Source: Promethearchaeota archaeon (GTDB taxonomy: Archaea; Asgardarchaeota; Lokiarchaeia; Sigyniarchaeales; SOKP01). Taken from it: a DNA stretch of 64,000 nucleotides. Location of the stretch: contig JAEOTR010000016.1 in NCBI GenBank assembly GCA_016839705.1, positions 64,001-128,000 of the forward strand, written 5' to 3'. The translations under genes were made by a program, and so were the position numbers. A model generated the notes under the pieces. The model was not told the DNA's origin. It did no database searches and saw nothing but the letters and a program-made list of their open reading frames with translations. This document shows, piece by piece, positions 1 to 64,000 of this stretch (position 1 is the first letter of the stretch; the number at the start of each line of letters is the position of its first letter).

Positions 1-740
1 TTTCCAATATCCAGGCTAAGGATCATATCAATATTCACATCTACAGCTGCTAATATTTCAGAAGGATCCATAGAATCTATGCTAAGTAAAATCTTAAAAT
101 TACTCCTTAAAATTTGGATAATTTCTTTAACTTTTAGGGGATTTGGCTTATTTGACACGCACCCAATATCAATTATATCGGCTCCTGAATCAATATAATG
201 TTTAGCCTTCTTGATAATACTTTTATCACTTTTATCCGTACAGTTTACTATTTCGGCTATAATCGGTGGTGGGAGGTCTCTTCCTATTATTAATTCGGAT
301 TTTTCCTCATTAATATAAAAGGTTTGTAGTCCTAGATCTTTCTTTGCTGTATCATATCGCTCTTTTACTATTTGGTTATAGAGATCTTCACCGGAGAATT
401 CGATTATTTTATTAGCGGGGATAACATTAGATAAATCTACATTTTCAATTTTTTTTAATAAGGCGGGGAGTTCTGAGGCGAATTCAGGTCCTTTCCGTAT
501 CCTAACAGAGAATTTTTCTTCCAAGGAGGTTGAGTCCCATTGTACAAAACCGGGTAGTAAAACAAGATCATAATTTAAAATTGATTTAGTATTAAGAATT
601 TCTTCCGTTAAGGATTCATCTAAAAATGCCGATACCGAAATTGGAGCTTCTTCAATTTCTATTGTGTGAATTTTAACTGAATTTATGATTTTTTTTATAA
701 TTGGATAACTTTGTGTACCTGTAATGATAAGTATTTTAAT
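1..740 (-). CDS. Dihydropteroate synthase-related protein (archaeal methanopterin type), truncated by window edge; probable ATT start
   Basis: Manual translation (absent from ORF track): IKILIITG...YDLVLLPG...IRKGPEFASELP...PPIIAEIV...GADIIDIG...LSIDS...MILSLD. The frame opens at ATT 740, right after an in-frame TAG. Confidence 0.85.
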   Translation of the reverse strand, partial: MKILIITGTQSYPIIKKIINSVKIHTIEIEEAPISVSAFLDESLTEEILNTKSILNYDLVLLPGFVQWDSTSLEEKFSVRIRKGPEFASELPALLKKIENVDLSNVIPANKIIEFSGEDLYNQIVKERYDTAKKDLGLQTFYINEEKSELIIGRDLPPPIIAEIVNCTDKSDKSIIKKAKHYIDSGADIIDIGCVSNKPNPLKVKEIIQILRSNFKILLSIDSMDPSEILAAVDVNIDMILSLDIG

Positions 741-1887
741 CTAAATCACTCATCAATTTATCTTTATCAAATGGAATAAAAATATTATCTAAAATTGAAC
801 CTGACGCTTGTTTTATTTTTAGATTATTAATTATATGCTTAAATCTTCCCCCTAAAAGCCCGTTTGCTATAAAAGTTGCACCTTGAGCAGCACGCTTAGC
901 TATTTGACTATACGTTTTCATTATTCTCACAGGCGCTACATCACTCAATCCTTTTACAATCCTATCATTTAAATATCTAAGATCTGCACCTCTTCCTGCT
1001 AACAATATCTCCTTAATTTTTTCTTTTTTTGAAAAAGAAGAAGAAATTCCAAAAACTGCCTTTTTAACACTTGATATGTAAGCCTTTAGAGCAATTTTTA
1101 CTTGTTCGTCATTCTCTGCTAATAAAGTGATTTCCTTGAGACTTAAATCAGAAAAACCTGCAATCGAAGCAACTCCTCCTTTATAGATGTTTTCTTTATG
1201 TATTTTTTTAATTAAATATGCTAATTCACCGTCAAGGCTTCCACAAGCCCTAAAACCCATAATGTTGGAGCCTCCAATTCCATCAATTATTTGCCCATTT
1301 TCAATTGCTAAAACAGCGGTAAAACCATATCCAATTTCAACCATTATGAAATTTGTATCCTCTGGTTTACATTGATATGTTTCTATCTGATCTCTGATCC
1401 CCACAACAGCAGTGCACAATTTATCCGCAGTTCCCATATCAATCTTGTTAATTTTACGATAATTAGGAACAGTGGGAAGGTGTTTAACACCGGGGACAAT
1501 TACAGCTTTAGTCTTTTCTGCTTTAATAAGCCTTAGAATTTCACCGAGTCCTAGAAGTTTTTTTTGATCTTCTCTTTCAAATTTTAGTAAGGTAAAAAAA
1601 ATGTCTTTCTCAGTTATATCCTTGACATCTTTTAATGGAAGGCCAAAACCACTTGGGGCAACCATTAAATCAAGATTTTCAAGAGATCTAATCAGGTTTA
1701 TAACTTTTTGAGGTTCTTGAACTATTTCCTTAGTAGGAACTGAAGTATCCAAAATTATTTCATTTCCTTTTAAAGCAAAGAAGTCCCACGACTTCGAACC
1801 AGGATCCACACCTAAGGCAGATAATTCTCGCAGAGTCACTTTATTCATGTTTTTAAATAAATCTATGATTTTAGAAAATTTAATCAA
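736..1887 (-). CDS. DUF1464 family protein (ASKHA fold, butyrate-kinase-like)
   Basis: GVDPGSKSWD, APSGFGLP, KIDMGTADK, EIGYGFTA, IIDGIGG and AAQGA motifs. True start is probably the second Met (MNKV). Confidence 0.8.
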   Translation of the reverse strand: MIKFSKIIDLFKNMNKVTLRELSALGVDPGSKSWDFFALKGNEIILDTSVPTKEIVQEPQKVINLIRSLENLDLMVAPSGFGLPLKDVKDITEKDIFFTLLKFEREDQKKLLGLGEILRLIKAEKTKAVIVPGVKHLPTVPNYRKINKIDMGTADKLCTAVVGIRDQIETYQCKPEDTNFIMVEIGYGFTAVLAIENGQIIDGIGGSNIMGFRACGSLDGELAYLIKKIHKENIYKGGVASIAGFSDLSLKEITLLAENDEQVKIALKAYISSVKKAVFGISSSFSKKEKIKEILLAGRGADLRYLNDRIVKGLSDVAPVRIMKTYSQIAKRAAQGATFIANGLLGGRFKHIINNLKIKQASGSILDNIFIPFDKDKLMSDLD

Positions 1888-2004
1888 TAATAAGGATATT
1901 CATTCTACTTTTAGATTTTAAGTTAAAATTATTTATATTTGGATGACTTTCTAGTCATAATTCAATTATACAAATAAAATGAATGAAGTAAATTCAATTT
2001 AAAA

Positions 2005-2553
2005 TTGGGAGTAAAAATTATGGCAGTTACAGTTTGGGTATGTAAAATATGTGGAGAAGCCTATATTACTACTACGGATAAACCTGCAAGATGCCCTTTT
2101 TGTGGAGCTTATGAGAAATATCTCATAGATTCAAAAGATTATGATGACACTGGAGATTGGGATGTTGAATTAAATGAAACTGATAAAGCTAACGCTGAAA
2201 AGGCTATAGGGGTAGAAATTTCTAATGCACTTTTTTATAAATGTTCTGCAAAAAAAGTTAAGGAAATCGATGGTATAAAGCTATTTAAGATACTAGCTAA
2301 GGTTGAGAGTGAACATGCAGCTGTATGGAAGAAAATCTTAAAATTAGATAAGATTAAATGGGAACCCGCAGAGAATTGTGAAATAGACTACAAAGCAGAC
2401 TTAAAAGATTCTCATGCTAGAGAGGAGAGAGCCATAAAGTTTTATGGTGAAGCTGCTGCCGCTGCAGAGAATCCTCGAGTAAAAGAAATTTTCCAGGCTT
2501 TTGTTGAGGTTGAAACAGATCATTTAAAATTATCTGAAGAAAGGCTTAAATAA
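2005..2553 (+). CDS. Rubrerythrin-like protein (N-terminal rubredoxin-type CxxC/CPxC plus ferritin-like domain)
   Basis: WVCKICG...CPFCGA; two ExxH motifs (ESEH, ETDH). Confidence 0.85.
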   Translation: MGVKIMAVTVWVCKICGEAYITTTDKPARCPFCGAYEKYLIDSKDYDDTGDWDVELNETDKANAEKAIGVEISNALFYKCSAKKVKEIDGIKLFKILAKVESEHAAVWKKILKLDKIKWEPAENCEIDYKADLKDSHAREERAIKFYGEAAAAAENPRVKEIFQAFVEVETDHLKLSEERLK

Positions 2554-2599
2554 TTAGTATTAGTTTATATTTTTTTTTCTATTTTATTTATTTAGGAAC

Positions 2600-3589
2600 A
2601 TGGTTGAAACAGAAGAAGGATTTATCTTTAATATTCAACGGTTTTCGACCGAAGATGGACCTGGCATTCGGACTACTGTGTTCTTTAAACAATGTCCATT
2701 AAAATGTATTTGGTGTCATAATCCTGAGTCAATTTTAAAGGATAGACAACTTGAATGGTTAAAACATAAATGTATTGGATGTAATAGCTGTATTGAAATA
2801 TGCAAACATAAGGCACTTTTCTTCAACGAAAGTGGATTAATAATTGATAGAGATATATGTACAAGTTGTGGGGAGTGTTCGGATGAGTGTCCTAGTACTG
2901 CTCTACATATGTGGGGTGAATATTGGAATTCAAATGATTTATTTAAAGAAATTCAAAAAGATAAGGTGTATTATACTCAATCGAAGGGAGGGGTTACTGT
3001 TTCTGGAGGTGAGCCTACAATTCAATCAGATTTTATCCTAAAATTTCTGAAAATGTGTAAGGAGGACGGCATTAACACTGCTCTTGATACGTGTGGATAT
3101 GCCCCAGAACATATTTACCGAAAACTATTACCCTATGTTGATCTTGTGTTATTTGATATCAAGGAAATTGATATGGAGAAGCATAAACAATTCACGAGTA
3201 TACCAAATGATTTAATCTTACGGAACGCTATTTGGCTTGCTGATTACATACGAAATAATAACAAACAGTTATGGGTAAGAACTCCTATAATTCCAAATTA
3301 TACCGCAACTGAAGAAAATATTAGAGCTATTGGAGAATTTATAGTGCATAAGTTGGGTAACACCCCCGAACGTTGGGATCTACTGGCTTTTAATAACTTA
3401 TGTTCTGCAAAATATGAACGTTTAAATCTTGAATGGCCCCTTAAAGATGAGCATTTAATGTTGAAAGCCCAAATGGAACACTTTTTAGAAATCGCAACAG
3501 GTACAGGAGTTAGAAATCCAAAATGGTCAGGTTTAGTTAAAAAACTAGAAGATAAAGAAGAAAATAAAAAAAGTATGGGAGTATTATAG
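2600..3589 (+). CDS. Glycyl-radical enzyme activating protein (radical SAM with ferredoxin insert)
   Basis: IQRFSTEDGPGIRTTVFFKQCPLKCIWCHNPE, two CxxCxxC ferredoxin motifs, GGVTVSGGEP, DTCG. Confidence 0.92.
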   Translation: MVETEEGFIFNIQRFSTEDGPGIRTTVFFKQCPLKCIWCHNPESILKDRQLEWLKHKCIGCNSCIEICKHKALFFNESGLIIDRDICTSCGECSDECPSTALHMWGEYWNSNDLFKEIQKDKVYYTQSKGGVTVSGGEPTIQSDFILKFLKMCKEDGINTALDTCGYAPEHIYRKLLPYVDLVLFDIKEIDMEKHKQFTSIPNDLILRNAIWLADYIRNNNKQLWVRTPIIPNYTATEENIRAIGEFIVHKLGNTPERWDLLAFNNLCSAKYERLNLEWPLKDEHLMLKAQMEHFLEIATGTGVRNPKWSGLVKKLEDKEENKKSMGVL

Positions 3590-3594
3590 TTCCT

Positions 3595-4296
3595 ATGAGT
3601 TTTGATCCATTAGATTTTGGATTAAAGAAAGATTATTTGTATGAAATAATCGCCACTTCATATTCGATCACTAACGATGGTACCACAATCAAGCCAAATG
3701 CTTCCTGCATGGGCATTAGATTGGTAGAAAACAATATAATACAGATAAAACCATTTTACACGACATCCACTTATCAAAATTTAAAAAATAATAGTATTAT
3801 TACTCTAAATTTTATTGATGATGTGTATTTATATGCTATTGCTGCATTAAAAGATCCTAATTCTCCAATAGGGTTAGTTGAATTTCCCATTAAATATTAT
3901 GAATTTAAACATCTAGAATCTCTTAGCATGGATATACCATATATTAAAAGTGCTTGGGGCATTTTAACCTGTAAAGTTTATAAAGAATTTCAGGAAATTA
4001 AAAAAAACGATTTAGGAGAAACAATTGTACCAATTTTTCGTTTAGAAGTCATTTCAAGTGATTTATTTGAAGTATCCCATAAACTGTTTAATCGAGCAGA
4101 AAATTTAGCTTTAGAGGTAATAATATTAGCGACACGTTTAAAAATCGCTATAAAAAACAAGGATGAGCCCTTAATCTCAAAAATTTTTAATAAAATTAAG
4201 GAAAACTTCAATGATGTTAAAAGATTCGGTAAAAATGAAAAAGCTATAAAGACAATCGAATTAGTGGATAATTATATTAGTAAGTTAATGCAGTAA
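3595..4296 (+). CDS. DUF447 family protein (split-barrel, methanopterin-associated)
   Basis: YEIIAT...PNASCMG...TYQNL...FNRA...LEVIILATR pattern; methanopterin gene context. Confidence 0.75.
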   Translation: MSFDPLDFGLKKDYLYEIIATSYSITNDGTTIKPNASCMGIRLVENNIIQIKPFYTTSTYQNLKNNSIITLNFIDDVYLYAIAALKDPNSPIGLVEFPIKYYEFKHLESLSMDIPYIKSAWGILTCKVYKEFQEIKKNDLGETIVPIFRLEVISSDLFEVSHKLFNRAENLALEVIILATRLKIAIKNKDEPLISKIFNKIKENFNDVKRFGKNEKAIKTIELVDNYISKLMQ

Positions 4297-4316
4297 TCTT
4301 ATATATAAAAAAACAA

Positions 4317-4712
4317 TTATTCAAATTTACTTATTTTTTCAATAAACATGAGAGGATATTGTAATTCTTCAATCCAATCCACCTTTGCTAGAACTTCAAT
4401 ATCTTCATACCTAAGAATTAGTTCGGCACGAATAATTTTTCCTGTAATCTCATCATAATTAAAAGGTGTATTTTTATTTGCGACGATTTTCTCTTTGTCT
4501 AGAATAATCATTACTGACTCCACAAAGGGTTGACAAGAGATTGCGGCTTCAATTCCTTTTTCAATTGAATTAATTATTTTGTCATCAGAACTTACAGGAA
4601 TCCCACTCATTATATGATAAAGCGCACCGAGTTTTATACCTGTTTCAAAACAGGCTCTTTCTCTATTAGTTAAATCTGGTGAAAAATATATTTTTTCAAT
4701 ATTATCGGGCAT
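4317..4712 (-). CDS. mptD: Archaeal dihydroneopterin aldolase (DUF381)
   Basis: RERACFETGIKLGALYH, QPFVESV, ELQYPLM. Confidence 0.88.
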   Translation of the reverse strand: MPDNIEKIYFSPDLTNRERACFETGIKLGALYHIMSGIPVSSDDKIINSIEKGIEAAISCQPFVESVMIILDKEKIVANKNTPFNYDEITGKIIRAELILRYEDIEVLAKVDWIEELQYPLMFIEKISKFE

Positions 4713-4718
4713 CGAAAA

Positions 4719-5738
4719 TCAATCAATATATTCTATTCTTGCTCCAGAATTATTTGGTTTACAAATATAAATATGACCCCCACCATTTTTCTGATTCTTT
4801 TGAACTGTTTTCAAGAGTTCTTCTGCTTCTGAATCTGATTCTACAATTCCCACTACACTAGGGCCAAAGGAAGACATCCCATAAGCTTTTAAACCATACT
4901 CTTCGAAGAATTTTAGCAAATCCTTTACTATTTGATGTTGTAGGTTAATTTCTATTTTTTTAAATCCAATAGATTGTATCCGTTTTAAACCATCCCCAAA
5001 ACACTTTAAATCATTCTTAATAATTCCGGGAATGATCTTCATTATTATTTGATGAGAAACCTCGTTTACTTCTCTTTGAGGAATTGGGGCATAATTTTGA
5101 AAAACTCTGATTTCTTCATCTCCGTAAGCTCCTTTCTTAACATTTGGGATCACTAAAACAAATCGCCAATTATCAGGTATATTATGTCTAGAAAGTGTTA
5201 TCGCGGGATTGGACGAAGATGAGGCAGATGATGGTAAAAAACTTTCCTTCTCTTTTCCTTTCCCATAATCATGTCCACCGTCTAAAATGAAACCTCCCGT
5301 TTCAAAACCCCTCCAGCCTATTCCAGAAGTTCCCCCTCGCTCAACGAGTTGAGTCAATTCTTTAATCGAAAGCTTGTTATACTTCTTTAACTTAGTTATT
5401 GCAGTAATGATTGCTAAAGACAATTGAGTTTTTGAACCCAACCCTACATGTGAAGGAAAGTATCTTTTAAGATTGAAGTGGAAATTTTTGTTACTGATAT
5501 TAAAGGTTTTAAAAACTTTTGAAGCAATCTCATTTATTACTTCTATTGATTCTCTATAGTATTTATGAGCTTCAATTGAAAATTCTTCAGCACTGTTTGA
5601 GGCTTCAAACACGACGTTAGGGCGATCTAACATAAGACCTATACCGCCATCAACTCGACCGGTGTACCCATTCTCGTCTATTAAGGAAAGGTGTATACGA
5701 CATGGGGTTGTTATTCTTAAGGAAGTCATATTGTTCAA
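4719..5738 (-). CDS. mptG: Beta-ribofuranosylaminobenzene 5'-phosphate synthase (GHMP family)
   Basis: PCRIHLSLID...RVDGGIG, PSHVGLGSKTQ, RGGTSGIG, GGFILDGG, GMSSFGP. Confidence 0.9.
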   Translation of the reverse strand: MNNMTSLRITTPCRIHLSLIDENGYTGRVDGGIGLMLDRPNVVFEASNSAEEFSIEAHKYYRESIEVINEIASKVFKTFNISNKNFHFNLKRYFPSHVGLGSKTQLSLAIITAITKLKKYNKLSIKELTQLVERGGTSGIGWRGFETGGFILDGGHDYGKGKEKESFLPSSASSSSNPAITLSRHNIPDNWRFVLVIPNVKKGAYGDEEIRVFQNYAPIPQREVNEVSHQIIMKIIPGIIKNDLKCFGDGLKRIQSIGFKKIEINLQHQIVKDLLKFFEEYGLKAYGMSSFGPSVVGIVESDSEAEELLKTVQKNQKNGGGHIYICKPNNSGARIEYID

Positions 5739-5941
5739 TTTAGAAGTACACTTTCAACTATGGTTTAGAATTTTTATAATAATATAAATATATTTTAAAG
5801 CAGAATTTTAAAATTGAAGGCTTTTTAACATAAATTTCCCTATCACCCAGAGATAGGCTCTTTATTAACAATCAAAGAATTTTTCTATTAGATTTTGCTA
5901 TAAAGTTTATTACTTAAATTCATAATTTTTAGGTTATATTA

Positions 5942-7336
5942 TTGAGTGATCTAGAAGGATTAACAAGAAATTTATTAAAAAAAGGGTATACGGACCAGCA
6001 AATCATTCAAAGACTAGTCAAGGAATATCATGACTTTAAAGAAATTGAGGATGCCTCAGCTATAAAACTTGCGACAGCCATCTTAGATGAATGTCAAAAA
6101 AGCGACAAAAATCAAATAAAGGACTCTTTTATTAAAGAATTATTAGACATAAATAAAGCCGAAGTTACAGTAGGCGAGCAAGGTGTGGGATGTAGAGGTG
6201 CAGGAGATTTTTTTGTTCATAAAATAATCGCTGAATTATCAGAAACAGGATCCAAAGCTTTTTTAGCACCCACCTCCCTAGATGATGCAGGAGCAGTCAA
6301 GTTGCAAGATATTAAAGATAGTAACAATTTTTTAGTCTCTGGAGAAAATTTGTTTATTGTAACAAAAATGGAAGGGATTCATTCTCGTTTAAGCGATTTT
6401 CCATTTATCTGTGGATTTCATGTCACTCGAGCGTGTTTAAGGGATTTACTTGTTAAAGGAGCCAAACCTATTTCTATAATGGTTGATGTTCACTTAGGTG
6501 ATGATGCAGATGTAAGTAAACTTTTTGATTTTATGGCAGGAGTCTCTTCAATTTCAGAATTAGCAAAAGTTCCAATTACTGCAGGTTCAACATTGAGAAT
6601 AGGCGGTGATATGGTAATTGGTGATCGATTAGTCGGAGGTGTAAGTGCTGTTGGCATATGTAATAATTTATTAGCCAGAAGAAATATTTCAATTGGTGAT
6701 AAAATATTAATGACTGAGGGTGCTGGTGGAGGCACAATAACTACAACCGCAATCTATTCTGGTAATCATAATGTTGCAAAAGAAACCATAAATATCAAAT
6801 TTCTTGAAGCTTGTGAATTACTATTAAATTCTGATTATCTAAAAGATATTAGGGCTATGTGTGATGTTACTAATGGGGGTCTTCGAGGGGATCTCTATGA
6901 AATAAACTATGAGGCTAATTGTGGGGTGACAATTTATGAAAAAGAGGTTAAAAAACTTGTGAATCAGAACGTGTTAAATCTTTTAGAGAAAGTGCAAATA
7001 GATTACTTGGGTGTATCTCTAGATGCACTCCTAATTTATTGCTCAGAATCTATTTCAAAAAAGATCATTTCAGATTTAAAGAGTATAAATATTGAATGTG
7101 CTGAAATTGGTTTCGTCGATGGTTCTAGGGAAGTATCCATGATCTATTCCGATGAATTGAAAAAGAAAATCTTGCCACGATTTAGAGAGTCAGCATATAC
7201 AAAGGTGAAACAAGTGATTGGTGAAGAAACTCCAGAATTAATAGGAGAAATGGAAAAGAAAATTGAAGTAGCAGCCAACGCTGCTTTAGAAAAGCGGGAG
7301 AAGATTATCAAATATATTAAAAATATTCATTCTTAA
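5942..7336 (+). CDS. AIR synthase-related (PurM/HypE/ThiL superfamily) protein
   Basis: GVGCRGAGDFFVH, DDAG, EGIHSRLSDFPF, GSTLRIGGD, CDVTNGGLRGD, DYLGVSLD. Confidence 0.8.
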   Translation: MSDLEGLTRNLLKKGYTDQQIIQRLVKEYHDFKEIEDASAIKLATAILDECQKSDKNQIKDSFIKELLDINKAEVTVGEQGVGCRGAGDFFVHKIIAELSETGSKAFLAPTSLDDAGAVKLQDIKDSNNFLVSGENLFIVTKMEGIHSRLSDFPFICGFHVTRACLRDLLVKGAKPISIMVDVHLGDDADVSKLFDFMAGVSSISELAKVPITAGSTLRIGGDMVIGDRLVGGVSAVGICNNLLARRNISIGDKILMTEGAGGGTITTTAIYSGNHNVAKETINIKFLEACELLLNSDYLKDIRAMCDVTNGGLRGDLYEINYEANCGVTIYEKEVKKLVNQNVLNLLEKVQIDYLGVSLDALLIYCSESISKKIISDLKSINIECAEIGFVDGSREVSMIYSDELKKKILPRFRESAYTKVKQVIGEETPELIGEMEKKIEVAANAALEKREKIIKYIKNIHS

Positions 7337-8157
7337 TTGAGTGTAAGAACTTCATTCATCGAACCAGAGCGAAACCCTTCTAAGTCAAAAGTGACGTAAC
7401 TAAAACCTAATTCCTTAAATTTTTCTTTAATTAAACTGATGTTTTCAGGTGTTAGAACTTTCTGAAAATCTTCTTGTAATAATTCAATTCGAGCTAAAGA
7501 ATTTTCATGGTGTCTAACTCTTAATTGTTTCAGATTAAAAGTGTTTTTCAAAAATTTCTCTCCTTCCCTTATCCGATTTAATTTTTCCTCATTTATCTCC
7601 TGTCCATATGGAACTCTTGAGGAAAAGCAAGCCATAGACGGTTTTGACTGAACAGATAAGTTAAAAAACTTGCTAAGTTCCCGAATTTCTTGTTTGTTTA
7701 TATTATATTCAATATATGGGGTAAAAATGTTTAACTCCTTCAATGCTTGCATTCCTGGACGATAATCTAAGAGATCATCTGCATTTGATCCATCCAAGAT
7801 GGTATCAAATTTTTTTTCTATTCTCACATTAATAATATCTTCATAAAGACCAGTTTTACATAGATAGCATCTATTTTCTGGATTACATTGGAAATCTTTA
7901 TCTTTTAACGGATCTCGTTCAATTATTCTATGAGGGATATTATGTGAATTAGCAAAGTGACTTGCTTCATCAATTTCCTCATCAGGATATAGGATGGTTT
8001 TTTCAGTTATAAGCAAAGTTTCTTTAGCATACCTACTTGAGAGATAGGCTAAGAGTGAGCTATCCACGCCTCCAGAAAAAGCCACAATTACTTTTTTTCC
8101 CTTTAGATATGAAATAATATTTTCTAACTTCTTTTCTATGTTATTTGGGAGTTCCAT
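7333..8157 (-). CDS. larE: ATP-dependent sacrificial sulfur transferase LarE (PP-loop)
   Basis: AFSGGVDS, NRCYLCK, DGSNADDLLDYRPG, KPSMACFSSR, DLEGFRSGSMN. Confidence 0.92.
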   Translation of the reverse strand: MELPNNIEKKLENIISYLKGKKVIVAFSGGVDSSLLAYLSSRYAKETLLITEKTILYPDEEIDEASHFANSHNIPHRIIERDPLKDKDFQCNPENRCYLCKTGLYEDIINVRIEKKFDTILDGSNADDLLDYRPGMQALKELNIFTPYIEYNINKQEIRELSKFFNLSVQSKPSMACFSSRVPYGQEINEEKLNRIREGEKFLKNTFNLKQLRVRHHENSLARIELLQEDFQKVLTPENISLIKEKFKELGFSYVTFDLEGFRSGSMNEVLTLN

Positions 8158-8268
8158 AATACAGTTTTAAAATCATTTGATAGAAAATGTATAGTATTGT
8201 ACAAAATAAAAATTTCGATTATAGGTTAAAAATTATAAAATCGAAAAAAAATGTAAAAATGAGGATAT

Positions 8269-9072
8269 TTACCATTTAAAGTTAGGATTAAAAAACAGTA
8301 TAGAGTTAAGCTTCTGTAACGTGATGAAAACTATTACATAATACCAGGTTAAAGCACTAAAAAGCATTATCCATTCCAGAAATTGTCTTGTTAATGGTTC
8401 TGGGGCAATCATAAATACTATCGAAGCAGTTGATGGACCCAATATCATAAAATAGCCAACTGCTTTTGGAAATAATCTTCTTTTTAATACAATCGCGAGG
8501 CCTGTGAAAAATGCACCAAAGGCGAAACCTCCAAAGGCTAATGAAGAAAAGTAAAAATGGGCATCCAATGGGGAACGATCTAAGCTAAACACACCAACAA
8601 AGAACATACCAAATATCCCCACAAAAAGACATACAACACCCATATATCCAAAAATTCTTCTAAATTTGATTACATTCCGAGAACGTTTTGTGTTATCTAT
8701 ATCTTCAATCATATGTGAACTATAGAGCCTACTAAGATTTAAAATTAAGGGAACAATGAAAATTGCAGATATAGTACATGTTAAATCAAGAATATACGGT
8801 GCGGGAGTATATTTAATTGAACCTAAATCACTAATCCAATTCAACCATAAGTTATAAGGAATTGGACCATAAGTTAGTGCAATAATCAGACCAAGGATTA
8901 TACCTGGTAAAAAGGTTGCTAAACTAATATAAATTGAAATTTTCACAATTTTCGGTTCAGTTACCTTTTCATAAAACTTCTTACTATTTCGCTTAATTCT
9001 CATGAACTTCGGATTTACAAAATCCACACAAAATTTATTAAATCGTTCCAAATAAGTTTCTTTTTCGCTCAT
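8269..9072 (-). CDS. DUF998-like multi-pass membrane protein
   Basis: NWISDLGS motif, GVFSLD...H and about 5 hydrophobic helices. Confidence 0.6.
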   Translation of the reverse strand: MSEKETYLERFNKFCVDFVNPKFMRIKRNSKKFYEKVTEPKIVKISIYISLATFLPGIILGLIIALTYGPIPYNLWLNWISDLGSIKYTPAPYILDLTCTISAIFIVPLILNLSRLYSSHMIEDIDNTKRSRNVIKFRRIFGYMGVVCLFVGIFGMFFVGVFSLDRSPLDAHFYFSSLAFGGFAFGAFFTGLAIVLKRRLFPKAVGYFMILGPSTASIVFMIAPEPLTRQFLEWIMLFSALTWYYVIVFITLQKLNSILFFNPNFKW

Positions 9073-9249
9073 TTTATTTCTCTATAATAGTTTCATTAAT
9101 TTATCATCGATAATAAAGTTTCTCTAACTCCAAAATTGATTTCAGAGTAAAATTAACCCGTTTTTCTTATTTATGTTATAGATTTTATCTATTTATTTCT
9201 ACCTTTTTCATCAAATTCTTTTTAAATTAAAAAAAAATACGAAGATTTA

Positions 9250-9301
9250 AATACTGTGTTTAATATAGTATTCATAAGATAATATAGAATAAATACTATA
9301 T
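9250..9301. promoter_or_regulatory. Imperfect inverted repeats overlapping the padR promoter (candidate operator)
   Basis: AATACTGTGTT-T-AATATAGTATT (9250-9272, 9/11 symmetric) and ATATAGAAT-AA-ATACTATAT (9282-9301), next to TATA-like TTTAAATA (9246-9253). Confidence 0.4.
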
Positions 9302-9330
9302 AAATTAAAAATAAAACAAATAAAAAGGAG

Positions 9331-9882
9331 TTGATAGCTATTATTAAACGCGTAAAGGAATTAGGGTCTAATGCGTTAATCGCTTCAAGAGAATTTCGAG
9401 ATTACGTTGAAAAACAAGAAACGGAGATTAATCGAGGAATAAGCTCTCTTTGTATATTATCAATTCTAATGCAAACAGAGGAAAAAGAACTCCATGGATA
9501 TAAAATTTTAAAAGATCTCACAAAGAAGACAAATGAGATGTTAATTATCGAAGAGGGAACACTTTACCCAATACTAAGAAAACTAGAAGAAGATAACATC
9601 ATTAGTTCAAGAAAAGAAGAAACTGGAAGAAAAAAGAAATTCTATTGCATGACTGAATATGGAAAACAAGTCTTTAATCACCTCGCAGGATTTTATTCAA
9701 AACTAACTGAAGCGATCGCACCTTTATTTGATGTAAAGGTTGATTTACAACAAGAAAAATACTTTTATTGTCCAATGTGTGCCAATAAAATTGATCTTTC
9801 GAATAAAGAACTAAAATTTTGTACAATTTGTGGTTATAATATTGAACAAGAATTAATTGAAAGAGGTTTAAGAAATGAGTGA
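9331..9882 (+). CDS. PadR family transcriptional regulator with C-terminal zinc ribbon
   Basis: HGYKI...EGTLYPILRKLE...RKKKFYCMTEYG; CPMC...CTIC. Confidence 0.88.
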   Translation: MIAIIKRVKELGSNALIASREFRDYVEKQETEINRGISSLCILSILMQTEEKELHGYKILKDLTKKTNEMLIIEEGTLYPILRKLEEDNIISSRKEETGRKKKFYCMTEYGKQVFNHLAGFYSKLTEAIAPLFDVKVDLQQEKYFYCPMCANKIDLSNKELKFCTICGYNIEQELIERGLRNE

Positions 9883-10891
9883 AATTGAAATGAAAAATTT
9901 GATTAAGGAATATTTGAAGGAAGTTAAGGCAAAATTACCCGAATGGTTAAAGGATAAAAAAGAGCATAAGGAAATTTTAGCTGAACTTGAAGAACATATT
10001 TGGAGTAAGGCAGAAGAATTATCGAAAACAGGTCAACCCACTATAAATTCGGTTCGCGAGGCAATTGATCATATGGGAACACCAGAGAGCATCGCCAAAG
10101 AATATAAACGTCGAGGAACTCCAAAAGTTTACATAACTGAGGAAATGTGGCCTTTATACAAAAAGGTTATAGGTTTTGTGTTCTCGTTAATAATCGTCAT
10201 CGCCGTTATAGTACAAGTGATAAATTTAGTTTTTGGAAATTATCATAACTTTTGGGAGGGATTCACGGGCATTCAAATTGGATTACTTATTGCGTTTGCC
10301 GTTATAACAATAATTTTTGTTCTTCTCTCTATGGAAGGATATTTTCCAGAAGATTTCATGTCTGAAAAAGAGCTAAAAAAGAGGAAAGAAGAACCTGGTA
10401 TAGAAGATGAAAGGGAAAAACCGTTAAAACCCTTTATAAAACCGGTAGGAGAAATAATTGGGGGCTCATTAGGATTAATATTTGGAGTGTTTTTGATTGT
10501 ACAACCACTCCCATTCATTTTTAGTCTTATTGACAGTGAGTTTCTTTTATTCCTTCAATTTGCGGGTATTTTCATGATTGCTGAGGGTACTTTAGATATG
10601 ATTAGAGGTTTAATCGGGAATCGACAACCATTAGCCCATCAAGTCGTTCATGCCATTACTGTAGGTGTAAAGCTAGCTTCTATTTCAGTAGTAGTTTTGA
10701 TGATGAATAGACCAGAAATATTCCCTATATTAATTGTTCAGGACCCGTCAGGTCCCCTGATAAATATCGGTATTGCCCCAGAGTTTTATAATCTTTTTAG
10801 AATAATTGCAGGAATCATTATTGCTGTGGTTGCTTTAAGTACTTTAGAAAACTTCTATAAGATTTACAAACTCGAAAGTTATAAAAAATAG
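9875..10891 (+). CDS. HAAS-domain membrane protein (PadR partner)
   Basis: IKEYLKEV...ELEEHI...MGTPESIAKEY N-terminus followed by multiple TM helices; overlaps padR. Confidence 0.7.
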   Translation: MSEIEMKNLIKEYLKEVKAKLPEWLKDKKEHKEILAELEEHIWSKAEELSKTGQPTINSVREAIDHMGTPESIAKEYKRRGTPKVYITEEMWPLYKKVIGFVFSLIIVIAVIVQVINLVFGNYHNFWEGFTGIQIGLLIAFAVITIIFVLLSMEGYFPEDFMSEKELKKRKEEPGIEDEREKPLKPFIKPVGEIIGGSLGLIFGVFLIVQPLPFIFSLIDSEFLLFLQFAGIFMIAEGTLDMIRGLIGNRQPLAHQVVHAITVGVKLASISVVVLMMNRPEIFPILIVQDPSGPLINIGIAPEFYNLFRIIAGIIIAVVALSTLENFYKIYKLESYKK

Positions 10892-10902
10892 GAATAAAAA
10901 AA

Positions 10903-10948
10903 TTTTTTTTTTTTTGCTTTTTTTTTTATTAAGTCTTTTTTCTTTTTG
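10903..10948. terminator. Long oligo-T tracts between convergent genes (archaeal terminator)
   Basis: T13, T10, T5 and T5 runs right after the stop at 10891. Confidence 0.5.
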
Positions 10949-10971
10949 ATTTTAGTACATATAGAAAAAAA

Positions 10972-13224
10972 TTAGTATGAAGTGTGAGTACTACTCATGT
11001 TAACTAATCTTGGTAAAACTATGCAAGAAGGATAATCTGGACCTACAAGTAGTGTATTATTAGCGATATTGTAGTTTAAATAGCTATAAGCTAATGGTGC
11101 CCCTGTATTTGGATTTGCTGCGAAACGAGGATAATTAGAACTCGAGATTGCAATTCTTATCTTATGACCTTGTGCAAAAACATAGGCTGTGGACCATAAA
11201 TCAACAAATAATTCATAGACATCGGTTTGATTCCCTGACATAAATCCTTCAGAGGTATAATTATTTCTTGAACGAACTGTTAAAGAACCATCTGTTATTA
11301 ACATCGAACGTCCATCTGGATAAACATCAGTAAGTTTTACTGTAAAATCTGTATCCGTACAATTGGAAGTAACAAATAAATTCCCAAAAATTCTTCCTAC
11401 GGTCTCCACTGATTCTGGTAATGCTGTGCTTTCAAAGATTAGAACATCAGGTCTACTCTCGGTAGACCTCTGATCCATTGGGCCTGCTAAGTCGAAAGGT
11501 TGGTTTTGTCCCCCTAAATTTGGAACAGGATCTCTTGGATCGTATAAGTAAGAGAAATTCTTATTTATAGAAGGAAGAGTACTATTAATTAAACCGCTAG
11601 TTGACGTGAAATACCACTTATCATCCACATGATCAAGAGGCCAATCATAAGCATATCTCCAGTAATTCCAATCATCAGAAGGAGTATCTACATCGCCCAT
11701 TAGATAATAGGCGACCCTTTCTCTGTTCCAATTTGTAGACTTCCCTAAAAGAGCATAATCAAAAACAGCCATTTCCCAATTCAAAGCAAGATTAAAGCCA
11801 ATTGAGTTCTTTGGATAACTTAATTCTCCTTGTTTTACTGAATCAAACAAGTTGACATGAGTCCATGGTCCCATTATTAATCTTTGTTTACCTTGAGCGC
11901 TAAGGGCACCATAATCATCATATCCAATGTATCCATCGATAGTACCTTGTAAAAAATGGTCATACCAGCCACCCACATGTATTCCCGCAACAGAAACGTT
12001 CGAATAGACTGGTCCAATTGGTATTGATAACGATGTTGAATTGTATAGTGTTTCATCTTTAGGATTTGAAAACGATAAAAGAGTTTCGATTTGATATTTC
12101 CAATTGTTTGGAGCATTATCTTGAATCCATGTCTCAACGGAGGATTTATGGTAAGAGCCTTGATAGATTGCATGATCGTATAATTCTGGAGTTCCAAACC
12201 ATAGTTGTTGGGCGACTAATCCCTCAGGAGCCATTCCTGCATAGAAATATTGATTGATACAGAGTGCGGAAGGTCCAGCGCTCGCAATTTTGCCATTACA
12301 CCAACTTTGGTCTAATATCCAATTGATAGTGTCAACGCCATCTAAATAGGAATCTTTAAAGAGTAAGAATTGACTTCCTCCTTCAGAATCATGAGTTCCC
12401 CTTAAATCTTGTACTACTGCATGGTATTCTTGAGTTGTATAATACTGTAAAGCCAAATCAGCAGCCCAACCTGATTTACCATAAGGAGTTCTTACCATAA
12501 CAACTGGTTTTGGGGTTCCAAAAGAACCCGGAGAAAAATATAAATCAGTAGCTAATTTGACACCATCCCTCATCTCAACCATATATGTCTTTTTTGTGGT
12601 AGGAGCGTATACTAGAGTAATTGTAAGAATAGTGGAAGGGATTGCTATTAAAAGTATTAAACTTGCAGCTTTAACTGGTCTTGGAAATTTATTCAACCAT
12701 CTTTTATCATATTTAGTGATCAACTTTGAAAGCGAGAGATTAGAAATTTTTAACCCATAATGGAAGTAGGCTAGTAGACTTATCCCGACTGCGGCTATCG
12801 AGTAATAATTCACTTCAATAAACAGAAACCAAATTATTCCTCCCAAAGGTATAAGTATATTGAATAGTTTTGCTATTTTATCTATATACTTAAATCTTAT
12901 ATTTTTGCTGATGTGTTTAAGATAATTGGTTGTCATCAATAATGAATAAAAAGAGATGAATACCGCAATAGGGGATAATACAATTCCAATTAAAATTATT
13001 GAAACCTGTTTTAAGGTAAAGTTAATAATTTCATTTTTAGTAAATAACTTCTTCCCTTCTTCCAACTCTTTATTAAAATCTTTGTAATAATTGAAGTAAT
13101 ACGCACCTATGTATAATCCGCGGCAGATTAGTAGCATTAGTAAATTAGTGGTAAAGATTTGTTCGAAGTTTAAGTACCCTAAACTATATAGCTGAAAAAA
13201 TATCATTATAATCCAATTAATCAT
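10972..13224 (-). CDS. CocE/NonD (peptidase S15) family hydrolase with N-terminal membrane domain
   Basis: MRDGVKLATD, RTPYG, QDLRG...SEG, GPSA nucleophile, GGWYD, GPWTH, YDPRDPVP, ISSSNYPRF. Confidence 0.9.
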   Translation of the reverse strand: MINWIIMIFFQLYSLGYLNFEQIFTTNLLMLLICRGLYIGAYYFNYYKDFNKELEEGKKLFTKNEIINFTLKQVSIILIGIVLSPIAVFISFYSLLMTTNYLKHISKNIRFKYIDKIAKLFNILIPLGGIIWFLFIEVNYYSIAAVGISLLAYFHYGLKISNLSLSKLITKYDKRWLNKFPRPVKAASLILLIAIPSTILTITLVYAPTTKKTYMVEMRDGVKLATDLYFSPGSFGTPKPVVMVRTPYGKSGWAADLALQYYTTQEYHAVVQDLRGTHDSEGGSQFLLFKDSYLDGVDTINWILDQSWCNGKIASAGPSALCINQYFYAGMAPEGLVAQQLWFGTPELYDHAIYQGSYHKSSVETWIQDNAPNNWKYQIETLLSFSNPKDETLYNSTSLSIPIGPVYSNVSVAGIHVGGWYDHFLQGTIDGYIGYDDYGALSAQGKQRLIMGPWTHVNLFDSVKQGELSYPKNSIGFNLALNWEMAVFDYALLGKSTNWNRERVAYYLMGDVDTPSDDWNYWRYAYDWPLDHVDDKWYFTSTSGLINSTLPSINKNFSYLYDPRDPVPNLGGQNQPFDLAGPMDQRSTESRPDVLIFESTALPESVETVGRIFGNLFVTSNCTDTDFTVKLTDVYPDGRSMLITDGSLTVRSRNNYTSEGFMSGNQTDVYELFVDLWSTAYVFAQGHKIRIAISSSNYPRFAANPNTGAPLAYSYLNYNIANNTLLVGPDYPSCIVLPRLVNMSSTHTSY

Positions 13225-13291
13225 AAACTATATTGAGATTAGCTTACTAATAAAAGTATTTGATTGTTTAATCAACCAAATTTCTTTATAA

Positions 13292-14719
13292 TTGATGAGA
13301 AATACAATAGAATCTTCAGAGGAAAATCTTCATCGAAGGTCTTATGGTGTTCATCTAACCTCAAGCGATATTTTCTTGAAGTTTATTTTCCCTGAAATAA
13401 AGGAAAAAATATGGGGATATAAATGGGTTGATTTATATGCTGGAGAAGGTAATCTAATATTGCCTATATTGAAATCAATCCCCCCCGCGGATAGGATAAA
13501 TTTTTTTAAAAATCATATTTATTTATCCGATATACAGGAAGAAATGTTAGAAAAATGCATTAAGAGAGCTTCGGATTATGGTATTCCTCCTGAAGTGGCT
13601 TCACGCAATGTAGAACTTAGGGATAATCTAGAACAATCACCTGATTTTTTAAAGGATAATCGAAAATCGATATTCCATATTACTAATCCACCATACCTTT
13701 ATTTAGGATATATTAGAAAAAATGAAGAAACTCAGAAATATCTAAAGTTATTTGAAGGGAAAAATGATGGTTATCAGGATTTATACCAAATTGCGATGCT
13801 AAATGATTTAAGGAATCAATTGGACAATCTTATCTACATTATCCCTTCTAATTTTTTATTTGGAGCCTCTGTCTCTAATAAATTTCGAAATGATTTCTTA
13901 CAATTTTATAAAATTAAGAAAATGATAATATTTGAGACGAGGATATTCGAGTTTACGGGAACCAACATCTGTATTGGTTTTTTTGAGAGAAAAAAAGTCC
14001 CTAAATCAGAGAATGTTGAATTTATGGGCGTTAAATTTAAACAACACAATAAAGAAATTAAAAAAAAATATTTGCTTAAACCAGAATACAAATACCGAGC
14101 CGGTTATGAATTTGATGATTTTTTAGATAAAAATCGAATAAAAATTCCTCTGACTACTAATTATTATTTATTAAAAAAGGAAGTAAAAAACAATATAGGA
14201 ATTAACAAGTTAAGTGTTATAGACGCTAATAATTATAAAAATAATCATTATATTAAACTCGATCTTAAGGTAAATGATAATTTAAAAAACAAAGTCGAAT
14301 CCAATATATTATATGTTCGAACTGTTGATACTGGATCAATAGATGGCAGAGTTGGATTAGGAATAATTGCAGAAGATTTTAATGTTGATGGAATATATGT
14401 ATCTGGGAATACTTACAGAACTCATCCAATCCAACTATTTTTTGAACCAAATTTATCGCAACATGAGCAATTTTTATTAAAAGATTATTTTAATTTTATT
14501 TTGGAATATTTTAGAGAGAAATTAGATAGTGAATTTCTCACTACCTATAAATATTCTAACGCTGATTATACAAGAAAATATTTAGGCTTAACTCAAGTCA
14601 GAAAATTAATTCAAACTTTCCCTTACATGATGATGAACGAAAAATTCAACCAGAAGTTGGCATCTTTAATTGAAAAAAAAGATTTGGATGATATTTTAGA
14701 TTTATTTGATGCTTGCTAA
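13292..14719 (+). CDS. Orphan N6-adenine DNA methyltransferase (gamma-class motif order)
   Basis: Motif I DLYAGEGN, motif IV ITNPPY, DLYQ, YIIPSNFL, FEFTGTNI. Confidence 0.8.
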   Translation: MMRNTIESSEENLHRRSYGVHLTSSDIFLKFIFPEIKEKIWGYKWVDLYAGEGNLILPILKSIPPADRINFFKNHIYLSDIQEEMLEKCIKRASDYGIPPEVASRNVELRDNLEQSPDFLKDNRKSIFHITNPPYLYLGYIRKNEETQKYLKLFEGKNDGYQDLYQIAMLNDLRNQLDNLIYIIPSNFLFGASVSNKFRNDFLQFYKIKKMIIFETRIFEFTGTNICIGFFERKKVPKSENVEFMGVKFKQHNKEIKKKYLLKPEYKYRAGYEFDDFLDKNRIKIPLTTNYYLLKKEVKNNIGINKLSVIDANNYKNNHYIKLDLKVNDNLKNKVESNILYVRTVDTGSIDGRVGLGIIAEDFNVDGIYVSGNTYRTHPIQLFFEPNLSQHEQFLLKDYFNFILEYFREKLDSEFLTTYKYSNADYTRKYLGLTQVRKLIQTFPYMMMNEKFNQKLASLIEKKDLDDILDLFDAC

Positions 14720-15577
14720 AAGAAAAGCTATTAAACCTAGATATGCCCCTATCTTCAAAACTAAGCTAATTTTTTTAAAATTCTCTCTCATTAAATTACC
14801 TTTAGCCATTAAAATAACAGCAAACAAAACTACAATAAAACCAAAAGCCATAGAAATTAAGAAGAGTAATGGATTTAGAATATTAGTAAAATAAGGTAAT
14901 ATGTAAAAGACCATTGCGAAAATTGCAAATACCATAGCAATATAGGTTGATTTTTTTGTTCCAATCCTAATAGCTAAAGTTTTCACGCCTTCTATTTTAT
15001 CTCCTTCAATATCTTCACACCCTTTAATAATTTCTCGAGAGAGCAGAGCGAAGAATGCCGCTGAAAAGAAGAAATATATATAAAAAGGCACATTCGAATT
15101 ATTTAAAATTGCCCCATAGATAAGTCCGATAGAAAATGATGCACTGACAATAATATTACCGATAAATCCACTCTTCTTACCCCAAGCAGCGTATAACCAT
15201 CCAATAAAAACCATTAAAACCACTATAATAATATTTATAAAAAATATTTGAAATAGAAAACTATGAATTATTGCTATAACTATACCAATAAGGGCGGTGG
15301 TTATCCATAAAGTCTTTGCTTGCTTTAAAGATATTGCTCCTCTAGGAATGGGCCTATCTGGACGATTTATTTTATCTATTTCTATATCATAATAGTCGTT
15401 TATGATGTTTCCTGCACCTGCCAAAAAAAAGTATGTAAGAACACCTAATATTATATTAAAAATCAAAGTTACTGCATTGACCCCAATCCTAGTATTTAAA
15501 ATTCCTATGATTACACTTAAACTACCCATTATATCGTTAAGTGGTCTGAGTATTTCAATAATATCTTTAAACTTCAT
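14702..15577 (-). CDS. Digeranylgeranylglyceryl phosphate synthase (UbiA family)
   Basis: INDYYDIEIDKINRPDRPIPRG, REIIKGCEDIEGD; adjacent to GGGP synthase. Confidence 0.92.
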   Translation of the reverse strand: MKFKDIIEILRPLNDIMGSLSVIIGILNTRIGVNAVTLIFNIILGVLTYFFLAGAGNIINDYYDIEIDKINRPDRPIPRGAISLKQAKTLWITTALIGIVIAIIHSFLFQIFFINIIIVVLMVFIGWLYAAWGKKSGFIGNIIVSASFSIGLIYGAILNNSNVPFYIYFFFSAAFFALLSREIIKGCEDIEGDKIEGVKTLAIRIGTKKSTYIAMVFAIFAMVFYILPYFTNILNPLLFLISMAFGFIVVLFAVILMAKGNLMRENFKKISLVLKIGAYLGLIAFLLASIK

Positions 15578-15601
15578 GATTTAATTCTTAATAATATTCT
15601 A

Positions 15602-16426
15602 TTAAGTAGAAAAATTCTTCTTCTGAGCTTTTCCTGCTTCTTTAATTTCTTTAATAATTAATTTTAGAGAATTTCCATTATCTTTAAGTACATGATTTTC
15701 GAGATACGTTCCCATAACGATGATATCTGCTCCTGCTTCAACAAATGCTCTTGCGTCTTCTTTATTTTGAACGCCACCTCCAGCTATTATTGGAATATTT
15801 AGGATTTGTGAACATGTAGTTATATGGTCTATAGGAATCTTTTCACTACCTGATCCTGCTTCCAAATAGACCATTTTAAATCCATACATTTCAGCAGCTA
15901 ATGCATAAGCAGTCGTTAATTTAGGTTTGTGTCTAGGCAATAGTTTTGCATTTCCTATCCACCCTGCACTACCACCGGGTTCTATTATTAAATATGCCAT
16001 TGATATATATTCTAAATTTGCACTTTTAATTGTAAAAGATGCAAGAGCTTGTTGCCCAACAATAAAATAAGGATCTGAGGAATTTAATAATGACATAAAC
16101 AAAATAGCATCAGCATGGTGAGAGATATTGCTAATCCCTCCCGGAAAAATAATTACTGGCACATTAGCTTCACTTTTCACAGCAAGTACAGTTTTATCTA
16201 CAAATCCTTGATTAAAAATAGTACTTCCGCCAATTAATATAGCATCTGTTCCCGCCTCTTGAGCAATTTTAGCCATCTTTGCGGCTTTGTTTGGATTTTG
16301 CCTCATTGGATCCGGATCGATTAGAGAAAAATGCAAGGCACCCTCACTATTTAGTTTTTTTATGATATATTCATAAGTACTTTTTTCAATATACTCATCT
16401 ATTACAATATCAACCATATTATTCAC
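15602..16426 (-). CDS. Geranylgeranylglyceryl phosphate synthase (group II)
   Basis: LIDPD, IGGST, FMSLLNS, YLEAGSG, GGGV. Confidence 0.95.
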   Translation of the reverse strand: MNNMVDIVIDEYIEKSTYEYIIKKLNSEGALHFSLIDPDPMRQNPNKAAKMAKIAQEAGTDAILIGGSTIFNQGFVDKTVLAVKSEANVPVIIFPGGISNISHHADAILFMSLLNSSDPYFIVGQQALASFTIKSANLEYISMAYLIIEPGGSAGWIGNAKLLPRHKPKLTTAYALAAEMYGFKMVYLEAGSGSEKIPIDHITTCSQILNIPIIAGGGVQNKEDARAFVEAGADIIVMGTYLENHVLKDNGNSLKLIIKEIKEAGKAQKKNFST

Positions 16427-16439
16427 TCCTTAATCCTTA

Positions 16440-17831
16440 TTACTTTTTTTTAGTTTTCACTATCATTTTCTTAATTTTATCATAAACACTAATTACCCTC
16501 TCTTTCCATTCAGGAAACTTATCTAATCCCTTTGGAAAGCTTTTATAGAGTTTGTTTATTTCATTCATTTTAATTCTGAGAAAATTCAGATCTAACAATA
16601 GTTTTGGTCGAGAAATTCCTTTAATGGTTTTTGCAGCCAAACTAATTATTGATAAATTTAATCCTCCTTTCGAAGAAATTTGTAGGATTTCCTCTCCAGT
16701 TAATATATCACGTTCTAATCCAAAATTTAAATCATCATTCGAAAGAGTTTGAAGCACAATCCGTAATAAGTCTAATGCAGCGAATTCTGCTCCAAAACTA
16801 GTCATAATTCGATGATTATATTCCCATAATGCATTGATTGAATAATCATTTTTTTCGATAGCATGTGTTGCTGAATTAGCAGCATAATATCCAGCTCTCA
16901 TGGAAGGGTCAATCCCTCCACCATGGAGAGGATTAACTTGGCAAGCCGAATCCCCAATGAGTATGATCCCATTATCAGCACAAGACCATAATGGCCTACG
17001 TACAGGAACTACGCCCCCACCTGTGGAAATTATATTGTATTTCGAAGTTTTAATATATTCTTGAAAGACATTTTTATGGTAAAGGTCCTTTACTTTTCCT
17101 TTATAGTCCATAAAAGCTCCTAACCCAATATTTACAGAAGATTCATTTTTTGGGAAATACCAGATATACCCCCCTGGGGCTTTTTCTTGATCAAGGATAA
17201 TTGAGATATACTCAGGATCTTGTACTTCTAAATCTTTAGGGGAAAATTCTACAATCTCCCGATAACATAAGATGCTATCCTCTCTTGGGAGATTTTTTTC
17301 GATTAATGAACTTTTTACAAGTTTCCGTAAAGGAGAATAGAATCCACTAGCATCAATTACAATCTTAGACTTAAAATTAGTTTTTTCTCCATTATTTAAT
17401 TTTACTTTCAGTCCTGACACAGTGTTATTTTCGTAAATTAAATCTAGAGCCATAGTTTTATCTAAAAACTGATTTACTCCCGCATCGACAGCTTCATTCA
17501 ATAAACGTTGTCCAAATTCTAATCTGTTTACGATATAACCAGCTTGCTTTGGATCGACTAAAGTAAGGCATTTCTTTAGACTTGGGGAGTATAGTTTTGC
17601 TCCTTTAATATGACAGGATAATTCCTCACCTTTAGGGTGATTGATATTCAATAACCCGAAGATTTCGTTTCCTACAGCATCTCCACAAATTTTGTTCCCA
17701 ATTTGATCTCTTGGTTTACTGTCAATTAAACACACGTTTAAACCATTTTTTGCTGCAAATCTCGCAGCAATGGCACCGCCAGTACCTGCTCCAACCACTA
17801 TAACATCAAAAGAGTGTTGTATGTTTTCCAT
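16440..17831 (-). CDS. Geranylgeranyl reductase (digeranylgeranylglycerophospholipid reductase)
   Basis: VVGAGTGG, ICGDAV, PGGYIWYFP, GDSACQVNPLHGGGI. Confidence 0.9.
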   Translation of the reverse strand: MENIQHSFDVIVVGAGTGGAIAARFAAKNGLNVCLIDSKPRDQIGNKICGDAVGNEIFGLLNINHPKGEELSCHIKGAKLYSPSLKKCLTLVDPKQAGYIVNRLEFGQRLLNEAVDAGVNQFLDKTMALDLIYENNTVSGLKVKLNNGEKTNFKSKIVIDASGFYSPLRKLVKSSLIEKNLPREDSILCYREIVEFSPKDLEVQDPEYISIILDQEKAPGGYIWYFPKNESSVNIGLGAFMDYKGKVKDLYHKNVFQEYIKTSKYNIISTGGGVVPVRRPLWSCADNGIILIGDSACQVNPLHGGGIDPSMRAGYYAANSATHAIEKNDYSINALWEYNHRIMTSFGAEFAALDLLRIVLQTLSNDDLNFGLERDILTGEEILQISSKGGLNLSIISLAAKTIKGISRPKLLLDLNFLRIKMNEINKLYKSFPKGLDKFPEWKERVISVYDKIKKMIVKTKKK

Positions 17832-17899
17832 GGCAACTGGGTATTATAATCTACTAAATTTGATATTTAATTTGATTCTGATTAAAAAATTGATATTGA

Positions 17900-18646
17900 T
17901 TATATTAAAGCTAATAGATATATTATAATCGTACTACCTAATGGAACTGTTAAATCATCATACGTACTTGGAGATATTAACTCTATTATAGTTGCAATTC
18001 CACTAGTAATTAATGAATAGATTAAAATTGTGATTAGAGATAAGGGTTCTTGAACAGGTATGAGTAATCCAAATAGGAAAAAAGAGAGAAAACACAATAT
18101 CAAAGCAGTTATGAAAAAGGTAGAAGACCCCTCTAAGGTTCTTTTCGAATTTGTCCAAGGCAAACTGATATTGATCTTTCCCCAACGTTTGCCTATGACT
18201 GAAGCTAATGTGTCTGAAATAATCATAATTAAAATTCCCGCAATAGGAAAATAAAAATTCTCAGGAGCAACAAGCCCAAAAATAAAAACTAATGTTGTAA
18301 TTGAAAGGCAATAGTAAAAAGGACCCTGAAGAAAGGCTCTTTTTAATCCTTCTTCCTGTTCTTCTGATATAGCATCATAGAGATCTTTAAATTGTTTTAC
18401 CTTTGAATCTTTAGAACTAAAAAATACGAATAATGTAAGTGTTCCTGCAATAATAGTTGGCCAAAATGGCCAAAAGTAGAAAGGGGAGCTTAAAATGGCT
18501 AATCCCGCAGAAAAATGAACAGTCTTTCGTGCGGAAAATTTAGAAATCTTATTTTTTTTATATAATATCAAAGGGATAAAAATTGTCAGCAATACATAAA
18601 AGTAAGTAATTCCGACAATTCCAAGGTCAGAGATAAATCTATTCAT
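17900..18646 (-). CDS. CTP-dependent polyprenol/phytol/dolichol kinase-like membrane protein
   Basis: ARKTVH, GPFYY, SDTLASVIGKRWG, KRTLEGS, DDLTVP. Confidence 0.8.
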   Translation of the reverse strand: MNRFISDLGIVGITYFYVLLTIFIPLILYKKNKISKFSARKTVHFSAGLAILSSPFYFWPFWPTIIAGTLTLFVFFSSKDSKVKQFKDLYDAISEEQEEGLKRAFLQGPFYYCLSITTLVFIFGLVAPENFYFPIAGILIMIISDTLASVIGKRWGKINISLPWTNSKRTLEGSSTFFITALILCFLSFFLFGLLIPVQEPLSLITILIYSLITSGIATIIELISPSTYDDLTVPLGSTIIIYLLALI

Positions 18647-18761
18647 TTTGGTATGTAATCTATTATCTATTAAACCAAAGAAGTATTCTTGCTTTATAGA
18701 TTTTTTTCATATTCCTTTGTATGATTATTACGAATAATATGATCAAGAGTATGAATATTCC

Positions 18762-19946
18762 TTATGGAGGTAAAGGGGGAACTTCGTTATTTTTCCATTG
18801 ATTCACAATCGGAAAAGTCCACCAATGTTCAGGAACATTAGAATAAACGCTATATTTTTCTAAACCCTTAGTAAAAGCATTAACGTTTGATTCTGGGGCT
18901 TGAATATGATCTGTTTGAGGATAGAAATATGCTCCAAATCCTCCTTTTCGAGTTCCCAGATTACGAACCATGTGCCAAACTTCTCGTTCACATTCTTCGG
19001 GTGTCCCTTGTGTATAAATCGATTGAATATTGATACATCCCCACATCATTATCTTTCCACGAAATTGACTCAATTCCTTGTAACCAGTCATCCGAGGACT
19101 ATCAAGTTCCAAGGCATCTAATCCCCAATCAATTAACAATGGCATGATTGGATCAATTTTACCACAGCAGTGCAGATGAAAATCACACCCTAAATCATGT
19201 GCAGTATCAATTAGTTGTTTATAAACTGGTTCATAAAATTCCTCGAAGATCTTGGGGTTGAAAAATGGCCCTTTTTGTTCGCCTAAATCGTCATATAATA
19301 CAAAACCGTGGGGATTCGCCCCATGTTTAACCCACATTTTTTCTTGTTCAATAAAAATATTAGTAATAATCTCTAAAAGTTGTTTAAGCTCTCTTTTATT
19401 TTTATAATGATCTACTAAAAAGGTATTAAATCCTCGCATAGAACTTGCAACATAAAACGGTCCAAGACCGAGACTATACATACGATATTTATTTTTTGCT
19501 CTTTCCTTACTTCTCTCAATAACATAAGAGTATCGATCCTCTTCATCCATGTTTGGTGTATATTTCTTGAAATATTCCTCTAATTTACTGTAATCGGTCA
19601 ATGAAGGTCTTCCAGGGTGTCCCATAGTATTAATACCACCTATAATCCATATAGTCCCAAATTCGTCAATTTCTTCTCTTGGTAAATTCAACCAATCCTT
19701 ATATTTCGGATCTTTAGCCCATTCAGGTTTATCCCATTCCCATAATTTATAGTTTATTAAATAATCAGGTACATGAGGAAATAAGCCTTTTTCATTTTCA
19801 TAATGTCCGGGTTGCCAAGATTTAGAAGGTAAAGAAGCAAGGGTATAAACATCGCTTCCTCGACTGAATTTCCAAATTGGAACTTTATCTGGTCCTTGAA
19901 AATTGAGAGCAGCTTTTACACGTTCGATTGAGTTTAAGTTTTCCAC
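18762..19946 (-). CDS. Uroporphyrinogen decarboxylase / methylcobamide methyltransferase (MtaA/CmuA) family protein
   Basis: ERVKAALNFQGPDKVP, DEFG, DDLG, LHCCG. Start reassigned to GTG 19946 because the upstream 23 codons are low-complexity AT-rich sequence. Confidence 0.8.
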   Translation of the reverse strand: MENLNSIERVKAALNFQGPDKVPIWKFSRGSDVYTLASLPSKSWQPGHYENEKGLFPHVPDYLINYKLWEWDKPEWAKDPKYKDWLNLPREEIDEFGTIWIIGGINTMGHPGRPSLTDYSKLEEYFKKYTPNMDEEDRYSYVIERSKERAKNKYRMYSLGLGPFYVASSMRGFNTFLVDHYKNKRELKQLLEIITNIFIEQEKMWVKHGANPHGFVLYDDLGEQKGPFFNPKIFEEFYEPVYKQLIDTAHDLGCDFHLHCCGKIDPIMPLLIDWGLDALELDSPRMTGYKELSQFRGKIMMWGCINIQSIYTQGTPEECEREVWHMVRNLGTRKGGFGAYFYPQTDHIQAPESNVNAFTKGLEKYSVYSNVPEHWWTFPIVNQWKNNEVPPLPP

Positions 19947-20088
19947 CTTGAAAAAAAAAGTTATAATTGAATGTATAAAATTAAAATTTTTATTAAAACT
20001 TTTATTGAATATCAAATTTCAATCCCAAAAGAAGTAGATCAATATTAAACATATAAGTAACTAAGAAAGTTAAGTATGTGAAAATAGA

Positions 20089-22770
20089 TTGACAAAAAAG
20101 GCTTTTGGTTCTGGGTATTTTGGTGAATGGATTGAAGATGAGTTTGGTTTGCCTGCCTATCGTTATAATTGTGATCAGCTAAAGGATCCCAAAGCAATAA
20201 CACCGATGAATGAAGCTTGGCGTTCAAAAACAGACCATATTCACCTAGTTGGAAATGACCGTTTAGCTGGAATTGCCTCTAATTATGGATATATACAAGT
20301 TCGTCAGGATGAAGGAAGTCCTAAATATCTTAATGAATATAATCCTGATCAAGGCCACTATGCTGGCGGGTTTGGTTACCTAACTGATGGTAAGGATTAT
20401 CTGAGCACATTCTATCCAGGAACTGGTGAGAATTTCGATAGAATTTTCGGGGTCGGTTACTACCAAAAAATTGTGACTGGATTCGACCTGTGTGCCGATC
20501 AAGTTATTTTTGCTCCATATGGAGATGATCCCATCTTAATATCTCGGATAAAGTTAACAAATAATAGAGATATGTCTGTTGATCTTCGTTGGGTTGAATA
20601 TTGGGGTTGTCAAATGTACCAATTTTCTCCGGATGCATATCTTATTGCGATGCGAGACAAGAATGTATCTCTTGCAAGAGATTATAGGCACCAATTTTGC
20701 AATAAATTTAATCATGAGTTTGAAATAATAAATGATGGTTCAGGTATAATTGAGACAAAATATTTTGAAAATCAAAAAGACGGAAAAAAATCTGCAATAC
20801 CTAAAATAACTATGAAAGATATGAATCCTCCTCGAACATTTCTCGTTTCGTTGGATGCTAAAGCCGATGGGATAAGCATGAGTGAAACCGATTTTTTTGG
20901 GAAAGGTGGTGTGTTAGCTCCTGATGGGCTTAGAAATCCATTGAAGTCAACTAATGATGAAAATAACGAGGAAAAAGCAATGCTCTTGGAGCGTAAAATC
21001 CATTTAGAACCTGGTGAGAGTCAAACAATTCATTTTCTATATGGTTACCTCCCTGAAGGCTTCGCATTTGAGGTTTTAGTTAGTAAATATATGACTGATT
21101 TACCAAAACTATGGGAAGTTTCGAGTAATAAATGGAAGGAAAATCGAATTAGTTTATTGATTCCAGACGAACCTTGGGTAAATCGTGAACTATTATGGCA
21201 TAATTATTATTTACGTGGAAGTATGACATATGATAATTACTTTAAGGAACATATTCTTTCCCAAGGTCAAGTATATCAGTATATTATTGGATTTCAAGGA
21301 GCTTTACGCGATCCAATGCAACACGTTATGCCTTTCATTTATAGTGAGCCAAATATAGTGAAAGAAATTATCAGATACGTCTTAAAAACCACCAATCCAG
21401 AGGGGGATATACCTTATGGGATAACAGGTAATGGTATGATATTACCTGCGGGTTATAAACCATCAGATCAACAAATGTGGTTGTTGTGGCTAATTAGTGA
21501 ATATATTTTTACTACAAGAGATATTGATTTTCTTAATGAAGAGGTGCCGATTTATCCGGTATATGGAAAAAATTTAACTACCAAACAGATAAAAGAAATA
21601 TTGTTAACATGTTATGACTACTTTACCAACACTTTGGGGTCGGGACCACATGGTCTTCAACGTATATCTAATGCGGATTGGAATGATGGCGTAATTTTAG
21701 GAAATATTTCAAGAGAAAAACACGATGAGATTGTTAAAAAAGGAGAGAGTGTACTAAACGCAGCAATGGCATCTTATGTACTTATGGTTTATGGAGAAAT
21801 GTTAAATTACACTGGAGATAAAGAGAAGTCTAGGGAAGTATTGAAATATGCAATGGATCAAAAGAAAGCCGTCCATGCTCAATGGAACGGAAAATGGTTC
21901 AAAAGAGCTTGGTTAACAGATGAAATTGGATGGATAGGAGAGGATCAGTTATGGTTAGAACCTCAACCTTGGGCAATTATTGGAGGCGCCTCTGATTTAA
22001 AGCAGACTAAAATTTTAGTAAAATCAATAAATAAATATCTAAGAAAATCAACAAAAATAGGAGCTAAACTAATGAGTAAGGGAGTAGCAACAATGCAACG
22101 TGAGTTAGGAATGAGAGTAAACGGCGGGGTCTGGCCTTCTATTAACGGAACATTAATCTGGGCTTTTTCAATTATTAATGAGGATTTAGCCTGGGATGAA
22201 TGGAAGAAAAATACCCTCGCATATCATAGTGATAATTATCCTGAAGTTTGGTATGGTATATGGAGTGGTCCAGATGTATATAATTCAGACTTATCTGAAT
22301 ATCCGGGTCAAACTCATTTTACAGAGGAATTGGTGAGTTGGAAAAGAGAGAAAGAAGCAAAAATTCATGACAATACCTTTGCTGTGAACTGGACGGATTT
22401 TCCGGTAATGGATCTACATCCTCATGCTTGGCCCTTATTTAATACCATTCATCTTATTGGAGCACAATTTACATCTGAAGGTTTAGAGCTTGCACCTATA
22501 TTACCACAAGATGTATATAGGTTCTCATCTCCAATTTTAGGTCTTGAAAAATCGAGTAATAATTATTCAGGTTGGTACAAGCCTCTGGCTAAAGGTACAT
22601 GGGAAATAAGATTGAAATTAAAAGGTGAAGAAATAAATAATATTGTCTCTTTAGAAGTGAATGGTAAAGAAGAGAATTTCCTCATTGAAGATAATACAGT
22701 TAAATTTAGCGGAAGAAGTGAGATTCATAATGCTTTAATGTGGAAAATTACTCTATCACAAAACATTTAA
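20089..22770 (+). CDS. GH94-like glycoside phosphorylase/hydrolase
   Basis: (alpha/alpha)6-type catalytic motif ADWNDG, GESVLNA, NGGVW; next to GH1. Confidence 0.7.
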   Translation: MTKKAFGSGYFGEWIEDEFGLPAYRYNCDQLKDPKAITPMNEAWRSKTDHIHLVGNDRLAGIASNYGYIQVRQDEGSPKYLNEYNPDQGHYAGGFGYLTDGKDYLSTFYPGTGENFDRIFGVGYYQKIVTGFDLCADQVIFAPYGDDPILISRIKLTNNRDMSVDLRWVEYWGCQMYQFSPDAYLIAMRDKNVSLARDYRHQFCNKFNHEFEIINDGSGIIETKYFENQKDGKKSAIPKITMKDMNPPRTFLVSLDAKADGISMSETDFFGKGGVLAPDGLRNPLKSTNDENNEEKAMLLERKIHLEPGESQTIHFLYGYLPEGFAFEVLVSKYMTDLPKLWEVSSNKWKENRISLLIPDEPWVNRELLWHNYYLRGSMTYDNYFKEHILSQGQVYQYIIGFQGALRDPMQHVMPFIYSEPNIVKEIIRYVLKTTNPEGDIPYGITGNGMILPAGYKPSDQQMWLLWLISEYIFTTRDIDFLNEEVPIYPVYGKNLTTKQIKEILLTCYDYFTNTLGSGPHGLQRISNADWNDGVILGNISREKHDEIVKKGESVLNAAMASYVLMVYGEMLNYTGDKEKSREVLKYAMDQKKAVHAQWNGKWFKRAWLTDEIGWIGEDQLWLEPQPWAIIGGASDLKQTKILVKSINKYLRKSTKIGAKLMSKGVATMQRELGMRVNGGVWPSINGTLIWAFSIINEDLAWDEWKKNTLAYHSDNYPEVWYGIWSGPDVYNSDLSEYPGQTHFTEELVSWKREKEAKIHDNTFAVNWTDFPVMDLHPHAWPLFNTIHLIGAQFTSEGLELAPILPQDVYRFSSPILGLEKSSNNYSGWYKPLAKGTWEIRLKLKGEEINNIVSLEVNGKEENFLIEDNTVKFSGRSEIHNALMWKITLSQNI

Positions 22771-22788
22771 TTCGATGAGGAAATATTT

Positions 22789-24159
22789 ATGAAAAAAATA
22801 ACTTTCCCTATTGATTTTTTATGGGGTACTGCTACTGCTAGTTATCAGATAGAAGGAGCTTGGAATGAAGATTTGAAAGGTGAAAGTATTTGGGATATGG
22901 TTTCTCACACCCCGGGTAAAATAAGAAATGGAGACACTGGGGATATTACGTGTGATCATTATCATCGTTATAAAGAAGATATACAAATAATGAGACAACT
23001 TAATCTTAATGCTTATCGATTTTCAATATCCTGGCCTAGAATCTTTCCTTTGGGAAAAGGAAACATTAACAAAAAAGGTGTAGAATTTTATGATAATTTA
23101 ATTAACGAGTTAATATCTAACGATATTGAACCGGTCGTAACACTTTACCACTGGGACCTTCCTTTAGCACTTCAAGAGATTGGTAGTTGGGAAAATCGTG
23201 AGGTTGTTGACGCATATGTGGAATATGCAAAATTTATGTTTGACCATTATGGTGACCGTGTAAAAAAATGGATTACTTTCAATGAACCTGCTGTTTTTAC
23301 TGTGTCTTTTTATGGTGGTGGTGTGTTCACGGGTAATAGGGATCTTAGAGGAGGGTACATTGCTTCTACAAATGTTAATGTTGCTCATGCAAAGGCGGTG
23401 AAAGCTTATCGGAATTCTAAAAATCCAGATGGTGTTATTGGAATTACTCTAAACTTAACACATGTATATCCGAAAATTAAATCTTCCTTAAATTCAGAAG
23501 CTTCTTATTTTATAGATGGAATATCTAATAGATGGTACTTAGATCCCATTTTCAAAGGAGAATATCCTGAAGATATTCTAAATTTTCTAAAAACAAAGTT
23601 CAATTTTCCTGATATACCTCAAGGAGATTTAGAGTTATTGAAAGAAAATCCTATTGATTTTTTGGGTATAAATAATTATTCTTGCACATGGGTTGCGGCT
23701 GAAAAACCGGAGGACCTTACAAGAGTAAGCAAATTAATAAAAACTGAAAGGATTGAGGGACGGGAGTATTCAAAATATGGTTGGGAAGTATGTCCTGAAG
23801 GATTCTATGATCTCCTTGTGAGAATAGATAAAGATTACGATCATCCCGTAATTTATATTACAGAAAATGGATATGCCGATAAAGATGATAATATTGAAAA
23901 TGGGATTGTACAAGATGATGATCGTTTGAATTATCTTAGACGATATTTTAAGGCAGCCCATGATGGTATTAAGGAAGGTGTAAAGCTTAAGGGATATTTT
24001 ATTTGGTCATTACTAGATAATTTTGAATGGCTTCAAGGATATTCTATACGTTTTGGACTAATACGAGTAAATTTTGAAACACAAGAAAGAATATGGAAAA
24101 AAAGTGCCCAGTGGTATAGGGATTTGATTGCTCAAAATGGATTTGATCTAGATTTATAA
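22789..24159 (+). CDS. GH1 beta-glucosidase
   Basis: WGTATASYQIEG, YRFSISWPRI, TFNEP (acid/base), ITENG (nucleophile), DNFEW. Confidence 0.96.
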   Translation: MKKITFPIDFLWGTATASYQIEGAWNEDLKGESIWDMVSHTPGKIRNGDTGDITCDHYHRYKEDIQIMRQLNLNAYRFSISWPRIFPLGKGNINKKGVEFYDNLINELISNDIEPVVTLYHWDLPLALQEIGSWENREVVDAYVEYAKFMFDHYGDRVKKWITFNEPAVFTVSFYGGGVFTGNRDLRGGYIASTNVNVAHAKAVKAYRNSKNPDGVIGITLNLTHVYPKIKSSLNSEASYFIDGISNRWYLDPIFKGEYPEDILNFLKTKFNFPDIPQGDLELLKENPIDFLGINNYSCTWVAAEKPEDLTRVSKLIKTERIEGREYSKYGWEVCPEGFYDLLVRIDKDYDHPVIYITENGYADKDDNIENGIVQDDDRLNYLRRYFKAAHDGIKEGVKLKGYFIWSLLDNFEWLQGYSIRFGLIRVNFETQERIWKKSAQWYRDLIAQNGFDLDL

Positions 24160-24162
24160 CTA

Positions 24163-24906
24163 TTATTCTTCTTTCTTCTTAGGATAAGGAATTTTCGGTG
24201 GTAAACCTATATATTTTTCCATCAGATTTAGATAGTTTTTAACTTTATCCCATAATGTATTATCGGAAAAGATTGGGTCAGGCAATGAGAATGAACGACT
24301 TGCTATTATCCCCATTAGTGCATTTCCTATTTGATTTACATGTAATCCATCTAACATCAGATTTCTATAGGTATTTGGATCTTTTTCATAAAATGGAGAA
24401 AAATACTTATATTGATCTATTAGAGGAATTTCCATCTCTCTTGACAAATTTCTATTTACTTCAACAATCTCAGGAAACCGTTGGAAAATTCTATCCATTC
24501 TATTATAGAGAAGGCAATAATATGTCTGAAGAACAGGCAGTGCTTTTATTTCCTTAATTTTTTCAACTGCCTGAGTAAGATAATTCTGGTATTCTTGAAT
24601 TGTCAACCCTTTCCATGCGTCGTTGCCTCCTATTGTTATAATAACGAGATCTGGATTAAAAGAGAGCACATCTCTATCAATTCTCTTTAAAAGATCTTTT
24701 GAAGTTTCTCCACCAATACCGGAATTGATTGTTGTAATATGTCTTCCAATCCATTCTCTCATGGCACTTGATAACCACGAGAACCAGTTAAAATACCCTA
24801 ATGAATGCCAATGAAGTTCAGTATTACTTGAACCAAAAGCGACAACACGAATAGGTTTCTGAGGATTAAGTTTCCATTTATTCCCTATACTTTCTAAATT
24901 CTGCAT
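24163..24906 (-). CDS. SGNH/GDSL hydrolase
   Basis: FGSSNT, GIGG, GGND, DGLH. Confidence 0.88.
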   Translation of the reverse strand: MQNLESIGNKWKLNPQKPIRVVAFGSSNTELHWHSLGYFNWFSWLSSAMREWIGRHITTINSGIGGETSKDLLKRIDRDVLSFNPDLVIITIGGNDAWKGLTIQEYQNYLTQAVEKIKEIKALPVLQTYYCLLYNRMDRIFQRFPEIVEVNRNLSREMEIPLIDQYKYFSPFYEKDPNTYRNLMLDGLHVNQIGNALMGIIASRSFSLPDPIFSDNTLWDKVKNYLNLMEKYIGLPPKIPYPKKKEE

Positions 24907-25040
24907 AAAAATCTCAAGTATTTAAAATTTCCAAATCATAAAAGATTTTCTAAAGAACTTCCTTAACTTTAGGTTAATTAAAAATAGAACAAATTAAAAA
25001 AAAAGTAAATTATGGTATTTTTTTCGGTCGAGAAAATCAC

Positions 25041-25478
25041 TTATTCAAGAAGGTCTGCACCGAGTTCCATAGCGAGAGCAAGAATCTCTCCATATGCAAT
25101 AGCATCCTGCAAATTCCCTTCAATAACAAGATCCCCAGACATATATGCACTTGTAGAATCAATTTCGCCTGAACTCATTCCTGTCCAAGTAGTTTGTGAT
25201 GCTTTCATAGTAACACTTGCTTCATCACTTGCTCCTTCAGCATAATCAACAGATCCTTCTCCAAATTTTATCCAATATTTAAAGTCTTTATCAGTTACTT
25301 CTTGTTGGACAATTATTGTGTCAATATCCTCAAGTTCTTCTTTAAGTTCTTCATTTTCCTCTGCTAGCTGCTTAATGAATTCATACATTTTAAGAGCACC
25401 AGAAGGTTCGCCTGGACCCTTCTCTCTCATTTCTTTTAATTCTTTTATTAAGTTTGCGTCAACCATTTTGATTATCAA
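25041..25478 (-). CDS. SCP2 sterol/lipid-binding domain protein
   Basis: SAYMSGDLVIEGNLQDA motif. Confidence 0.85.
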   Translation of the reverse strand: MIIKMVDANLIKELKEMREKGPGEPSGALKMYEFIKQLAEENEELKEELEDIDTIIVQQEVTDKDFKYWIKFGEGSVDYAEGASDEASVTMKASQTTWTGMSSGEIDSTSAYMSGDLVIEGNLQDAIAYGEILALAMELGADLLE

Positions 25479-25609
25479 CCTTTTTTTTTAAAAACTAAAA
25501 AAAAACTTAGTTATAAAATGCAATGTCATTTACTTTTAAAGTTTTATTTTAAAACTGGCTTCTAGGTATAATAATCAATATTGATATTTGAGCAAATCTA
25601 TAGATTTCC

Positions 25610-26818
25610 TCATCTTAAACAACAATCTTTGTACTTGCTTCCGCTTCCACATGGGCAGAGTGCATTACGACTAATTTTTTTTACTTTAATTTGAAATGAT
25701 GAATTCAAATCGTTATTCTTTTTAATTTGATCTGCTAATATTTTAAATCGAGGTAGAGTATTAACATAAAATTTCTTCCATCCTTTACATAATGTACTTA
25801 AGGTTCTTGAAGAGTTTAAAATATTATATCGATGCTTTTGGCAGTCTCCATGACAAAAAGAAATAAATGGACAATTGTTACACCTACTATTGAATTCTGC
25901 TTTTTGATTACCAAAAGTGTGATAAGTTGCCGAATCTAAGAAATCATTCCAAGTATGTGTTTTTACATTACCTAACAAAAGGTCTTTACGAACAAAAAAA
26001 TCACATGGATAAACACCGCCATCATATTCTACCACGAAATATTGACAGCAATTATTACTCATATAGCAAACGCTATACGTTCCTGATACTAAGTAATTTA
26101 AAATCGAGTCAAATAGTCGAATAGAGACCTTATTGATATCTTCTTTTATCCATTGCTCAAATAAATCGCATAGAAAATCCCCCCAATCTTCTCCCGTTAT
26201 TGAAAATGGTTTGAGTTTACCTCGATCATCATATTCAACACAGGGGATATATTGGTGATAGAAAAAACCCTGATCTTTTAAATAGTGGTAAATCTCACTA
26301 GCTCTCCTTACCGTTTTATCATTAACTAAACTAAGGATATTAAATTCAACATTATGTTTTCTTAAGTGATTTATTCCGCGTAATACTTGGGAATGAGTTG
26401 GTTTAAGACTGATTGTTTTTCTATAAAAGTCGTGGAGATATTCCGGTCCATCAAGGCTTACACCAAGAAGAAACTTGTATTCTGCAAAAAATTTTGCTAT
26501 GTCATTGGTGATAAGAGTTCCATTTGTTTGCAATCCATTACTTATAACTGCATTAGGAGGTGCATATCTTGCCTGTAGTTCTACAACTTTTTTAAAGAAC
26601 TTCAGTCCCATCATGGTTGGTTCGCCACCCTGCCACCCAAAAGCATAGTTATTGTTTTGATCAGTCTGCATATAACCAGCTATCATACTTTCTAATATAT
26701 CTTCTGACATTCTTGGGTGATCTTTCCCAATTTCAAGGTGATCAATATAGAAACAATAATGACATCTAAGATTACAATCAGCAGAAGCAGGTTTGATCAG
26801 TAATGAGAATGGTTTCAT
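25610..26818 (-). CDS. Anaerobic sulfatase-maturating radical SAM/SPASM enzyme with C-terminal SEC-C motif
   Basis: KPASADCNLRCHYCFY, WQGGEP, YPCDF, CNNC...CHGDC, CPCGSGSKYKDCC. Confidence 0.93.
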   Translation of the reverse strand: MKPFSLLIKPASADCNLRCHYCFYIDHLEIGKDHPRMSEDILESMIAGYMQTDQNNNYAFGWQGGEPTMMGLKFFKKVVELQARYAPPNAVISNGLQTNGTLITNDIAKFFAEYKFLLGVSLDGPEYLHDFYRKTISLKPTHSQVLRGINHLRKHNVEFNILSLVNDKTVRRASEIYHYLKDQGFFYHQYIPCVEYDDRGKLKPFSITGEDWGDFLCDLFEQWIKEDINKVSIRLFDSILNYLVSGTYSVCYMSNNCCQYFVVEYDGGVYPCDFFVRKDLLLGNVKTHTWNDFLDSATYHTFGNQKAEFNSRCNNCPFISFCHGDCQKHRYNILNSSRTLSTLCKGWKKFYVNTLPRFKILADQIKKNNDLNSSFQIKVKKISRNALCPCGSGSKYKDCCLR

Positions 26819-26849
26819 ATTTTTTATTTTATACGACTTCAGTTTTGAT

Positions 26850-28625
26850 TTATTTTCCCTTAGTTTTAACCAATTTAGTCATGTTTCTAATTAGTGGGAT
26901 ATAGTTTTTAGGAAGAATTTTTTCAAACATTTGTACTAGTAAATCTTCGTCGATTTCAAGGGTACCATTCTTTTTAATCTCTTGTTCTATTTGTAAACTA
27001 GTTTTTTTTTGGAACTGAGAGGGAACATATCCCACAATAAGAGAATACATGCTCTTTCCTTTTTTATTCCATACTATTTCAGTATCCCCAATCTTATCCT
27101 TCATTCCTGAGCGATTTTCAATTAAATCTAAATGATCTTTTGTAATTTCACCATCATAAGGAATTCCAAGGCGCTCGAATTGCTCAACTGGAGAATCATT
27201 TTCCTTCATTTCTTGGGCCAATGCCTTGATCATCCTTTTCTCGATTTCAACATTAATTAGTGGATTTTCTTGGTGTGGATCATCTTGAAGATCAAAAAGT
27301 AAACTGCCAAAAATGTAAGGATTTAGATATCTAAGTCTTGTTTCCGTTCTCATGGGTTTAATTCCCTTCGTAAAACTAAAGGGATCTGCTAATTCGATTG
27401 TTTTCAACTCATTTATTGAAAAAAATCCACGCATATGGGTGGGTAAAAGCGTATAATCATAAAGTGGTTTATTTAAAAGATTTGTAGGCCCTCTCATGTA
27501 AACGTATCGTCCATCTGTAATGTTTACATGAGCTCCATGGGTCCCAAATAATGCAAATTCCCGTATTTTTGCATCTGAAGCAATAGTTTCTTTTAAAACT
27601 TTACCCTGCATACTTTTTGTGCGTTTTATCTCAAAAAACTCAAGAATTGTAGGTACAATATCCGTAGTTTGTACAAGAGCTTCTCTTCTTTCATTTTTCT
27701 TACCTGATCTTGGATCCCATATAAATAAAGGTATTTGAGCGATTTCATTATATATAGGTTGCACTCCTTTCGCCCACCAATCTTTTTCCCCCAAGAGAAA
27801 ACCGTGATCCGTAGTAACAATTAGCATTGTATCTTTCCACATATCTCTTTCATCCATAAGGTCAAGAATCTTGCCAAGATAAGTATCACACATACTGATA
27901 GAAGCAGCATATTCTTTTCTAACATGTTGTACTTGCTCTTCAGTTTCAGTTACTATCCCATAATTTGGCCAATCGAAATGTGGACCGTTATATTCATGTT
28001 TATAGATATTTTTATATTTCTGTTGTGTAAAGAAAGGTTCATGGGGATCGAATGTTTCGATATGTAGAAACCAATTATTCTCCAGATAGTTTTTTTCAAT
28101 GAACTCCATGGCAAGTTTAAAAGTTACTGCCTGAGGCTGATCTTCCTCTCTTTGCATATATTTTCGATTTACCCAATCTTGACGCCAATGAGGCCAATTC
28201 TCTCGCATATTAGGGACGGTTTCAGGGATGTCAGGGTCTTTTACTTCTCCTTTCCAAGGATCACCTTCATGTCCTCGAATAATTTCCCATGAATTGTATC
28301 TATTATGGTACGTAGCACCTCCATCTTCCCAATAATGATAATGATCGCTTACAAGATGGGAGTATACATTATTTTTCTTTAATATTTCTGGCATTGAATC
28401 ATCAAACGGTTCTAATGGTCCCCAACTTCTATGTAAAAAGTTATGTCTTCCTGTATGAAGTTCTCTTCTAGCAGGGATACACATTAAACTCCCAGAATAA
28501 CAATTGTCAAAAATTACCGTTTTTTCTGCTAGTCTTTTAAAATTTGGTGTATGTACCCAATTATTCCCATAGGGAAGTAAAAAATGTTTATTTAGAGTAT
28601 CAAAAAGAATAAAGATTATTTTCAT
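26850..28625 (-). CDS. Cys-type sulfatase
   Basis: CIPARRELHTG (CxPxR), DPHEP, TTDHG. Confidence 0.92.
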   Translation of the reverse strand: MKIIFILFDTLNKHFLLPYGNNWVHTPNFKRLAEKTVIFDNCYSGSLMCIPARRELHTGRHNFLHRSWGPLEPFDDSMPEILKKNNVYSHLVSDHYHYWEDGGATYHNRYNSWEIIRGHEGDPWKGEVKDPDIPETVPNMRENWPHWRQDWVNRKYMQREEDQPQAVTFKLAMEFIEKNYLENNWFLHIETFDPHEPFFTQQKYKNIYKHEYNGPHFDWPNYGIVTETEEQVQHVRKEYAASISMCDTYLGKILDLMDERDMWKDTMLIVTTDHGFLLGEKDWWAKGVQPIYNEIAQIPLFIWDPRSGKKNERREALVQTTDIVPTILEFFEIKRTKSMQGKVLKETIASDAKIREFALFGTHGAHVNITDGRYVYMRGPTNLLNKPLYDYTLLPTHMRGFFSINELKTIELADPFSFTKGIKPMRTETRLRYLNPYIFGSLLFDLQDDPHQENPLINVEIEKRMIKALAQEMKENDSPVEQFERLGIPYDGEITKDHLDLIENRSGMKDKIGDTEIVWNKKGKSMYSLIVGYVPSQFQKKTSLQIEQEIKKNGTLEIDEDLLVQMFEKILPKNYIPLIRNMTKLVKTKGK

Positions 28626-28877
28626 ATTATTCTCCTAATAAAATTTGTAATCTAAATTGTTTAATTTATTTTAGTCTAATTGTTTACCATATATATAATT
28701 TGAATTAATGAAAATTTTTTCAATTTCCCTTTTCATGGTATTTCATAAAAATTTGTAAAATATTATCAATTAAAGATTGAATATTTTTTGATTTTTGAAA
28801 ATTTAGAAGTTTGACTCAAATTTTACTAATTATGTAGGATGACAAATTTCATTAATTAAATTAATTTATAGTTCTCA

Positions 28878-30545
28878 ATGTCAGCAAACCAAGATGAATT
28901 TAATTCAAGAAAGATTTATGAAAGAGCCTTGTATTATGGATGTGGTTATTCTTCTGATGACCTAAAGAAGCCTAAAATCGCTATAGTTAATTCATGGAAC
29001 GAAATTAACCCCGGGCATATCCACTTACGGAAGTTAGCTGAATTTGTTAAGCAAGGTGTTAAAGAGGCCGGTGGTACGCCTATGGAATTTAATACAATTG
29101 CTTCTTGCGATGGGATTGCGAATTCTGGGGATAATTCAAGATATATTCTACCTACTCGTGAGATCATCGCTGCATCTGTTGAATGCACTATTAAAGCGTA
29201 TAATTTTGATGGGATGGTAATGATTTGTACCTGTGATAAAATTATTCCTGGAATGCTATTAGCAGCAGCTAGATGCGATATTCCAACAATTTTTTTAACT
29301 GGGGGAATAATGCTTCCTAAAACTTTTCAAGAGGGACGACTTAAAGGAAAAACTTTTGTAACTTCTGACGTTAAAGAAGCAATGGGACAATTCAATGCAG
29401 GACTATTATCAGAAGAAGAACTTCTACTGATAGAGTCAGAAACCTGTTGTTCCCCTGGAGCATGTAATATGATGGGCACTGCAAATACCATGGCTTGTAT
29501 TGTTGAAGCGATGGGTCTTTCTTTGCCTGATTGTGCAACCTTAAGTGCTGTGAGCAAAGAACGCGAGATATTATGCATGAATACTGGCAAGAGAATAATA
29601 AACCTAGTTAACCAATCAATTAGTGCTCTTGATTTAATCACTCATGATTCTATTGAAAATGGTATAAAGATGGCTTTATCATTTGGGGGTTCTACTAACA
29701 TGATACTCCATATGTGCGCGTTATCGCATGAAATAGGTGGGAAATTGACCCATTTTGATTTTGATCGAATGAGTAAATCAGTACCGCTATTAGTAAAACT
29801 CAAACCTTCTTCGGAATATAATCTTACGGATTTTCATGAGGCTGGAAGTGTAAAAGTATTGCTGAAAAAATTATCAAAAATATTGAATTTATCAACTAGA
29901 TCTATTATGGGAGTAAGTTTGAAAGAATATCTTGATAATATTGATTTTGAAGATTACCAAATTATACGAAACTTTGAAGATCCAATTACTAGGCAGGGAG
30001 CAATTGCTGTATTAAAAGGATCTTTAGCACCAGAGGGTGCTATTGTGAAACAAAGCGCAATTAATCCCGCAATGAGATATCATAAGGGAAAAGCTAAAGT
30101 CTTTGAATGTGAAGAAGATTTAAAAGAAGCGATATTGTCAAATACTATAGATGAGGGTAATGTATTAGTTGTTCGTTATGAAGGTCCAAAAGGGTCTCCT
30201 GGAATGAGAGAGATGTCGATACCTGCTGCTATTTTAATGGGTATGGGATTAGGGGACTCTGTTGCTATAATTACAGACGGTCGTTATTCTGGTGCTACAA
30301 GAGGCCCCTTTATAGGACATGTATGTCCTGAGGCAATAGAAGGGGGTCCAATAGCAATTGTTAATGATGGTGATGTTATAGAGATAGATATTGATAACCG
30401 ACAACTGAATTTGCTTATTCCTGAACAGGAAATAAATTTAAGATTAGAAAATTGGATAAAACCAGAACCTAAAATTACAACAGGTTATTTAAATATTTAT
30501 AGGAAGGTTGTTAGTTCTGCTAAACTAGGAGCAATAGTTAAATAA
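28878..30545 (+). CDS. ilvD: Dihydroxy-acid dehydratase (IlvD/Edd family)
   Basis: [56 protein letters not shown]. Confidence 0.88.
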
Positions 30546-30693
30546 TTAGTATTATCCAGATTAAAATGATTAACGAAAAACACATTTATAAGAGCTTAAA
30601 AAAATTTTCTTTTCCTAGGCAATCAGGAATGGAATTTGAAAAAAAAGGTTGTAATTTAGATAACCAAAAAATACGTGTTGATTAAGAATAGAG

Positions 30694-32235
30694 CTGAATA
30701 GAAAGGATTACGGGACAGTTCTCACACCCCCTAAAACCGCAGAATATATTGTATCGAGATTAGGACCATTCAATGAAGAACAAAAGATTTTGGATCCGTG
30801 TGTGGGTCCTGGAATCTTTGTATCTAAATTATTAGAAGCAGGAATTAATAAAAATCAAATTCATACATTTGATGTGAATGTAAATTATAAACCTGAGATG
30901 GAAAAGTTAGGAGTTTCCTTTAAAAAGCAAGATACTCTTCTAACTTTATATCCTGATTCTTATTATGAATATGATATTATTCTAGGAAATCCTCCCTACT
31001 TAAATAAATCAAGCGTATATGTTAAACAAAATAAAAATACATTAAGAAAAATTTATGGAAAGGTAAATGCTCACGAAACTTATTCAATGTTCATATTAAA
31101 TAGTATTTGGAGATTAAAGGAAGGAGGAAAATTGGGTTTTATTACAAGTGACTCATTTTTAACCCTCAGTACTCATCAAAAGCTAAGAAGATTTATTCTA
31201 AATAACTGTGAAATTAATGAAATTCTTCTTGCCCCAAAGGATTTGTTTTCTAATCAAAATGTAAGTACTAGTCCAGTTATCATTATTTTAACGAAATGCA
31301 CTGGTCGAAAGAATAAAAGGATCAGAGAAAAAAATAAAATGAAGATTATCCCTCGAGTTAATAGTGAGGATGATTATCTATCATTGGGAATTGTAAATGA
31401 AATAGAGCAAGAGAAATACAATACTTTCCCATTTAATATATTTTATAATGATGTTGAAGAAGAAGTAATAGAACTGTTTGAAAAATCCCCTAAATTAGAA
31501 GAATACTTAAAAGGATTTATTGGAATGCATACACATAATAATAGAAACTATATTGGGGCAGTTGAGGGAACAGAATTAGCTGAGATCTTTACAAAACGAA
31601 ATAGAAGCATACTAGATCCTGATCAAGAATATAGAATCGTTTCAAGAAAGGATTTAGGGAGTGATCATTGGAAACCTTATTTGAAGAGGGGAGGTGCTGA
31701 ACAATATTACCGGCCAATAATAGAAGCCTTAAACTGGAGAAAAGAATCAAAAGAAGTATATGATATTCCAAAAAACGTCCCTTTTGAAGAAGAAGGATTA
31801 GTGATTAGTGGTGTGAGTTCCAGATTAGCTGCTCGATACATGCCAAGAGGTTGTTATTGGGATTCGAATAAAGCAATTGGTTTTATAATCAAGAATAAAT
31901 CTATTTCTATTCATTATATGTTGGGGTTGCTGAACAGTTCACTATATAACTACTTCGCGAAAGGGATTATTAACAACACTAATAGTATCCAAATTTCAGG
32001 AATTCATGCTTTACCGTTCACTATCCCTAATGAAGAATTAAAAGAAGAAATTGAAATATTAGTTAATAGAATTATACAAGCAAGGAAAAATAACCTAAAA
32101 TTCGATATTATAAAGCAGCAAAAAGTAATCGATGAAAAAATTTTCGACTTCTATGCCAAGAGATTCAGACTTCCCATGAAACTTAAGAAAAAACTTGATG
32201 AGCAGTTTTCGATTTATAAACCTAATAGAGATTAA
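30694..32235 (+). CDS. Orphan N6-adenine DNA methyltransferase (TaqI/Eco57I-like); start upstream of ORF-track call (CTG 30694 or spliced from ATG 30629)
   Basis: Frame is open upstream of 30790 and encodes motif X (NRKDYGTVLTPPKTAEYIV) before LDPCVGPG and GNPPY; TaqI_C-like LGLLNSSL. Confidence 0.8.
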   Translation: MNRKDYGTVLTPPKTAEYIVSRLGPFNEEQKILDPCVGPGIFVSKLLEAGINKNQIHTFDVNVNYKPEMEKLGVSFKKQDTLLTLYPDSYYEYDIILGNPPYLNKSSVYVKQNKNTLRKIYGKVNAHETYSMFILNSIWRLKEGGKLGFITSDSFLTLSTHQKLRRFILNNCEINEILLAPKDLFSNQNVSTSPVIIILTKCTGRKNKRIREKNKMKIIPRVNSEDDYLSLGIVNEIEQEKYNTFPFNIFYNDVEEEVIELFEKSPKLEEYLKGFIGMHTHNNRNYIGAVEGTELAEIFTKRNRSILDPDQEYRIVSRKDLGSDHWKPYLKRGGAEQYYRPIIEALNWRKESKEVYDIPKNVPFEEEGLVISGVSSRLAARYMPRGCYWDSNKAIGFIIKNKSISIHYMLGLLNSSLYNYFAKGIINNTNSIQISGIHALPFTIPNEELKEEIEILVNRIIQARKNNLKFDIIKQQKVIDEKIFDFYAKRFRLPMKLKKKLDEQFSIYKPNRD

Positions 32236-32236
32236 T

Positions 32237-34060
32237 CTATAGCTTTTCTCCTCTTATTTCATTCTCATATTTCTTTCTACGTTCTTTAAGATATTCGGGA
32301 ATAGGAACATCCCACCATCCCATAGCGGGGCTCCCTGTGAATGGAAATTCACGATTCACTAATATTTCAATGACCGATGGTTTTGCTGATTTACTTGCCC
32401 TTTCTAATGCAGGAATAATCTCTTCCTTCTTAGAGATCCTTTCAGCATAACACCCAAATGCTTCCCCAATTTCTGCGAAATTAGGTGAATAGCTTTTTCC
32501 ATTTTTAGTTGTAAATGCTGTACCATATGCTCTATCTTCTCCATATGCTGATTGTTGCAAATCTTTAATTGCAATCCATCCATGATTATTAAGCACTAAA
32601 AAGAAAATATTTGTCATATCTAATTGAACAGCTACTGACAGTTCTGAAATTGTCATCATAAAGTCCCCGTCTCCTATAAGGGCCACAACCTGTCGATTTG
32701 GTTTACCAATATCAATTGAACCTAATTTAGCACCGATCGCTGCGGGAAGGCTGTAGCCCATTGTTGAAAATCCTCCAGCAGTAATACAAGTTTTTGGTTC
32801 ATAAAATTCGAGTTCTTGGATCATTTGAGCTTGTACATTTCCAGAGCTAGTCACAATTACAGCATCTCTTTCGAAAAATTTCCTTATTTCCCGAAGTACT
32901 GAAGAAATCATAACTGGGCTTTTTTCCTCATCTATATACTCATTTAAGAATTTAATCCAATTTTTCTTTTCCACCTGTATCTCCTTGAAATAATCTGTAT
33001 TTCTATAATCTTTTGAAAATCTCTCTTTGGCTAAAATATCAAGAATCTGCCTTAAACAGGATTTTGCATCACTAACAATTCCTATGCTAACTGGATAATT
33101 TTTGCCAATTTCATGAGGATCTATATCAATTTGAATCAATTTCGTAGGAGGAATTGAAAAACTTACCCCCTCTTTGTATGAACTTGCAGTTTCATCAGCA
33201 AAACGACACCCCACTGAAATTATCACATCAGCTGTAGAAGTAACTTTTAAACCGATAGATGTTCCTTTACTTCCAGTACTCCAGGCAAATAAGGGGTGAT
33301 CATTTGGGAAAGCATCTTTTGCCATCATCGTAACTACTACTGCAGCCCCAATTTTTTCTGCTAATTCTTTAACTTCTTCAAAAGCCTCAGCGGAGACTAT
33401 ACCACCTCCTAACAATAAAACCGGTCTTTTTGAACCCTTTATTATTTTCACAGCTTTCTGAATGAGTGCAGGGTCGCCTAGAACTCGTCCATTGGATCTT
33501 CTCTCAAGCGGTTCAGGAATTTCGACATCACTTGCAACTGCTTGTACATCCATAGGGAGGTCAATTACAACTGGACCATTTCTACCTGTTATCATCTGGT
33601 TAAAAGCTCTTTGTAAAATTGTAGGTAACTGTGCGATTGAACTAACTTGCCATACACGCTTACTTATAGGTTCCAATATTCGATACATATCAGAATCTCG
33701 TCTTCGTTCAATTTCTTGAAGTACACCCTGTCCTCTCATATGGACATGAGTATCTCCTGTTAAGACTAAAACCGGCATACTATCAACATATGCATCCGCA
33801 ACACCAATAGCTGTATTAATCGCACCAGGTCCAATAGATGTAAATACACATAAAGGCTGTTTAGTTATTCTATAGTAACCTATTGCCATGTGAACAGCAC
33901 TCATTTCCTGTTTGGGTTGAATTAAGGTGATCTTATCTTGATTTTTGTAAAATGCATCAGTTAAAGCTAAATTGCCGTGCCCTGGGATTCCTAAAACATA
34001 TTTGACACCTTCTTTAATAAGATACTTAGCAATTATCTCGCCACCAGTATAATTCATCAT
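32237..34060 (-). CDS. Thiamine pyrophosphate-dependent enzyme (acetolactate synthase/IolD-like)
   Basis: GIPGHGN, QEMSAVHMA, SIGPG, GDGDFMM...NN TPP motif. Confidence 0.85.
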   Translation of the reverse strand: MMNYTGGEIIAKYLIKEGVKYVLGIPGHGNLALTDAFYKNQDKITLIQPKQEMSAVHMAIGYYRITKQPLCVFTSIGPGAINTAIGVADAYVDSMPVLVLTGDTHVHMRGQGVLQEIERRRDSDMYRILEPISKRVWQVSSIAQLPTILQRAFNQMITGRNGPVVIDLPMDVQAVASDVEIPEPLERRSNGRVLGDPALIQKAVKIIKGSKRPVLLLGGGIVSAEAFEEVKELAEKIGAAVVVTMMAKDAFPNDHPLFAWSTGSKGTSIGLKVTSTADVIISVGCRFADETASSYKEGVSFSIPPTKLIQIDIDPHEIGKNYPVSIGIVSDAKSCLRQILDILAKERFSKDYRNTDYFKEIQVEKKNWIKFLNEYIDEEKSPVMISSVLREIRKFFERDAVIVTSSGNVQAQMIQELEFYEPKTCITAGGFSTMGYSLPAAIGAKLGSIDIGKPNRQVVALIGDGDFMMTISELSVAVQLDMTNIFFLVLNNHGWIAIKDLQQSAYGEDRAYGTAFTTKNGKSYSPNFAEIGEAFGCYAERISKKEEIIPALERASKSAKPSVIEILVNREFPFTGSPAMGWWDVPIPEYLKERRKKYENEIRGEKL

Positions 34061-34242
34061 AATTGTACTCCTAATTTTTATTTAGTTTAACATATAAAAT
34101 TTTTAATTGAAAGTTAAATAAGATTTTAATTATATTGAAACTCTAAAAGGAATTAGTCTTAAGTTTCCATATATTATTTTAATAATAATATGTAATACAT
34201 TAATACTAAAAAATGTATAAAAACAAAATAAAATGATTTTCT

Positions 34243-35277
34243 ATGGTTATTGAAACGGATATAACTAAAATGTTTGGAATCAAACATCCTATAATTGGAG
34301 CTCCCATGGGCCCTTTTTATACAACAGATTTAACAATTGCGGTCTCAGAAGCTGGCGGCTTAGGAGTACTAAGCCATACCAACTTATTTGGAGGAAGCCC
34401 AATTGAGGAAATGAAAAAAAACATGCTATATGTGGTAGAACATACTGACAAACCATTTGGATTTAATGTTAGGACCGCACGTATGCAACCAGACGCTCCT
34501 TCACTTTGTAGAAAAATTCCACAATTCATAATGAATAATCCTAAAATTAAGGAACAATGCAGGTATGTAATCACAAGTGCAGGTTCCCCTAAAATGATGA
34601 AAACAAAAAGTTTTCAAAAGCTAAAAGAAAGTGGGTCAGAGATAAAACATTTTCATGTCGCCCCAGCATTATGGCTCGCAGATAAATGCATTGCAGCGGA
34701 AGTTGATGGTATGGTAGTAACGGGAGGCGAAGGTGGAGGACATCAATCATATGAAAAAGTAAGTACATTAGTTTTACTTCAACAGGTCGCAGAAAAATAT
34801 CCAGATTTGCCTATAATTGCGTGTGGGGGTTTTGCGACAGGTATGGGACTAGCAGCAGCTTTAGCTATGGGTGCTGGTGCAGTAGCAATGGGTTCAAGAT
34901 TCATTGCATCAAAAGAAAGCGAATTTCACGAAAATTATAAAAATGTTGTCCCCTCTGCTAAAGCTCAAGATACTATTCTAGTAACTGGATTTTTTGGACC
35001 TATTAGATTATGGAAAAATAAATACGCTTTATCCCATGATCTTGTTGCCACTAAAGAAGAAAAAATCGCAATAGAAACTGCACTGACTGCCGAAGAAATG
35101 ATGGACCAATTAAAAAAAGGTGAACTTGCTTATCAAGGAAATATTGAAGATGGGAGTATTCTTTTAGGTCAAAGTATTGGAATTATAAATTCAATTGAAA
35201 GTGTAAAAGATATTATCAATTCAATTGTCTCTGATGCAGAGAAATCCTTAAAAAGTGCCTATACGCAAATTAAATAG
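34243..35277 (+). CDS. Nitronate monooxygenase / FabK-like flavin oxidoreductase
   Basis: HPIIGAPM, AVSEAGGLG, GEGGGH, IACGG, MGSRFIAS. Confidence 0.88.
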   Translation: MVIETDITKMFGIKHPIIGAPMGPFYTTDLTIAVSEAGGLGVLSHTNLFGGSPIEEMKKNMLYVVEHTDKPFGFNVRTARMQPDAPSLCRKIPQFIMNNPKIKEQCRYVITSAGSPKMMKTKSFQKLKESGSEIKHFHVAPALWLADKCIAAEVDGMVVTGGEGGGHQSYEKVSTLVLLQQVAEKYPDLPIIACGGFATGMGLAAALAMGAGAVAMGSRFIASKESEFHENYKNVVPSAKAQDTILVTGFFGPIRLWKNKYALSHDLVATKEEKIAIETALTAEEMMDQLKKGELAYQGNIEDGSILLGQSIGIINSIESVKDIINSIVSDAEKSLKSAYTQIK

Positions 35278-35458
35278 TTAAATTTTTAATAATATATCAC
35301 TAAGTAAGCAGTTTTTTTGAATTTTGTTTTTTTTTCTCTTTAATCATTGTTAGAAAAAAAGTTTGAAAATTTCTATGCCCTTTCGATTTATAAATCAAAA
35401 TTCAAGAGATAGAATTAAAAACGATTAGAAAAATTAGTGCAAATCTACTTAGAGATAA

Positions 35459-36784
35459 ATGCCATCTACTTTAGAAAAGATTCGAGTTTTGGGAGAAAAT
35501 TCAAAATATGATATTTGTGCAAGTACCGCTTCAAGTCGTACCGCTAAATATCCAAAACTCTTTGGAGATACGAAAAAATGGATAGGAGCTACTGCAAGTG
35601 CAGGTATTTGCCATAGTTATACTCCTGATGGTAGATGCATGAGTCTTTTCAAAACTCTCTATACTAACAAATGTATCTATGATTGTAAATACTGCTTTTC
35701 TCATTCCTGTAAGAAGAAGATGAGCTTCACACCAGAGGAATATGCACGTACTTTTATGAAACTTTATTCAATGAATACAGTAGAAGGAGTATTCATATCA
35801 TCTGGAGTTTGTGGAAGTGCTGATAAGACCACAGAGGATATGTTGGAAGCGATAAGACTTCTTAGATTCAAATACAATTTTCGAGGATATGTACATTTTA
35901 AATGCTTACCTGGCGTTAGTAAATATCTACTAAAAGAAGCTATAACATTATCTGATCGTATCTCAGTCAATACAGAAGCTTCTACCAAAGATCATCTCTC
36001 TGAAATTGCGGATCAAAAAGATTTTAATAATGATATTCTAACTCGTCAACGCTGGTTAAAGCAGATTCGGATTAGACATAACGATGAAACTCTTAAAACA
36101 ATGAAGGATTTGAAACAAGACAACAAATTAGAGTTCCAAGAAAAAATGATTAAAGATAGAAGAGCAAACGGATACAAAAAGTTCAGATGGGATTCTGCAC
36201 CTATTTTAAACAGCGGTCAGACTACTCAGTTTGTGGTAGGGGCTGCTGAGAGTGAAACTGATTATGATCTACTTAAAAGAATTGATTGGGGATATCGGGA
36301 AATTGATTTAAGGCGTGCTTATTTTTCATCTTTCATTCCAATTGAAGGTACCCCTTTAGCAGGTAAACAAGCAGCCTCACTTGCGAGAGAACATCGTTTA
36401 TATCAAACAGATTGGCTACTTCGGATATATCATTATAATTTGAAAGATATAGAAGAAGTAATTACCGAAGAAGGTAATTTACCACAAGGAGATCCGAAAG
36501 TTCATTTGGCTAGGAAATATTTTAAAGATCATAGTCTGGTAGATCCAAATCTCGTATCATATAATGAGTTATTACGCGTCCCAGGAATCGGTCCCATTTC
36601 AGCGAAAAGAATTATAAACTTACGAGCGAAAAAATTTTTTATTAAACGCCGTGAGGATTTAAAATCTGTTGGTGTAGTATTAAAAAGAGCCGATCCTTTT
36701 CTACAAATAAATGGCCAGAATCAAACAACACTTCAAAATTTTTTCAATCTTGAGAATAGCACTATGCAAAGTGAAATTAAATGA
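35459..36784 (+). CDS. Putative DNA modification/repair radical SAM protein with HhH (TIGR03916-like)
   Basis: KYDICAS, GICHSYTPDGRC, CIYDCKYC, GQTTQFVVG, REHRLYQTDWLLR, LLRVPGIGP. Confidence 0.92.
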   Translation: MPSTLEKIRVLGENSKYDICASTASSRTAKYPKLFGDTKKWIGATASAGICHSYTPDGRCMSLFKTLYTNKCIYDCKYCFSHSCKKKMSFTPEEYARTFMKLYSMNTVEGVFISSGVCGSADKTTEDMLEAIRLLRFKYNFRGYVHFKCLPGVSKYLLKEAITLSDRISVNTEASTKDHLSEIADQKDFNNDILTRQRWLKQIRIRHNDETLKTMKDLKQDNKLEFQEKMIKDRRANGYKKFRWDSAPILNSGQTTQFVVGAAESETDYDLLKRIDWGYREIDLRRAYFSSFIPIEGTPLAGKQAASLAREHRLYQTDWLLRIYHYNLKDIEEVITEEGNLPQGDPKVHLARKYFKDHSLVDPNLVSYNELLRVPGIGPISAKRIINLRAKKFFIKRREDLKSVGVVLKRADPFLQINGQNQTTLQNFFNLENSTMQSEIK

Positions 36785-37443
36785 CAAAAAAAAGTTGTGA
36801 ACAAGATCCGTTAGAAGTTGTAGGTCGTACTAAAGGTTATTCACATGAAGAATTAATTGAAAATCTTCCCCGTCATTGTAAATCATCTCCAATTCTAATC
36901 CAACAGGTACAGGAAATGCCTGAAGTAGTTTTACGCAATTCAGGCACGCTTATTGCTAAAAAAGTAAAAAAAATGATGGGAGAAGTTTATACAGAAGCTT
37001 ATCGAGCAAGGCAATTTACAAGGACAGAAATAAATAATCGGGGTGTATTATTTGGGGTGGTCTTGCTTAAACACAGAGTAATTGATCTTGTCCTTAATTA
37101 TTTTCACGAAAGATTTCCAGAATGTATAATATGTTTATACAACGAGCATAACCATAAAACAACTACAATAGACGAAAAAGGAAATATTCGTGTGTATAAA
37201 TCTCAATTAAATAAGGTTGTAAGAATAGTTAGTGATCCTCGCCCCATTGTTCCATATTTCGAAGACATCCAGTTTACTGGGAAACAAATCTTTGAAACTC
37301 TGTATACCTCACAATTTATTCCTGAACGAGAAAACAGAGAATTTTTTAAAAGAATGATTCCAGACAAATGTTTTGAGTTACCTGGGATGAAAGAAGGAGT
37401 AGAAAAACGGTTTCGAAATAAGAAATTGAGTGATTTTTTTTGA
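36781..37443 (+). CDS. DUF4130 (TIGR03915-like) partner of the radical SAM
   Basis: ATGA overlap with the upstream gene; EAYRARQFTR, YFHERFP, LYTSQFIPEREN. Confidence 0.7.
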   Translation: MTKKSCEQDPLEVVGRTKGYSHEELIENLPRHCKSSPILIQQVQEMPEVVLRNSGTLIAKKVKKMMGEVYTEAYRARQFTRTEINNRGVLFGVVLLKHRVIDLVLNYFHERFPECIICLYNEHNHKTTTIDEKGNIRVYKSQLNKVVRIVSDPRPIVPYFEDIQFTGKQIFETLYTSQFIPERENREFFKRMIPDKCFELPGMKEGVEKRFRNKKLSDFF

Positions 37444-37445
37444 TT

Positions 37446-38222
37446 TTACATTATCTGAGCAAATATTTCTTTTGCTTCTTGATATGAAGAATTATCCTTT
37501 GGGAGATCTAACAAATTCCCTCCAGTCAGGTTTATCGCACTAATTTCATCATTATTTGATATGAAACCCAAAAGTTTTACATTTTGTTGATTTATCTTTT
37601 CTATTTCATCTATTAAGATTTTTCTTAAATTAGCTGGGAATCGATTTCCTAAAACCCAAATAATTTCAAATTTTAAATCTACTTCTGAAGTAATTTCTAA
37701 TATACGCTTTAGCGTGTGGATACCCATTTTTGAAGGATCTGTAACAATAACTAAATCTGTGACATTTCGTCCAGTTTTACGAGCAAAGTGTTCTAAACCT
37801 GCGGGAGAATCTAGTAATGTAATATCATAGTTTTTCGCAAGTGTATCGACCACATTTTTTAGCACTGAATTAATGTAACAATAGCAACCTTCACCTTCTT
37901 GACGTCCCATTTCCAATAAGTCAAAATCATCCATTTCAATAAGACAATCATAGACATCACCTTCAATTATTTGGTTTTTTGGGACATCTAGAGGAAGTTG
38001 TCTCTTTTGGATTTTATCCTTTAGATCTTTCATTTTCCCACCAATAGTGTCGCAAAACTGAACCTCTTCGCCAATTACATCAGCAATATTAGCATCAGGG
38101 TCAGAATCTATTACTAAAATATCCAGTTTATTTTTAGTTTCTATAATATATTTTAAAAAAAGTGCTAGAGAAGTAGTTTTACCTACACCTCCCTTTCCAG
38201 AAAACGCTACGATCCTCTTCAT
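37446..38222 (-). CDS. cooC: CooC/AcsF-type nickel-insertion ATPase
   Basis: GKGGVGKTT, DSDPDAN, GEGCYC, DSPAGLEHFAR. Confidence 0.9.
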   Translation of the reverse strand: MKRIVAFSGKGGVGKTTSLALFLKYIIETKNKLDILVIDSDPDANIADVIGEEVQFCDTIGGKMKDLKDKIQKRQLPLDVPKNQIIEGDVYDCLIEMDDFDLLEMGRQEGEGCYCYINSVLKNVVDTLAKNYDITLLDSPAGLEHFARKTGRNVTDLVIVTDPSKMGIHTLKRILEITSEVDLKFEIIWVLGNRFPANLRKILIDEIEKINQQNVKLLGFISNNDEISAINLTGGNLLDLPKDNSSYQEAKEIFAQIM

Positions 38223-38375
38223 TTATAAAATTACACCTAAAATAATAATTTGCTATGTAATGTTAATGGAATTAAAATTAAAAATTTATTATAAATAATT
38301 TAGAAGACTTAAGAGTGATTAGGAAAAATAAATTAATCGAATTAGACAAGAAACTAATATTAAATAGAAAATACT

Positions 38376-38840
38376 ATGGAAATCATGTCAATTCGTTATA
38401 TTAAGAAATGTGAAATGAATGATTTATTAACCCTTTATACTCAGCTTCACCGAAAAGACACACCTTTACCAGAAAAATCTCGGTTATTATCTATTTGGGA
38501 GGAAATCACTACTAACTCCTTATTACATTATTTTGTGGTAGAATATGAAGATAAAATAGTTTCTTCTTGTACTCTTTCTATCATACCAAATTTCACACGG
38601 AGTGGGAGGCCATATGGGTTGATTGAGAATGTAGTAACTCGTTCAGATTATCGAAGAAAGGGATTTGGGTTAAAAGTTCTCCGAGGTGCTCTTAAAGTTG
38701 CTTGGGAAAAAAATTGTTATAAGGAAATGTTATTAACAGGCTCAAAGGATCCCGCAATTCATCAATTTTATGAAAAATCAGGGTTTAAACAAGGGGTAAA
38801 AACAGGGTTTGTTGCGAATGCACCTGATTATCGGGGATAG
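38376..38840 (+). CDS. GNAT acetyltransferase
   Basis: IENVVT...YRRKGFG, FYEKSGF. Confidence 0.9.
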   Translation: MEIMSIRYIKKCEMNDLLTLYTQLHRKDTPLPEKSRLLSIWEEITTNSLLHYFVVEYEDKIVSSCTLSIIPNFTRSGRPYGLIENVVTRSDYRRKGFGLKVLRGALKVAWEKNCYKEMLLTGSKDPAIHQFYEKSGFKQGVKTGFVANAPDYRG

Positions 38841-38853
38841 GAGGAGATTAATC

Positions 38854-39528
38854 CTGAGAAATAAAACCTTAGATATTAAAGGAATTATTTTTGATTTTGA
38901 TTTTACATTAGCAGACTCTTCAAAGGGAGTAATTGAATGCGTAAATTATGCCATAAAGAAGTTAGGATTCACAGAATTTTCCGGTGAGAAGATAAAAAAG
39001 ACAATTGGTCTTACACTTGAACAATCTTTTTCAAGTTTAGTAGGAAAACAACATTTAGATAAAACTGAGAAATTTAAGTATTATTTCGTTGAAAGAGCAG
39101 ATGAAATTATGTCAGATTTTACTGAGTTATATAGAGTAACATCTGATGTAATCAAATTATTACATAATAGAGGGATTAAATTAGGGATCGTTTCTACGAA
39201 ATTTCGCTATCGAATAATGAATATTCTAAAGAGAGAGGAGCTTTTAGATTTTTTTGATATTATTATAGGTGGTGAAGATGTTCAGAAGCATAAACCTGAT
39301 CCGAGAGGTTTATTAAAAGCGATAAAGAAATTGAATTTATCTATTTCACAGGCTATTTATGTAGGAGATAGCTTAACTGATGCTGAGACAGCCTTTAGAG
39401 CGGGAGTATCTTTCGTTGTAGTGCTTTCTGGTGTTACTCCTCAAAATGAATTTGACAATTATCATGTTATTCAGTTCCTAAAAGACGTTTCTGAGATTCC
39501 TAGATTATTAAATTTAAATAAGGGTTAG
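38854..39528 (+). CDS. HAD-superfamily phosphatase (phosphoglycolate phosphatase-like)
   Basis: FDFDFTLADS, VSTK, KPDP, GDSLTD. Start placed tentatively at CTG 38854 after GGAGG; the ORF track starts at 38809, overlapping the GNAT gene. Confidence 0.85.
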   Translation: MRNKTLDIKGIIFDFDFTLADSSKGVIECVNYAIKKLGFTEFSGEKIKKTIGLTLEQSFSSLVGKQHLDKTEKFKYYFVERADEIMSDFTELYRVTSDVIKLLHNRGIKLGIVSTKFRYRIMNILKREELLDFFDIIIGGEDVQKHKPDPRGLLKAIKKLNLSISQAIYVGDSLTDAETAFRAGVSFVVVLSGVTPQNEFDNYHVIQFLKDVSEIPRLLNLNKG

Positions 39529-39602
39529 AAACTAAATACATAGGGCTAATGGGTGTTAATTAAAATTATGTCTAGTAATTAACAATTTTCAATATAACCT
39601 AA

Positions 39603-40430
39603 TTATCTTCTTTGGTCTGGTCGTCTTTGCTCTTGTCGATAAACAGGTACGATTTTACTTGTGAATTCATCAACAGTATAGGGAAATTCTTCTAGACTAT
39701 CTATCTTCCCTAATTCGAGCATAATTTTTCTTGCCAGAAGCCAAAAGGCTAAACCTAGTGCTTTTTTACCACGGTTATTCGCTGGAATTGCGAGGTCTAT
39801 TCCATTTAATGTATCATCCGTATCAAATAGGGAAACTACAGGAGTTCGGGCTAATTTAGCTTCACGTAGAATAACTTTATCTGCATGTGGATCAACAATT
39901 ACTACAACTGAGGCGTCTTTTATATAGGTATCTATAAGCGGATTAGTTAAGCTACCTGGTATAAATCTTGTTATAACTGATTTACACCCTAATACTTCAC
40001 AAAATTTTTTAACAGGTTCTTTCCCGTATCTTCTCACTGAAGTTACTATAACTCGATCGCTTCCCTCCTCGATGTATTTGCTCAAGAATTTTGCTGCGAT
40101 CTGTAATCTTTCATCAGTTTTAGTCAAGTCAATGACGTAAAGTCCATAATTTGTTTGTCGATATATAAACCTTCGAGCATCTCCAGTCAGTAGTTTAGTT
40201 CCGATGTGTATCCCGCAACTCAAGTAAAGTTGTTTTCGTTCTTCGTCTTTATCAATTAATTCTTCTTTAATATCTAATTCTGATTCAATATCTTCTGTAT
40301 CTAATAATTCAAGTTCTTCTTCGAGATCTAAATCTTCCTCGAAATCCACTTCCATATTTTCTTCGAAGTCTTCAATGGTTGCCTCTTTATTCTCACTTTC
40401 TTTTTCTGATTTTTTTTTCTTTCTAGCCAA
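39603..40430 (-). CDS. rps2: 30S ribosomal protein uS2 with long acidic N-terminal extension
   Basis: GIHIGTK, RFIPGSLTNP, DLAIPANNRGKKAL. Confidence 0.95.
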   Translation of the reverse strand: MARKKKKSEKESENKEATIEDFEENMEVDFEEDLDLEEELELLDTEDIESELDIKEELIDKDEERKQLYLSCGIHIGTKLLTGDARRFIYRQTNYGLYVIDLTKTDERLQIAAKFLSKYIEEGSDRVIVTSVRRYGKEPVKKFCEVLGCKSVITRFIPGSLTNPLIDTYIKDASVVVIVDPHADKVILREAKLARTPVVSLFDTDDTLNGIDLAIPANNRGKKALGLAFWLLARKIMLELGKIDSLEEFPYTVDEFTSKIVPVYRQEQRRPDQRR

Positions 40431-40661
40431 GATAGTCGCCTTGCTTGTTTTTTCTTTTATTTCTTCTATTATTTATAACTTAATTTTAGAAAGCTATGAA
40501 TAATTGAATAAATTTGACATAACTTTAATATTTTATTAAGAGTTTTGCTCTAAAATAAACCAGATCTTAAGTATTAATATAGCAAAAATGATTTTAATTA
40601 TTAATATAATTTATCATTCATAATCATAATAAATCAAAACTATTTTGCACTGGTTATTACA

Positions 40662-41138
40662 ATGGCTTCCTACCGATTGATTTTTGGAATACTAATGGGA
40701 ATTATTTTGAGCTTTTTAAGTGTGTTTTTTTTCAATATGGAAATTATTTTTAATCAAATCGAGAGTACTGCTGATTCTAATCCATTAAAGGCAATCGCAT
40801 TGCTTATAGGAGCAAATTTTAAGTTTGATATTTTAGCTTTTTTTTCTGGATCTTCGGCTTTTTTAGTTGCTCAACTTCTTGCATGGCTTTTTATCGGATA
40901 TATCGGTGGAACAATAGCTAAGGGATTCCGAAGAGGTATTATCGTAGGTTTATTAATAGTTGTTATAGATATATTATTGTGGATTATTTTTAACATAGTA
41001 TCCGGTGAAGATTTAATGGCATTATTCAGCGTGCAATTATCTGAAACTTTGGGTGGAATTATAAGCGCACTCTTAGGAGCATTTATAGGAGGCTTAATTG
41101 GTGGGATAATTAGTGGTCCTTATGAAGAGTTCTATTAG
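40662..41138 (+). CDS. Hypothetical Gly-rich membrane protein
   Basis: About 4 hydrophobic helices with GxxxG repeats. Confidence 0.7.
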   Translation: MASYRLIFGILMGIILSFLSVFFFNMEIIFNQIESTADSNPLKAIALLIGANFKFDILAFFSGSSAFLVAQLLAWLFIGYIGGTIAKGFRRGIIVGLLIVVIDILLWIIFNIVSGEDLMALFSVQLSETLGGIISALLGAFIGGLIGGIISGPYEEFY

Positions 41139-41273
41139 GCTGTTATATTTGATACTCAAGTTTTCTTATCACAAATTTTAATCAATTAACACCATATTTT
41201 TAATAATTAGGTTTAAGTCATTGAGTATTTTCTAATAATAACAATAACCTTTTCAAATTAAATATCAAGAATA

Positions 41274-41810
41274 ATGTCTAAGAAAGAAGAAATTTTACCA
41301 GATCGGGAATTTGCTTTAAACTTGCTTAGAATGTTAAATATACAGCATTCTATTAGACAACATTCTGAAAAAGTTGCTGGTAAAGCTTTGGAGATTGCAA
41401 ATACAATAACTAAAGCTAAAGTCGATAAGAATTTAATTGAAATAGGATCAATTTTGCATGATATTGGGAGAACAAAAACACATGGATTTGATCATGCATT
41501 AAAAGGTGGAAAAATATTAAGACAAAGAGGATTTTCTGAAAAACTTGCTAGGATTTGTGAGACACATATTTTAGGTGGTTTAGATAAAGAAGATGCTAAA
41601 GAATTTGGTTTACCTGAAAAGGAATACTTGCCAATAACTGTAGAAGAAAAAATTATATGTTTAGCAGATAAATTAATAGCCGGAACAAAAGAAGTTTCAT
41701 TAGAGGAACGATTTGACCGGTGGTTTTCTAAATATGGAAGATCTCCTATTCTCCTCAAATCAAAAAGAAGAATTGAAAAAATCCAAAATGAGCTAGAAAA
41801 TTTAATGTAA
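41274..41810 (+). CDS. HD-domain phosphohydrolase (TIGR00295-like)
   Basis: HSEKV, LHDIGR, H..GG, ETHILGG, EEKIICLADK. Confidence 0.88.
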   Translation: MSKKEEILPDREFALNLLRMLNIQHSIRQHSEKVAGKALEIANTITKAKVDKNLIEIGSILHDIGRTKTHGFDHALKGGKILRQRGFSEKLARICETHILGGLDKEDAKEFGLPEKEYLPITVEEKIICLADKLIAGTKEVSLEERFDRWFSKYGRSPILLKSKRRIEKIQNELENLM

Positions 41811-41824
41811 TTAGGATAATTTTT

Positions 41825-42316
41825 TTATACCTTCTTTTTTAATTGATTTAAGATACCCCCATATTCTAAAATTTTTGTTAAAAATTCTGGTAATTTATTG
41901 AACTCCATCTTGTAGTTTTTAGTTTTGTTAATAATTTCACCCTTTTCTAACACTATTTCTATATAATCACCACGGGAAAAAGATTTTTCATCCCAAATTA
42001 ATTGAATTGCGGGTATACCTAAATTGATTAAATTCCGAAAATAAATTCGAGCAAAAGACTTTGCAATAATTGCTTTAATACCAAGGATTTTAAATACATT
42101 TACGGCCTCCTCTCTAGAACTGCCTGTCCCAAAATTTTCACCTGCAATTATTATATTATACTTCTTAACTTTTTCAACGAAATCTGCATCAATATATTTT
42201 AGGGTATATTTGGCCATTTCATTAGTGTCTCTAATTGTTAACGCGTTACTAGGCACAATATCATCTGTATTAATATCATCTCCTAAAAGATACACATTTC
42301 CTTCAATTTTATTCAT
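41825..42316 (-). CDS. leuD: 3-isopropylmalate dehydratase/homoaconitase small subunit
   Basis: DINTDDI, NFGTGSSRE, SFARIYFRN. Confidence 0.88.
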   Translation of the reverse strand: MNKIEGNVYLLGDDINTDDIVPSNALTIRDTNEMAKYTLKYIDADFVEKVKKYNIIIAGENFGTGSSREEAVNVFKILGIKAIIAKSFARIYFRNLINLGIPAIQLIWDEKSFSRGDYIEIVLEKGEIINKTKNYKMEFNKLPEFLTKILEYGGILNQLKKKV

Positions 42317-42319
42317 TGA

Positions 42320-43585
42320 TTATAAAACCTCCCGAGGATCTGTTATTTCTCCTTTTAACGCAGAAGCAACAACTGTTGCGGGTGACGCTAAGTAAACTTG
42401 AGATTTTGGGGAGCCCATTCTGCCAGTAAAATTTCGATTAGAACTACTAATACATATTTCTTCAGGTCCAAGAACACCCAAATGGCCACCGATACAAGGA
42501 CCACAGGTAGAATGCCCAACAACCGCTCCCGAATTTATAAACACTTCAATTAATCCTTCTTTTAAGGCTTTTTTGTATATCTCTTTAGAAGCGGGAATAA
42601 TAATCAATCGCACTTTTGGGGCTATAGTTTTTCCTTTTAGAATTTTGGCAGCTACACGGAAATCTTCCATTCTACCATTTGTACAACTGCCTAGAAATGC
42701 CTGATCTATTTTAATTCCTTCTACTTCTTCAATGCTTGCAAGATTGCCAGGATTGGATGGTTTTGCCACAACAGGAGTAATCTCTGATAGGTCATAATCG
42801 AAGTTTTTCTCATAGACAGCATCATTATCAGGATGTACAAACTCAAATGGCTCGTTAGTTCTTCTTTTTACCCAACTTTTCAACTTATTATCTGGCAAAA
42901 ATACCCCAAATTTTGCACCTGCTTCTACCACCATATTTGCGATAGTCATACGCCCATCTATAGATAACTCATTCGCACCGTTTCCATGGAACTCAAGAGA
43001 TTTATAAATCGCCCCTTTAGTGGATATATCTCCTATAATTTTTAAAATTATATCTTTTGACATTACACCAGTAGATAGATTTCCTTCAAGGTTTATCTTA
43101 AAAGTTTCAGGTACTTTAAACCATAGTTTTCCAGTAACAAATACAACGGAAACATCAGTAGCACCAATACCCGTAGATAAACAATTAAAAGCGCCATATG
43201 TAGTGGTATGGCTATCTGATCCTACTATTAACATACCAGGACGAGAAAATCCCATCTCCGGTAAAACTTGATGACAAATTCCTTTATCAAGTTGATATCC
43301 ATAATTATGAACAAATTTGTACTTTTCGGCAAAATTTCTCGCATCTTGATGCATTTCAGCAGCAGAAATAGTTGGTGCAGGTACCCAATGATCTAAGATG
43401 AAAAAAATCTTATTTGGATCCCACACATAGTCAATTGCCAGTTTTTCATACTCTTTATGTATTCTCCCTCCTAATTGCTCATGAACCATTATCATATCAA
43501 TTTCACAATTAATAAATTGTCCGGGAGAAATTTCTTTAAGGTTTGAATGATTTAGAAGTATTTTTTCAGCAATTGTATAACTCAG
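42320..43585 (-). CDS. leuC: 3-isopropylmalate dehydratase/homoaconitase large subunit; CTG start
   Basis: DSHTTTYGA, GSCTNGR, CGPCIG, NRNFTGRMG. Frame extends 30 codons upstream of the ORF call (LSYTIAEKILL...PGQFI) to CTG 43585. Confidence 0.9.
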   Translation of the reverse strand: MSYTIAEKILLNHSNLKEISPGQFINCEIDMIMVHEQLGGRIHKEYEKLAIDYVWDPNKIFFILDHWVPAPTISAAEMHQDARNFAEKYKFVHNYGYQLDKGICHQVLPEMGFSRPGMLIVGSDSHTTTYGAFNCLSTGIGATDVSVVFVTGKLWFKVPETFKINLEGNLSTGVMSKDIILKIIGDISTKGAIYKSLEFHGNGANELSIDGRMTIANMVVEAGAKFGVFLPDNKLKSWVKRRTNEPFEFVHPDNDAVYEKNFDYDLSEITPVVAKPSNPGNLASIEEVEGIKIDQAFLGSCTNGRMEDFRVAAKILKGKTIAPKVRLIIIPASKEIYKKALKEGLIEVFINSGAVVGHSTCGPCIGGHLGVLGPEEICISSSNRNFTGRMGSPKSQVYLASPATVVASALKGEITDPREVL

Positions 43586-44871
43586 CTATCTTCACCTTCA
43601 ATTTGTTCATTTTTACATAAAATTTTATAATCTTTATCTAATAATATTAATGCTTTTCGAACTATTAAATAAGCTTCTAATAAGACTTCTGGGTCAACTT
43701 TATCTGGTGTGTCAAATTTGCTATGGGTAAATTTTGCTCCTGCTCTCGTAATGAGATCGATAGAATAAAAACCTCTTTGATGAAATGGGACAGAGTCAGT
43801 ATGTGCTCCAACGGTTGAATGAAATCCTTTTACATTTACACCTTCTTCTAATGCTGCTTTATTCATATAGTTACTGAGCAAAGGAGCTATTATCTTTCTT
43901 GGGTAAATCCCATATGATTTAAAAAATTCGACTTGATTATTCAATCGATCTTTACATGAAATCATTTCTAAATTTATTTGAAATGTGTTCCCTTTAGTAT
44001 ACTTGTCTTCATGGTTATTCACAAAAATCCTTGATCCCATTGTTCCTAATTCTTCAGCTGAAAATTGACAGAACCAAAGGTTAAAATTCTTAGTAGGGTT
44101 TTTTCGGAAATGTCTACTTAATTCAAAAACAATTGCCATCCCTGTAGCATTATCCAATGCTCCTGGGGAATTGTTATTAGTGTTAAGAAATAATAAAAAG
44201 AGATTTGATAGTGATACCATAATTGTAAATACCCAAATTCCAGTACTGACAATAATGAAATTTAATTTTAAGGGCGTATAAATATGGATGATCAAAACAA
44301 ATAAGAACCCGCCAAGAAAAATCCCGCTGTATAACCAAACTCGATAAAGAAGGACCCTCCAATAAGTTCGAAATGTTTGAGATTTGGAATCTAAGTGCCC
44401 TGAGATGATTATATTTCCAGCATCCTCTTGAGATAGATTATTGGCAGGAACTTTTACAAATATATTTGTTGCATCTCTCGTTTTTCCGTAATATTCTCCC
44501 CAAAAACCAGGATTCTCTGGATGCTTTAATCCCTTAATAATTAATAAAACAACGATGGTCATTACTCCGACTATTAACATAGCAATAGTGAAATTGACAT
44601 AGATAAACATTAAGAGAAATAAGGAAAATGTTAAATTAATAACCATTATTAATTTAACCAATGTTGTTGAGTAGAAATCGGAAAACTCAAATGGTTCTTT
44701 TTGTATTTGGGTAGATTCAAATCCTATTTCTTGAAATGTCTTGATAGTGAGTTTAACAGCCTCTTTCTCTCCCTCTGTTCCCGCTAAACGAGGAAAGCTA
44801 AATTTGTTTACTAAATTCGATAACCTTTCGAAATTTTCACTCTTATTCTGACTTGAACTCTCTTGCTTCAA
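43582..44871 (-). CDS. M28 family metallopeptidase with membrane insertions
   Basis: GHLDS, GALDNATG, AEELG, TDSVPF, HSKFDT. Confidence 0.88.
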   Translation of the reverse strand: MKQESSSQNKSENFERLSNLVNKFSFPRLAGTEGEKEAVKLTIKTFQEIGFESTQIQKEPFEFSDFYSTTLVKLIMVINLTFSLFLLMFIYVNFTIAMLIVGVMTIVVLLIIKGLKHPENPGFWGEYYGKTRDATNIFVKVPANNLSQEDAGNIIISGHLDSKSQTFRTYWRVLLYRVWLYSGIFLGGFLFVLIIHIYTPLKLNFIIVSTGIWVFTIMVSLSNLFLLFLNTNNNSPGALDNATGMAIVFELSRHFRKNPTKNFNLWFCQFSAEELGTMGSRIFVNNHEDKYTKGNTFQINLEMISCKDRLNNQVEFFKSYGIYPRKIIAPLLSNYMNKAALEEGVNVKGFHSTVGAHTDSVPFHQRGFYSIDLITRAGAKFTHSKFDTPDKVDPEVLLEAYLIVRKALILLDKDYKILCKNEQIEGEDS

Positions 44872-44967
44872 TTTTAATCGAGGTTTTTGCGCTTATTTTA
44901 ATAAAACTTTTCCAATACTTATAGTAATTAGATTTATTTATGGATTTTTATTTAAATTTATAATCTT

Positions 44968-45570
44968 TCACAAGTTTCTTAGGTTATCCAAAACAATCTT
45001 TTGGATCTTCTCTTGGACTAATTCTATAATATCATCAGAACTAATAGTGTAATAATCTTCTTGCTTAGCACGAGTTAGATAAAGGTTTCTCACTTTTTCA
45101 AGAAATTCAAAGTCTTCAAATTTTTCTAGCTGTTCTTCATTTTTACGAGCTAAAGCAATTTTAGGATCAACATCTAAAATTATTGTTAGATCAGGTTGTC
45201 CTACAAATTTATTTAGCTGTTTTATCCATTCAATAGAAATATTTTCTGATTGAATAGATTGATATATTATAGATGATTCTAAATAACGATCTGAGATTAC
45301 AATATATCCTTCATCTAGTTTTATCTTTATTTCATTATGATAATGAAGATCCCTATCCGCAGCAAATAATAAGGCATCGGTGGAGGGAGGAATTTCTTTG
45401 TTTTTCAAGAATTTTCTTAAAATTTTTCCTATTTCACTTTTTGAGGGTTCGTGAGTTAAATATACCTTAAAGCCTTTATACTCTAAAAACCCTTTTAAAA
45501 GTTGACTATGTGTGCTAGTTCCAGATCCATCCCCACCATCTAAAACTATAAAATAAGCCTTATGTGTCAA
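44968..45570 (-). CDS. tmk: Thymidylate kinase
   Basis: DGGDGSGTST, HEPS, LLFAADR, DRYLESSIIYQ. Confidence 0.92.
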   Translation of the reverse strand: MTHKAYFIVLDGGDGSGTSTHSQLLKGFLEYKGFKVYLTHEPSKSEIGKILRKFLKNKEIPPSTDALLFAADRDLHYHNEIKIKLDEGYIVISDRYLESSIIYQSIQSENISIEWIKQLNKFVGQPDLTIILDVDPKIALARKNEEQLEKFEDFEFLEKVRNLYLTRAKQEDYYTISSDDIIELVQEKIQKIVLDNLRNL

Positions 45571-45774
45571 AGTGATTTGTATTCAATAAATAATTAATAT
45601 TTCAAGAGAATATGAATCATAAGTAATTATTAATTTTAATGTTAATTAACTCAACATGGGAACAACTAACAATTAGAGTATTATAGAGCATTTAAATCCA
45701 AAAAAATATCAGTCTACCAAAAAGATTAAAATGATTGAATATTTTAAACAAAAATAAATTAACCAAATCTGAAA

Positions 45775-46122
45775 ATGTCAACTAGTAATCCTACCGCCTT
45801 TTGTCCGCGTTGCAATCAACAAGTTTTATTAGCCCGTAAACAATTTGACACCTGTCTAGCGATAGTATTATTAGTTTTTACAGTAATTGGCTTTTTTATC
45901 TATCTGGCTGTCTATTATAGTAATACTGAAGACAGATGCGTGCATTGTGGCACACAAATCACTTTCTCACAATCAGCCGTACAATATCAAACACCTCAAG
46001 CTCAATATCAAACATCTCAAGTACCACCTGCTTCAAGTACGCTTAATTACTGCCCATTATGTGGGGAAAAATTAGACACTCAAGTAAAGTTCTGTCCAAA
46101 TTGTGGTGGCAAAATAATATAG
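45775..46122 (+). CDS. LITAF-like zinc-ribbon membrane protein with C-terminal double zinc ribbon
   Basis: CPRC - hydrophobic segment - CVHC, then CPLC...CPNC. Confidence 0.7.
   Translation: MSTSNPTAFCPRCNQQVLLARKQFDTCLAIVLLVFTVIGFFIYLAVYYSNTEDRCVHCGTQITFSQSAVQYQTPQAQYQTSQVPPASSTLNYCPLCGEKLDTQVKFCPNCGGKII
45982..46023 (+). repeat. Two-copy 21-bp intragenic tandem repeat (QYQTPQA/QYQTSQV)
   Basis: caatatcaaacacctcaagct / caatatcaaacatctcaagta. Confidence 0.75.
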
Positions 46123-46267
46123 GATTTAATTTTAAGTGATATTTTGCTTTTTAGCCATTATCCCTCAAGTACCAAGAAAATATTCCTTTCAAAAATTGGA
46201 CTCGAGATCTTTTTAGTATCCTTTTTCTTTTCATTGAATTAACTAATAAGAAAAAAAAGGTAAAAAA

Positions 46268-46642
46268 ATGTCATTAATGTATTGTCCGAAATGTAAAATG
46301 AATGTCGAGACAAAAAAAGAGGATTTTAGAGTCGGTTTAGCCATAATACTAATTATATTTACGGGAGGTCTTGGATTACTGATATATGTTGCTATATATC
46401 TAGATAAAAACAATAATCGTTGTATTCATTGTAATAGTGTTTGCAATGCTCAGCTAGTTAACAATCAATCAAATTCAAATTACCGATTGATTAGTAGTTC
46501 TAATCAGATATCAAGTCAAAAGGCTGTAGTACAGACTCAATTAGTTGAGGGTCCCATTAAATATTGTTTTAGTTGTGGTGTTGAGCTAGATCCGAGAGAA
46601 GAAGCTAAATTTTGCAGATTTTGTGGGACTAATATTAATTAA
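46268..46642 (+). CDS. LITAF-like zinc-ribbon membrane protein (tandem paralogue)
   Basis: CPKC - hydrophobic segment - CIHC, then CFSC...CRFC. Confidence 0.7.
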   Translation: MSLMYCPKCKMNVETKKEDFRVGLAIILIIFTGGLGLLIYVAIYLDKNNNRCIHCNSVCNAQLVNNQSNSNYRLISSSNQISSQKAVVQTQLVEGPIKYCFSCGVELDPREEAKFCRFCGTNIN

Positions 46643-46705
46643 ATTTAAATCTCTTTTTATTCTTTTTTTAAACTTCTTGAACTTAACAATTAGGATTAAT
46701 GTTTT

Positions 46706-47911
46706 TCACTTTTTTAAATTGTCTTTAATTGATTTTAAAATTGTAGATTCAACAGGTGTGCACCCTTTTATAAATGTTCCATTCTCTTCTAAATTAGAGG
46801 TACAATTTCCAATGAGAAAAGTATCTGAGTAAAGATCTGATTGTTTTATCCCCTTACCTATTGCTAAATTCAGGGGATTTTCAGGAGTGAAATTTTCATC
46901 AATAAATTTTTTATTATTTTTTAGTAAATTAAATACTGTTGATAAACAAGCGGAACATGAATCAATATCAATAAGATTAACATTTTTATATTTTATCGTA
47001 ATTGAAGTTGGGGGGGGTTCTAATGGATTTAAAAATTGATCTATATTTTGAGGTATGGTTTTAATATCATCTTGCGTTTTTGGCATGCCTTGTATTGATT
47101 CTGAGATTAATTTTAAATGGGGAACTTCCTTTAGAGTCCACTCTGGCTGCGTCAATGCAAGAGCTATGATGTCTGCTGCAAGAAAGTTTGTTGATGCAAT
47201 TATAGTGTCCATCCTTACACAATTCCCCGAAGATGGGCCCATTCCTTCTTGGACATAAGATGCGTCTATAATAACTAAGTTAGGTTTTATTATATGTGCA
47301 AGATCTGCTATGGCTACATCTAATTCCTTGACGTTTTCCATTGTATTTTTAATTTGGTTTATTAAGTCAGAATTTTGGAGGTGATGCAAAGAAATTTTCT
47401 CCCTCCTATAAATTAATCCTTTTAAGTTTTTGAAGCTTAAGGAGGCACCAGTATGCATATGCATTTTAAGTACAGGGATTGATATGATATAATCAATATC
47501 GTTCCAGTAACCTGATAATTTTATTTCTTTTAACAGTTTACCTTTGGGGATCTTCTTTAGGGTTGGGGGGCGTTCATCTAAATCTAAGAAACTAAGTTCT
47601 CTCTCTCCTAATAACTTAGAGTAACCTGAATTTTTGAATGCGGTTTGGGAATTAGTATTAATGATTGGAGAATCACCTATAAAAAATTTAGCGTTATATC
47701 GTTCCTTTATGTAAGTATAAACTGCGGATACCACATCAGGGTTTGTATTAATACCTGATCGCGGTTCGGCATCTCTTCCGACATTAGGTTTTAACAGAAC
47801 GTTCTTCCCCGTCATATCTGGGATGTTAAGGTTATCAAGACATGATATTACTGCTTCATGAATATTCTTATTTCGAGCTAGTGAAACAACCGGTATATCT
47901 TCTTTTAGCAT
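46706..47911 (-). CDS. DUF362 family Fe-S protein
   Basis: VLLKPN, PVLKMH, KNLKG, EGMGP, CSAC, GNC, KGCTP. Confidence 0.85.
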   Translation of the reverse strand: MLKEDIPVVSLARNKNIHEAVISCLDNLNIPDMTGKNVLLKPNVGRDAEPRSGINTNPDVVSAVYTYIKERYNAKFFIGDSPIINTNSQTAFKNSGYSKLLGERELSFLDLDERPPTLKKIPKGKLLKEIKLSGYWNDIDYIISIPVLKMHMHTGASLSFKNLKGLIYRREKISLHHLQNSDLINQIKNTMENVKELDVAIADLAHIIKPNLVIIDASYVQEGMGPSSGNCVRMDTIIASTNFLAADIIALALTQPEWTLKEVPHLKLISESIQGMPKTQDDIKTIPQNIDQFLNPLEPPPTSITIKYKNVNLIDIDSCSACLSTVFNLLKNNKKFIDENFTPENPLNLAIGKGIKQSDLYSDTFLIGNCTSNLEENGTFIKGCTPVESTILKSIKDNLKK

Positions 47912-48780
47912 TATTTTATCCCCAAAAACTCAATAATCTTCTTCTTCATTAGACTTCTATTAGGTCTATGATTTGTCCACCATTCAAACGCTAATATTCC
48001 TTGATTAACAAGCATATCTAACCCCCCTAGTGTTTGACATCCAATTTCTGCTGCTTCCTTCATCAATCTTGTCTCTAGGGGATTATAAACAACATCAAAT
48101 ACAAAAAGATCTCCATGGAGCGAATTTTTTATTATGGGACTTTCTTCTACATTTGGATACATCCCAATCGGGGTTGCATTGATAAGAATATCTGCTTTCT
48201 TCAAGCCTTCGTTAATATTTTTATCATTACTTATTTTTCCTTCAACATCTGCATTCATATTTTCTTCTATTTCATTAGCGATTGAAATTGCTCTTTCTTT
48301 AATCAAATCGGTTAATGTTATATGATTGGCTTCTTCTGCCATAATATAAGCCAAAGACCTAGCAACACCACCTGATCCTAAAAAAAAAATATTCTTTCCA
48401 GATACATTACAACCCGCATCTATAAGAGCCTTTTTAGCACCGCTTGCATCAGTATTTCTTGCTTTTAAAATTCCTTCTTCGTTTTTTATTGTATTTATCG
48501 CTCCTATTTTTAATGCAATTGGATCAATTTCGTCTAAGTGTTTAATGACAGTTTCCTTATGAGGTATTGTGACATTAATTCCTTTAATATCTAAAGCTCT
48601 TATACCTTTGATGGCTTTTTCAAGTTCATTTGGGTGAACATCAAAAGCTAAGTACACGTAATCAAGTCCTAATTCGTGAAGGGCAGGATTCCACATTATA
48701 GGAGACATACTATGTTCTATAGGATGCCCTATAACACAAAAAATCTTGGTTTTTGAAGTAATAAGTTTATCAGATGACAT
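47911..48780 (-). CDS. aroE: Shikimate dehydrogenase
   Basis: GHPIEHSMSP, NVTIPHK, GAINT, NTD, NATPIGM, GLDMLVNQG. Confidence 0.95.
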   Translation of the reverse strand: MSSDKLITSKTKIFCVIGHPIEHSMSPIMWNPALHELGLDYVYLAFDVHPNELEKAIKGIRALDIKGINVTIPHKETVIKHLDEIDPIALKIGAINTIKNEEGILKARNTDASGAKKALIDAGCNVSGKNIFFLGSGGVARSLAYIMAEEANHITLTDLIKERAISIANEIEENMNADVEGKISNDKNINEGLKKADILINATPIGMYPNVEESPIIKNSLHGDLFVFDVVYNPLETRLMKEAAEIGCQTLGGLDMLVNQGILAFEWWTNHRPNRSLMKKKIIEFLGIK

Positions 48781-48885
48781 CCTTAAAGCAGAAGTTTTAT
48801 ATTTTATTTAATAATATGTTTAAGAAAAAATGTAATATATAATTATTTAGCTAATATCAAGGAACAATAGGAGGAAAATAAGAAG

Positions 48886-49452
48886 ATGAGTAAAATATCT
48901 TTAAGCCCGGGATACTCCACTTTCCCTATGCCAGCAGCAGTTATTTCTGTGGGTACAGGAGATGAAGCCAATTTAATTACTCTTGCCTATGTTGGAAAAG
49001 TGTGCTCAAAACCACCAATTATTGCTATATCTATACAACCGATACGTCACTCTTATCATATAATAGAAAAACTTGGAGAATTTGTAATCAATTACCCAAC
49101 CATCAATCAGTTAAGAGAAATGGATTATTGTGGTACGAGATCTGGGAGAAATGTGAATAAATGGAAAGAGTTAAATTTAACAAAAGAAAAAGCATCAGTT
49201 GTAAGTGTGCCTTTAGTAAAGGAATTCCCTTGGAATATGGAATGCAAGGTTGTTAATAGAATAGAACTTGGTACTCATGTATGTTATTTTGGGGAAGTGG
49301 TGGCGGTTCATTCTGATGAAGAGTATGTTAAAAATGGTTCACTGGATCCTGACAAATTTAATTTTTTCGCTTATATTTCAGGTATCTATATTGCTTTGAA
49401 TAAAGGAGCAATAGAAAGGCATGGATTTTCATTATCAAAACCTTTAGAATGA
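48886..49452 (+). CDS. Flavin reductase-like FMN-binding protein
   Basis: GEFVINYP, CGTRSGR, ECKV...GTH. Confidence 0.88.
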   Translation: MSKISLSPGYSTFPMPAAVISVGTGDEANLITLAYVGKVCSKPPIIAISIQPIRHSYHIIEKLGEFVINYPTINQLREMDYCGTRSGRNVNKWKELNLTKEKASVVSVPLVKEFPWNMECKVVNRIELGTHVCYFGEVVAVHSDEEYVKNGSLDPDKFNFFAYISGIYIALNKGAIERHGFSLSKPLE

Positions 49453-49465
49453 TCTCTATAATTAT

Positions 49466-50020
49466 TTGAATAATAAAGTTAGAAGAATTATGTCTAAAAG
49501 TAATATCGCGCTAATTGGGTTTATGGCAACAGGGAAAACTACAGTAGGGAAGGCACTGGTAGATTATCTAGGAAGCCCATACTCCTTCATTGAAACAGAC
49601 CAAATAATAATAGAGAATGTTGGAAAGGATATCCCAAAGATTTTTGCAGAAGAAGGTGAAAATAAATTTCGGGAATATGAAATATCTGCATGTAAACAAG
49701 TTTCCTTATTAAAAAATGTTGTGATTTCATGCGGGGGTGGCGTTGTGTTAAACAAGGTAAATATTGATAATCTAAAGAAGAATTGCTATATTATGTTATT
49801 AAAAGCATCGACCCAAGAGATATACACTAGAGCTATGAAGGATGGAAAGGAAACTAGACCTATTATTAATAAAGAAGATCCCAAAAGTGAAATAGAGGAT
49901 GTTCTAAAATTCCGGAATCCCTTATACAATAGTGCTGCAGATTTTGTTATTGAAACAACTGGTAAGAAAATTAGTGATATTGTTATAGAGATTGTTAAAA
50001 AAACCCATCTAAAAACCTAA
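49466..50020 (+). CDS. aroK: Shikimate kinase, bacterial P-loop type
   Basis: GFMATGKTTVG, GENKFR, SCGGGVV, RP, R..LY. Likely start is the Met of MSKSN. Confidence 0.92.
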   Translation: MNNKVRRIMSKSNIALIGFMATGKTTVGKALVDYLGSPYSFIETDQIIIENVGKDIPKIFAEEGENKFREYEISACKQVSLLKNVVISCGGGVVLNKVNIDNLKKNCYIMLLKASTQEIYTRAMKDGKETRPIINKEDPKSEIEDVLKFRNPLYNSAADFVIETTGKKISDIVIEIVKKTHLKT

Positions 50021-50027
50021 ATTTAAA

Positions 50028-50035
50028 TTTATAAA
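50028..50035 (+). promoter_or_regulatory. TATA-box candidate for the intron-containing zinc-ribbon gene
   Basis: TTTATAAA about 42 nt upstream of ATG 50077. Confidence 0.45.
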
Positions 50036-50076
50036 GCCTACTAATATTGTATAAAACATGGTTAAGAGTAAAGATT

Positions 50077-50285
50077 ATGACGGAATATAAAAGGACTAAA
50101 TGCCCAAAATGTAACAATGAGAATCCACGCATGCTCCATGATGAACCCGATAAGAGTAATATTCTTTACTACAGTATTGAAAACGTTATTTAAACTTTTC
50201 GCTGAAGCAGGGAACACCAGTTTATGCGCGAATCATAAAATGTGGCGATTGCGGAAACACATTTTCAAAATCTGCCCCAGCTTAA
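50077..50285 (+). CDS. Small zinc-ribbon protein (59 aa) split by a 29-nt BHB intron: join(50077..50177,50207..50285)
   Basis: Spliced product MTEYKRTKCPKCNNENPRMLHDEPDKSNILYYSMQGTPVYARIIKCGDCGNTFSKSAPA. CPKC and CGDC lie in different frames unless 50178-50206 is removed. A T-rich tract follows the stop. Confidence 0.8.
50178..50206 (+). other. Predicted archaeal bulge-helix-bulge intron in an mRNA (29 nt)
   Basis: Central helix CAGT(50172-75)/GCTG(50201-04); bulges AT^T and AA^G; inner stem GAAAA/TTTTC plus GTT/AAC; contains in-frame TAA (50191-93). Confidence 0.78.
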
Positions 50286-50344
50286 CATTCTAAAAAAAGA
50301 TTACTCTTTCTTTTTTTAATTCTTATTTATTTAAGTGAAAGAAG

Positions 50345-51097
50345 CTAAATGCTAAGATTTAACAGGTTCAGAATTTCTCTTAATTTAGTAATACTTATTT
50401 GACCTGATGCCGTTTTTTCTAAATAGGAACCATATGTTAAGAAAGACTTGCTAAAATTGCACAAAATTCTTGACAATAGTCCCACTTCACCCATGCAAAA
50501 GGAGATTAATCTTAATTTTTTACTTGATTTTATTTTGCATAATTGTAAAGGAATTAAATTATCCTCAAAAGATTGAGCTGTAAATATAAGTTTGAAAATG
50601 CCTTTTTCTACAATCTTTTGATCAATTTGAACGTTTTGTTTCAACTTTTTCAAAGAATCTTCTAAAATTTCAACTGCTACATCGTAAGTAGGAGTTTTTT
50701 CAAAATCGTGAAGAGAAAATATTAGGTTTACCTTATTATGTGATGCTAAGCGAATTATTTCACTTAAAATACTACTTTCAGTATTAATTTCAATATCAAG
50801 ATATCTTGGCTCTGATTCAATTATAATTTTTATTATTTGAAGTCGCTTACTGACTTCAATTTCTATCTGTCCACCTTCAGAGTAATCTCTAAAAGTACAG
50901 ATCACGGGAATTTTTGGTTGAATTCGATTTATTAGATCAATTATAAAATCTTTAGTAATTTTTTGGATATCGGAAATATAATCAAATCTTAGTTCGATAA
51001 AGTCGGGATTAAGAATTATAACTTTTTCAATAGTTGGGGCGATCTCGCTGACCACTACAGATTTAATTGGGATTGGTACACAAATATTGTACTTCAT
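50345..51097 (-). CDS. aroD: Type I 3-dehydroquinate dehydratase
   Basis: ELRFD, TFRDYSEGG, YLDIE, SLHDFEKTP, FCMGEVGLLSR, ASGQ. Confidence 0.92.
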   Translation of the reverse strand: MKYNICVPIPIKSVVVSEIAPTIEKVIILNPDFIELRFDYISDIQKITKDFIIDLINRIQPKIPVICTFRDYSEGGQIEIEVSKRLQIIKIIIESEPRYLDIEINTESSILSEIIRLASHNKVNLIFSLHDFEKTPTYDVAVEILEDSLKKLKQNVQIDQKIVEKGIFKLIFTAQSFEDNLIPLQLCKIKSSKKLRLISFCMGEVGLLSRILCNFSKSFLTYGSYLEKTASGQISITKLREILNLLNLSI

Positions 51098-51124
51098 AGT
51101 AAGAAATTAATTTCCTAATAAAAA

Positions 51125-51769
51125 TTAAATATTCAATATTTCTTTTATATCTTTTTCGGTGAATTTCAAGGTGTTTTCAGCGTTTACTTTTTTGAGGATT
51201 CCCATTTTTTTATAATACTTAATAATCGGCTTTGCATTCTTTTCATAAGCATCTAATCTGTTTTTCAGTGTTTCTTCATTATCATCACTTCGTTGTTCAA
51301 ATTTTATTTCAGAACCACATGCATCACATATACCTTCTACCTTAGGTGGAAGAGTATATTTATTGTAAAGCTTATTACAATTAGGACAGGCGTATCTACC
51401 TAATATTCTTTTCATTATTAAGTCTCTTGGAACTTCTAGTAGAAGTAATAGATCAACTTCAGTTATATTTGTTAACGCTTTTGCCTGAGATATCGTACGA
51501 GGGAATCCATCAAGAATGAAACCTTCTGCCTTCACATCTTCTCTAGTCAGTCGATCTCGTACCATCTCGATAGTCACATCATCAGGAACTAGCTCACCTT
51601 TATCCATATAGCCTTTAGCTTTCAATCCTAAGGGTGTTTCATTTTTCAAGTTTTCCCTAAATATATCTCCTGTACTGATATGAATAATATCTGGCAAAAC
51701 TTTTCTAATCTGTGAACTAAAGGTACCTTTTCCCGCGCCAGGCGGACCAAACAGTATTAATTTTTTCAT
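51125..51769 (-). CDS. adk: Adenylate kinase, bacterial type with Zn-lid
   Basis: GPPGAGKGT, HISTGDIFR, GELVPD, LDGFPR, CPNC...CDAC, RSDDNEET. Confidence 0.95.
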   Translation of the reverse strand: MKKLILFGPPGAGKGTFSSQIRKVLPDIIHISTGDIFRENLKNETPLGLKAKGYMDKGELVPDDVTIEMVRDRLTREDVKAEGFILDGFPRTISQAKALTNITEVDLLLLLEVPRDLIMKRILGRYACPNCNKLYNKYTLPPKVEGICDACGSEIKFEQRSDDNEETLKNRLDAYEKNAKPIIKYYKKMGILKKVNAENTLKFTEKDIKEILNI

Positions 51770-51803
51770 AATTATCTAGTAAAATTAATAGAATAAAAAA
51801 AAC

Positions 51804-52391
51804 TTAACCCGTAAAATAGGATTTTTCCACTTCTTTTATCAAATTTTCCACTTGTCTCTTTTCTCTCCTACTAAAAAGAGTAGCAAAATCTTTTTTTATT
51901 GAAGAACCATAATAAGAATTTCCAAAAAAGGTACTGGATTTATCTATTGCTCGTAATAATAATTTTAAACCTCCCATGTGAAGATATATTGAAATATCAT
52001 TAATAATAATTATAGAAGTTGGTTCTTCATTAAAAGAATTAAGTACTTTAACGGTCTTCTTAAAATTTTCATATGCATTTTGGTACAATTCAGTTTTATT
52101 ACTTGATTTAAAGCGGGGAGGGATAATTTCTCCTTTAAATGAGATATTCCTACATTTGGTACTACCTGTGTAGAAATCTAGGATTTTTCCCCCAATTTTT
52201 AGATGGTTAAATGTTGTTAATTTGGGAGCAAAATCTAAAATACTAACATCCTTAGGTGATGCATTTTTTGATTCTAAAAGATATTGAACGAATTTAGATG
52301 TTAGGTAAGTCTTTTTTGTATTAGTATCTCCATATAATAAAGTATGGTGACCAAAAAATTCATTAAAATCTAAATCTTCACGGTGCGTCAT
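51804..52391 (-). CDS. Hypothetical P-loop-like protein (degenerate Walker A)
   Basis: TLLYGDTNTKKT, ILDFAP, IIINDISIYLH. Confidence 0.6.
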   Translation of the reverse strand: MTHREDLDFNEFFGHHTLLYGDTNTKKTYLTSKFVQYLLESKNASPKDVSILDFAPKLTTFNHLKIGGKILDFYTGSTKCRNISFKGEIIPPRFKSSNKTELYQNAYENFKKTVKVLNSFNEEPTSIIIINDISIYLHMGGLKLLLRAIDKSSTFFGNSYYGSSIKKDFATLFSRREKRQVENLIKEVEKSYFTG

Positions 52392-52422
52392 AAATAAAAT
52401 TGAAAAGCATTAAATTTAATAT

Positions 52423-52989
52423 TTAAAAGAAATCTTCCCATGTTATTTTTGCTCGTTTTAAAACTACTAAAACAAGAAAGCCCATTATCGCTCCAGGAAT
52501 AGAGCTCAATGCAAATAAGCTCCAATATATATATAGGCTTTCTACTGTAAAAATAGTCCCAATTGGCGCAATTAAATGCCCTATAGTCCCACCTAAGAAA
52601 ACCGTACCAATAGGTTCAGCTAATGCTGCAAATTCTAAGTATTTTGGATAATTTTTACGTAGAAAATAAGATATGGTACCAACAACAACTGCACCCGTTA
52701 TTCCTCCATGAAAAGCATGGATTGTGCCAATCGAAAGTGAGAATCGAAGTGATGCAATCCCAAGAGCAGTAATGCACGATGAAGTAAGTCCGATTAGAAC
52801 CCCTGTAATAGCATTAAAGAAGTGTGCAAAAGGATTAATTTTAGTTCCAAATATAGTAAAATAAGCAAAGGGATTAATAAAACTTAAAACTAATCCTACG
52901 GCAATAAAAATTGCTATTGCTGCTACTTTTTTAGTCAAAAAATCCGAAGGAAATACAATTTCTTTAACATTAGACCTATTTTCGCTCAA
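52423..52989 (-). CDS. thiW: ECF transporter S component, ThiW (thiazole) type
   Basis: PFAHFFNAITGVL, GTIHAFHGG, EPIGT; next to a ThiN-domain gene. Confidence 0.85.
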   Translation of the reverse strand: MSENRSNVKEIVFPSDFLTKKVAAIAIFIAVGLVLSFINPFAYFTIFGTKINPFAHFFNAITGVLIGLTSSCITALGIASLRFSLSIGTIHAFHGGITGAVVVGTISYFLRKNYPKYLEFAALAEPIGTVFLGGTIGHLIAPIGTIFTVESLYIYWSLFALSSIPGAIMGFLVLVVLKRAKITWEDFF

Positions 52990-53076
52990 TTTAAAATCAA
53001 CCGATATTACTCTTCTAAATTATTAAAAATTATGATTTTCTATATAAAGTTTGTTTTTGCTTTTAAAGGCGGTATC

Positions 53077-53676
53077 TTAGTCATTATTGATTAATTCAAA
53101 AATTTTCTGAAGCTTTTCAATAATATCAGCTGAACTCTTCCCAAATAACCGTATCATTGGTTCTTTACCAATAGATCCTCTATCCCAGATGATATCCGAA
53201 ATCTTACCATTCCTATCTATACTTTCTTTAATTAACCACTGCATCGTAGAAAATTCCTTTTGCTTAATTTCTTCTGGTTCTTTTTCTCGATTAATTTCTT
53301 TTAATTCCAAATCCGTTTTTTTCTGAATATCTTCTATTAATTCTGGGGTATATTTTAAATTCATGACAAAATTAACTGATGTATCAAACTCTTTTGCTGT
53401 AAGAAGTAATCGTGCTGTATGTTCAGCAACTCCAAATTTAATATCTCCTGCGGCTATAGGAAGACCATCAACAATGGTTATTCTCCCATCAATTCCAGCC
53501 ACATCTCCCTTTTTTTTGGCATCTGGTAAAGCTCCTGCGATGTTTGTTCTTACTTCTGGTATTAATTTTATGAATTTCTTTATTTTTATGAAACTGTATA
53601 TTTCTTTGATCTGGTCAATAACTTCTAATTTTTCTTCAGAATTAGGTGGTTCTCTAAGCTCGTTGTTTTCCATCAA
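53077..53676 (-). CDS. thiN: Stand-alone ThiN (thiamine-phosphate synthase) domain protein
   Basis: LIPEVRTNI, DVAGIDGRI, FGVAEHTAR, GKEPMI. Confidence 0.78.
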   Translation of the reverse strand: MMENNELREPPNSEEKLEVIDQIKEIYSFIKIKKFIKLIPEVRTNIAGALPDAKKKGDVAGIDGRITIVDGLPIAAGDIKFGVAEHTARLLLTAKEFDTSVNFVMNLKYTPELIEDIQKKTDLELKEINREKEPEEIKQKEFSTMQWLIKESIDRNGKISDIIWDRGSIGKEPMIRLFGKSSADIIEKLQKIFELINND

Positions 53677-53723
53677 ATCTATAAGGAATATAAGTTTATT
53701 TAATTTATCGTTTATTCAATCAA

Positions 53724-54434
53724 TTGGATGGAGAGAACAGCCTTATGATACAAATAGGAGATACTTTGATAAATCCAACAAAGATTATATGTTTGGGTAC
53801 TAACTACATGGATCATGTAGAAGAGACAGGATTAGAAGTTCCAGAAGAACCTCTAATTTTTCCTAAGACATTAAATTGTTTAATTACTCATAACCAACCC
53901 ATAATCTATCCAAAATACCTTTACAACAATAGAAAGTATAATAGGGTGGATTATGAAGTAGAATTAGCTTTTATTGTTAAGGATAAATGTAAAAACATTT
54001 CTGCTGAGAATGCTTATGATCATATTTTAGGTTATACTGTTTTTAATGATGTAACCGCTCGTAAAATGCAGACAAAGGACATTATTTCGCAAAAACCGTG
54101 GTTTAGATCGAAGTCCTTCGATAGTTTCGGACCAATTGGTCCTGTGATAAAAAAGGTTGATGAGATTAAAGATCCTCATAACCTTGATATCGAATTGAAG
54201 GTGAATGGAAAAACAAAACAATCATCAAATACAACACATCTATTATTTAAGATACCCGAGATTTTCGAATATATTACTAAATTTTTTACTATGGAACCTG
54301 GTGATATCGTTGCTACAGGTACTCCTGGTGGAATAGGTCCTGTTAATCCTGGAGATTTGATTGAAGCAAAAATAGAAAAGATAGGCACTCTTACAAATAA
54401 AGTAATTTTGGAAGGAGAAGAAGCGAATTTATGA
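53724..54434 (+). CDS. Fumarylacetoacetate hydrolase family protein
   Basis: KIICLGTNY, DYEVELA, NDVTAR, KSFD, GDIVATGTP. Confidence 0.92.
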   Translation: MDGENSLMIQIGDTLINPTKIICLGTNYMDHVEETGLEVPEEPLIFPKTLNCLITHNQPIIYPKYLYNNRKYNRVDYEVELAFIVKDKCKNISAENAYDHILGYTVFNDVTARKMQTKDIISQKPWFRSKSFDSFGPIGPVIKKVDEIKDPHNLDIELKVNGKTKQSSNTTHLLFKIPEIFEYITKFFTMEPGDIVATGTPGGIGPVNPGDLIEAKIEKIGTLTNKVILEGEEANL

Positions 54435-55108
54435 GAATTGGAAATACAGAATTCAACCCAACTAAAATCATTTGTATCGGGCGTAATTATTTAGAGCATG
54501 CTAAGGAACTAAATTCTCCAGTGCCCACCGAGCCGGTGTTTTTTGTAAAGACTCTAAACTCTATTATCACCAATGGAGCGCCAATAATATATCCTCGAAT
54601 TCTATATGAAAATGAAGAATTCAACAGAGTGGACCATGAAGTAGAACTTGCTTTCATCATGCAGAAGAACTGTAAAAAAATTTCGGCTACAAATGCTTAT
54701 GATTATATTCAAGGTTATACTATTTTTCTAGATATAACAGCTAGGAAAATGCAAATTAAGGATCGTAATTTGAACTTACCGTGGTACAGAAGTAAAAATT
54801 TCGATTCTTTCGGAGTTTTGGGACCACATATAGCTCCTTTAAATGAAATTAGTGATCCTCATAACCTCAATATTGAATTAAAAATTGATGGTGTTGTAAA
54901 GCAATCATCAAATACAAAATACATGATTTTTAAAATTCCACAGTTATTAGAATATCTTTCTAGTTTTGTAACTCTTGAGAAAGGGGATATAATTGCTACT
55001 GGTACCCCAAGTGGGGTAGGACCAATTCAACCAGGGGATAATATTGAAGCATCTATTGAAAAGATTGGAAAGATTATACATCAAGTCGTTTTAGAAAAAG
55101 AAGATTAA
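54431..55108 (+). CDS. Fumarylacetoacetate hydrolase family protein (tandem paralogue)
   Basis: KIICIGRNY, DHEVELA, DITAR, KNFD, GDIIATGTP; ATGA overlap with the upstream copy. Confidence 0.92.
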   Translation: MRIGNTEFNPTKIICIGRNYLEHAKELNSPVPTEPVFFVKTLNSIITNGAPIIYPRILYENEEFNRVDHEVELAFIMQKNCKKISATNAYDYIQGYTIFLDITARKMQIKDRNLNLPWYRSKNFDSFGVLGPHIAPLNEISDPHNLNIELKIDGVVKQSSNTKYMIFKIPQLLEYLSSFVTLEKGDIIATGTPSGVGPIQPGDNIEASIEKIGKIIHQVVLEKED

Positions 55109-55272
55109 ATTTTATTCTTCAATTGAGTTTAAGACTAAATCTCATTTTCATTAACGACATATATGATTATATTTTTGGTCTAAAAAACTTGTAGCTTTTA
55201 TTGTTATTTATTAAAATTTTCTTAACCTCAATTTTTCAATAACTAATATAGTATTCTAAGAGTGTAAAATAT

Positions 55273-56463
55273 ATGAAATTAAAAAAAAAGTCAATAGTAT
55301 TAATTTTCTTGACGGTTTCTATGTTTTCAGGGATAATTATGACAAACTCTTTAGCTAAGACTAATTTTATGAGATGGTGTGAAACTAATGACCAATCATA
55401 TGTAGATGTTAGAGTTCCGGATTATTATTCATTGGGAGTTCTAAAAGCTCAATATTGTGATCAACAGATTATTAAGTTAGATTATGCGATAAAAGGTTTG
55501 ATTCAAACTCTTGGTATTCCTCTTGATTATTGTTACCACTTAGCTAGTCTTTATAATGCGCAGATTCCACAAGATTACAAGAATGAACTTCAAGGGATTG
55601 CTGATTCGATACCAACTTTAACTTATTATGATGTGGTATTACAAGTCTGTTTATTTGATGGTTTCTATGGTCAAATTATACCTTCGAAGACAGGAGTAAA
55701 TATACCCCCCATACATCTAGGGGGTTGTACGGTTGTGGCTTCCAAAAATACTGATGAGACTATAACAATTGGTCAAAACATGGATCTTTCATATTATTTC
55801 AAAGATACTCTATATTTTATTAAGTATAAAATAAAAGGAAAACAACCAGTGTTTGCAATGTACATGGGGGCGTGTCATTTGGTTGGAATTACTAAGAAGG
55901 TGAGCTCTGTCTTAAATCTTATAGAAACCGTTGTTCATGGTGAAATTTGCATGCCAACCTCTATTAAAAGACGACTTTCTTTAGAATCGAGTAAGAATGC
56001 CTTCGAATATCAAGAAATCATGATAAATAATGGGTTTGCGTCCAGCTGGAATTGGTTAATTGGTGATAAATACAACAACCTTATTGCTTGTGAGAGTATA
56101 CCAGCTGTATATAATGACCAAATTCTGAGTTGTGGTGAAGCAATCGTTAAATCTAACACTTATAAAACACCTGAATATATTCCATATTTACTGAAACCTT
56201 CTTATTCCTTAGAACGCCAAGCGAAAGCGGAAGACCTAACCTCAAAGGCTATGAATGATGGTATTCTTACATTAGATGAATTGTTTGGGGATGTTTTATC
56301 ATTCCGAGATGGAACAGATGCGTCAATAACCAGATTGCCAGGAGATAATTCTAATGATCCAATAATAACTTCCACAATTGCCTTTATGGGTTTAAAAGGA
56401 AAGGATGGAAGGTTTGGAGTCGGGAATCCTCTTGAGAGTAGTTGGGGTGTAATTCCCCTCTAA
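55273..56463 (+). CDS. Secreted C45/Ntn-hydrolase family protein
   Basis: Signal peptide, ELQGIA, GGCT nucleophile, GQNMD, SNTY. Confidence 0.78.
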   Translation: MKLKKKSIVLIFLTVSMFSGIIMTNSLAKTNFMRWCETNDQSYVDVRVPDYYSLGVLKAQYCDQQIIKLDYAIKGLIQTLGIPLDYCYHLASLYNAQIPQDYKNELQGIADSIPTLTYYDVVLQVCLFDGFYGQIIPSKTGVNIPPIHLGGCTVVASKNTDETITIGQNMDLSYYFKDTLYFIKYKIKGKQPVFAMYMGACHLVGITKKVSSVLNLIETVVHGEICMPTSIKRRLSLESSKNAFEYQEIMINNGFASSWNWLIGDKYNNLIACESIPAVYNDQILSCGEAIVKSNTYKTPEYIPYLLKPSYSLERQAKAEDLTSKAMNDGILTLDELFGDVLSFRDGTDASITRLPGDNSNDPIITSTIAFMGLKGKDGRFGVGNPLESSWGVIPL

Positions 56464-56621
56464 TATTAAGGGTTATAAATACCCTTTCAAATCTTTTTTT
56501 TTCGTGATTTCTTAACAAAATGGCTTTAGCATAGAAATTTCCATTTAATAAAAAGTATTAAATTTTGAGAATTATATTTTATGAATTAAACTTTTTTAAG
56601 AATAACTATTTTTTATAGATC

Positions 56622-56807
56622 ATGGAGATTGAAGTTAGCGAAGAAGCAAAGAGGGAAATACTTAAATTAATCTCCACTCCTGGAGTTGAAATTGAAGAGA
56701 TTGTTAAAAAAGTTAAGCTAGATTATGATATTATAATGAATTTTTTATCTGATGAATTTTTAAAACATAATTTAGATTATGGCAGAAGAATCTGTTGCCG
56801 GTATTAA
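56622..56807 (+). CDS. Small hypothetical protein (HTH-like), C-terminal RRICCRY
   Basis: Clean 61-aa ATG ORF in an otherwise empty intergenic space, with natural composition. Confidence 0.65.
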   Translation: MEIEVSEEAKREILKLISTPGVEIEEIVKKVKLDYDIIMNFLSDEFLKHNLDYGRRICCRY

Positions 56808-57011
56808 AGCTTGTTTATTTTAATAAAACTTATTAATTTTTGTACATTTCTAAATTCACTAAGTTCAAAACATTATAAAGGACTTAGGACGCAAATTAAT
56901 GCGGTTTCAATATATTATTGATATTGAAATGAGTTATAACAATCTTAATTTAGCGTTCTTAACCTTGAATAAGTTTTGATGAGAAGTAACTAGAAAAAAC
57001 AGTGAGAATAA

Positions 57012-57509
57012 GTGAGTGAAAAAGGAAAAGTAATTGTAATGGCTCTTGTCACTGGTGGTAGCGCGTCAGGAGGACCACCTATTGGGCCTGCAGTTGGACC
57101 CACTGGTATAAATATCAAAGATGTCGTTGATGAGATAAATGATCAAACAATGGTCTTTAAAGGGTTAACTGTACCCGTAAGAATAGAATGTGATCCTGAA
57201 ACAAAACAATTTGAAATTTTTGTAGAAACTCCTTCTACAGCTTCATTATTACTTAAAGAAGCAGGAGTAGAGAAAGGGAGTTCATCGTGTGCAGAAGAAA
57301 AAATTGGTGATCTAACGTTTGAACAGATTGTTAAAGTCGTTGAAGCAAAGAAAGAAAAATTTTTGGATAAAACGTTTAAATCTGCGGTTAAAACAGCTCT
57401 AGGTACCGCTTTGTCTGTTGGAATAACAGTTGAAGGAGAAGATCCAAGAGAAATTCAAAAAAAATTAGAAAATGGTGAATTTGATAACCAAATTAAAGGT
57501 GAGTTGTAA
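57012..57509 (+). CDS. rpl11: 50S ribosomal protein uL11
   Basis: GGSASGGPPIGPAVGP, TPSTASLL, GTALSVG. Confidence 0.96.
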   Translation: MSEKGKVIVMALVTGGSASGGPPIGPAVGPTGINIKDVVDEINDQTMVFKGLTVPVRIECDPETKQFEIFVETPSTASLLLKEAGVEKGSSSCAEEKIGDLTFEQIVKVVEAKKEKFLDKTFKSAVKTALGTALSVGITVEGEDPREIQKKLENGEFDNQIKGEL

Positions 57510-57511
57510 AA

Positions 57512-58243
57512 GTGAAGGTAGATGATAAATTATTAAGAAAATCCCTCAGTACCGCAATAGACTTTTCAACTATTAAGAAAGAAGGTTTCAAAGATAAAGT
57601 TCGAAAGTTTGATGAAACAATTGATCTTATCATTAACATAAAAGATGTGAATCTGAATGATCCAAAAAACAGAATTGATAAAGAAATAATCCTCTCGTAT
57701 AAAGTGATTGCTGAAGAAAAACCAAATATATGTGTGATAGCTTCAGATGAAATATTAAGTGAAGCTAAAAAGGCAGGTATTGATACTCTCGATGCAGATG
57801 GGCTGGTTAAATTAAATAATGAAGAAAAGAAGTACAAAAAGAAATTTGCCAAAAAATATGAATTTTTTATAGTAGAATCAAAGATGATGCGAGATGTAGC
57901 TCGTTATCTAGCCCGATTTCTAGGTCCTTTAGGGAAAATGCCAAAACCTTTCCCTACAGGCTATGGAATTATTTCTAATCCTGAAGATTTGATGGTTGCA
58001 TTCGAAAGATATAAGAAAGTAGTTAGAATTCAAATGAAAAAACAGCCAATAATCTTTGCTAAAGTAGGGAGAAAATCAATGGACATAGAAAAATTGTTTG
58101 AGAATATAAAAACTGTAGTTAGCTTTATTGCTGATCAAATGCCTCATAAATATAATAATTTTAAATCTATGTATTTAAAAAGTACAATGGGGCGCCCATG
58201 TAAAGTAGATGAAGCTTTTCTAAAAAGTCTAGAGGTGAGTTAG
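57512..58243 (+). CDS. rpl1: 50S ribosomal protein uL1
   Basis: RKFDETIDL, LGPLGKMPKP, KSTMG. Confidence 0.96.
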   Translation: MKVDDKLLRKSLSTAIDFSTIKKEGFKDKVRKFDETIDLIINIKDVNLNDPKNRIDKEIILSYKVIAEEKPNICVIASDEILSEAKKAGIDTLDADGLVKLNNEEKKYKKKFAKKYEFFIVESKMMRDVARYLARFLGPLGKMPKPFPTGYGIISNPEDLMVAFERYKKVVRIQMKKQPIIFAKVGRKSMDIEKLFENIKTVVSFIADQMPHKYNNFKSMYLKSTMGRPCKVDEAFLKSLEVS

Positions 58244-58247
58244 AAAG

Positions 58248-59135
58248 ATGATCAAAAAAGCGCGTATTCCACAATGGAAATTAGAGGAAATTAATACATT
58301 GAAGGATTTATTTAAAGAATATAAAAATATTGCCGTTATCGAAGTTGGTCGCATACATGATATACAAATTCAATCAACCCGTAAGATCTTAAGAGGAAAA
58401 GCGGTTTTTCGAATGTCAAAAAAATCTTTGCAGCTTCGAGCGATTGATGCATTTAAAAAAGAATCAAAGAAATCAAATTTAGATGAATTAGCAAATAATA
58501 TTCCTGGTCAATCAAGTTTGATATTTACAAATCTTGATTTTATGGAGTTAAAAAAGATCTTTCATGAAAATGAGTGGATGGTTCCAGCAAAACCAAATGA
58601 AATAACACCTGTAGATATCTGGGTTCCTGAAGGAGATACTGGGTTACCCACAGGACAAGTCATAAGTGAACTGAATATGACTTTAAAACTCCCTACAAGA
58701 ATAATGAATGATACCATTCATATACGTGAAGACACAAGAACACACAAAGTTGGTGATTTAGTTACTGTTAAACAAGCAGCCGTTCTGAAGAAATTAGGGA
58801 TAACTCCGATAGAATCACTAATTAAAATACATTATGCTTGGAGTGATGGAGAAATTATACCCATAGATATCCTCTATATGGATGTAGAAGAATTTAAAAG
58901 AGAAGTCATTATAGCCTATAAAGAAGCACTTAGTATTGCCTTTGAAATGCCATTCTACATAGAAAATATGCATGAAGACTATATAAGGAAAGCTGCTTCT
59001 GAAGCTAATACTCTCGAAACAATGATTTTTGGTGAGGGAATCACTGTTCCGGCTGAACCCAAACCTAAAGTTGAAGAAAAAGAACCTGAGGAGGAACCTG
59101 AAGAAGAAGTGGGGATTGGCGGGTTATTTGGTTAA
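58248..59135 (+). CDS. rpl10: 50S ribosomal protein uL10/P0
   Basis: IPQWK, GDTGLPTG, LKKLGITP, acidic tail GIGGLFG. Confidence 0.95.
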   Translation: MIKKARIPQWKLEEINTLKDLFKEYKNIAVIEVGRIHDIQIQSTRKILRGKAVFRMSKKSLQLRAIDAFKKESKKSNLDELANNIPGQSSLIFTNLDFMELKKIFHENEWMVPAKPNEITPVDIWVPEGDTGLPTGQVISELNMTLKLPTRIMNDTIHIREDTRTHKVGDLVTVKQAAVLKKLGITPIESLIKIHYAWSDGEIIPIDILYMDVEEFKREVIIAYKEALSIAFEMPFYIENMHEDYIRKAASEANTLETMIFGEGITVPAEPKPKVEEKEPEEEPEEEVGIGGLFG

Positions 59136-59202
59136 AAAAAAATAGATAAGTAATAAAATTATGAATATAAAATTAAAAGTATTAAATTGGAGGTTTTAAG
59201 AT

Positions 59203-59493
59203 ATGGAAAGTGTCTATGCTGCATTATTGCTTCATAAGGTTGGAGGAAAAATTACCGAAGCAAATGTAGAAAAAGTATTGACTGCTGCAGGTGCAAAAGC
59301 TGATAAAACAGAAATAGCAAAACTGATTGCTGGGTTAAAACAAACAGATATTGATGATATTATAAAGTCTGCTGGTACTGCGTCTGTTATGACTGCTCCT
59401 GCTGGAGGCAAAGCTGAGAAAAAGAAGGAAGCTAAGAAGGAAAAAGAAGAAGAAGTTGAGGAAGAGCCCACAGGGATTGGATCACTCTTTTAG
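59203..59493 (+). CDS. rpl12: 50S ribosomal stalk protein P1 (aL12)
   Basis: MESVYAALLLH, acidic tail GIGSLF. Confidence 0.95.
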   Translation: MESVYAALLLHKVGGKITEANVEKVLTAAGAKADKTEIAKLIAGLKQTDIDDIIKSAGTASVMTAPAGGKAEKKKEAKKEKEEEVEEEPTGIGSLF

Positions 59494-59778
59494 AACCCTT
59501 GAAAATCGATTTAATTCAGTTAATATACCAAAATCGATTACCTGATGTAATTCCTCGAAGACCAATTTTTTTTATTTTTATTATTTTTCAAAAATTAAAA
59601 AGAATATTCTCAAACAGTAGTTTTTTTAGATTGCCTTAATTAAACCAAGTTTTCAAATCATAAACTTTTTTTAAAATTCTATTTTTTTAAAATTACTGAT
59701 TAGTTTTGAGATTTTAATAATATTTATTTAAATGGCCTACAATATTAAACCGAAAAAAACTCACGTTGTTGTATAAAT

Positions 59779-61269
59779 ATGGCAGGAAAATTCCTTAGGT
59801 TCTTTTCACCATTCATTAAAGCAATGCCTGAAATTAAAAATCCTCAACGTGAGGTTTCCTTTAAAGAAAAATTTATCTGGACAGCTATCGTGCTCATTAT
59901 TTATTTAATAATGTCAAACATTCCTCTTTATGGTATTCAGATATCAGAATCAACTGATTATTTTTATTGGTTGCGTGTAATTCTTGCAAGCCAGAGGGGA
60001 ACACTCACAGAACTCGGTATTGGGCCTATTGTAACTTCGGGACTTATCATGCAATTACTCTTAGGTTCACGAATTATCAACGTAAATATGGCTGATCCAT
60101 ATGATAGAGCTTTGTTTAGTGGTGCTCAGAAGGTTCTTGCTATTTTCCTAACAATATTCAATGCTATTGCTTATTTATTTGGGGGCGCTTTTGGTAATTT
60201 GTCAGAAATAGGGATTCAAGGGGCAGTTTTTATTTTTGTTCAATTGCTTTTTGCAGGGATAATTATAATTCTCCTTGATGAATTACTCCAAAAAGGATGG
60301 GGTCTTGGAAGTGGCGTATCCTTGTTTATTGCGGCAGGTGTAGCAGGACAAATCTTCTGGAATTGTTTCAGCTTTATTTCTACTCCTGCTCCTCCTGATG
60401 GAGATGGATTACCAAGAGGTATCGTTATTGCCTTTTTTACTGCAATCTTTGATGGCGACTCTGGAACAAACGTAGGTAGTCTTTTTCTTAGGGGAAGACT
60501 CCCGTCATTACTAGGTATTATAACTACTGTGGGTATACTATTCTTGGTTATTTGGTTTGAATCAACGCGTGTAGAAATCCCACTTACATATCGAGGCTAT
60601 CGAGGATATAAGGGTAAGTATCCAATGAAATTACTTTATGTTTCTAATATTCCGGTAATATTAGTTAATGCATTATATGCGAATTTCTTATTTTTTGGGC
60701 AGTTACTTGCTGGACCAGGATCTGCTTTACGTGTAACCAATGGAGGACTCATTCCTGATTTCTGGGTTGATTTAATTGGAAGGTTTGAAACACAAGAAGC
60801 AGGAGCAGGTATGGGAGGACAACTAGTGCCGACATTTGGACTAATATATTTGCTTACGCCTCCATTGGGCATGGCTCAGCTGGTGGCGGATCCGTTTAGA
60901 GCTGTATTATATTTACTCATTTTCATTGCACTTTGTATCATACTTGGTCGAGTCTGGGTCGAAGTTTCAGGTCTCGCCCCGCGAGATATAGCAGGGCAGA
61001 TATTAGATTCAAAAATGCAAGTACCCGGGTTTAGAAGCTCTGAAAAAGTTTTAGAGCGGATATTGAAACGATATATTCCAACTTTGGTGATTCTCAACGG
61101 AATTTTTATCGCTGTATTGAGTTTCTTCGCAGATAGTCTAGGTGCGTTGACCTCCGGTACGGGTTTACTAATTTCCATCGGAATAATTCATCAATATGGT
61201 GAAACCTTAGCTAAAGAGATGGCTGCGAGCCAATATCCTGGCATGAGAGGATTACTTGGCTTAGATTAA
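59779..61269 (+). CDS. secY: Preprotein translocase subunit SecY/Sec61alpha
   Basis: GTLTELGIGPIVTSG, KGWGLGSGVSLFIA, LLYVSNIPVIL, VPGFR, SGTGLL. Confidence 0.97.
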   Translation: MAGKFLRFFSPFIKAMPEIKNPQREVSFKEKFIWTAIVLIIYLIMSNIPLYGIQISESTDYFYWLRVILASQRGTLTELGIGPIVTSGLIMQLLLGSRIINVNMADPYDRALFSGAQKVLAIFLTIFNAIAYLFGGAFGNLSEIGIQGAVFIFVQLLFAGIIIILLDELLQKGWGLGSGVSLFIAAGVAGQIFWNCFSFISTPAPPDGDGLPRGIVIAFFTAIFDGDSGTNVGSLFLRGRLPSLLGIITTVGILFLVIWFESTRVEIPLTYRGYRGYKGKYPMKLLYVSNIPVILVNALYANFLFFGQLLAGPGSALRVTNGGLIPDFWVDLIGRFETQEAGAGMGGQLVPTFGLIYLLTPPLGMAQLVADPFRAVLYLLIFIALCIILGRVWVEVSGLAPRDIAGQILDSKMQVPGFRSSEKVLERILKRYIPTLVILNGIFIAVLSFFADSLGALTSGTGLLISIGIIHQYGETLAKEMAASQYPGMRGLLGLD

Positions 61270-61516
61270 CCACTTCCTCTTAGATCTAATTATTCTGGAG
61301 TTTTTTCTCTACGTAATTGATTATAAATAACTTAGCAAAATTTAAAGAATCTTCAAATGATACCTTTAATTTTTTGCTTATTCTAGGATTCGGTTAACAA
61401 TCACTTGAGAAGATAAACAAATTTAGGTTTTTATTATTTGAACTTTTAATCATTTTATGAAACAGAATTCCTTCTGTAAAGTTTATAACGTTTTTTAGTT
61501 TTATTTAAATATAATA

Positions 61517-62113
61517 ATGATGTTATTTATGTTCGATTTTGCAGAATGGGTATCTACACCACCTGTCTCAATGTTCTTTGTGCTAATCTTAGCTTCTCTT
61601 ACCGCACTAATAAGTGCTTTTTTAACTAAATGGCTGGTTGATACTGAAGAACTGGAGCGTAAGCAAAAGCAAATTAAAGGTCATGAAGAAGAGAAATCAA
61701 AAATAATTGAACTAGCTGAAGTAGATCCGGAACGTTATCGGAAACAGCGAAAAAGATGGGAGCGTAAAGAAGAAATGTTAAAGCAATCGCAGCAGAAAAT
61801 GTCACTTCAGAGATTGAAACCGACCTGTATAACATTTCTTCCAATGATTGTAATTTTTGGGATTCTGAATACAATTTTTGCTGGTGCTAGAGTTGCACTT
61901 AGTCCTATGCACGCAAACGATATCCCTCTCATAGGAGGTTTTATAAGTGCTGATGCGGTCTGGATAAACTTTACAGCATGGTATTTTTTGTGTTCACTTG
62001 GTATTAATACACTAGTTCAAAGACTTCTTAAACTTCAAACTCAAGCATCCGGAGGAATGGGCCAGATGATGGGCGCTTCTAAAGCAAAAGCTATCGATTT
62101 TCCAGATGTTTAA
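61517..62113 (+). CDS. EMC3/TMCO1 (DUF106, Oxa1-superfamily) membrane insertase
   Basis: TM - coiled coil - KPTCITFLP - WYFLCS topology; downstream of secY. Confidence 0.88.
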   Translation: MMLFMFDFAEWVSTPPVSMFFVLILASLTALISAFLTKWLVDTEELERKQKQIKGHEEEKSKIIELAEVDPERYRKQRKRWERKEEMLKQSQQKMSLQRLKPTCITFLPMIVIFGILNTIFAGARVALSPMHANDIPLIGGFISADAVWINFTAWYFLCSLGINTLVQRLLKLQTQASGGMGQMMGASKAKAIDFPDV

Positions 62114-62154
62114 GATTTTTCCCTTATAACTCTCAATGTTAATATATTAAATAA

Positions 62155-62286
62155 CGCAACGGGAGGGATCTATTCCCATAAGAAGAAGTTTCTTATAGAT
62201 CGAACCCCCGCGTGCATTCACACACTGGCTTTCTGGAAAAATTTTCTACTCCAAGCCAGCGCCGTACCGGGCTAGGCAACCGTTGC
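62155..62286 (-). tRNA. tRNA-Ser(GGA) with two introns (37/38: 62231-62248; 58/59: 62170-62199)
   Basis: Acceptor GCAACGG/CCGTTGC plus G73, anticodon stem CTGGC/GCCAG, long variable arm, T-stem GGGGG/CCCTC. Removing 18 and 30 nt gives an 84-nt tRNA with loops TTGGAGA and TTCGAAT. Confidence 0.92.
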
Positions 62287-62335
62287 ATTTAAAAAAATAA
62301 TAATAGATTAACATATTATTAGTTATTTATTTTTA

Positions 62336-62608
62336 CTATTTTATAGGGATAGAAACAATTTCATTCAATTTCTTTTCTAGCTTTGCTTTTTTTATAGCAG
62401 CTTCAACTTCTTCATGTTTAGCGCCTTTTTTAATTTCAATTGTATCTGTCATTGGTTCAATATGATTATAATTAACTCTTCTCCTTCTAACCTTTAATCC
62501 ATCAATTAGTAAGTAGTTTTTATCAATAATGTCAACGATAACACAATAATGACCGGCTTCTCTTCCCATTGTTTTGACGCAGAGACGTCCTATATCATAT
62601 ACACTCAT
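62336..62608 (-). CDS. rpl14e: 50S ribosomal protein eL14
   Basis: IGRLCVKTMGREAG...VRRRRVNYNHIEP. Confidence 0.95.
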   Translation of the reverse strand: MSVYDIGRLCVKTMGREAGHYCVIVDIIDKNYLLIDGLKVRRRRVNYNHIEPMTDTIEIKKGAKHEEVEAAIKKAKLEKKLNEIVSIPIK

Positions 62609-62730
62609 ATTTAATTTGTCACCAAATTATCTGTTTAGTTACTGGTGTCTTAAATCACCAGTAAATCACATCAATTTGTAGTAATTAAGTATATTAATGC
62701 AAGAATAAATTATTTTTGATTTTTATTAGA

Positions 62731-63273
62731 TTAAATCAATTCTTGTTTTTTTAATGCGGCAAAAATTATTTCCACAACTTCCTCAATGGTCAGCTCCGTT
62801 GTATCAATAATTAAATTATAGAGGTTCTCTATTATCGATTGATTATTTAGATCAAGTTCATAAAGTTTATTAAACCGTGCTAATTCTGATTTTTCCCTTA
62901 TAAGTGTTTCTTTTAATTTTTCTTCATAATTTGAATTATCTCTTTCAGTCATTCTATTAACTCGTGTTTCCAAGGGACAAGTTAATAAAATTTTAAAATC
63001 AGCAATAGAATCAAGAATGTAAGCACTTAATTGGCTATCGATTAAAATATTATCTCTTGAAGCGATCTCAATTATCTTTTTATCTAATTTTTTATCAATA
63101 TGAGGATTTTTTTCGACATAATCGGTGAATTCTTCTAAAGAGAACTTCATTTCTTTTGCTAATTCTCTAAAAGCTTGTCCAGTACTGTAATATTTTATTC
63201 CTAATTTTTGGGATATTATCTTCCCAATTGTGCTTTTACCAGTTCCATGAAGCCCTGAGATTGTTAAGATCAT
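62731..63273 (-). CDS. cmk: Archaeal cytidylate kinase
   Basis: TISGLHGTGKST, GQAFRELA, IDTT; lies between rpl34e and rpl14e. Confidence 0.92.
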   Translation of the reverse strand: MILTISGLHGTGKSTIGKIISQKLGIKYYSTGQAFRELAKEMKFSLEEFTDYVEKNPHIDKKLDKKIIEIASRDNILIDSQLSAYILDSIADFKILLTCPLETRVNRMTERDNSNYEEKLKETLIREKSELARFNKLYELDLNNQSIIENLYNLIIDTTELTIEEVVEIIFAALKKQELI

Positions 63274-63364
63274 TGCTTTTTTAATTTTAAGTTTAGATGA
63301 TAATTTAAATGAAGTAATGAATCTTTCCTATTTAAATAGTAGAAATTGAGTGATTGAAAAAAGA

Positions 63365-63634
63365 TTATTGGTTCCAAACTGATTCTTTTATTAATGTATT
63401 AAGACATGTAGAACAATACCTTCCACTTTCTAATCTATTTGCTCTTCTCGCTGTTTTATTAGTTTTTCTCATTTTAGAGGGGCGTAATCTTGGAACAGAT
63501 TGTATAGGTCTTTTACAAATCGCACAATGTGCTCTTTTTGGTTTTTTTCTCCAATAGTGAGTAACGCTTGTATTTCCTGGTGTTCTTACTTTTTTTCTAG
63601 CTTGGCTTTTCGATCTCAATCCTGGACGTGGAAT
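63365..63634 (-). CDS. rpl34e: 50S ribosomal protein eL34; ATT start
   Basis: (M)PRPGLRS...VRTPG, CAIC, R.NR...G..CSTC. GAGG SD-like motif upstream of ATT 63634. Confidence 0.93.
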   Translation of the reverse strand: MPRPGLRSKSQARKKVRTPGNTSVTHYWRKKPKRAHCAICKRPIQSVPRLRPSKMRKTNKTARRANRLESGRYCSTCLNTLIKESVWNQ

Positions 63635-63727
63635 ATTAATAACCTCTTAACTTATAATTTAAGAGCCATAGTAATGAAGCTAATATAATTTTAAAGCAAA
63701 GAAAGAATATTAATTTTATTGTTTTGT

Positions 63728-63976
63728 TTACGCTTTAAGATTTAATTTACTCTGAAATTTCTTAAAGATTTGGTAAATTTCATCAACAATTTCCTCACTA
63801 GATTTTTTACTTCTTTCTCCGTAATTAGATTCTGAAAAAACGACTTTATAGATCTTTTTAATTTCATCACGAAGATTTTCCAATCCAGGAAACCTTTTCA
63901 TATTTTTTATTAATTCTGTAAACAAGTTATTTATTAGTTCATTCTCTTGTAATCCTTTTAATTTTAAGGCGTCCAT
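63728..63976 (-). CDS. Hypothetical protein
   Basis: 82-aa ORF, co-oriented upstream of rpl34e; may extend upstream. Confidence 0.55.
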   Translation of the reverse strand: MDALKLKGLQENELINNLFTELIKNMKRFPGLENLRDEIKKIYKVVFSESNYGERSKKSSEEIVDEIYQIFKKFQSKLNLKA

Positions 63977-64000
63977 TAATGTTATAAAGGATGATGTTAT

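What the first reader, a model, noticed from the sequence alone, without database searches (positions are those of the whole stretch)
50077..50285. tRNA-type (BHB) intron in a protein-coding gene of a probable Asgard archaeon
Seen in sequence: the aroK-aroD gap holds ATG 50077 encoding MTEYKRTKCPKC...ILYYS, ending at TAA 50191, and in another frame QGTPVYARIIKCGDCG...* ending at 50285. The sequence between them folds as a BHB: 4-bp helix CAGT/GCTG, 3-nt bulges ATT (50176-78) and AAG (50205-07), inner stem GAAAA/TTTTC plus GTT/AAC. The outer helix is relaxed (A.C mismatch, then T-A and C-G). Established: the archaeal splicing endonuclease EndA cuts after the second nucleotide of each bulge and RtcB ligates. 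Applying that rule removes exactly 29 nt (50178-50206), fuses AT+G into a Met codon and restores a 59-aa CxxC...CxxC zinc ribbon. Structure and reading frame independently give the same junction. The only well-established archaeal mRNA BHB intron I know is crenarchaeal cbf5. Inference: this lineage splices other mRNAs too, and such genes are missed by ORF callers.
Basis: partly seen in the sequence, partly recalled or inferred. Interest (0 to 1): 0.95.

Follow-up and report, generated by a model that had tools for sequence, protein, structure and literature searches.

The report
tRNA-type mini-intron in Asgard zinc-ribbon gene
A tiny zinc-binding protein gene of a Loki-type (Asgard) archaeon is split by a 29-base insert shaped like a tRNA intron.

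Summary
ATG 50077 opens 33 codons that stop at TAA 50189-91. A second frame runs to TAA 50283-85. Removing 50178-50206 (29 nt) gives a 59-residue CxxC...CxxC protein.

About 35 uninterrupted homologues (56-60 aa, Lokiarchaeota/Promethearchaeota) read LYYSMQGTPVY straight across that junction. The split codon becomes an invariant Met, so the junction is unique.

Thirty-four other species of the genus and three metagenome contigs carry an insert of exactly 29 nt at the same site. Its hairpin keeps pairing through changes on both sides in 7 of 8 pairs. Exon 2 is under strong purifying selection (dN/dS 0.05).

The same 59-codon gene carries similar inserts at four more sites in other lineages. All obey the same cut rule.

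The genome encodes EndA and RtcB. Three other genes in it (RNase HII, an EF-2 paralogue, IscU) have the same kind of insert.

No RNA data exist for this stretch, so splicing itself is inferred, not observed. This scan has reported the same phenomenon before on other DNA, including this gene's orthologue.

The parts
49466..50020 (+). Upstream neighbour, shikimate kinase (aroK)
   Evidence: ORF. The syntenic genes in L001 and L008 carry PF01202 SKI.
50022..50035 (+). A/T-rich TATA-like box about 45 nt before the ATG; possible own promoter
   Evidence: Read from the sequence only. Inference, not tested.
50077..50177 (+). Exon 1: 33 codons (first CxxC) plus the first two bases (AT) of the split Met-34 codon
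   Evidence: HMM match to profile positions 1-34, E = 1e-18. dN/dS 0.08.
50162..50167 (+). 5' strand of the outer exon-exon helix (pairs with 50209-50214)
   Evidence: MFE fold and RNAalifold consensus. 94% of cells paired; one pair covaries at synonymous sites.
50172..50175 (+). 5' (exon) strand of the central 4-bp helix H (CAGU)
   Evidence: Pairs with 50201-04. 99% of cells paired in 38 sequences, with one exon-intron change on both sides.
50176..50178 (+). 5' three-nucleotide bulge (AUU); inferred cut after 50177
   Evidence: Unpaired in the MFE fold and in the consensus fold. The cut position is fixed by homology.
50178..50206 (+). The 29-nt intron. Stem 50179-83/50196-200 and 50185-87/50193-95, loop 50188-92, in-frame TAA at 50189-91
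   Evidence: Always 29 nt at this site in 38 sequences. Stem 92% paired, with 7 of 8 pairs changed on both sides. Present without gaps in contigs of runs X2, X3 and X4.
50201..50204 (+). 3' (intron) strand of helix H (GCUG)
50205..50208 (+). 3' splice-site loop strand (AAGC); inferred cut after 50206, two bases 3' of helix H
   Evidence: The junction is fixed by homology. It lies in an internal loop rather than a clean bulge once the supported outer helix is used.
50207..50285 (+). Exon 2: the third base (G) of the Met-34 codon, 25 codons (second CxxC) and the TAA stop
   Evidence: HMM match to profile positions 31-55. dN/dS 0.05 across 36 intron-bearing species; no start codon of its own.
50209..50214 (+). 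3' strand of the outer exon-exon helix
50311..50317 (+). Run of T after the stop codon; possible archaeal terminator
   Evidence: Read from the sequence only. Inference.
50345..51097 (-). Downstream neighbour, 3-dehydroquinate dehydratase type I (aroD)
   Evidence: ORF. The syntenic genes carry PF01487.

Best explanation
The gene is transcribed as a precursor mRNA in which 29 nt (50178-50206) interrupt codon 34 of a 59-codon zinc-ribbon protein.

How the RNA folds around the insert:
- A 4-bp helix forms between the end of exon 1 (50172-75) and the 3' end of the intron (50201-04).
- On one side lies a 3-nt bulge and an 8-bp intron hairpin.
- On the other side lies an internal loop closed by a 6-bp exon-exon helix. 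This is a relaxed bulge-helix-bulge motif.

Proposed mechanism (inferred):
- The archaeal splicing endonuclease EndA cuts two nucleotides 3' of each strand of the 4-bp helix, after 50177 and after 50206.
- RtcB joins the exons, probably releasing a 29-nt circle.
- The joined AU+G forms the invariant Met-34 codon and shifts the ribosome into the exon-2 frame, so one chain carries both CxxC pairs.
- Unspliced RNA would give only a 38-residue half-ribbon.

Shown here: the junction, its structural conservation, selection on both exons, and the presence of both enzyme genes.

Inferred: that removal happens at the RNA level, and that EndA and RtcB are the enzymes.
For: 1. Homology fixes one junction. 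About 35 uninterrupted homologues read LYYSMQGTPVY. S33, M34, Q35 and G36 are invariant. Only removal of 50178-50206 rebuilds ATG.

2. Structure alone predicts the same junction. The chance rate is 5e-4 per position and length.

3. The insert is exactly 29 nt at the same site in 35 species of the genus, counting this genome (34 fetched loci plus the window), and in 3 metagenome contigs. After removal an intact 54-62-residue frame was recovered in 36 of the 38 sequences. For the other two my script failed to locate the start codon.

4. Covariation. Helix H is 99% paired. The intron stem is 92% paired, with 7 of 8 pairs changed on both sides. None of 500 shuffles reached the observed score, and slid registers give 54% pairing or less.

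5. Selection. dN/dS is 0.08 for exon 1 and 0.05 for exon 2 at near-saturated synonymous divergence. Exon 2 has no start codon.

6. Exon-intron co-adaptation. Ser-33 is AGY in 38 of 38 intron-bearing genes, against 15 of 36 intron-less ones.

7. Independent replicates of the cut rule in the same gene. Inserts at four other sites in L002, L073, L076, L077, L078, L004 and L045 each have a 4-bp helix. Cuts two nucleotides beyond it restore the conserved Tyr-40 to Lys-45 spacing. Three of these inserts are in frame and carry a stop, which no frameshift can bypass.

8. Same genome. RNase HII, an EF-2 paralogue and IscU carry 27-30-nt inserts of this shape. Their removal restores textbook motifs.

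9. Enzymes. EndA (197 aa, PF02778 + PF01974) and RtcB are encoded.
   - Published work assigns Asgard an (alpha-beta)2 EndA with the loop that confers broad specificity (PMC5829648).
   - Cutting between the second and third bulge residues is the published rule for cbf5 (PMC2738675).

10. The insert is not an assembly artefact. Contigs of three runs from two studies span it without gaps.
Against: - No RNA was seen for this gene. No RNA run holds the stretch, so removal at the RNA level is an inference.
- The 3' side is not a canonical 3-nt bulge. With the supported outer helix, the cut lies in a 4x4 internal loop.
- Only one EndA-like gene was found in this 93%-complete assembly. The heterotetramer expected for relaxed substrates is therefore not confirmed here.
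- The fold energy of the single sequence is not exceptional (z = -1.55).
- My simple genome-wide test for frame-restoring motifs showed no enrichment over chance. 'Many genes' therefore rests on individually checked cases.
Confidence: 0.88

Rival explanations
1. The insert is removed from the RNA at this junction, but not as constitutive EndA/RtcB housekeeping. Either another nuclease or ligase acts, or splicing is conditional. In the conditional case the unspliced message (a 38-residue half-ribbon) and the spliced message (the full ribbon) form a switch, as in HAC1/XBP1.
For: The intron length is 2 mod 3, so splicing changes the frame. The 3' site is non-canonical. Only one EndA subunit was found. 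The intron has been kept for a long time in 35 species instead of being lost, which could mean it is useful.
Against: The geometry (4-bp helix, cuts two nucleotides beyond it on both strands) is the EndA ruler. It recurs at all other sites and genes checked. The read-through tail after exon 1 is not conserved (three different tails). Intron-less sister species do without it.
Confidence: 0.07
2. The two frames are joined by the ribosome, through a programmed -1/+2 frameshift or by bypassing of the 29 nt, with the hairpin acting as the stimulator.
For: A conserved hairpin with covariation would also be expected of a recoding signal. A stop-free window for a single shift exists between 50181 and 50188.
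Against: - The invariant Met-34 codon is itself split (AT...G), and a ribosome cannot assemble it.
- A frameshift would add about 9 non-conserved residues in the hairpin turn.
- There is no conserved slippery heptamer and there are no matching take-off and landing codons.
- The fixed 29-nt length and the 4-bp helix would be left unexplained.
- In-frame inserts with stops at other sites and in RNase HII cannot be rescued by one shift.
Confidence: 0.03
3. The gene is a pseudogene broken by a small insertion, or the insert is an assembly error.
For: Gene callers report only a truncated 38-42-residue product (P0037-P0039).
Against: Exon 2 has dN/dS 0.05 over 36 species. An intact frame was recovered after removal in 36 of 38 sequences. 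The stem shows compensatory changes. Contigs from three runs and two studies carry the insert without gaps.
Confidence: 0.01

Closest known systems
BHB intron in the cbf5 (pseudouridine synthase) pre-mRNA of Crenarchaeota (Watanabe 2002; Yoshinari 2006; Yokobori 2009, PMC2738675)
   Same: A short intron inside a protein-coding frame that splits a codon. The motif is an unconventional bulge-helix-bulge with cuts between the second and third bulge residues. Splicing is attributed to a hetero-oligomeric EndA. Gains and apparent precise losses occur among relatives.
   Different: A different phylum (Asgard/Promethearchaeota) and an unrelated gene, a 59-codon zinc ribbon. The same gene is hit at five different sites and sometimes carries two introns at once. 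cbf5 splicing was shown by cDNA; here no RNA was seen.
[quoted passage not shown]
   Same: The same structural signal and the same presumed enzymes. Half of the motif is supplied by exon sequence. ARAGORN flags 17 of the 29 tRNA genes it finds in this genome as interrupted.
   Different: The host RNA is an mRNA. The exon half of the motif must therefore also satisfy codon constraints: Ser-33 is fixed as AGY. Removal also has to restore a reading frame. The preprint does not mention mRNA introns.
HAC1/XBP1 unconventional mRNA splicing in eukaryotes
   Same: Non-spliceosomal removal of a short frameshifting intron (26 nt in XBP1), with RtcB-type ligation. The frame switch gives a different C-terminus.
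   Different: There the cut is made by IRE1 at twin 7-nt loops and is stress-regulated. Here the motif is a 4-bp helix with flanking bulge and loop, and no regulation is known.
tRNA intron transposition in Thermoproteales (Fujishima 2010, as cited in the 2026 preprint)
   Same: [quoted passage not shown] The second intron of G073 (L073) is a paralogue of the site-A intron family. It sits behind the same exon hexamer, 18 nt downstream.
   Different: This happens within one protein gene, and it is shown for one lineage only. The second-site intron of L002 shows much weaker similarity (9 of 2000 shuffles score as well).

Membership tests
Archaeal bulge-helix-bulge (EndA-type) intron | Central 4-bp helix formed between exon and intron sequence | tested here: met
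   50172-75 pairs with 50201-04. 99% of cells are paired in 38 sequences, with one change on both sides.
Archaeal bulge-helix-bulge (EndA-type) intron | Two 3-nt bulges on opposite strands flanking the helix | tested here: inconclusive
   The 5' bulge 50176-78 is clean. The 3' side can be drawn as bulge 50205-07, but only with an outer helix that is 59% paired. The supported outer helix (94% paired) makes it a 4x4 internal loop. This is a relaxed motif.
Archaeal bulge-helix-bulge (EndA-type) intron | Cuts two nucleotides into each bulge give the mature junction | tested here: met
   The rule gives 50177|50207. This is the only junction that rebuilds the invariant Met codon. The same rule fits 7 further inserts at 4 sites and 3 other genes.
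Archaeal bulge-helix-bulge (EndA-type) intron | Flanking helices: h' within the intron and h between the exons | tested here: met
   h' has 8 pairs, 7 of them with compensatory change. h has 6 pairs, 50162-67 with 50209-14, offset from H by a loop.
Archaeal bulge-helix-bulge (EndA-type) intron | Host encodes the splicing endonuclease and the RtcB ligase | tested here: met
   EndA at G000:C56 (197 aa, both Pfam domains) and RtcB at G000:C25. A second EndA subunit was not found.
Archaeal bulge-helix-bulge (EndA-type) intron | Intron absent from mature RNA; cleavage by EndA in vitro | not testable with these tools
   No RNA run holds the stretch. Spliced-junction patterns found only an intron-less species.
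cbf5 intron of Crenarchaeota (as an orthologous intron) | Located in cbf5, at the codon of the catalytic aspartate | tested here: not met
   The host gene is a zinc ribbon with no Pfam family above cut-off. It works like the cbf5 intron but is not the same intron.
HAC1/XBP1-type unconventional splicing | Twin stem-loops with 7-nt loops cut by IRE1 | tested here: not met
   The fold is one hairpin with a 5-nt loop plus a 4-bp helix. IRE1 was not searched for.

The most novel reading that the evidence does not exclude
These mini-introns are mobile within mRNAs. A copy can settle wherever the exon offers the 5' half of the motif, meaning four bases complementary to the intron's 3' end followed by two bulge bases. 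On this reading the 59-codon gene has been invaded at five sites within 30 nt. In G073 a paralogue of the site-A intron sits behind a second copy of the same exon hexamer. If so, Asgard archaea have a protein-gene intron population with gain by RNA-level reinsertion and loss by recombination with spliced copies. This would be a working model of intron spread in the closest relatives of eukaryotes. Splicing may also be used as a switch between a half-ribbon and a full ribbon.
Probability: 0.3. Interest if true: 0.85.

Novelty: new member of a known kind. Interest (0 to 1): 0.78.

Why it matters
In the papers I could search, endonuclease-type splicing inside an archaeal coding sequence is confirmed for one gene only: cbf5, in Crenarchaeota (PMC2738675). 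A 2026 census of Asgard introns covers tRNA genes only.

This case puts the same mechanism into ordinary protein genes of the archaea closest to eukaryotes. The comparative record is unusually clean: one gene, 35 species with the intron (counting this genome), dozens without it, and five insertion sites.

Practical consequence: ORF callers truncate or miss such genes. Here they report 38-42-residue stubs, or read an in-frame intron through as a 68-residue protein. Asgard proteomes are therefore systematically mis-annotated.

It also gives a compact substrate, about 70 nt, for testing the specificity of Asgard EndA. The preprint names that specificity as an open question.

Tried and rejected
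- **RNA evidence.** No RNA holder is listed for window 48800-51200. An exact search of JGI contigs for the spliced junction of this lineage found nothing. A looser junction pattern found one contig (L097). It is a separate intron-less species, 87% identical to the nearest intron-bearing one, with flanking intergenic DNA, so it is not a spliced transcript.
- **Genome-wide scan.** I looked for motifs whose removal merges two open frames of at least 50 codons. Observed 1051 against 1053 expected by chance, with no enrichment for stronger stems or A-rich bulges. The test is swamped by neighbouring-gene boundaries, and it misses introns near 5' ends. It says nothing about how many introns the genome has.
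- **Precise intron loss in L008.** L008 sits among intron-bearing rows in a 167-column tree. The AU test does not reject placing it outside them (p = 0.31). Loss is plausible but not shown.
- **Second EndA subunit.** Not found by Pfam or by protein search at E <= 10.
- **Function of the protein.** No Pfam family reaches its cut-off. The AlphaFold model (pLDDT 85) is a three-stranded zinc ribbon with no PDB match at E <= 0.001. The name 'ribosomal protein S27AE' given by one source is not supported.
- **Stops inside paralogue matches.** These turned out to be ordinary C-terminal stop codons, not introns.
- **Second-site intron of L002.** It shows only weak similarity to site-A introns (9 of 2000 shuffles score as well).

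Full report
**The observation**

- Between shikimate kinase (49466-50020, +) and dehydroquinase (50345-51097, -) an ATG at 50077 opens 33 codons that carry a CxxC pair.
- The next codon starts AT at 50176-77. The unspliced frame stops at TAA 50189-91.
- A second frame, offset by two, runs from 50208 through a second CxxC pair to TAA 50283-85. It has no ATG, GTG or TTG of its own and is closed upstream by TGA 50178-80.
- Deleting 50178-50206 fuses AT with G 50207 into ATG and yields 59 residues.

**Is the joined protein real?**

A search with the joined sequence found 38 proteins.
- About 35 are uninterrupted, 56-60 residues long and 57-85% identical, from genomes named Lokiarchaeota or Promethearchaeota.
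- They align without a gap across the junction. S33, M34, Q35 and G36 are invariant.
- Because the Met codon itself is split, only one 29-nt deletion reproduces the family sequence. A shift by one base gives Lys.
- The model of the family is a three-stranded zinc ribbon (pLDDT 85) with no significant PDB or Pfam match.

**Relatives with the insert**

Three truncated gene calls among the hits (P0037-P0039) come from contigs with the same insert at the same place.

A search of all 154 genomes of the order gave the following.
- 34 further species of the window's genus match exon 1 only.
- Fetching those loci showed an insert of exactly 29 nt at the identical position in every one.
- After removal an intact frame of 54-62 residues was recovered in 36 of the 38 sequences. 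For the other two, my script failed to locate the start codon.

The insert sequences have diverged into at least three types but keep the fold. On the 38-row alignment A3:
- the 4-bp helix is paired in 99% of cells;
- the intron stem is paired in 92%, with 7 of 8 pairs changed on both sides;
- no shuffle of 500 reaches the observed covariation;
- slid registers pair in 54% of cells or fewer.

Sequences within a genus are related, so these counts overstate independence. The three stem types are nevertheless clearly separate solutions.

**Selection**

Over 36 intron-bearing species synonymous sites are nearly saturated. dN/dS is 0.08 for exon 1 and 0.05 for exon 2. Exon 2 is therefore translated in a frame that can only be reached if 29 nt (or 3n+2) are skipped. 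This excludes a pseudogene.

The Ser-33 codon, which forms three of the four helix pairs, is AGY in all 38 intron bearers. It is TCN in 21 of 36 intron-less genes. The exon has adapted to the intron.

**The motif, corrected**

The proposed outer helix does not: it is paired in 59% of cells.

Three results agree on a different outer helix, a 6-bp exon-exon helix 50162-67 with 50209-14.
- It appears in the window's minimum-energy fold.
- It appears in the RNAalifold consensus.
- 94% of its cells are paired. One pair covaries at two synonymous third positions, though this may reflect only two or three events.

This leaves four unpaired bases on each strand between the outer helix and helix H. The 3' cut therefore lies in an internal loop. 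What is constant is the ruler: both cuts fall two nucleotides 3' of a strand of the 4-bp helix.

Published work says that relaxed motifs need the broad-specificity (alpha-beta)2 enzyme, and that Asgard EndA has the relevant loop (PMC5829648). The rule of cutting between the second and third bulge residues is the one used for cbf5 (PMC2738675).

**Chance**

A scanner requiring only the 4-bp helix (at least 2 Watson-Crick pairs) and four stem pairs fires at 5e-4 per position and length in this window. The single junction allowed by homology is one such position.

**Replicates in the same gene**

Other lineages carry inserts at four further sites within codons 40-43.

| Site | Position | Loci and insert length |
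|---|---|---|
| B | After the first base of the Tyr-40 codon | L002 (41 nt), L073 = G073 (31 nt); both also have the site-A intron |
| C | After the second base of codon 41 | L076 (32 nt), L077 (30 nt), L078 (30 nt) |
| D | After the first base of codon 43 | L004 (36 nt, in frame without a stop; read through by a gene caller as the 68-residue P0036) |
| E | After the second base of codon 42 | L045 (30 nt, one mismatch in the helix) |

In each case a 4-bp helix with cuts two bases beyond it removes exactly the length that restores the conserved Tyr-40 to Lys-45 spacing. Site E was checked by hand. Three of these inserts are in frame and contain a stop.

Site B lies behind the same exon hexamer as site A. 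The G073 site-B intron is significantly similar to the site-A intron family: 0 of 2000 shuffles reach its score. This points to copying of an intron into a second compatible site.

**Same genome**

The genome encodes EndA (197 aa, both Pfam domains) and RtcB.

Starting from notes of this scan, I checked three other genes myself.
- RNase HII on C25: a 30-nt insert with TAA inside the GIDEAGRGP motif.
- An EF-2 paralogue on C82: a 30-nt insert between the G1 and RGITI motifs, with the same two bulge sequences as here.
- IscU on C85: a 27-nt insert before the first Cys ligand.

All three obey the rule and regain the textbook motif.

ARAGORN finds only 29 tRNA genes and flags 17 as interrupted. 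This fits the preprint on Asgard tRNA introns.

**Rivals**

- Ribosomal frameshifting or bypassing cannot assemble a split Met codon. It would add non-conserved residues, lacks slippery or matching codons, and cannot rescue in-frame stops elsewhere.
- An assembly error is excluded by gap-free contigs from three runs in two studies.
- A regulated, HAC1-like use of the frame switch cannot be excluded and was not tested.

**What is missing**

No RNA run holds the stretch, and junction searches found no spliced copy. Removal at the RNA level and the identity of the enzymes are inferences from anatomy, selection and precedent.

**Novelty**

Within the literature I could search, cbf5 is the only confirmed archaeal protein-gene case. 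Other cases were only 'predicted', and the 2026 Asgard census is limited to tRNA. This is a new member of that known kind, in a new phylum.

This scan has reported the phenomenon repeatedly on other DNA, including the orthologue of this gene. My results agree with those notes. They add the five-site history, the corrected outer helix and the intron paralogy.

Noticed in passing
L090:1495-2499 (-) = G000:C64, and L094:733-1608 (-) = G000:C2: The zinc ribbon also occurs as the C-terminal domain of larger paralogues in this genome. One is a 335-residue protein with two gelsolin repeats (PF00626, E = 2e-25). Another is a 292-residue coiled-coil protein. Relatives have similar proteins of about 330-420 residues. 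This hints that the small stand-alone ribbon belongs to a cytoskeleton-associated module.
   Followed up: partly
L006:1501-1668 and L007:79-246 (orthologue in GCA_030605085.1 and a Logan contig): This orthologue has no intron. It has a one-base frameshift in a run of A just before the second CxxC, so the called protein (P0040) has a scrambled C-terminus. It could be a sequencing error in a homopolymer or a real break.
   Followed up: no
window 50177 (run X4, loose ends): Two contigs of an unrelated 2024 marine-sediment run follow the window up to exactly 50177 and then continue with a different sequence. That sequence ends like the site-A intron of L064. A relative with another variant of the same intron is therefore present in that sample (table 7).
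   Followed up: partly
G000 whole genome: Only one EndA-like gene (G000:C56:35901-36491) was found, by Pfam and by protein search at E <= 10. A second, structural subunit expected for Asgard was not found in this 93%-complete assembly.
   Followed up: partly
G000 whole genome: ARAGORN finds only 29 tRNA genes, 17 of them flagged as intron-containing. Many tRNA genes are probably missed because of non-canonical introns.
   Followed up: no
L004:1501-1707 (P0036) and L077, L078: In-frame introns mislead gene callers in two ways. A 36-nt intron without a stop is read through as 12 extra residues. The 30-nt introns with TGA or TAA truncate the call.
   Followed up: yes
L097:120-360 (JGI contig Ga0114922_10283954) and L008:1501-1680: These are intron-less genes whose exon sequences are closest to intron-bearing lineages. 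L008 has 82% aroK identity to the window, more than the intron-bearing L047 and L002. They are candidates for precise intron loss. The AU test was not significant.
   Followed up: partly
L018 and L041 (genus g5): These loci hold two tandem intron-less copies of the zinc-ribbon gene about 380 nt apart.
   Followed up: no

What the first reader, a model, noticed from the sequence alone, without database searches (positions are those of the whole stretch)
50178..50206. Possible splicing-controlled frame switch resembling XBP1/HAC1
Seen: unspliced RNA encodes a 38-aa peptide with half a zinc site (...YYSIENVI*), while spliced RNA encodes the full four-Cys ribbon. The intron length of 29 nt is 2 mod 3. 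Established: eukaryotic XBP1/HAC1 mRNAs are activated by non-spliceosomal removal of a frameshifting intron (26 nt in human XBP1) with ligation by a tRNA ligase (RtcB in metazoa). Inference: the imperfect outer helix could make splicing conditional, tying this protein to EndA/RtcB activity. This is an analogy only, since IRE1 rather than EndA does the cutting in eukaryotes.
Basis: inference. Interest (0 to 1): 0.6.

Follow-up and report, generated by a model that had tools for sequence, protein, structure and literature searches.

The report
Short archaeal intron inside protein gene
A 29-base intron of the kind normally cut out of archaeal tRNAs interrupts a tiny zinc-binding protein gene in an Asgard archaeon and many of its relatives, which is rare for protein genes, but nothing shows that its removal is used as an on/off switch.

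Summary
Window 50178-50206 is a 29-nt insert in a small gene (ATG 50077, stop 50283-50285). Unspliced, the frame stops after 38 aa. With the insert removed, a 59-aa four-Cys zinc ribbon is encoded.

The insert folds as a relaxed bulge-helix-bulge (BHB) motif. In 49 congeneric orthologues, 35 carry a 29-nt insert at the same nucleotide. The other 14 are uninterrupted and read exactly the predicted junction, a Met codon split AU|G.

The helices covary, and both exons are under purifying selection (dN/dS about 0.08). EndA and RtcB are present in the genome. The protein is a stand-alone copy of the Loki-specific "Zn domain" found at the C-terminus of Lokiarchaeota gelsolin.

The gene family also carries other BHB introns at three further positions. 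One of them is a diverged copy of the first intron, inserted after a second CAGTAT.

The XBP1/HAC1 reading is only an analogy of mechanism class: non-spliceosomal cutting, RtcB-type joining and a frame change. I found no evidence for conditional splicing. Intronless relatives make the same protein, the unspliced tails are not conserved, and no RNA data could be obtained.

Most likely this is a constitutively spliced archaeal pre-mRNA intron, a new member of the kind known from crenarchaeal cbf5.

The parts
50028..50035 (+). TATA-like box (TTTATAAA) in the 56-nt spacer after the upstream shikimate-kinase-like gene. It may be this gene's own promoter.
   Evidence: Read directly from the sequence. 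Inference only, not tested.
50077..50177 (+). Exon 1: 33 codons plus the first two bases (AU) of the split Met codon. It holds the first CxxC.
   Evidence: tblastn of exon 1 finds it in all 49 orthologous loci.
50178..50206 (+). 29-nt BHB intron.
   Evidence: Same place and length in 35 of 49 congeners; absent with the exact junction in 14.
50207..50285 (+). Exon 2: G of the Met codon, 25 codons with the second CxxC, and the TAA stop.
   Evidence: dN/dS is about 0.08 in intron-bearing species.
50172..50175 (+). Central helix H, exon strand (CAGU: third base of a Tyr codon plus the Ser codon AGU).
   Evidence: helix 3: 99.3% of cells paired. The Ser codon is AGY in 35 of 35 intron-bearing genes, against 5 of 14 intronless genes.
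50201..50204 (+). Central helix H, intron strand (GCUG).
50176..50178 (+). 5' three-base bulge (AU|U). The cut falls after 50177.
   Evidence: The cut is placed by the junction in the intronless orthologues. The bulge lies between H and h'.
50179..50200 (+). Intron hairpin h': 50179-50183 pairs with 50196-50200, and 50185-50187 with 50193-50195. The loop is 50188-50192. The in-frame TAA of the unspliced reading is at 50191-50193.
   Evidence: helix 4: all 7 pairs counted there show changes on both sides. RNAalifold finds this helix and the additional pair 50187 with 50193.
50205..50207 (+). 3' three-base bulge (AA|G). The cut falls after 50206.
   Evidence: Junction in the intronless orthologues.
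50161..50170 (+). 5' strand of the imperfect outer helix (50161-50164 and 50169-50170).
   Evidence: helices 1 and 2. Alignment column pair 10:60 sits at two synonymous third-codon positions and shows G-C 16, A-U 7, G-U 4 and U-A 1, with 7 of 35 unpaired.
50209..50215 (+). 3' strand of the imperfect outer helix (50209-50210 and 50212-50215).
   Evidence: In the window itself 3 of 4 pairs form in the distal part and 2 of 2 in the proximal part, with an A.C mismatch next to the bulge.

Best explanation
A 29-nt archaeal bulge-helix-bulge intron sits inside the mRNA of a small zinc-ribbon protein. The host is an Asgard archaeon; homologous records are named Promethearchaeota.

Proposed mechanism:
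- The pre-mRNA folds so that four exon bases (CAGU) pair with four intron bases (GCUG).
- The tRNA-splicing endonuclease EndA cuts in the two three-base bulges on either side of that helix.
- RtcB joins the exons. This recreates a Met codon (AU+G) and the reading frame of a 59-aa four-Cys protein.
- That protein is a stand-alone copy of the Loki-specific 'Zn domain'.

Splicing is most likely constitutive and simply required for the gene to work. The intron was gained once, at the base of a clade within the genus, and has been inherited since.

Shown here: the insert, its structure and covariation, the exact junction, selection on both exons, and the presence of the enzymes. Inferred: that EndA and RtcB act on this RNA, and that splicing is constitutive.
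For: - Position and length: in 49 of 54 genus genomes with an orthologue, 35 carry exactly 29 nt at the same nucleotide and 14 are uninterrupted with the exact junction.
- Intact products: after in-silico removal, all 35 give 54-59-aa proteins with the invariant LYYSMQGTPVY core and both CxxC pairs.
- Covariation: one search gives 93.9% of cells paired, 10 of 17 pairs with double changes, and 0 of 500 shuffles as high. Slid controls pair at 18-51%. RNAalifold finds H and h' independently.
- Exon-intron co-evolution: the Ser codon feeding helix H is AGY in 35 of 35 intron-bearing genes but TCN in 9 of 14 intronless genes. In the one gene with AGC, the G-U pair becomes C-G.
- Purifying selection: dN/dS is 0.088 for exon 1 and 0.079 for exon 2. 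This used 29 of the 35 genes, those with 56 codons. Of 406 pairs, 332 and 236 had usable dS.
- The split codon: Met35 is invariant in the family, and here it can only arise by joining RNA.
- Enzymes: EndA and RtcB are present.
- Phylogeny: on a tree of the neighbouring-gene C-terminus plus this protein, the 35 intron bearers and one intronless row form a clade with support 97/90. The minimum is two changes of state.
- Same mechanism elsewhere in the family: other BHB introns whose removal restores the protein occur at other sites. They are 31 nt (L018), 30 nt (L006, L101, L102), 32 nt (L045), and 30 nt (L083, L187, L212).
- Public gene calls stop at the intron: 42-aa records P0042, P0043, P0045 and P0046.
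Against: - There is no RNA evidence. No RNA run was available, so neither splicing itself nor its extent has been seen.
- The 3' splice site is not a canonical bulge. The base next to it is an A.C mismatch, and RNAalifold prefers a register (column 16 with 54, 17 with 53) in which that bulge is not formed.
- The single-sequence MFE fold does not show the BHB.
- Only one EndA gene was found in this 93%-complete assembly. The second subunit expected for the broad-specificity enzyme was not detected.
- The one intronless row inside the intron clade (L009) uses a TCA Ser codon and sits on a long branch. The loss is therefore not cleanly established.
Confidence: 0.8

Rival explanations
1. Splicing-gated switch. 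The weak 3' site makes removal of the intron conditional. The cell then makes the truncated 38-aa peptide or the full ribbon depending on EndA/RtcB activity or on RNA-folding conditions, analogous to HAC1/XBP1.
For: - The intron changes the frame, and every one of the 34 unspliced reading frames scored ends inside or at the end of the intron. Unspliced mRNA therefore cannot yield the full protein.
- The 3' site can adopt a competing register that hides the bulge.
- The intron has been kept, at fixed length, through a clade of 35 species.
- The same short gene has acquired introns at three further positions. This could mean that interruption is favoured.
Against: - 14 of 49 congeners and 11 of 11 out-of-genus homologues make the same protein without any intron.
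- The unspliced tails are not conserved.
- The imperfection of the outer helix is dictated by invariant codons.
- Relaxed motifs are reported as normal substrates in this group (PMC5829648 and PMC2738675, passages read).
- The gene is not linked to EndA or RtcB, which lie on other contigs.
- No expression data exist.
Confidence: 0.1
2. The insert is not spliced. Either the gene is dead in the intron-bearing species, or the ribosome skips the 29 nt by translational bypass or frameshift.
For: - Gene callers annotate only the 42-aa front part.
- There is a stable hairpin and an in-frame stop, features that bypass elements also have.
Against: - Exon 2 is under the same strong purifying selection as exon 1, in the shifted frame.
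- Length is invariant at 29 nt and the helices covary.
- The junction lies inside a codon (AU|G) and restores an invariant Met. Hopping between matched codons cannot do this.
- BHB geometry predicts the cut sites to the nucleotide.
Confidence: 0.04
3. Assembly or sequencing artefact, or a repetitive mobile DNA insertion such as a MITE.
For: The genome is a 97-contig assembly with 6.8% estimated contamination.
Against: - The same insert occurs in 35 independently assembled species genomes.
- It also occurs in 16 of 29 metagenome contigs that cover the site.
- A covariance model of the element finds no other significant copy in this genome.
- In the 54 genus genomes it finds only the 35 orthologous copies plus one second copy in the same gene.
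- There is no target-site duplication.
Confidence: 0.01

Closest known systems
The cbf5 pre-mRNA intron of Crenarchaeota (Watanabe et al. 2002, seen only as a reference entry; Yokobori et al. 2009, PMC2738675, passages read)
   Same: [quoted passage not shown] The paper gives 16-44 bp; this one is 29 nt.
- It often has a relaxed cleavage motif.
- It sits in the most conserved part of the protein.
- Presence and absence vary among related lineages.
- Gene callers misannotate it.
- It is attributed to a hetero-oligomeric, broad-specificity EndA.
   Different: - A different gene: a 56-59-aa Zn-domain protein, not the pseudouridine synthase.
- A different phylum: Asgard/Promethearchaeota.
- Splicing has not been shown experimentally here.
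- The same small gene family carries introns at four positions, and one is a copy of another.
BHB introns of archaeal tRNA and rRNA genes, including the heavily interrupted tRNA genes of Asgard archaea (bioRxiv 10.64898/2026.10.13.758758, abstract and passages read; PMC11291895, passages read)
   Same: - The same motif: a 4-bp helix between two 3-nt bulges on opposite strands, with half of the motif built from exon sequence.
- The same enzymes are inferred.
- This genome's tRNA genes also look interrupted: ARAGORN calls introns in 19 of its 31 tRNA predictions.
   Different: - The host RNA is an mRNA, so removal must restore a reading frame.
- The outer helix is made of coding sequence and is imperfect.
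HAC1/XBP1 unconventional mRNA splicing in eukaryotes
   Same: - Non-spliceosomal removal of a short frame-changing intron from an mRNA.
- Joining by a tRNA ligase (RtcB in metazoa).
- The spliced and unspliced forms encode different C-termini.
   Different: - The cutting enzyme there is IRE1, acting on twin stem-loops. Here it would be EndA acting on a BHB.
- No IRE1-type RNase domain was found here, although that search had no positive control.
- No evidence of stress control.
- The unspliced product here is a truncated fragment whose tail is not conserved.
The 'Zn domain' at the C-terminus of Lokiarchaeota two-domain gelsolin (PDB 7WHG chain G; PMC9433394, passages read)
   Same: - The family profile matches residues 288-333 of that chain at E = 1.5e-8.
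- It has the same (CxxC)2 pattern and a long hairpin with a conserved Tyr.
- The paper notes stand-alone small proteins made of this domain, and that the domain is hardly detectable outside Loki.
- This genome also has a 335-aa gelsolin-like gene ending in the domain and a 64-aa paralogue.
   Different: - This is a distinct stand-alone subfamily with an invariant LYYSMQGTPVY hairpin tip.
- Its function is unknown.
- The paper does not mention introns in the passages I read.

Membership tests
Archaeal BHB (EndA-type) intron | Central 4-bp helix H formed between exon and intron | tested here: met
   helix 3: 99.3% of cells paired in 35 sequences, with one double change and one-sided changes. RNAalifold predicts the helix unaided.
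Archaeal BHB (EndA-type) intron | Two 3-nt bulges on opposite strands, each flanked by helices (strict hBHBh') | tested here: inconclusive
   The 5' bulge lies between H and a covarying h' and is canonical. The 3' bulge is followed by an A.C mismatch and a broken outer helix, and a competing register exists. This corresponds to the relaxed (HBh'-like) class.
Archaeal BHB (EndA-type) intron | Cuts inside the bulges give the junction seen in uninterrupted homologues | tested here: met
   14 of 14 intronless congeners and 11 of 11 out-of-genus homologues read Ser-Met-Gln across the predicted join.
Archaeal BHB (EndA-type) intron | Splicing endonuclease and RNA ligase encoded by the host | tested here: met
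   PF01974 scores 97.8 bits and PF02778 scores 37.3 bits in one 205-aa open frame. RtcB (PF01139) scores 564 bits. A second EndA subunit was not found.
Archaeal BHB (EndA-type) intron | Excision and exon ligation observed in RNA | not testable with these tools
   No RNA run was listed for this stretch.
HAC1/XBP1-type regulated unconventional splicing | IRE1 kinase/RNase as the cutting enzyme | tested here: inconclusive
   PF06479 was not found in the genome, but the search rang in none of the 14 control genomes, so it lacks a positive control.
HAC1/XBP1-type regulated unconventional splicing | Splice sites in the loops of twin stem-loops | tested here: not met
   The splice sites lie in the bulges of a BHB. 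The twin-loop rule itself is recalled from memory, not taken from a call.
HAC1/XBP1-type regulated unconventional splicing | Splicing is conditional and switches the protein made | not testable with these tools
   No RNA data. Indirect evidence argues against a required switch.
Loki 'Zn domain' (C-terminal domain of Loki 2DGel) | Sequence homology to the solved chain, and the (CxxC)2 pattern with an extended Tyr-bearing loop | tested here: met
   The profile of 38 uninterrupted homologues against PDB gives 7WHG_G residues 288-333 at E = 1.5e-8. The AlphaFold model has mean pLDDT 82.6 and a long beta-hairpin at residues 21-47. No Pfam or NCBIfam family reaches its cut-off.

The most novel reading that the evidence does not exclude
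In an Asgard archaeon, production of a lineage-specific zinc-domain protein is gated by EndA/RtcB splicing of its mRNA. This would be a prokaryotic counterpart of HAC1/XBP1-type unconventional splicing. On this reading, the repeated gain of BHB introns around the hairpin-tip codons of this one small gene reflects selection for such gating rather than neutral insertion.
Probability: 0.08. Interest if true: 0.85.

Novelty: new member of a known kind. Interest (0 to 1): 0.62.

Why it matters
- **Rarity.** Confirmed archaeal pre-mRNA splicing rests on one gene, crenarchaeal cbf5. PMC2738675 says so in a passage I read. My four literature searches found no report of a BHB intron in an Asgard protein-coding gene.
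- **A well-supported second case.** This case comes from the archaeal group closest to eukaryotes. It is supported by 35 species, by covariation and by exact intronless alleles.
- **Annotation.** Public annotation truncates the gene to 42 aa. Similar genes may therefore be missed elsewhere.
- **How BHB introns arrive.** This 57-codon gene family holds introns at four positions. One of them is a diverged copy of another, placed after a second CAGTAT. That gives a concrete case bearing on how BHB introns arrive. A 2026 preprint on Asgard tRNA introns leaves this question unresolved (abstract read).
- **If the regulatory reading were true.** It would be an archaeal precedent for RtcB-dependent control of an mRNA.

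Tried and rejected
- **RNA evidence.** No RNA holder was listed for window 49466-51100.
- **Single-sequence folding.** The fold of 50150-50235 does not show the BHB.
- **Window scans.** ARAGORN and Rfam found nothing in the window.
- **Protein family.** Pfam and NCBIfam give only sub-threshold generic zinc-ribbon hits. The eS31/S27ae label that some sources attach is not supported (18.7 bits against a cut-off of 54). Foldseek against PDB gave no match better than E = 0.18.
- **Spread of the intron family.** The covariance model R1 gave two marginal hits in the window's own genome (E = 0.45 and 0.74), which I did not pursue. It gave eight weak hits in the genus. Five of these are antisense to one conserved 432-438-aa ORF. 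Three lie inside uninterrupted reading frames. All eight were rejected.
- **Genome-wide scan.** I scanned for BHB-like motifs whose removal fuses open frames. With a codon-usage filter, the real geometry gave 3,092 places and three decoy geometries gave 2,965-3,069. That run stopped at contig C92 of 97. There is no resolvable excess, so I cannot say how many other mRNA introns this genome has. The known intron scored low on the codon filter (0.02 and 0.12).
- **Second EndA subunit.** Not found by tblastn or Pfam.
- **IRE1 RNase domain.** Not found, but the search had no positive control.
- **Neighbour-gene control.** The upstream shikimate-kinase-like gene is one uninterrupted HSP in 34 of 35 loci and not found in one. 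The downstream gene is syntenic in only 7 of 35 loci.

Full report
**1. What is at the coordinates**

The + strand carries a small gene that starts at ATG 50077. It lies 56 nt after a shikimate-kinase-like ORF (49466-50020). Read straight through, the gene gives 38 aa with a single CxxC and stops at TAA 50191-50193. The stretch 50208-50285 in the +2 frame encodes 25 more residues with a second CxxC, followed by a stop.

Removing 50178-50206 (29 nt) joins AU to G as a Met codon and gives a 59-aa four-Cys protein (computed).

**2. The organism**

- The window lies in a 3.36-Mb, 97-contig assembly of about 32% G+C. The assembly is 93% complete with 6.8% contamination.
- It encodes the tRNA-splicing endonuclease EndA and the ligase RtcB.
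- Near-identical homologues of the small protein carry NCBI names such as Promethearchaeota archaeon. Record titles of homologous loci name Promethearchaeota or Promethearchaeia MAGs. The host is therefore an Asgard archaeon.
- ARAGORN calls introns in 19 of its 31 tRNA predictions. It is not tuned for archaeal introns. The result fits published reports of heavily interrupted Asgard tRNA genes (PMC11291895 passages; bioRxiv 10.64898/2026.10.13.758758 abstract and passages).

**3. Is it an intron? Comparative test**

Searching the genus with the 38-aa front part found an orthologue in 49 of 54 species genomes at E <= 1e-8. The five genomes without a match are 58-97% complete. I collected all 49 loci and classified them.

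- 35 loci carry an insert of exactly 29 nt at the same nucleotide.
- 14 loci are uninterrupted and read ...AGT/TCN ATG CAR GG... This is precisely the join predicted by cutting after 50177 and after 50206.
- After in-silico removal, all 35 give 54-59-aa proteins with both CxxC pairs and the core LYYSMQGTPVY. That core is invariant or nearly so in 38 uninterrupted homologues.
- Eleven of eleven homologues examined in other genera of the same order are uninterrupted.
- Among metagenome contigs that cover the site, 16 of 29 carry the insert and 13 do not.
- Public gene calls of 42 aa (P0042, P0043, P0045, P0046) are exon 1 plus an intron-encoded tail.

**4. Structure**

The 35 sequences align without gaps over 77 columns. 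The layout is a bulge-helix-bulge motif:

| Element | Window coordinates | Evidence |
|---|---|---|
| Helix H | CAGU 50172-50175 with GCUG 50201-50204 | 99.3% of cells paired |
| 5' bulge (AU\|U) | 50176-50178 | lies between H and h' |
| Intron hairpin h' | within 50179-50200 | all 7 pairs counted show changes on both sides |
| 3' bulge (AA\|G) | 50205-50207 | followed by the broken outer helix |
| Outer helix | 50161-50170 with 50209-50215 | imperfect |

Over the whole structure, 93.9% of cells pair, against 88.5 +/- 0.6 after shuffling. Ten pairs have double changes, against 5.4 +/- 1.2. None of 500 shuffles reaches any of the measures, and sliding the partners by 1-3 columns gives 18-51% paired. 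These sequences are related, so the shuffle count is not a probability. The slid controls and RNAalifold's unaided recovery of H and h' point the same way.

The exon adapts to the intron:
- The Ser codon that supplies three bases of H is AGY in 35 of 35 intron bearers, but TCN in 9 of 14 intronless genes.
- In the single AGC case, the U-G pair becomes C-G.
- In the distal outer helix, two synonymous third-codon positions covary: G-C 16, A-U 7, G-U 4, U-A 1, and 7 unpaired.

The weak point is the 3' site. The base next to the bulge is an invariant A.C mismatch, set by the Tyr and Gln codons. RNAalifold prefers a register in which that bulge closes. This makes the motif the relaxed type. PMC5829648 (passages) reports that Asgard archaea have the (alpha-beta)2 EndA with the L1 insert, associated with broad specificity. 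PMC2738675 (passages) says cbf5 introns frequently have relaxed motifs. In this assembly I found only one EndA gene.

**5. Selection and history**

- Pairwise dN/dS is 0.088 for exon 1 and 0.079 for exon 2. I used 29 of the 35 intron-bearing genes, those with 56 codons. Of 406 pairs, 332 and 236 had 0 < dS < 3.
- Exon 2 is therefore translated in the shifted frame. This rules out a dead gene.
- It also argues against ribosome hopping, because the join lies inside a codon.
- On a tree of the neighbouring gene's C-terminal part plus this protein (170 columns), the 35 bearers and one intronless row (L009, on a long branch) form a clade with support 97/90. The state needs at least two changes, and 0 of 500 shuffles need as few.
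- The simplest history is one gain and one loss, or one misplaced row.

**6. Is it a mobile family?**

A covariance model of the intron with short flanks gave:
- Only itself at a significant level in the own genome.
- In the 54 genus genomes, the 35 orthologous copies plus one second hit 17 nt downstream in the same gene of G015 (E = 6.6e-4).
- Eight other weak hits, which were antisense to a conserved ORF or lay inside uninterrupted frames. I rejected them.

**7. More introns in the same gene family**

I call the position of the window's intron, after LYYS, site A. The other positions are sites B, C and D.

| Site | Position | Where found | Size and features |
|---|---|---|---|
| B | inside the Tyr codon of PVY | G015 (L018) | 31 nt, after a second CAGTAT; 24 identical positions to that gene's first intron, with a 2-nt indel; same GCUG-AG 3' end |
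| C | the Lys codon two residues after PVY | G016 (L006); metagenome contigs L101 and L102 | 30 nt; H is 3 of 4 in G016 and a perfect UGCA/UGCA in the contigs |
| D | the Lys codon right after PVY | G057 (L045 = L213), L083, L187, L212 | 32 nt or 30 nt; H covaries with the exon (UUAU/AUAA against GUAC/GUAC) |

Each removal restores the conserved protein.

Of the 80 best loci from the species-genome collection, 65 were intact, 9 had site A only, 1 had A plus B, 3 had site D, and 2 were not classified. This set overlaps the genus set.

Truncated or extended database proteins (P0027, P0041, P0044, P0036) suggest further cases near PVY, but I could not check their DNA.

As a small control, the upstream neighbour gene is a single uninterrupted match in 34 of 35 loci.

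A 57-codon gene thus holds introns at four positions, clustered around the codons of the hairpin tip. Whether this is a true hotspot or a sample of a genome-wide habit is open, because my blind genome scan could not separate signal from noise.

**8. What the protein is**

- No Pfam or NCBIfam family reaches its cut-off.
- A profile of 38 uninterrupted homologues matches residues 288-333 of PDB 7WHG chain G, the Lokiarchaeota two-domain gelsolin, at E = 1.5e-8.
- PMC9433394 (passages) calls this C-terminal part the Zn domain. The paper says it occurs at C-termini of Loki gelsolins and of unrelated proteins, and also as small stand-alone proteins. It has an extended loop with a conserved tyrosine and is hardly detectable outside Loki. 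The domain showed no association with F-actin.
- This genome also has a 335-aa gelsolin-like gene ending in the domain and a 64-aa paralogue.
- The AlphaFold model (pLDDT 82.6) is a zinc ribbon with a long hairpin. Foldseek gave nothing better than E = 0.18.
- Site A sits at the tip of that hairpin.

**9. The regulatory reading**

The analogy to HAC1/XBP1 holds at the level of mechanism class: non-spliceosomal cutting, RtcB-type joining and a change of frame. Nothing I could test supports conditional use.

- Relatives without the intron make the same protein.
- Unspliced ORF lengths vary: 38 aa in 7, 42 in 24, 35 in 1 and 44 in 2, with one row not scored. The tails are not conserved.
- The in-frame stop at the intron's end is a by-product of GCUG plus the A-rich bulge.
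- The outer-helix defect is fixed by the protein sequence.
- Introns at the other sites are in frame with stops, or shift the frame differently.

The ratio of spliced to unspliced RNA, which would decide the matter, could not be obtained. I give the gated-switch reading about 0.1.

**10. Verdict**

This is a genuine relaxed BHB intron in an Asgard protein-coding gene, most likely removed constitutively by EndA and RtcB. It is a new member of the kind known from crenarchaeal cbf5. Two added points of interest are the multiple intron positions in one tiny gene and an apparent intragenic copy at a matching target sequence.

Noticed in passing
L018:1428-1458 (- strand), genome G015: A second BHB intron of 31 nt lies 17 nt downstream of the first. 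It shares 24 identical positions with the first, plus a 2-nt indel, and is inserted after a second CAGTAT. The sister species G013 (L017) lacks it. It looks like an intragenic copy whose target matches the exon half of helix H.
   Followed up: partly
L006 (G016), L101:1355-1384, L102:1355-1384: A 30-nt in-frame intron with stops sits in the Lys codon two residues after PVY. Helix H pairs 3 of 4 in G016 and is a perfect UGCA/UGCA in the two metagenome contigs.
   Followed up: partly
L045/L213 (G057), L083:1326-1355, L187, L212: Introns of 32 nt or 30 nt sit in the Lys codon right after PVY in four loci, at least three of them from different lineages. Helix H covaries with the exon codons (UUAU/AUAA against GUAC/GUAC). 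In L083 a 9-nt direct repeat makes the register ambiguous.
   Followed up: partly
Proteins P0027, P0041, P0044 (truncated after PVY) and P0036 (12-aa insertion at the same place): Database proteins that stop or carry an insertion just after PVY may be further introns at the second cluster, read through by gene callers. I could not fetch their DNA.
   Followed up: no
Proteins P0042, P0043, P0045, P0046: Public 42-aa 'hypothetical proteins' are exon 1 plus an intron-encoded tail. The gene is truncated in annotation.
   Followed up: yes
L073:1015-2022 (-) and L074:432-626 (-), both genome G000: The genome has a 335-aa two-domain-gelsolin-like gene ending in the same Zn domain, and a 64-aa stand-alone paralogue closer to the gelsolin copy. 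Both are uninterrupted.
   Followed up: partly
Window 50187-50193 (alignment A1 columns 34-40): The intron's closing pair and loop are much more conserved than synonymous sites. Columns 38 and 40 are invariant and columns 34 and 37 are at least 90% identical, while dS between these species is about 0.9-1.3. The loop may be under a constraint beyond base pairing.
   Followed up: no
Genome G000, contig C56 (L001/L131): Only one EndA gene was found, a 205-aa open frame with both the N and C domains. No second subunit was detected in this 93%-complete assembly, although a two-subunit enzyme is what is reported for Asgard archaea.
   Followed up: partly
L065, L066, L068, L070, L072: Weak matches to the intron model fall antisense to a conserved 432-438-aa ORF in five genomes. 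They are chance or coding-driven resemblance, not introns.
   Followed up: yes
Genome G000 (ARAGORN): Only 31 tRNA genes were called in 3.36 Mb, 19 of them with intron calls, some with implausible sizes (777 and 1290 nt). Many tRNA genes are probably missed or mis-called because of non-canonical introns.
   Followed up: no
Window 49466-50285: The order shikimate-kinase-like gene followed by the Zn-domain gene, on the same strand, is kept in 34 of 35 loci examined. A TATA-like box at 50028-50035 lies between the two genes.
   Followed up: partly
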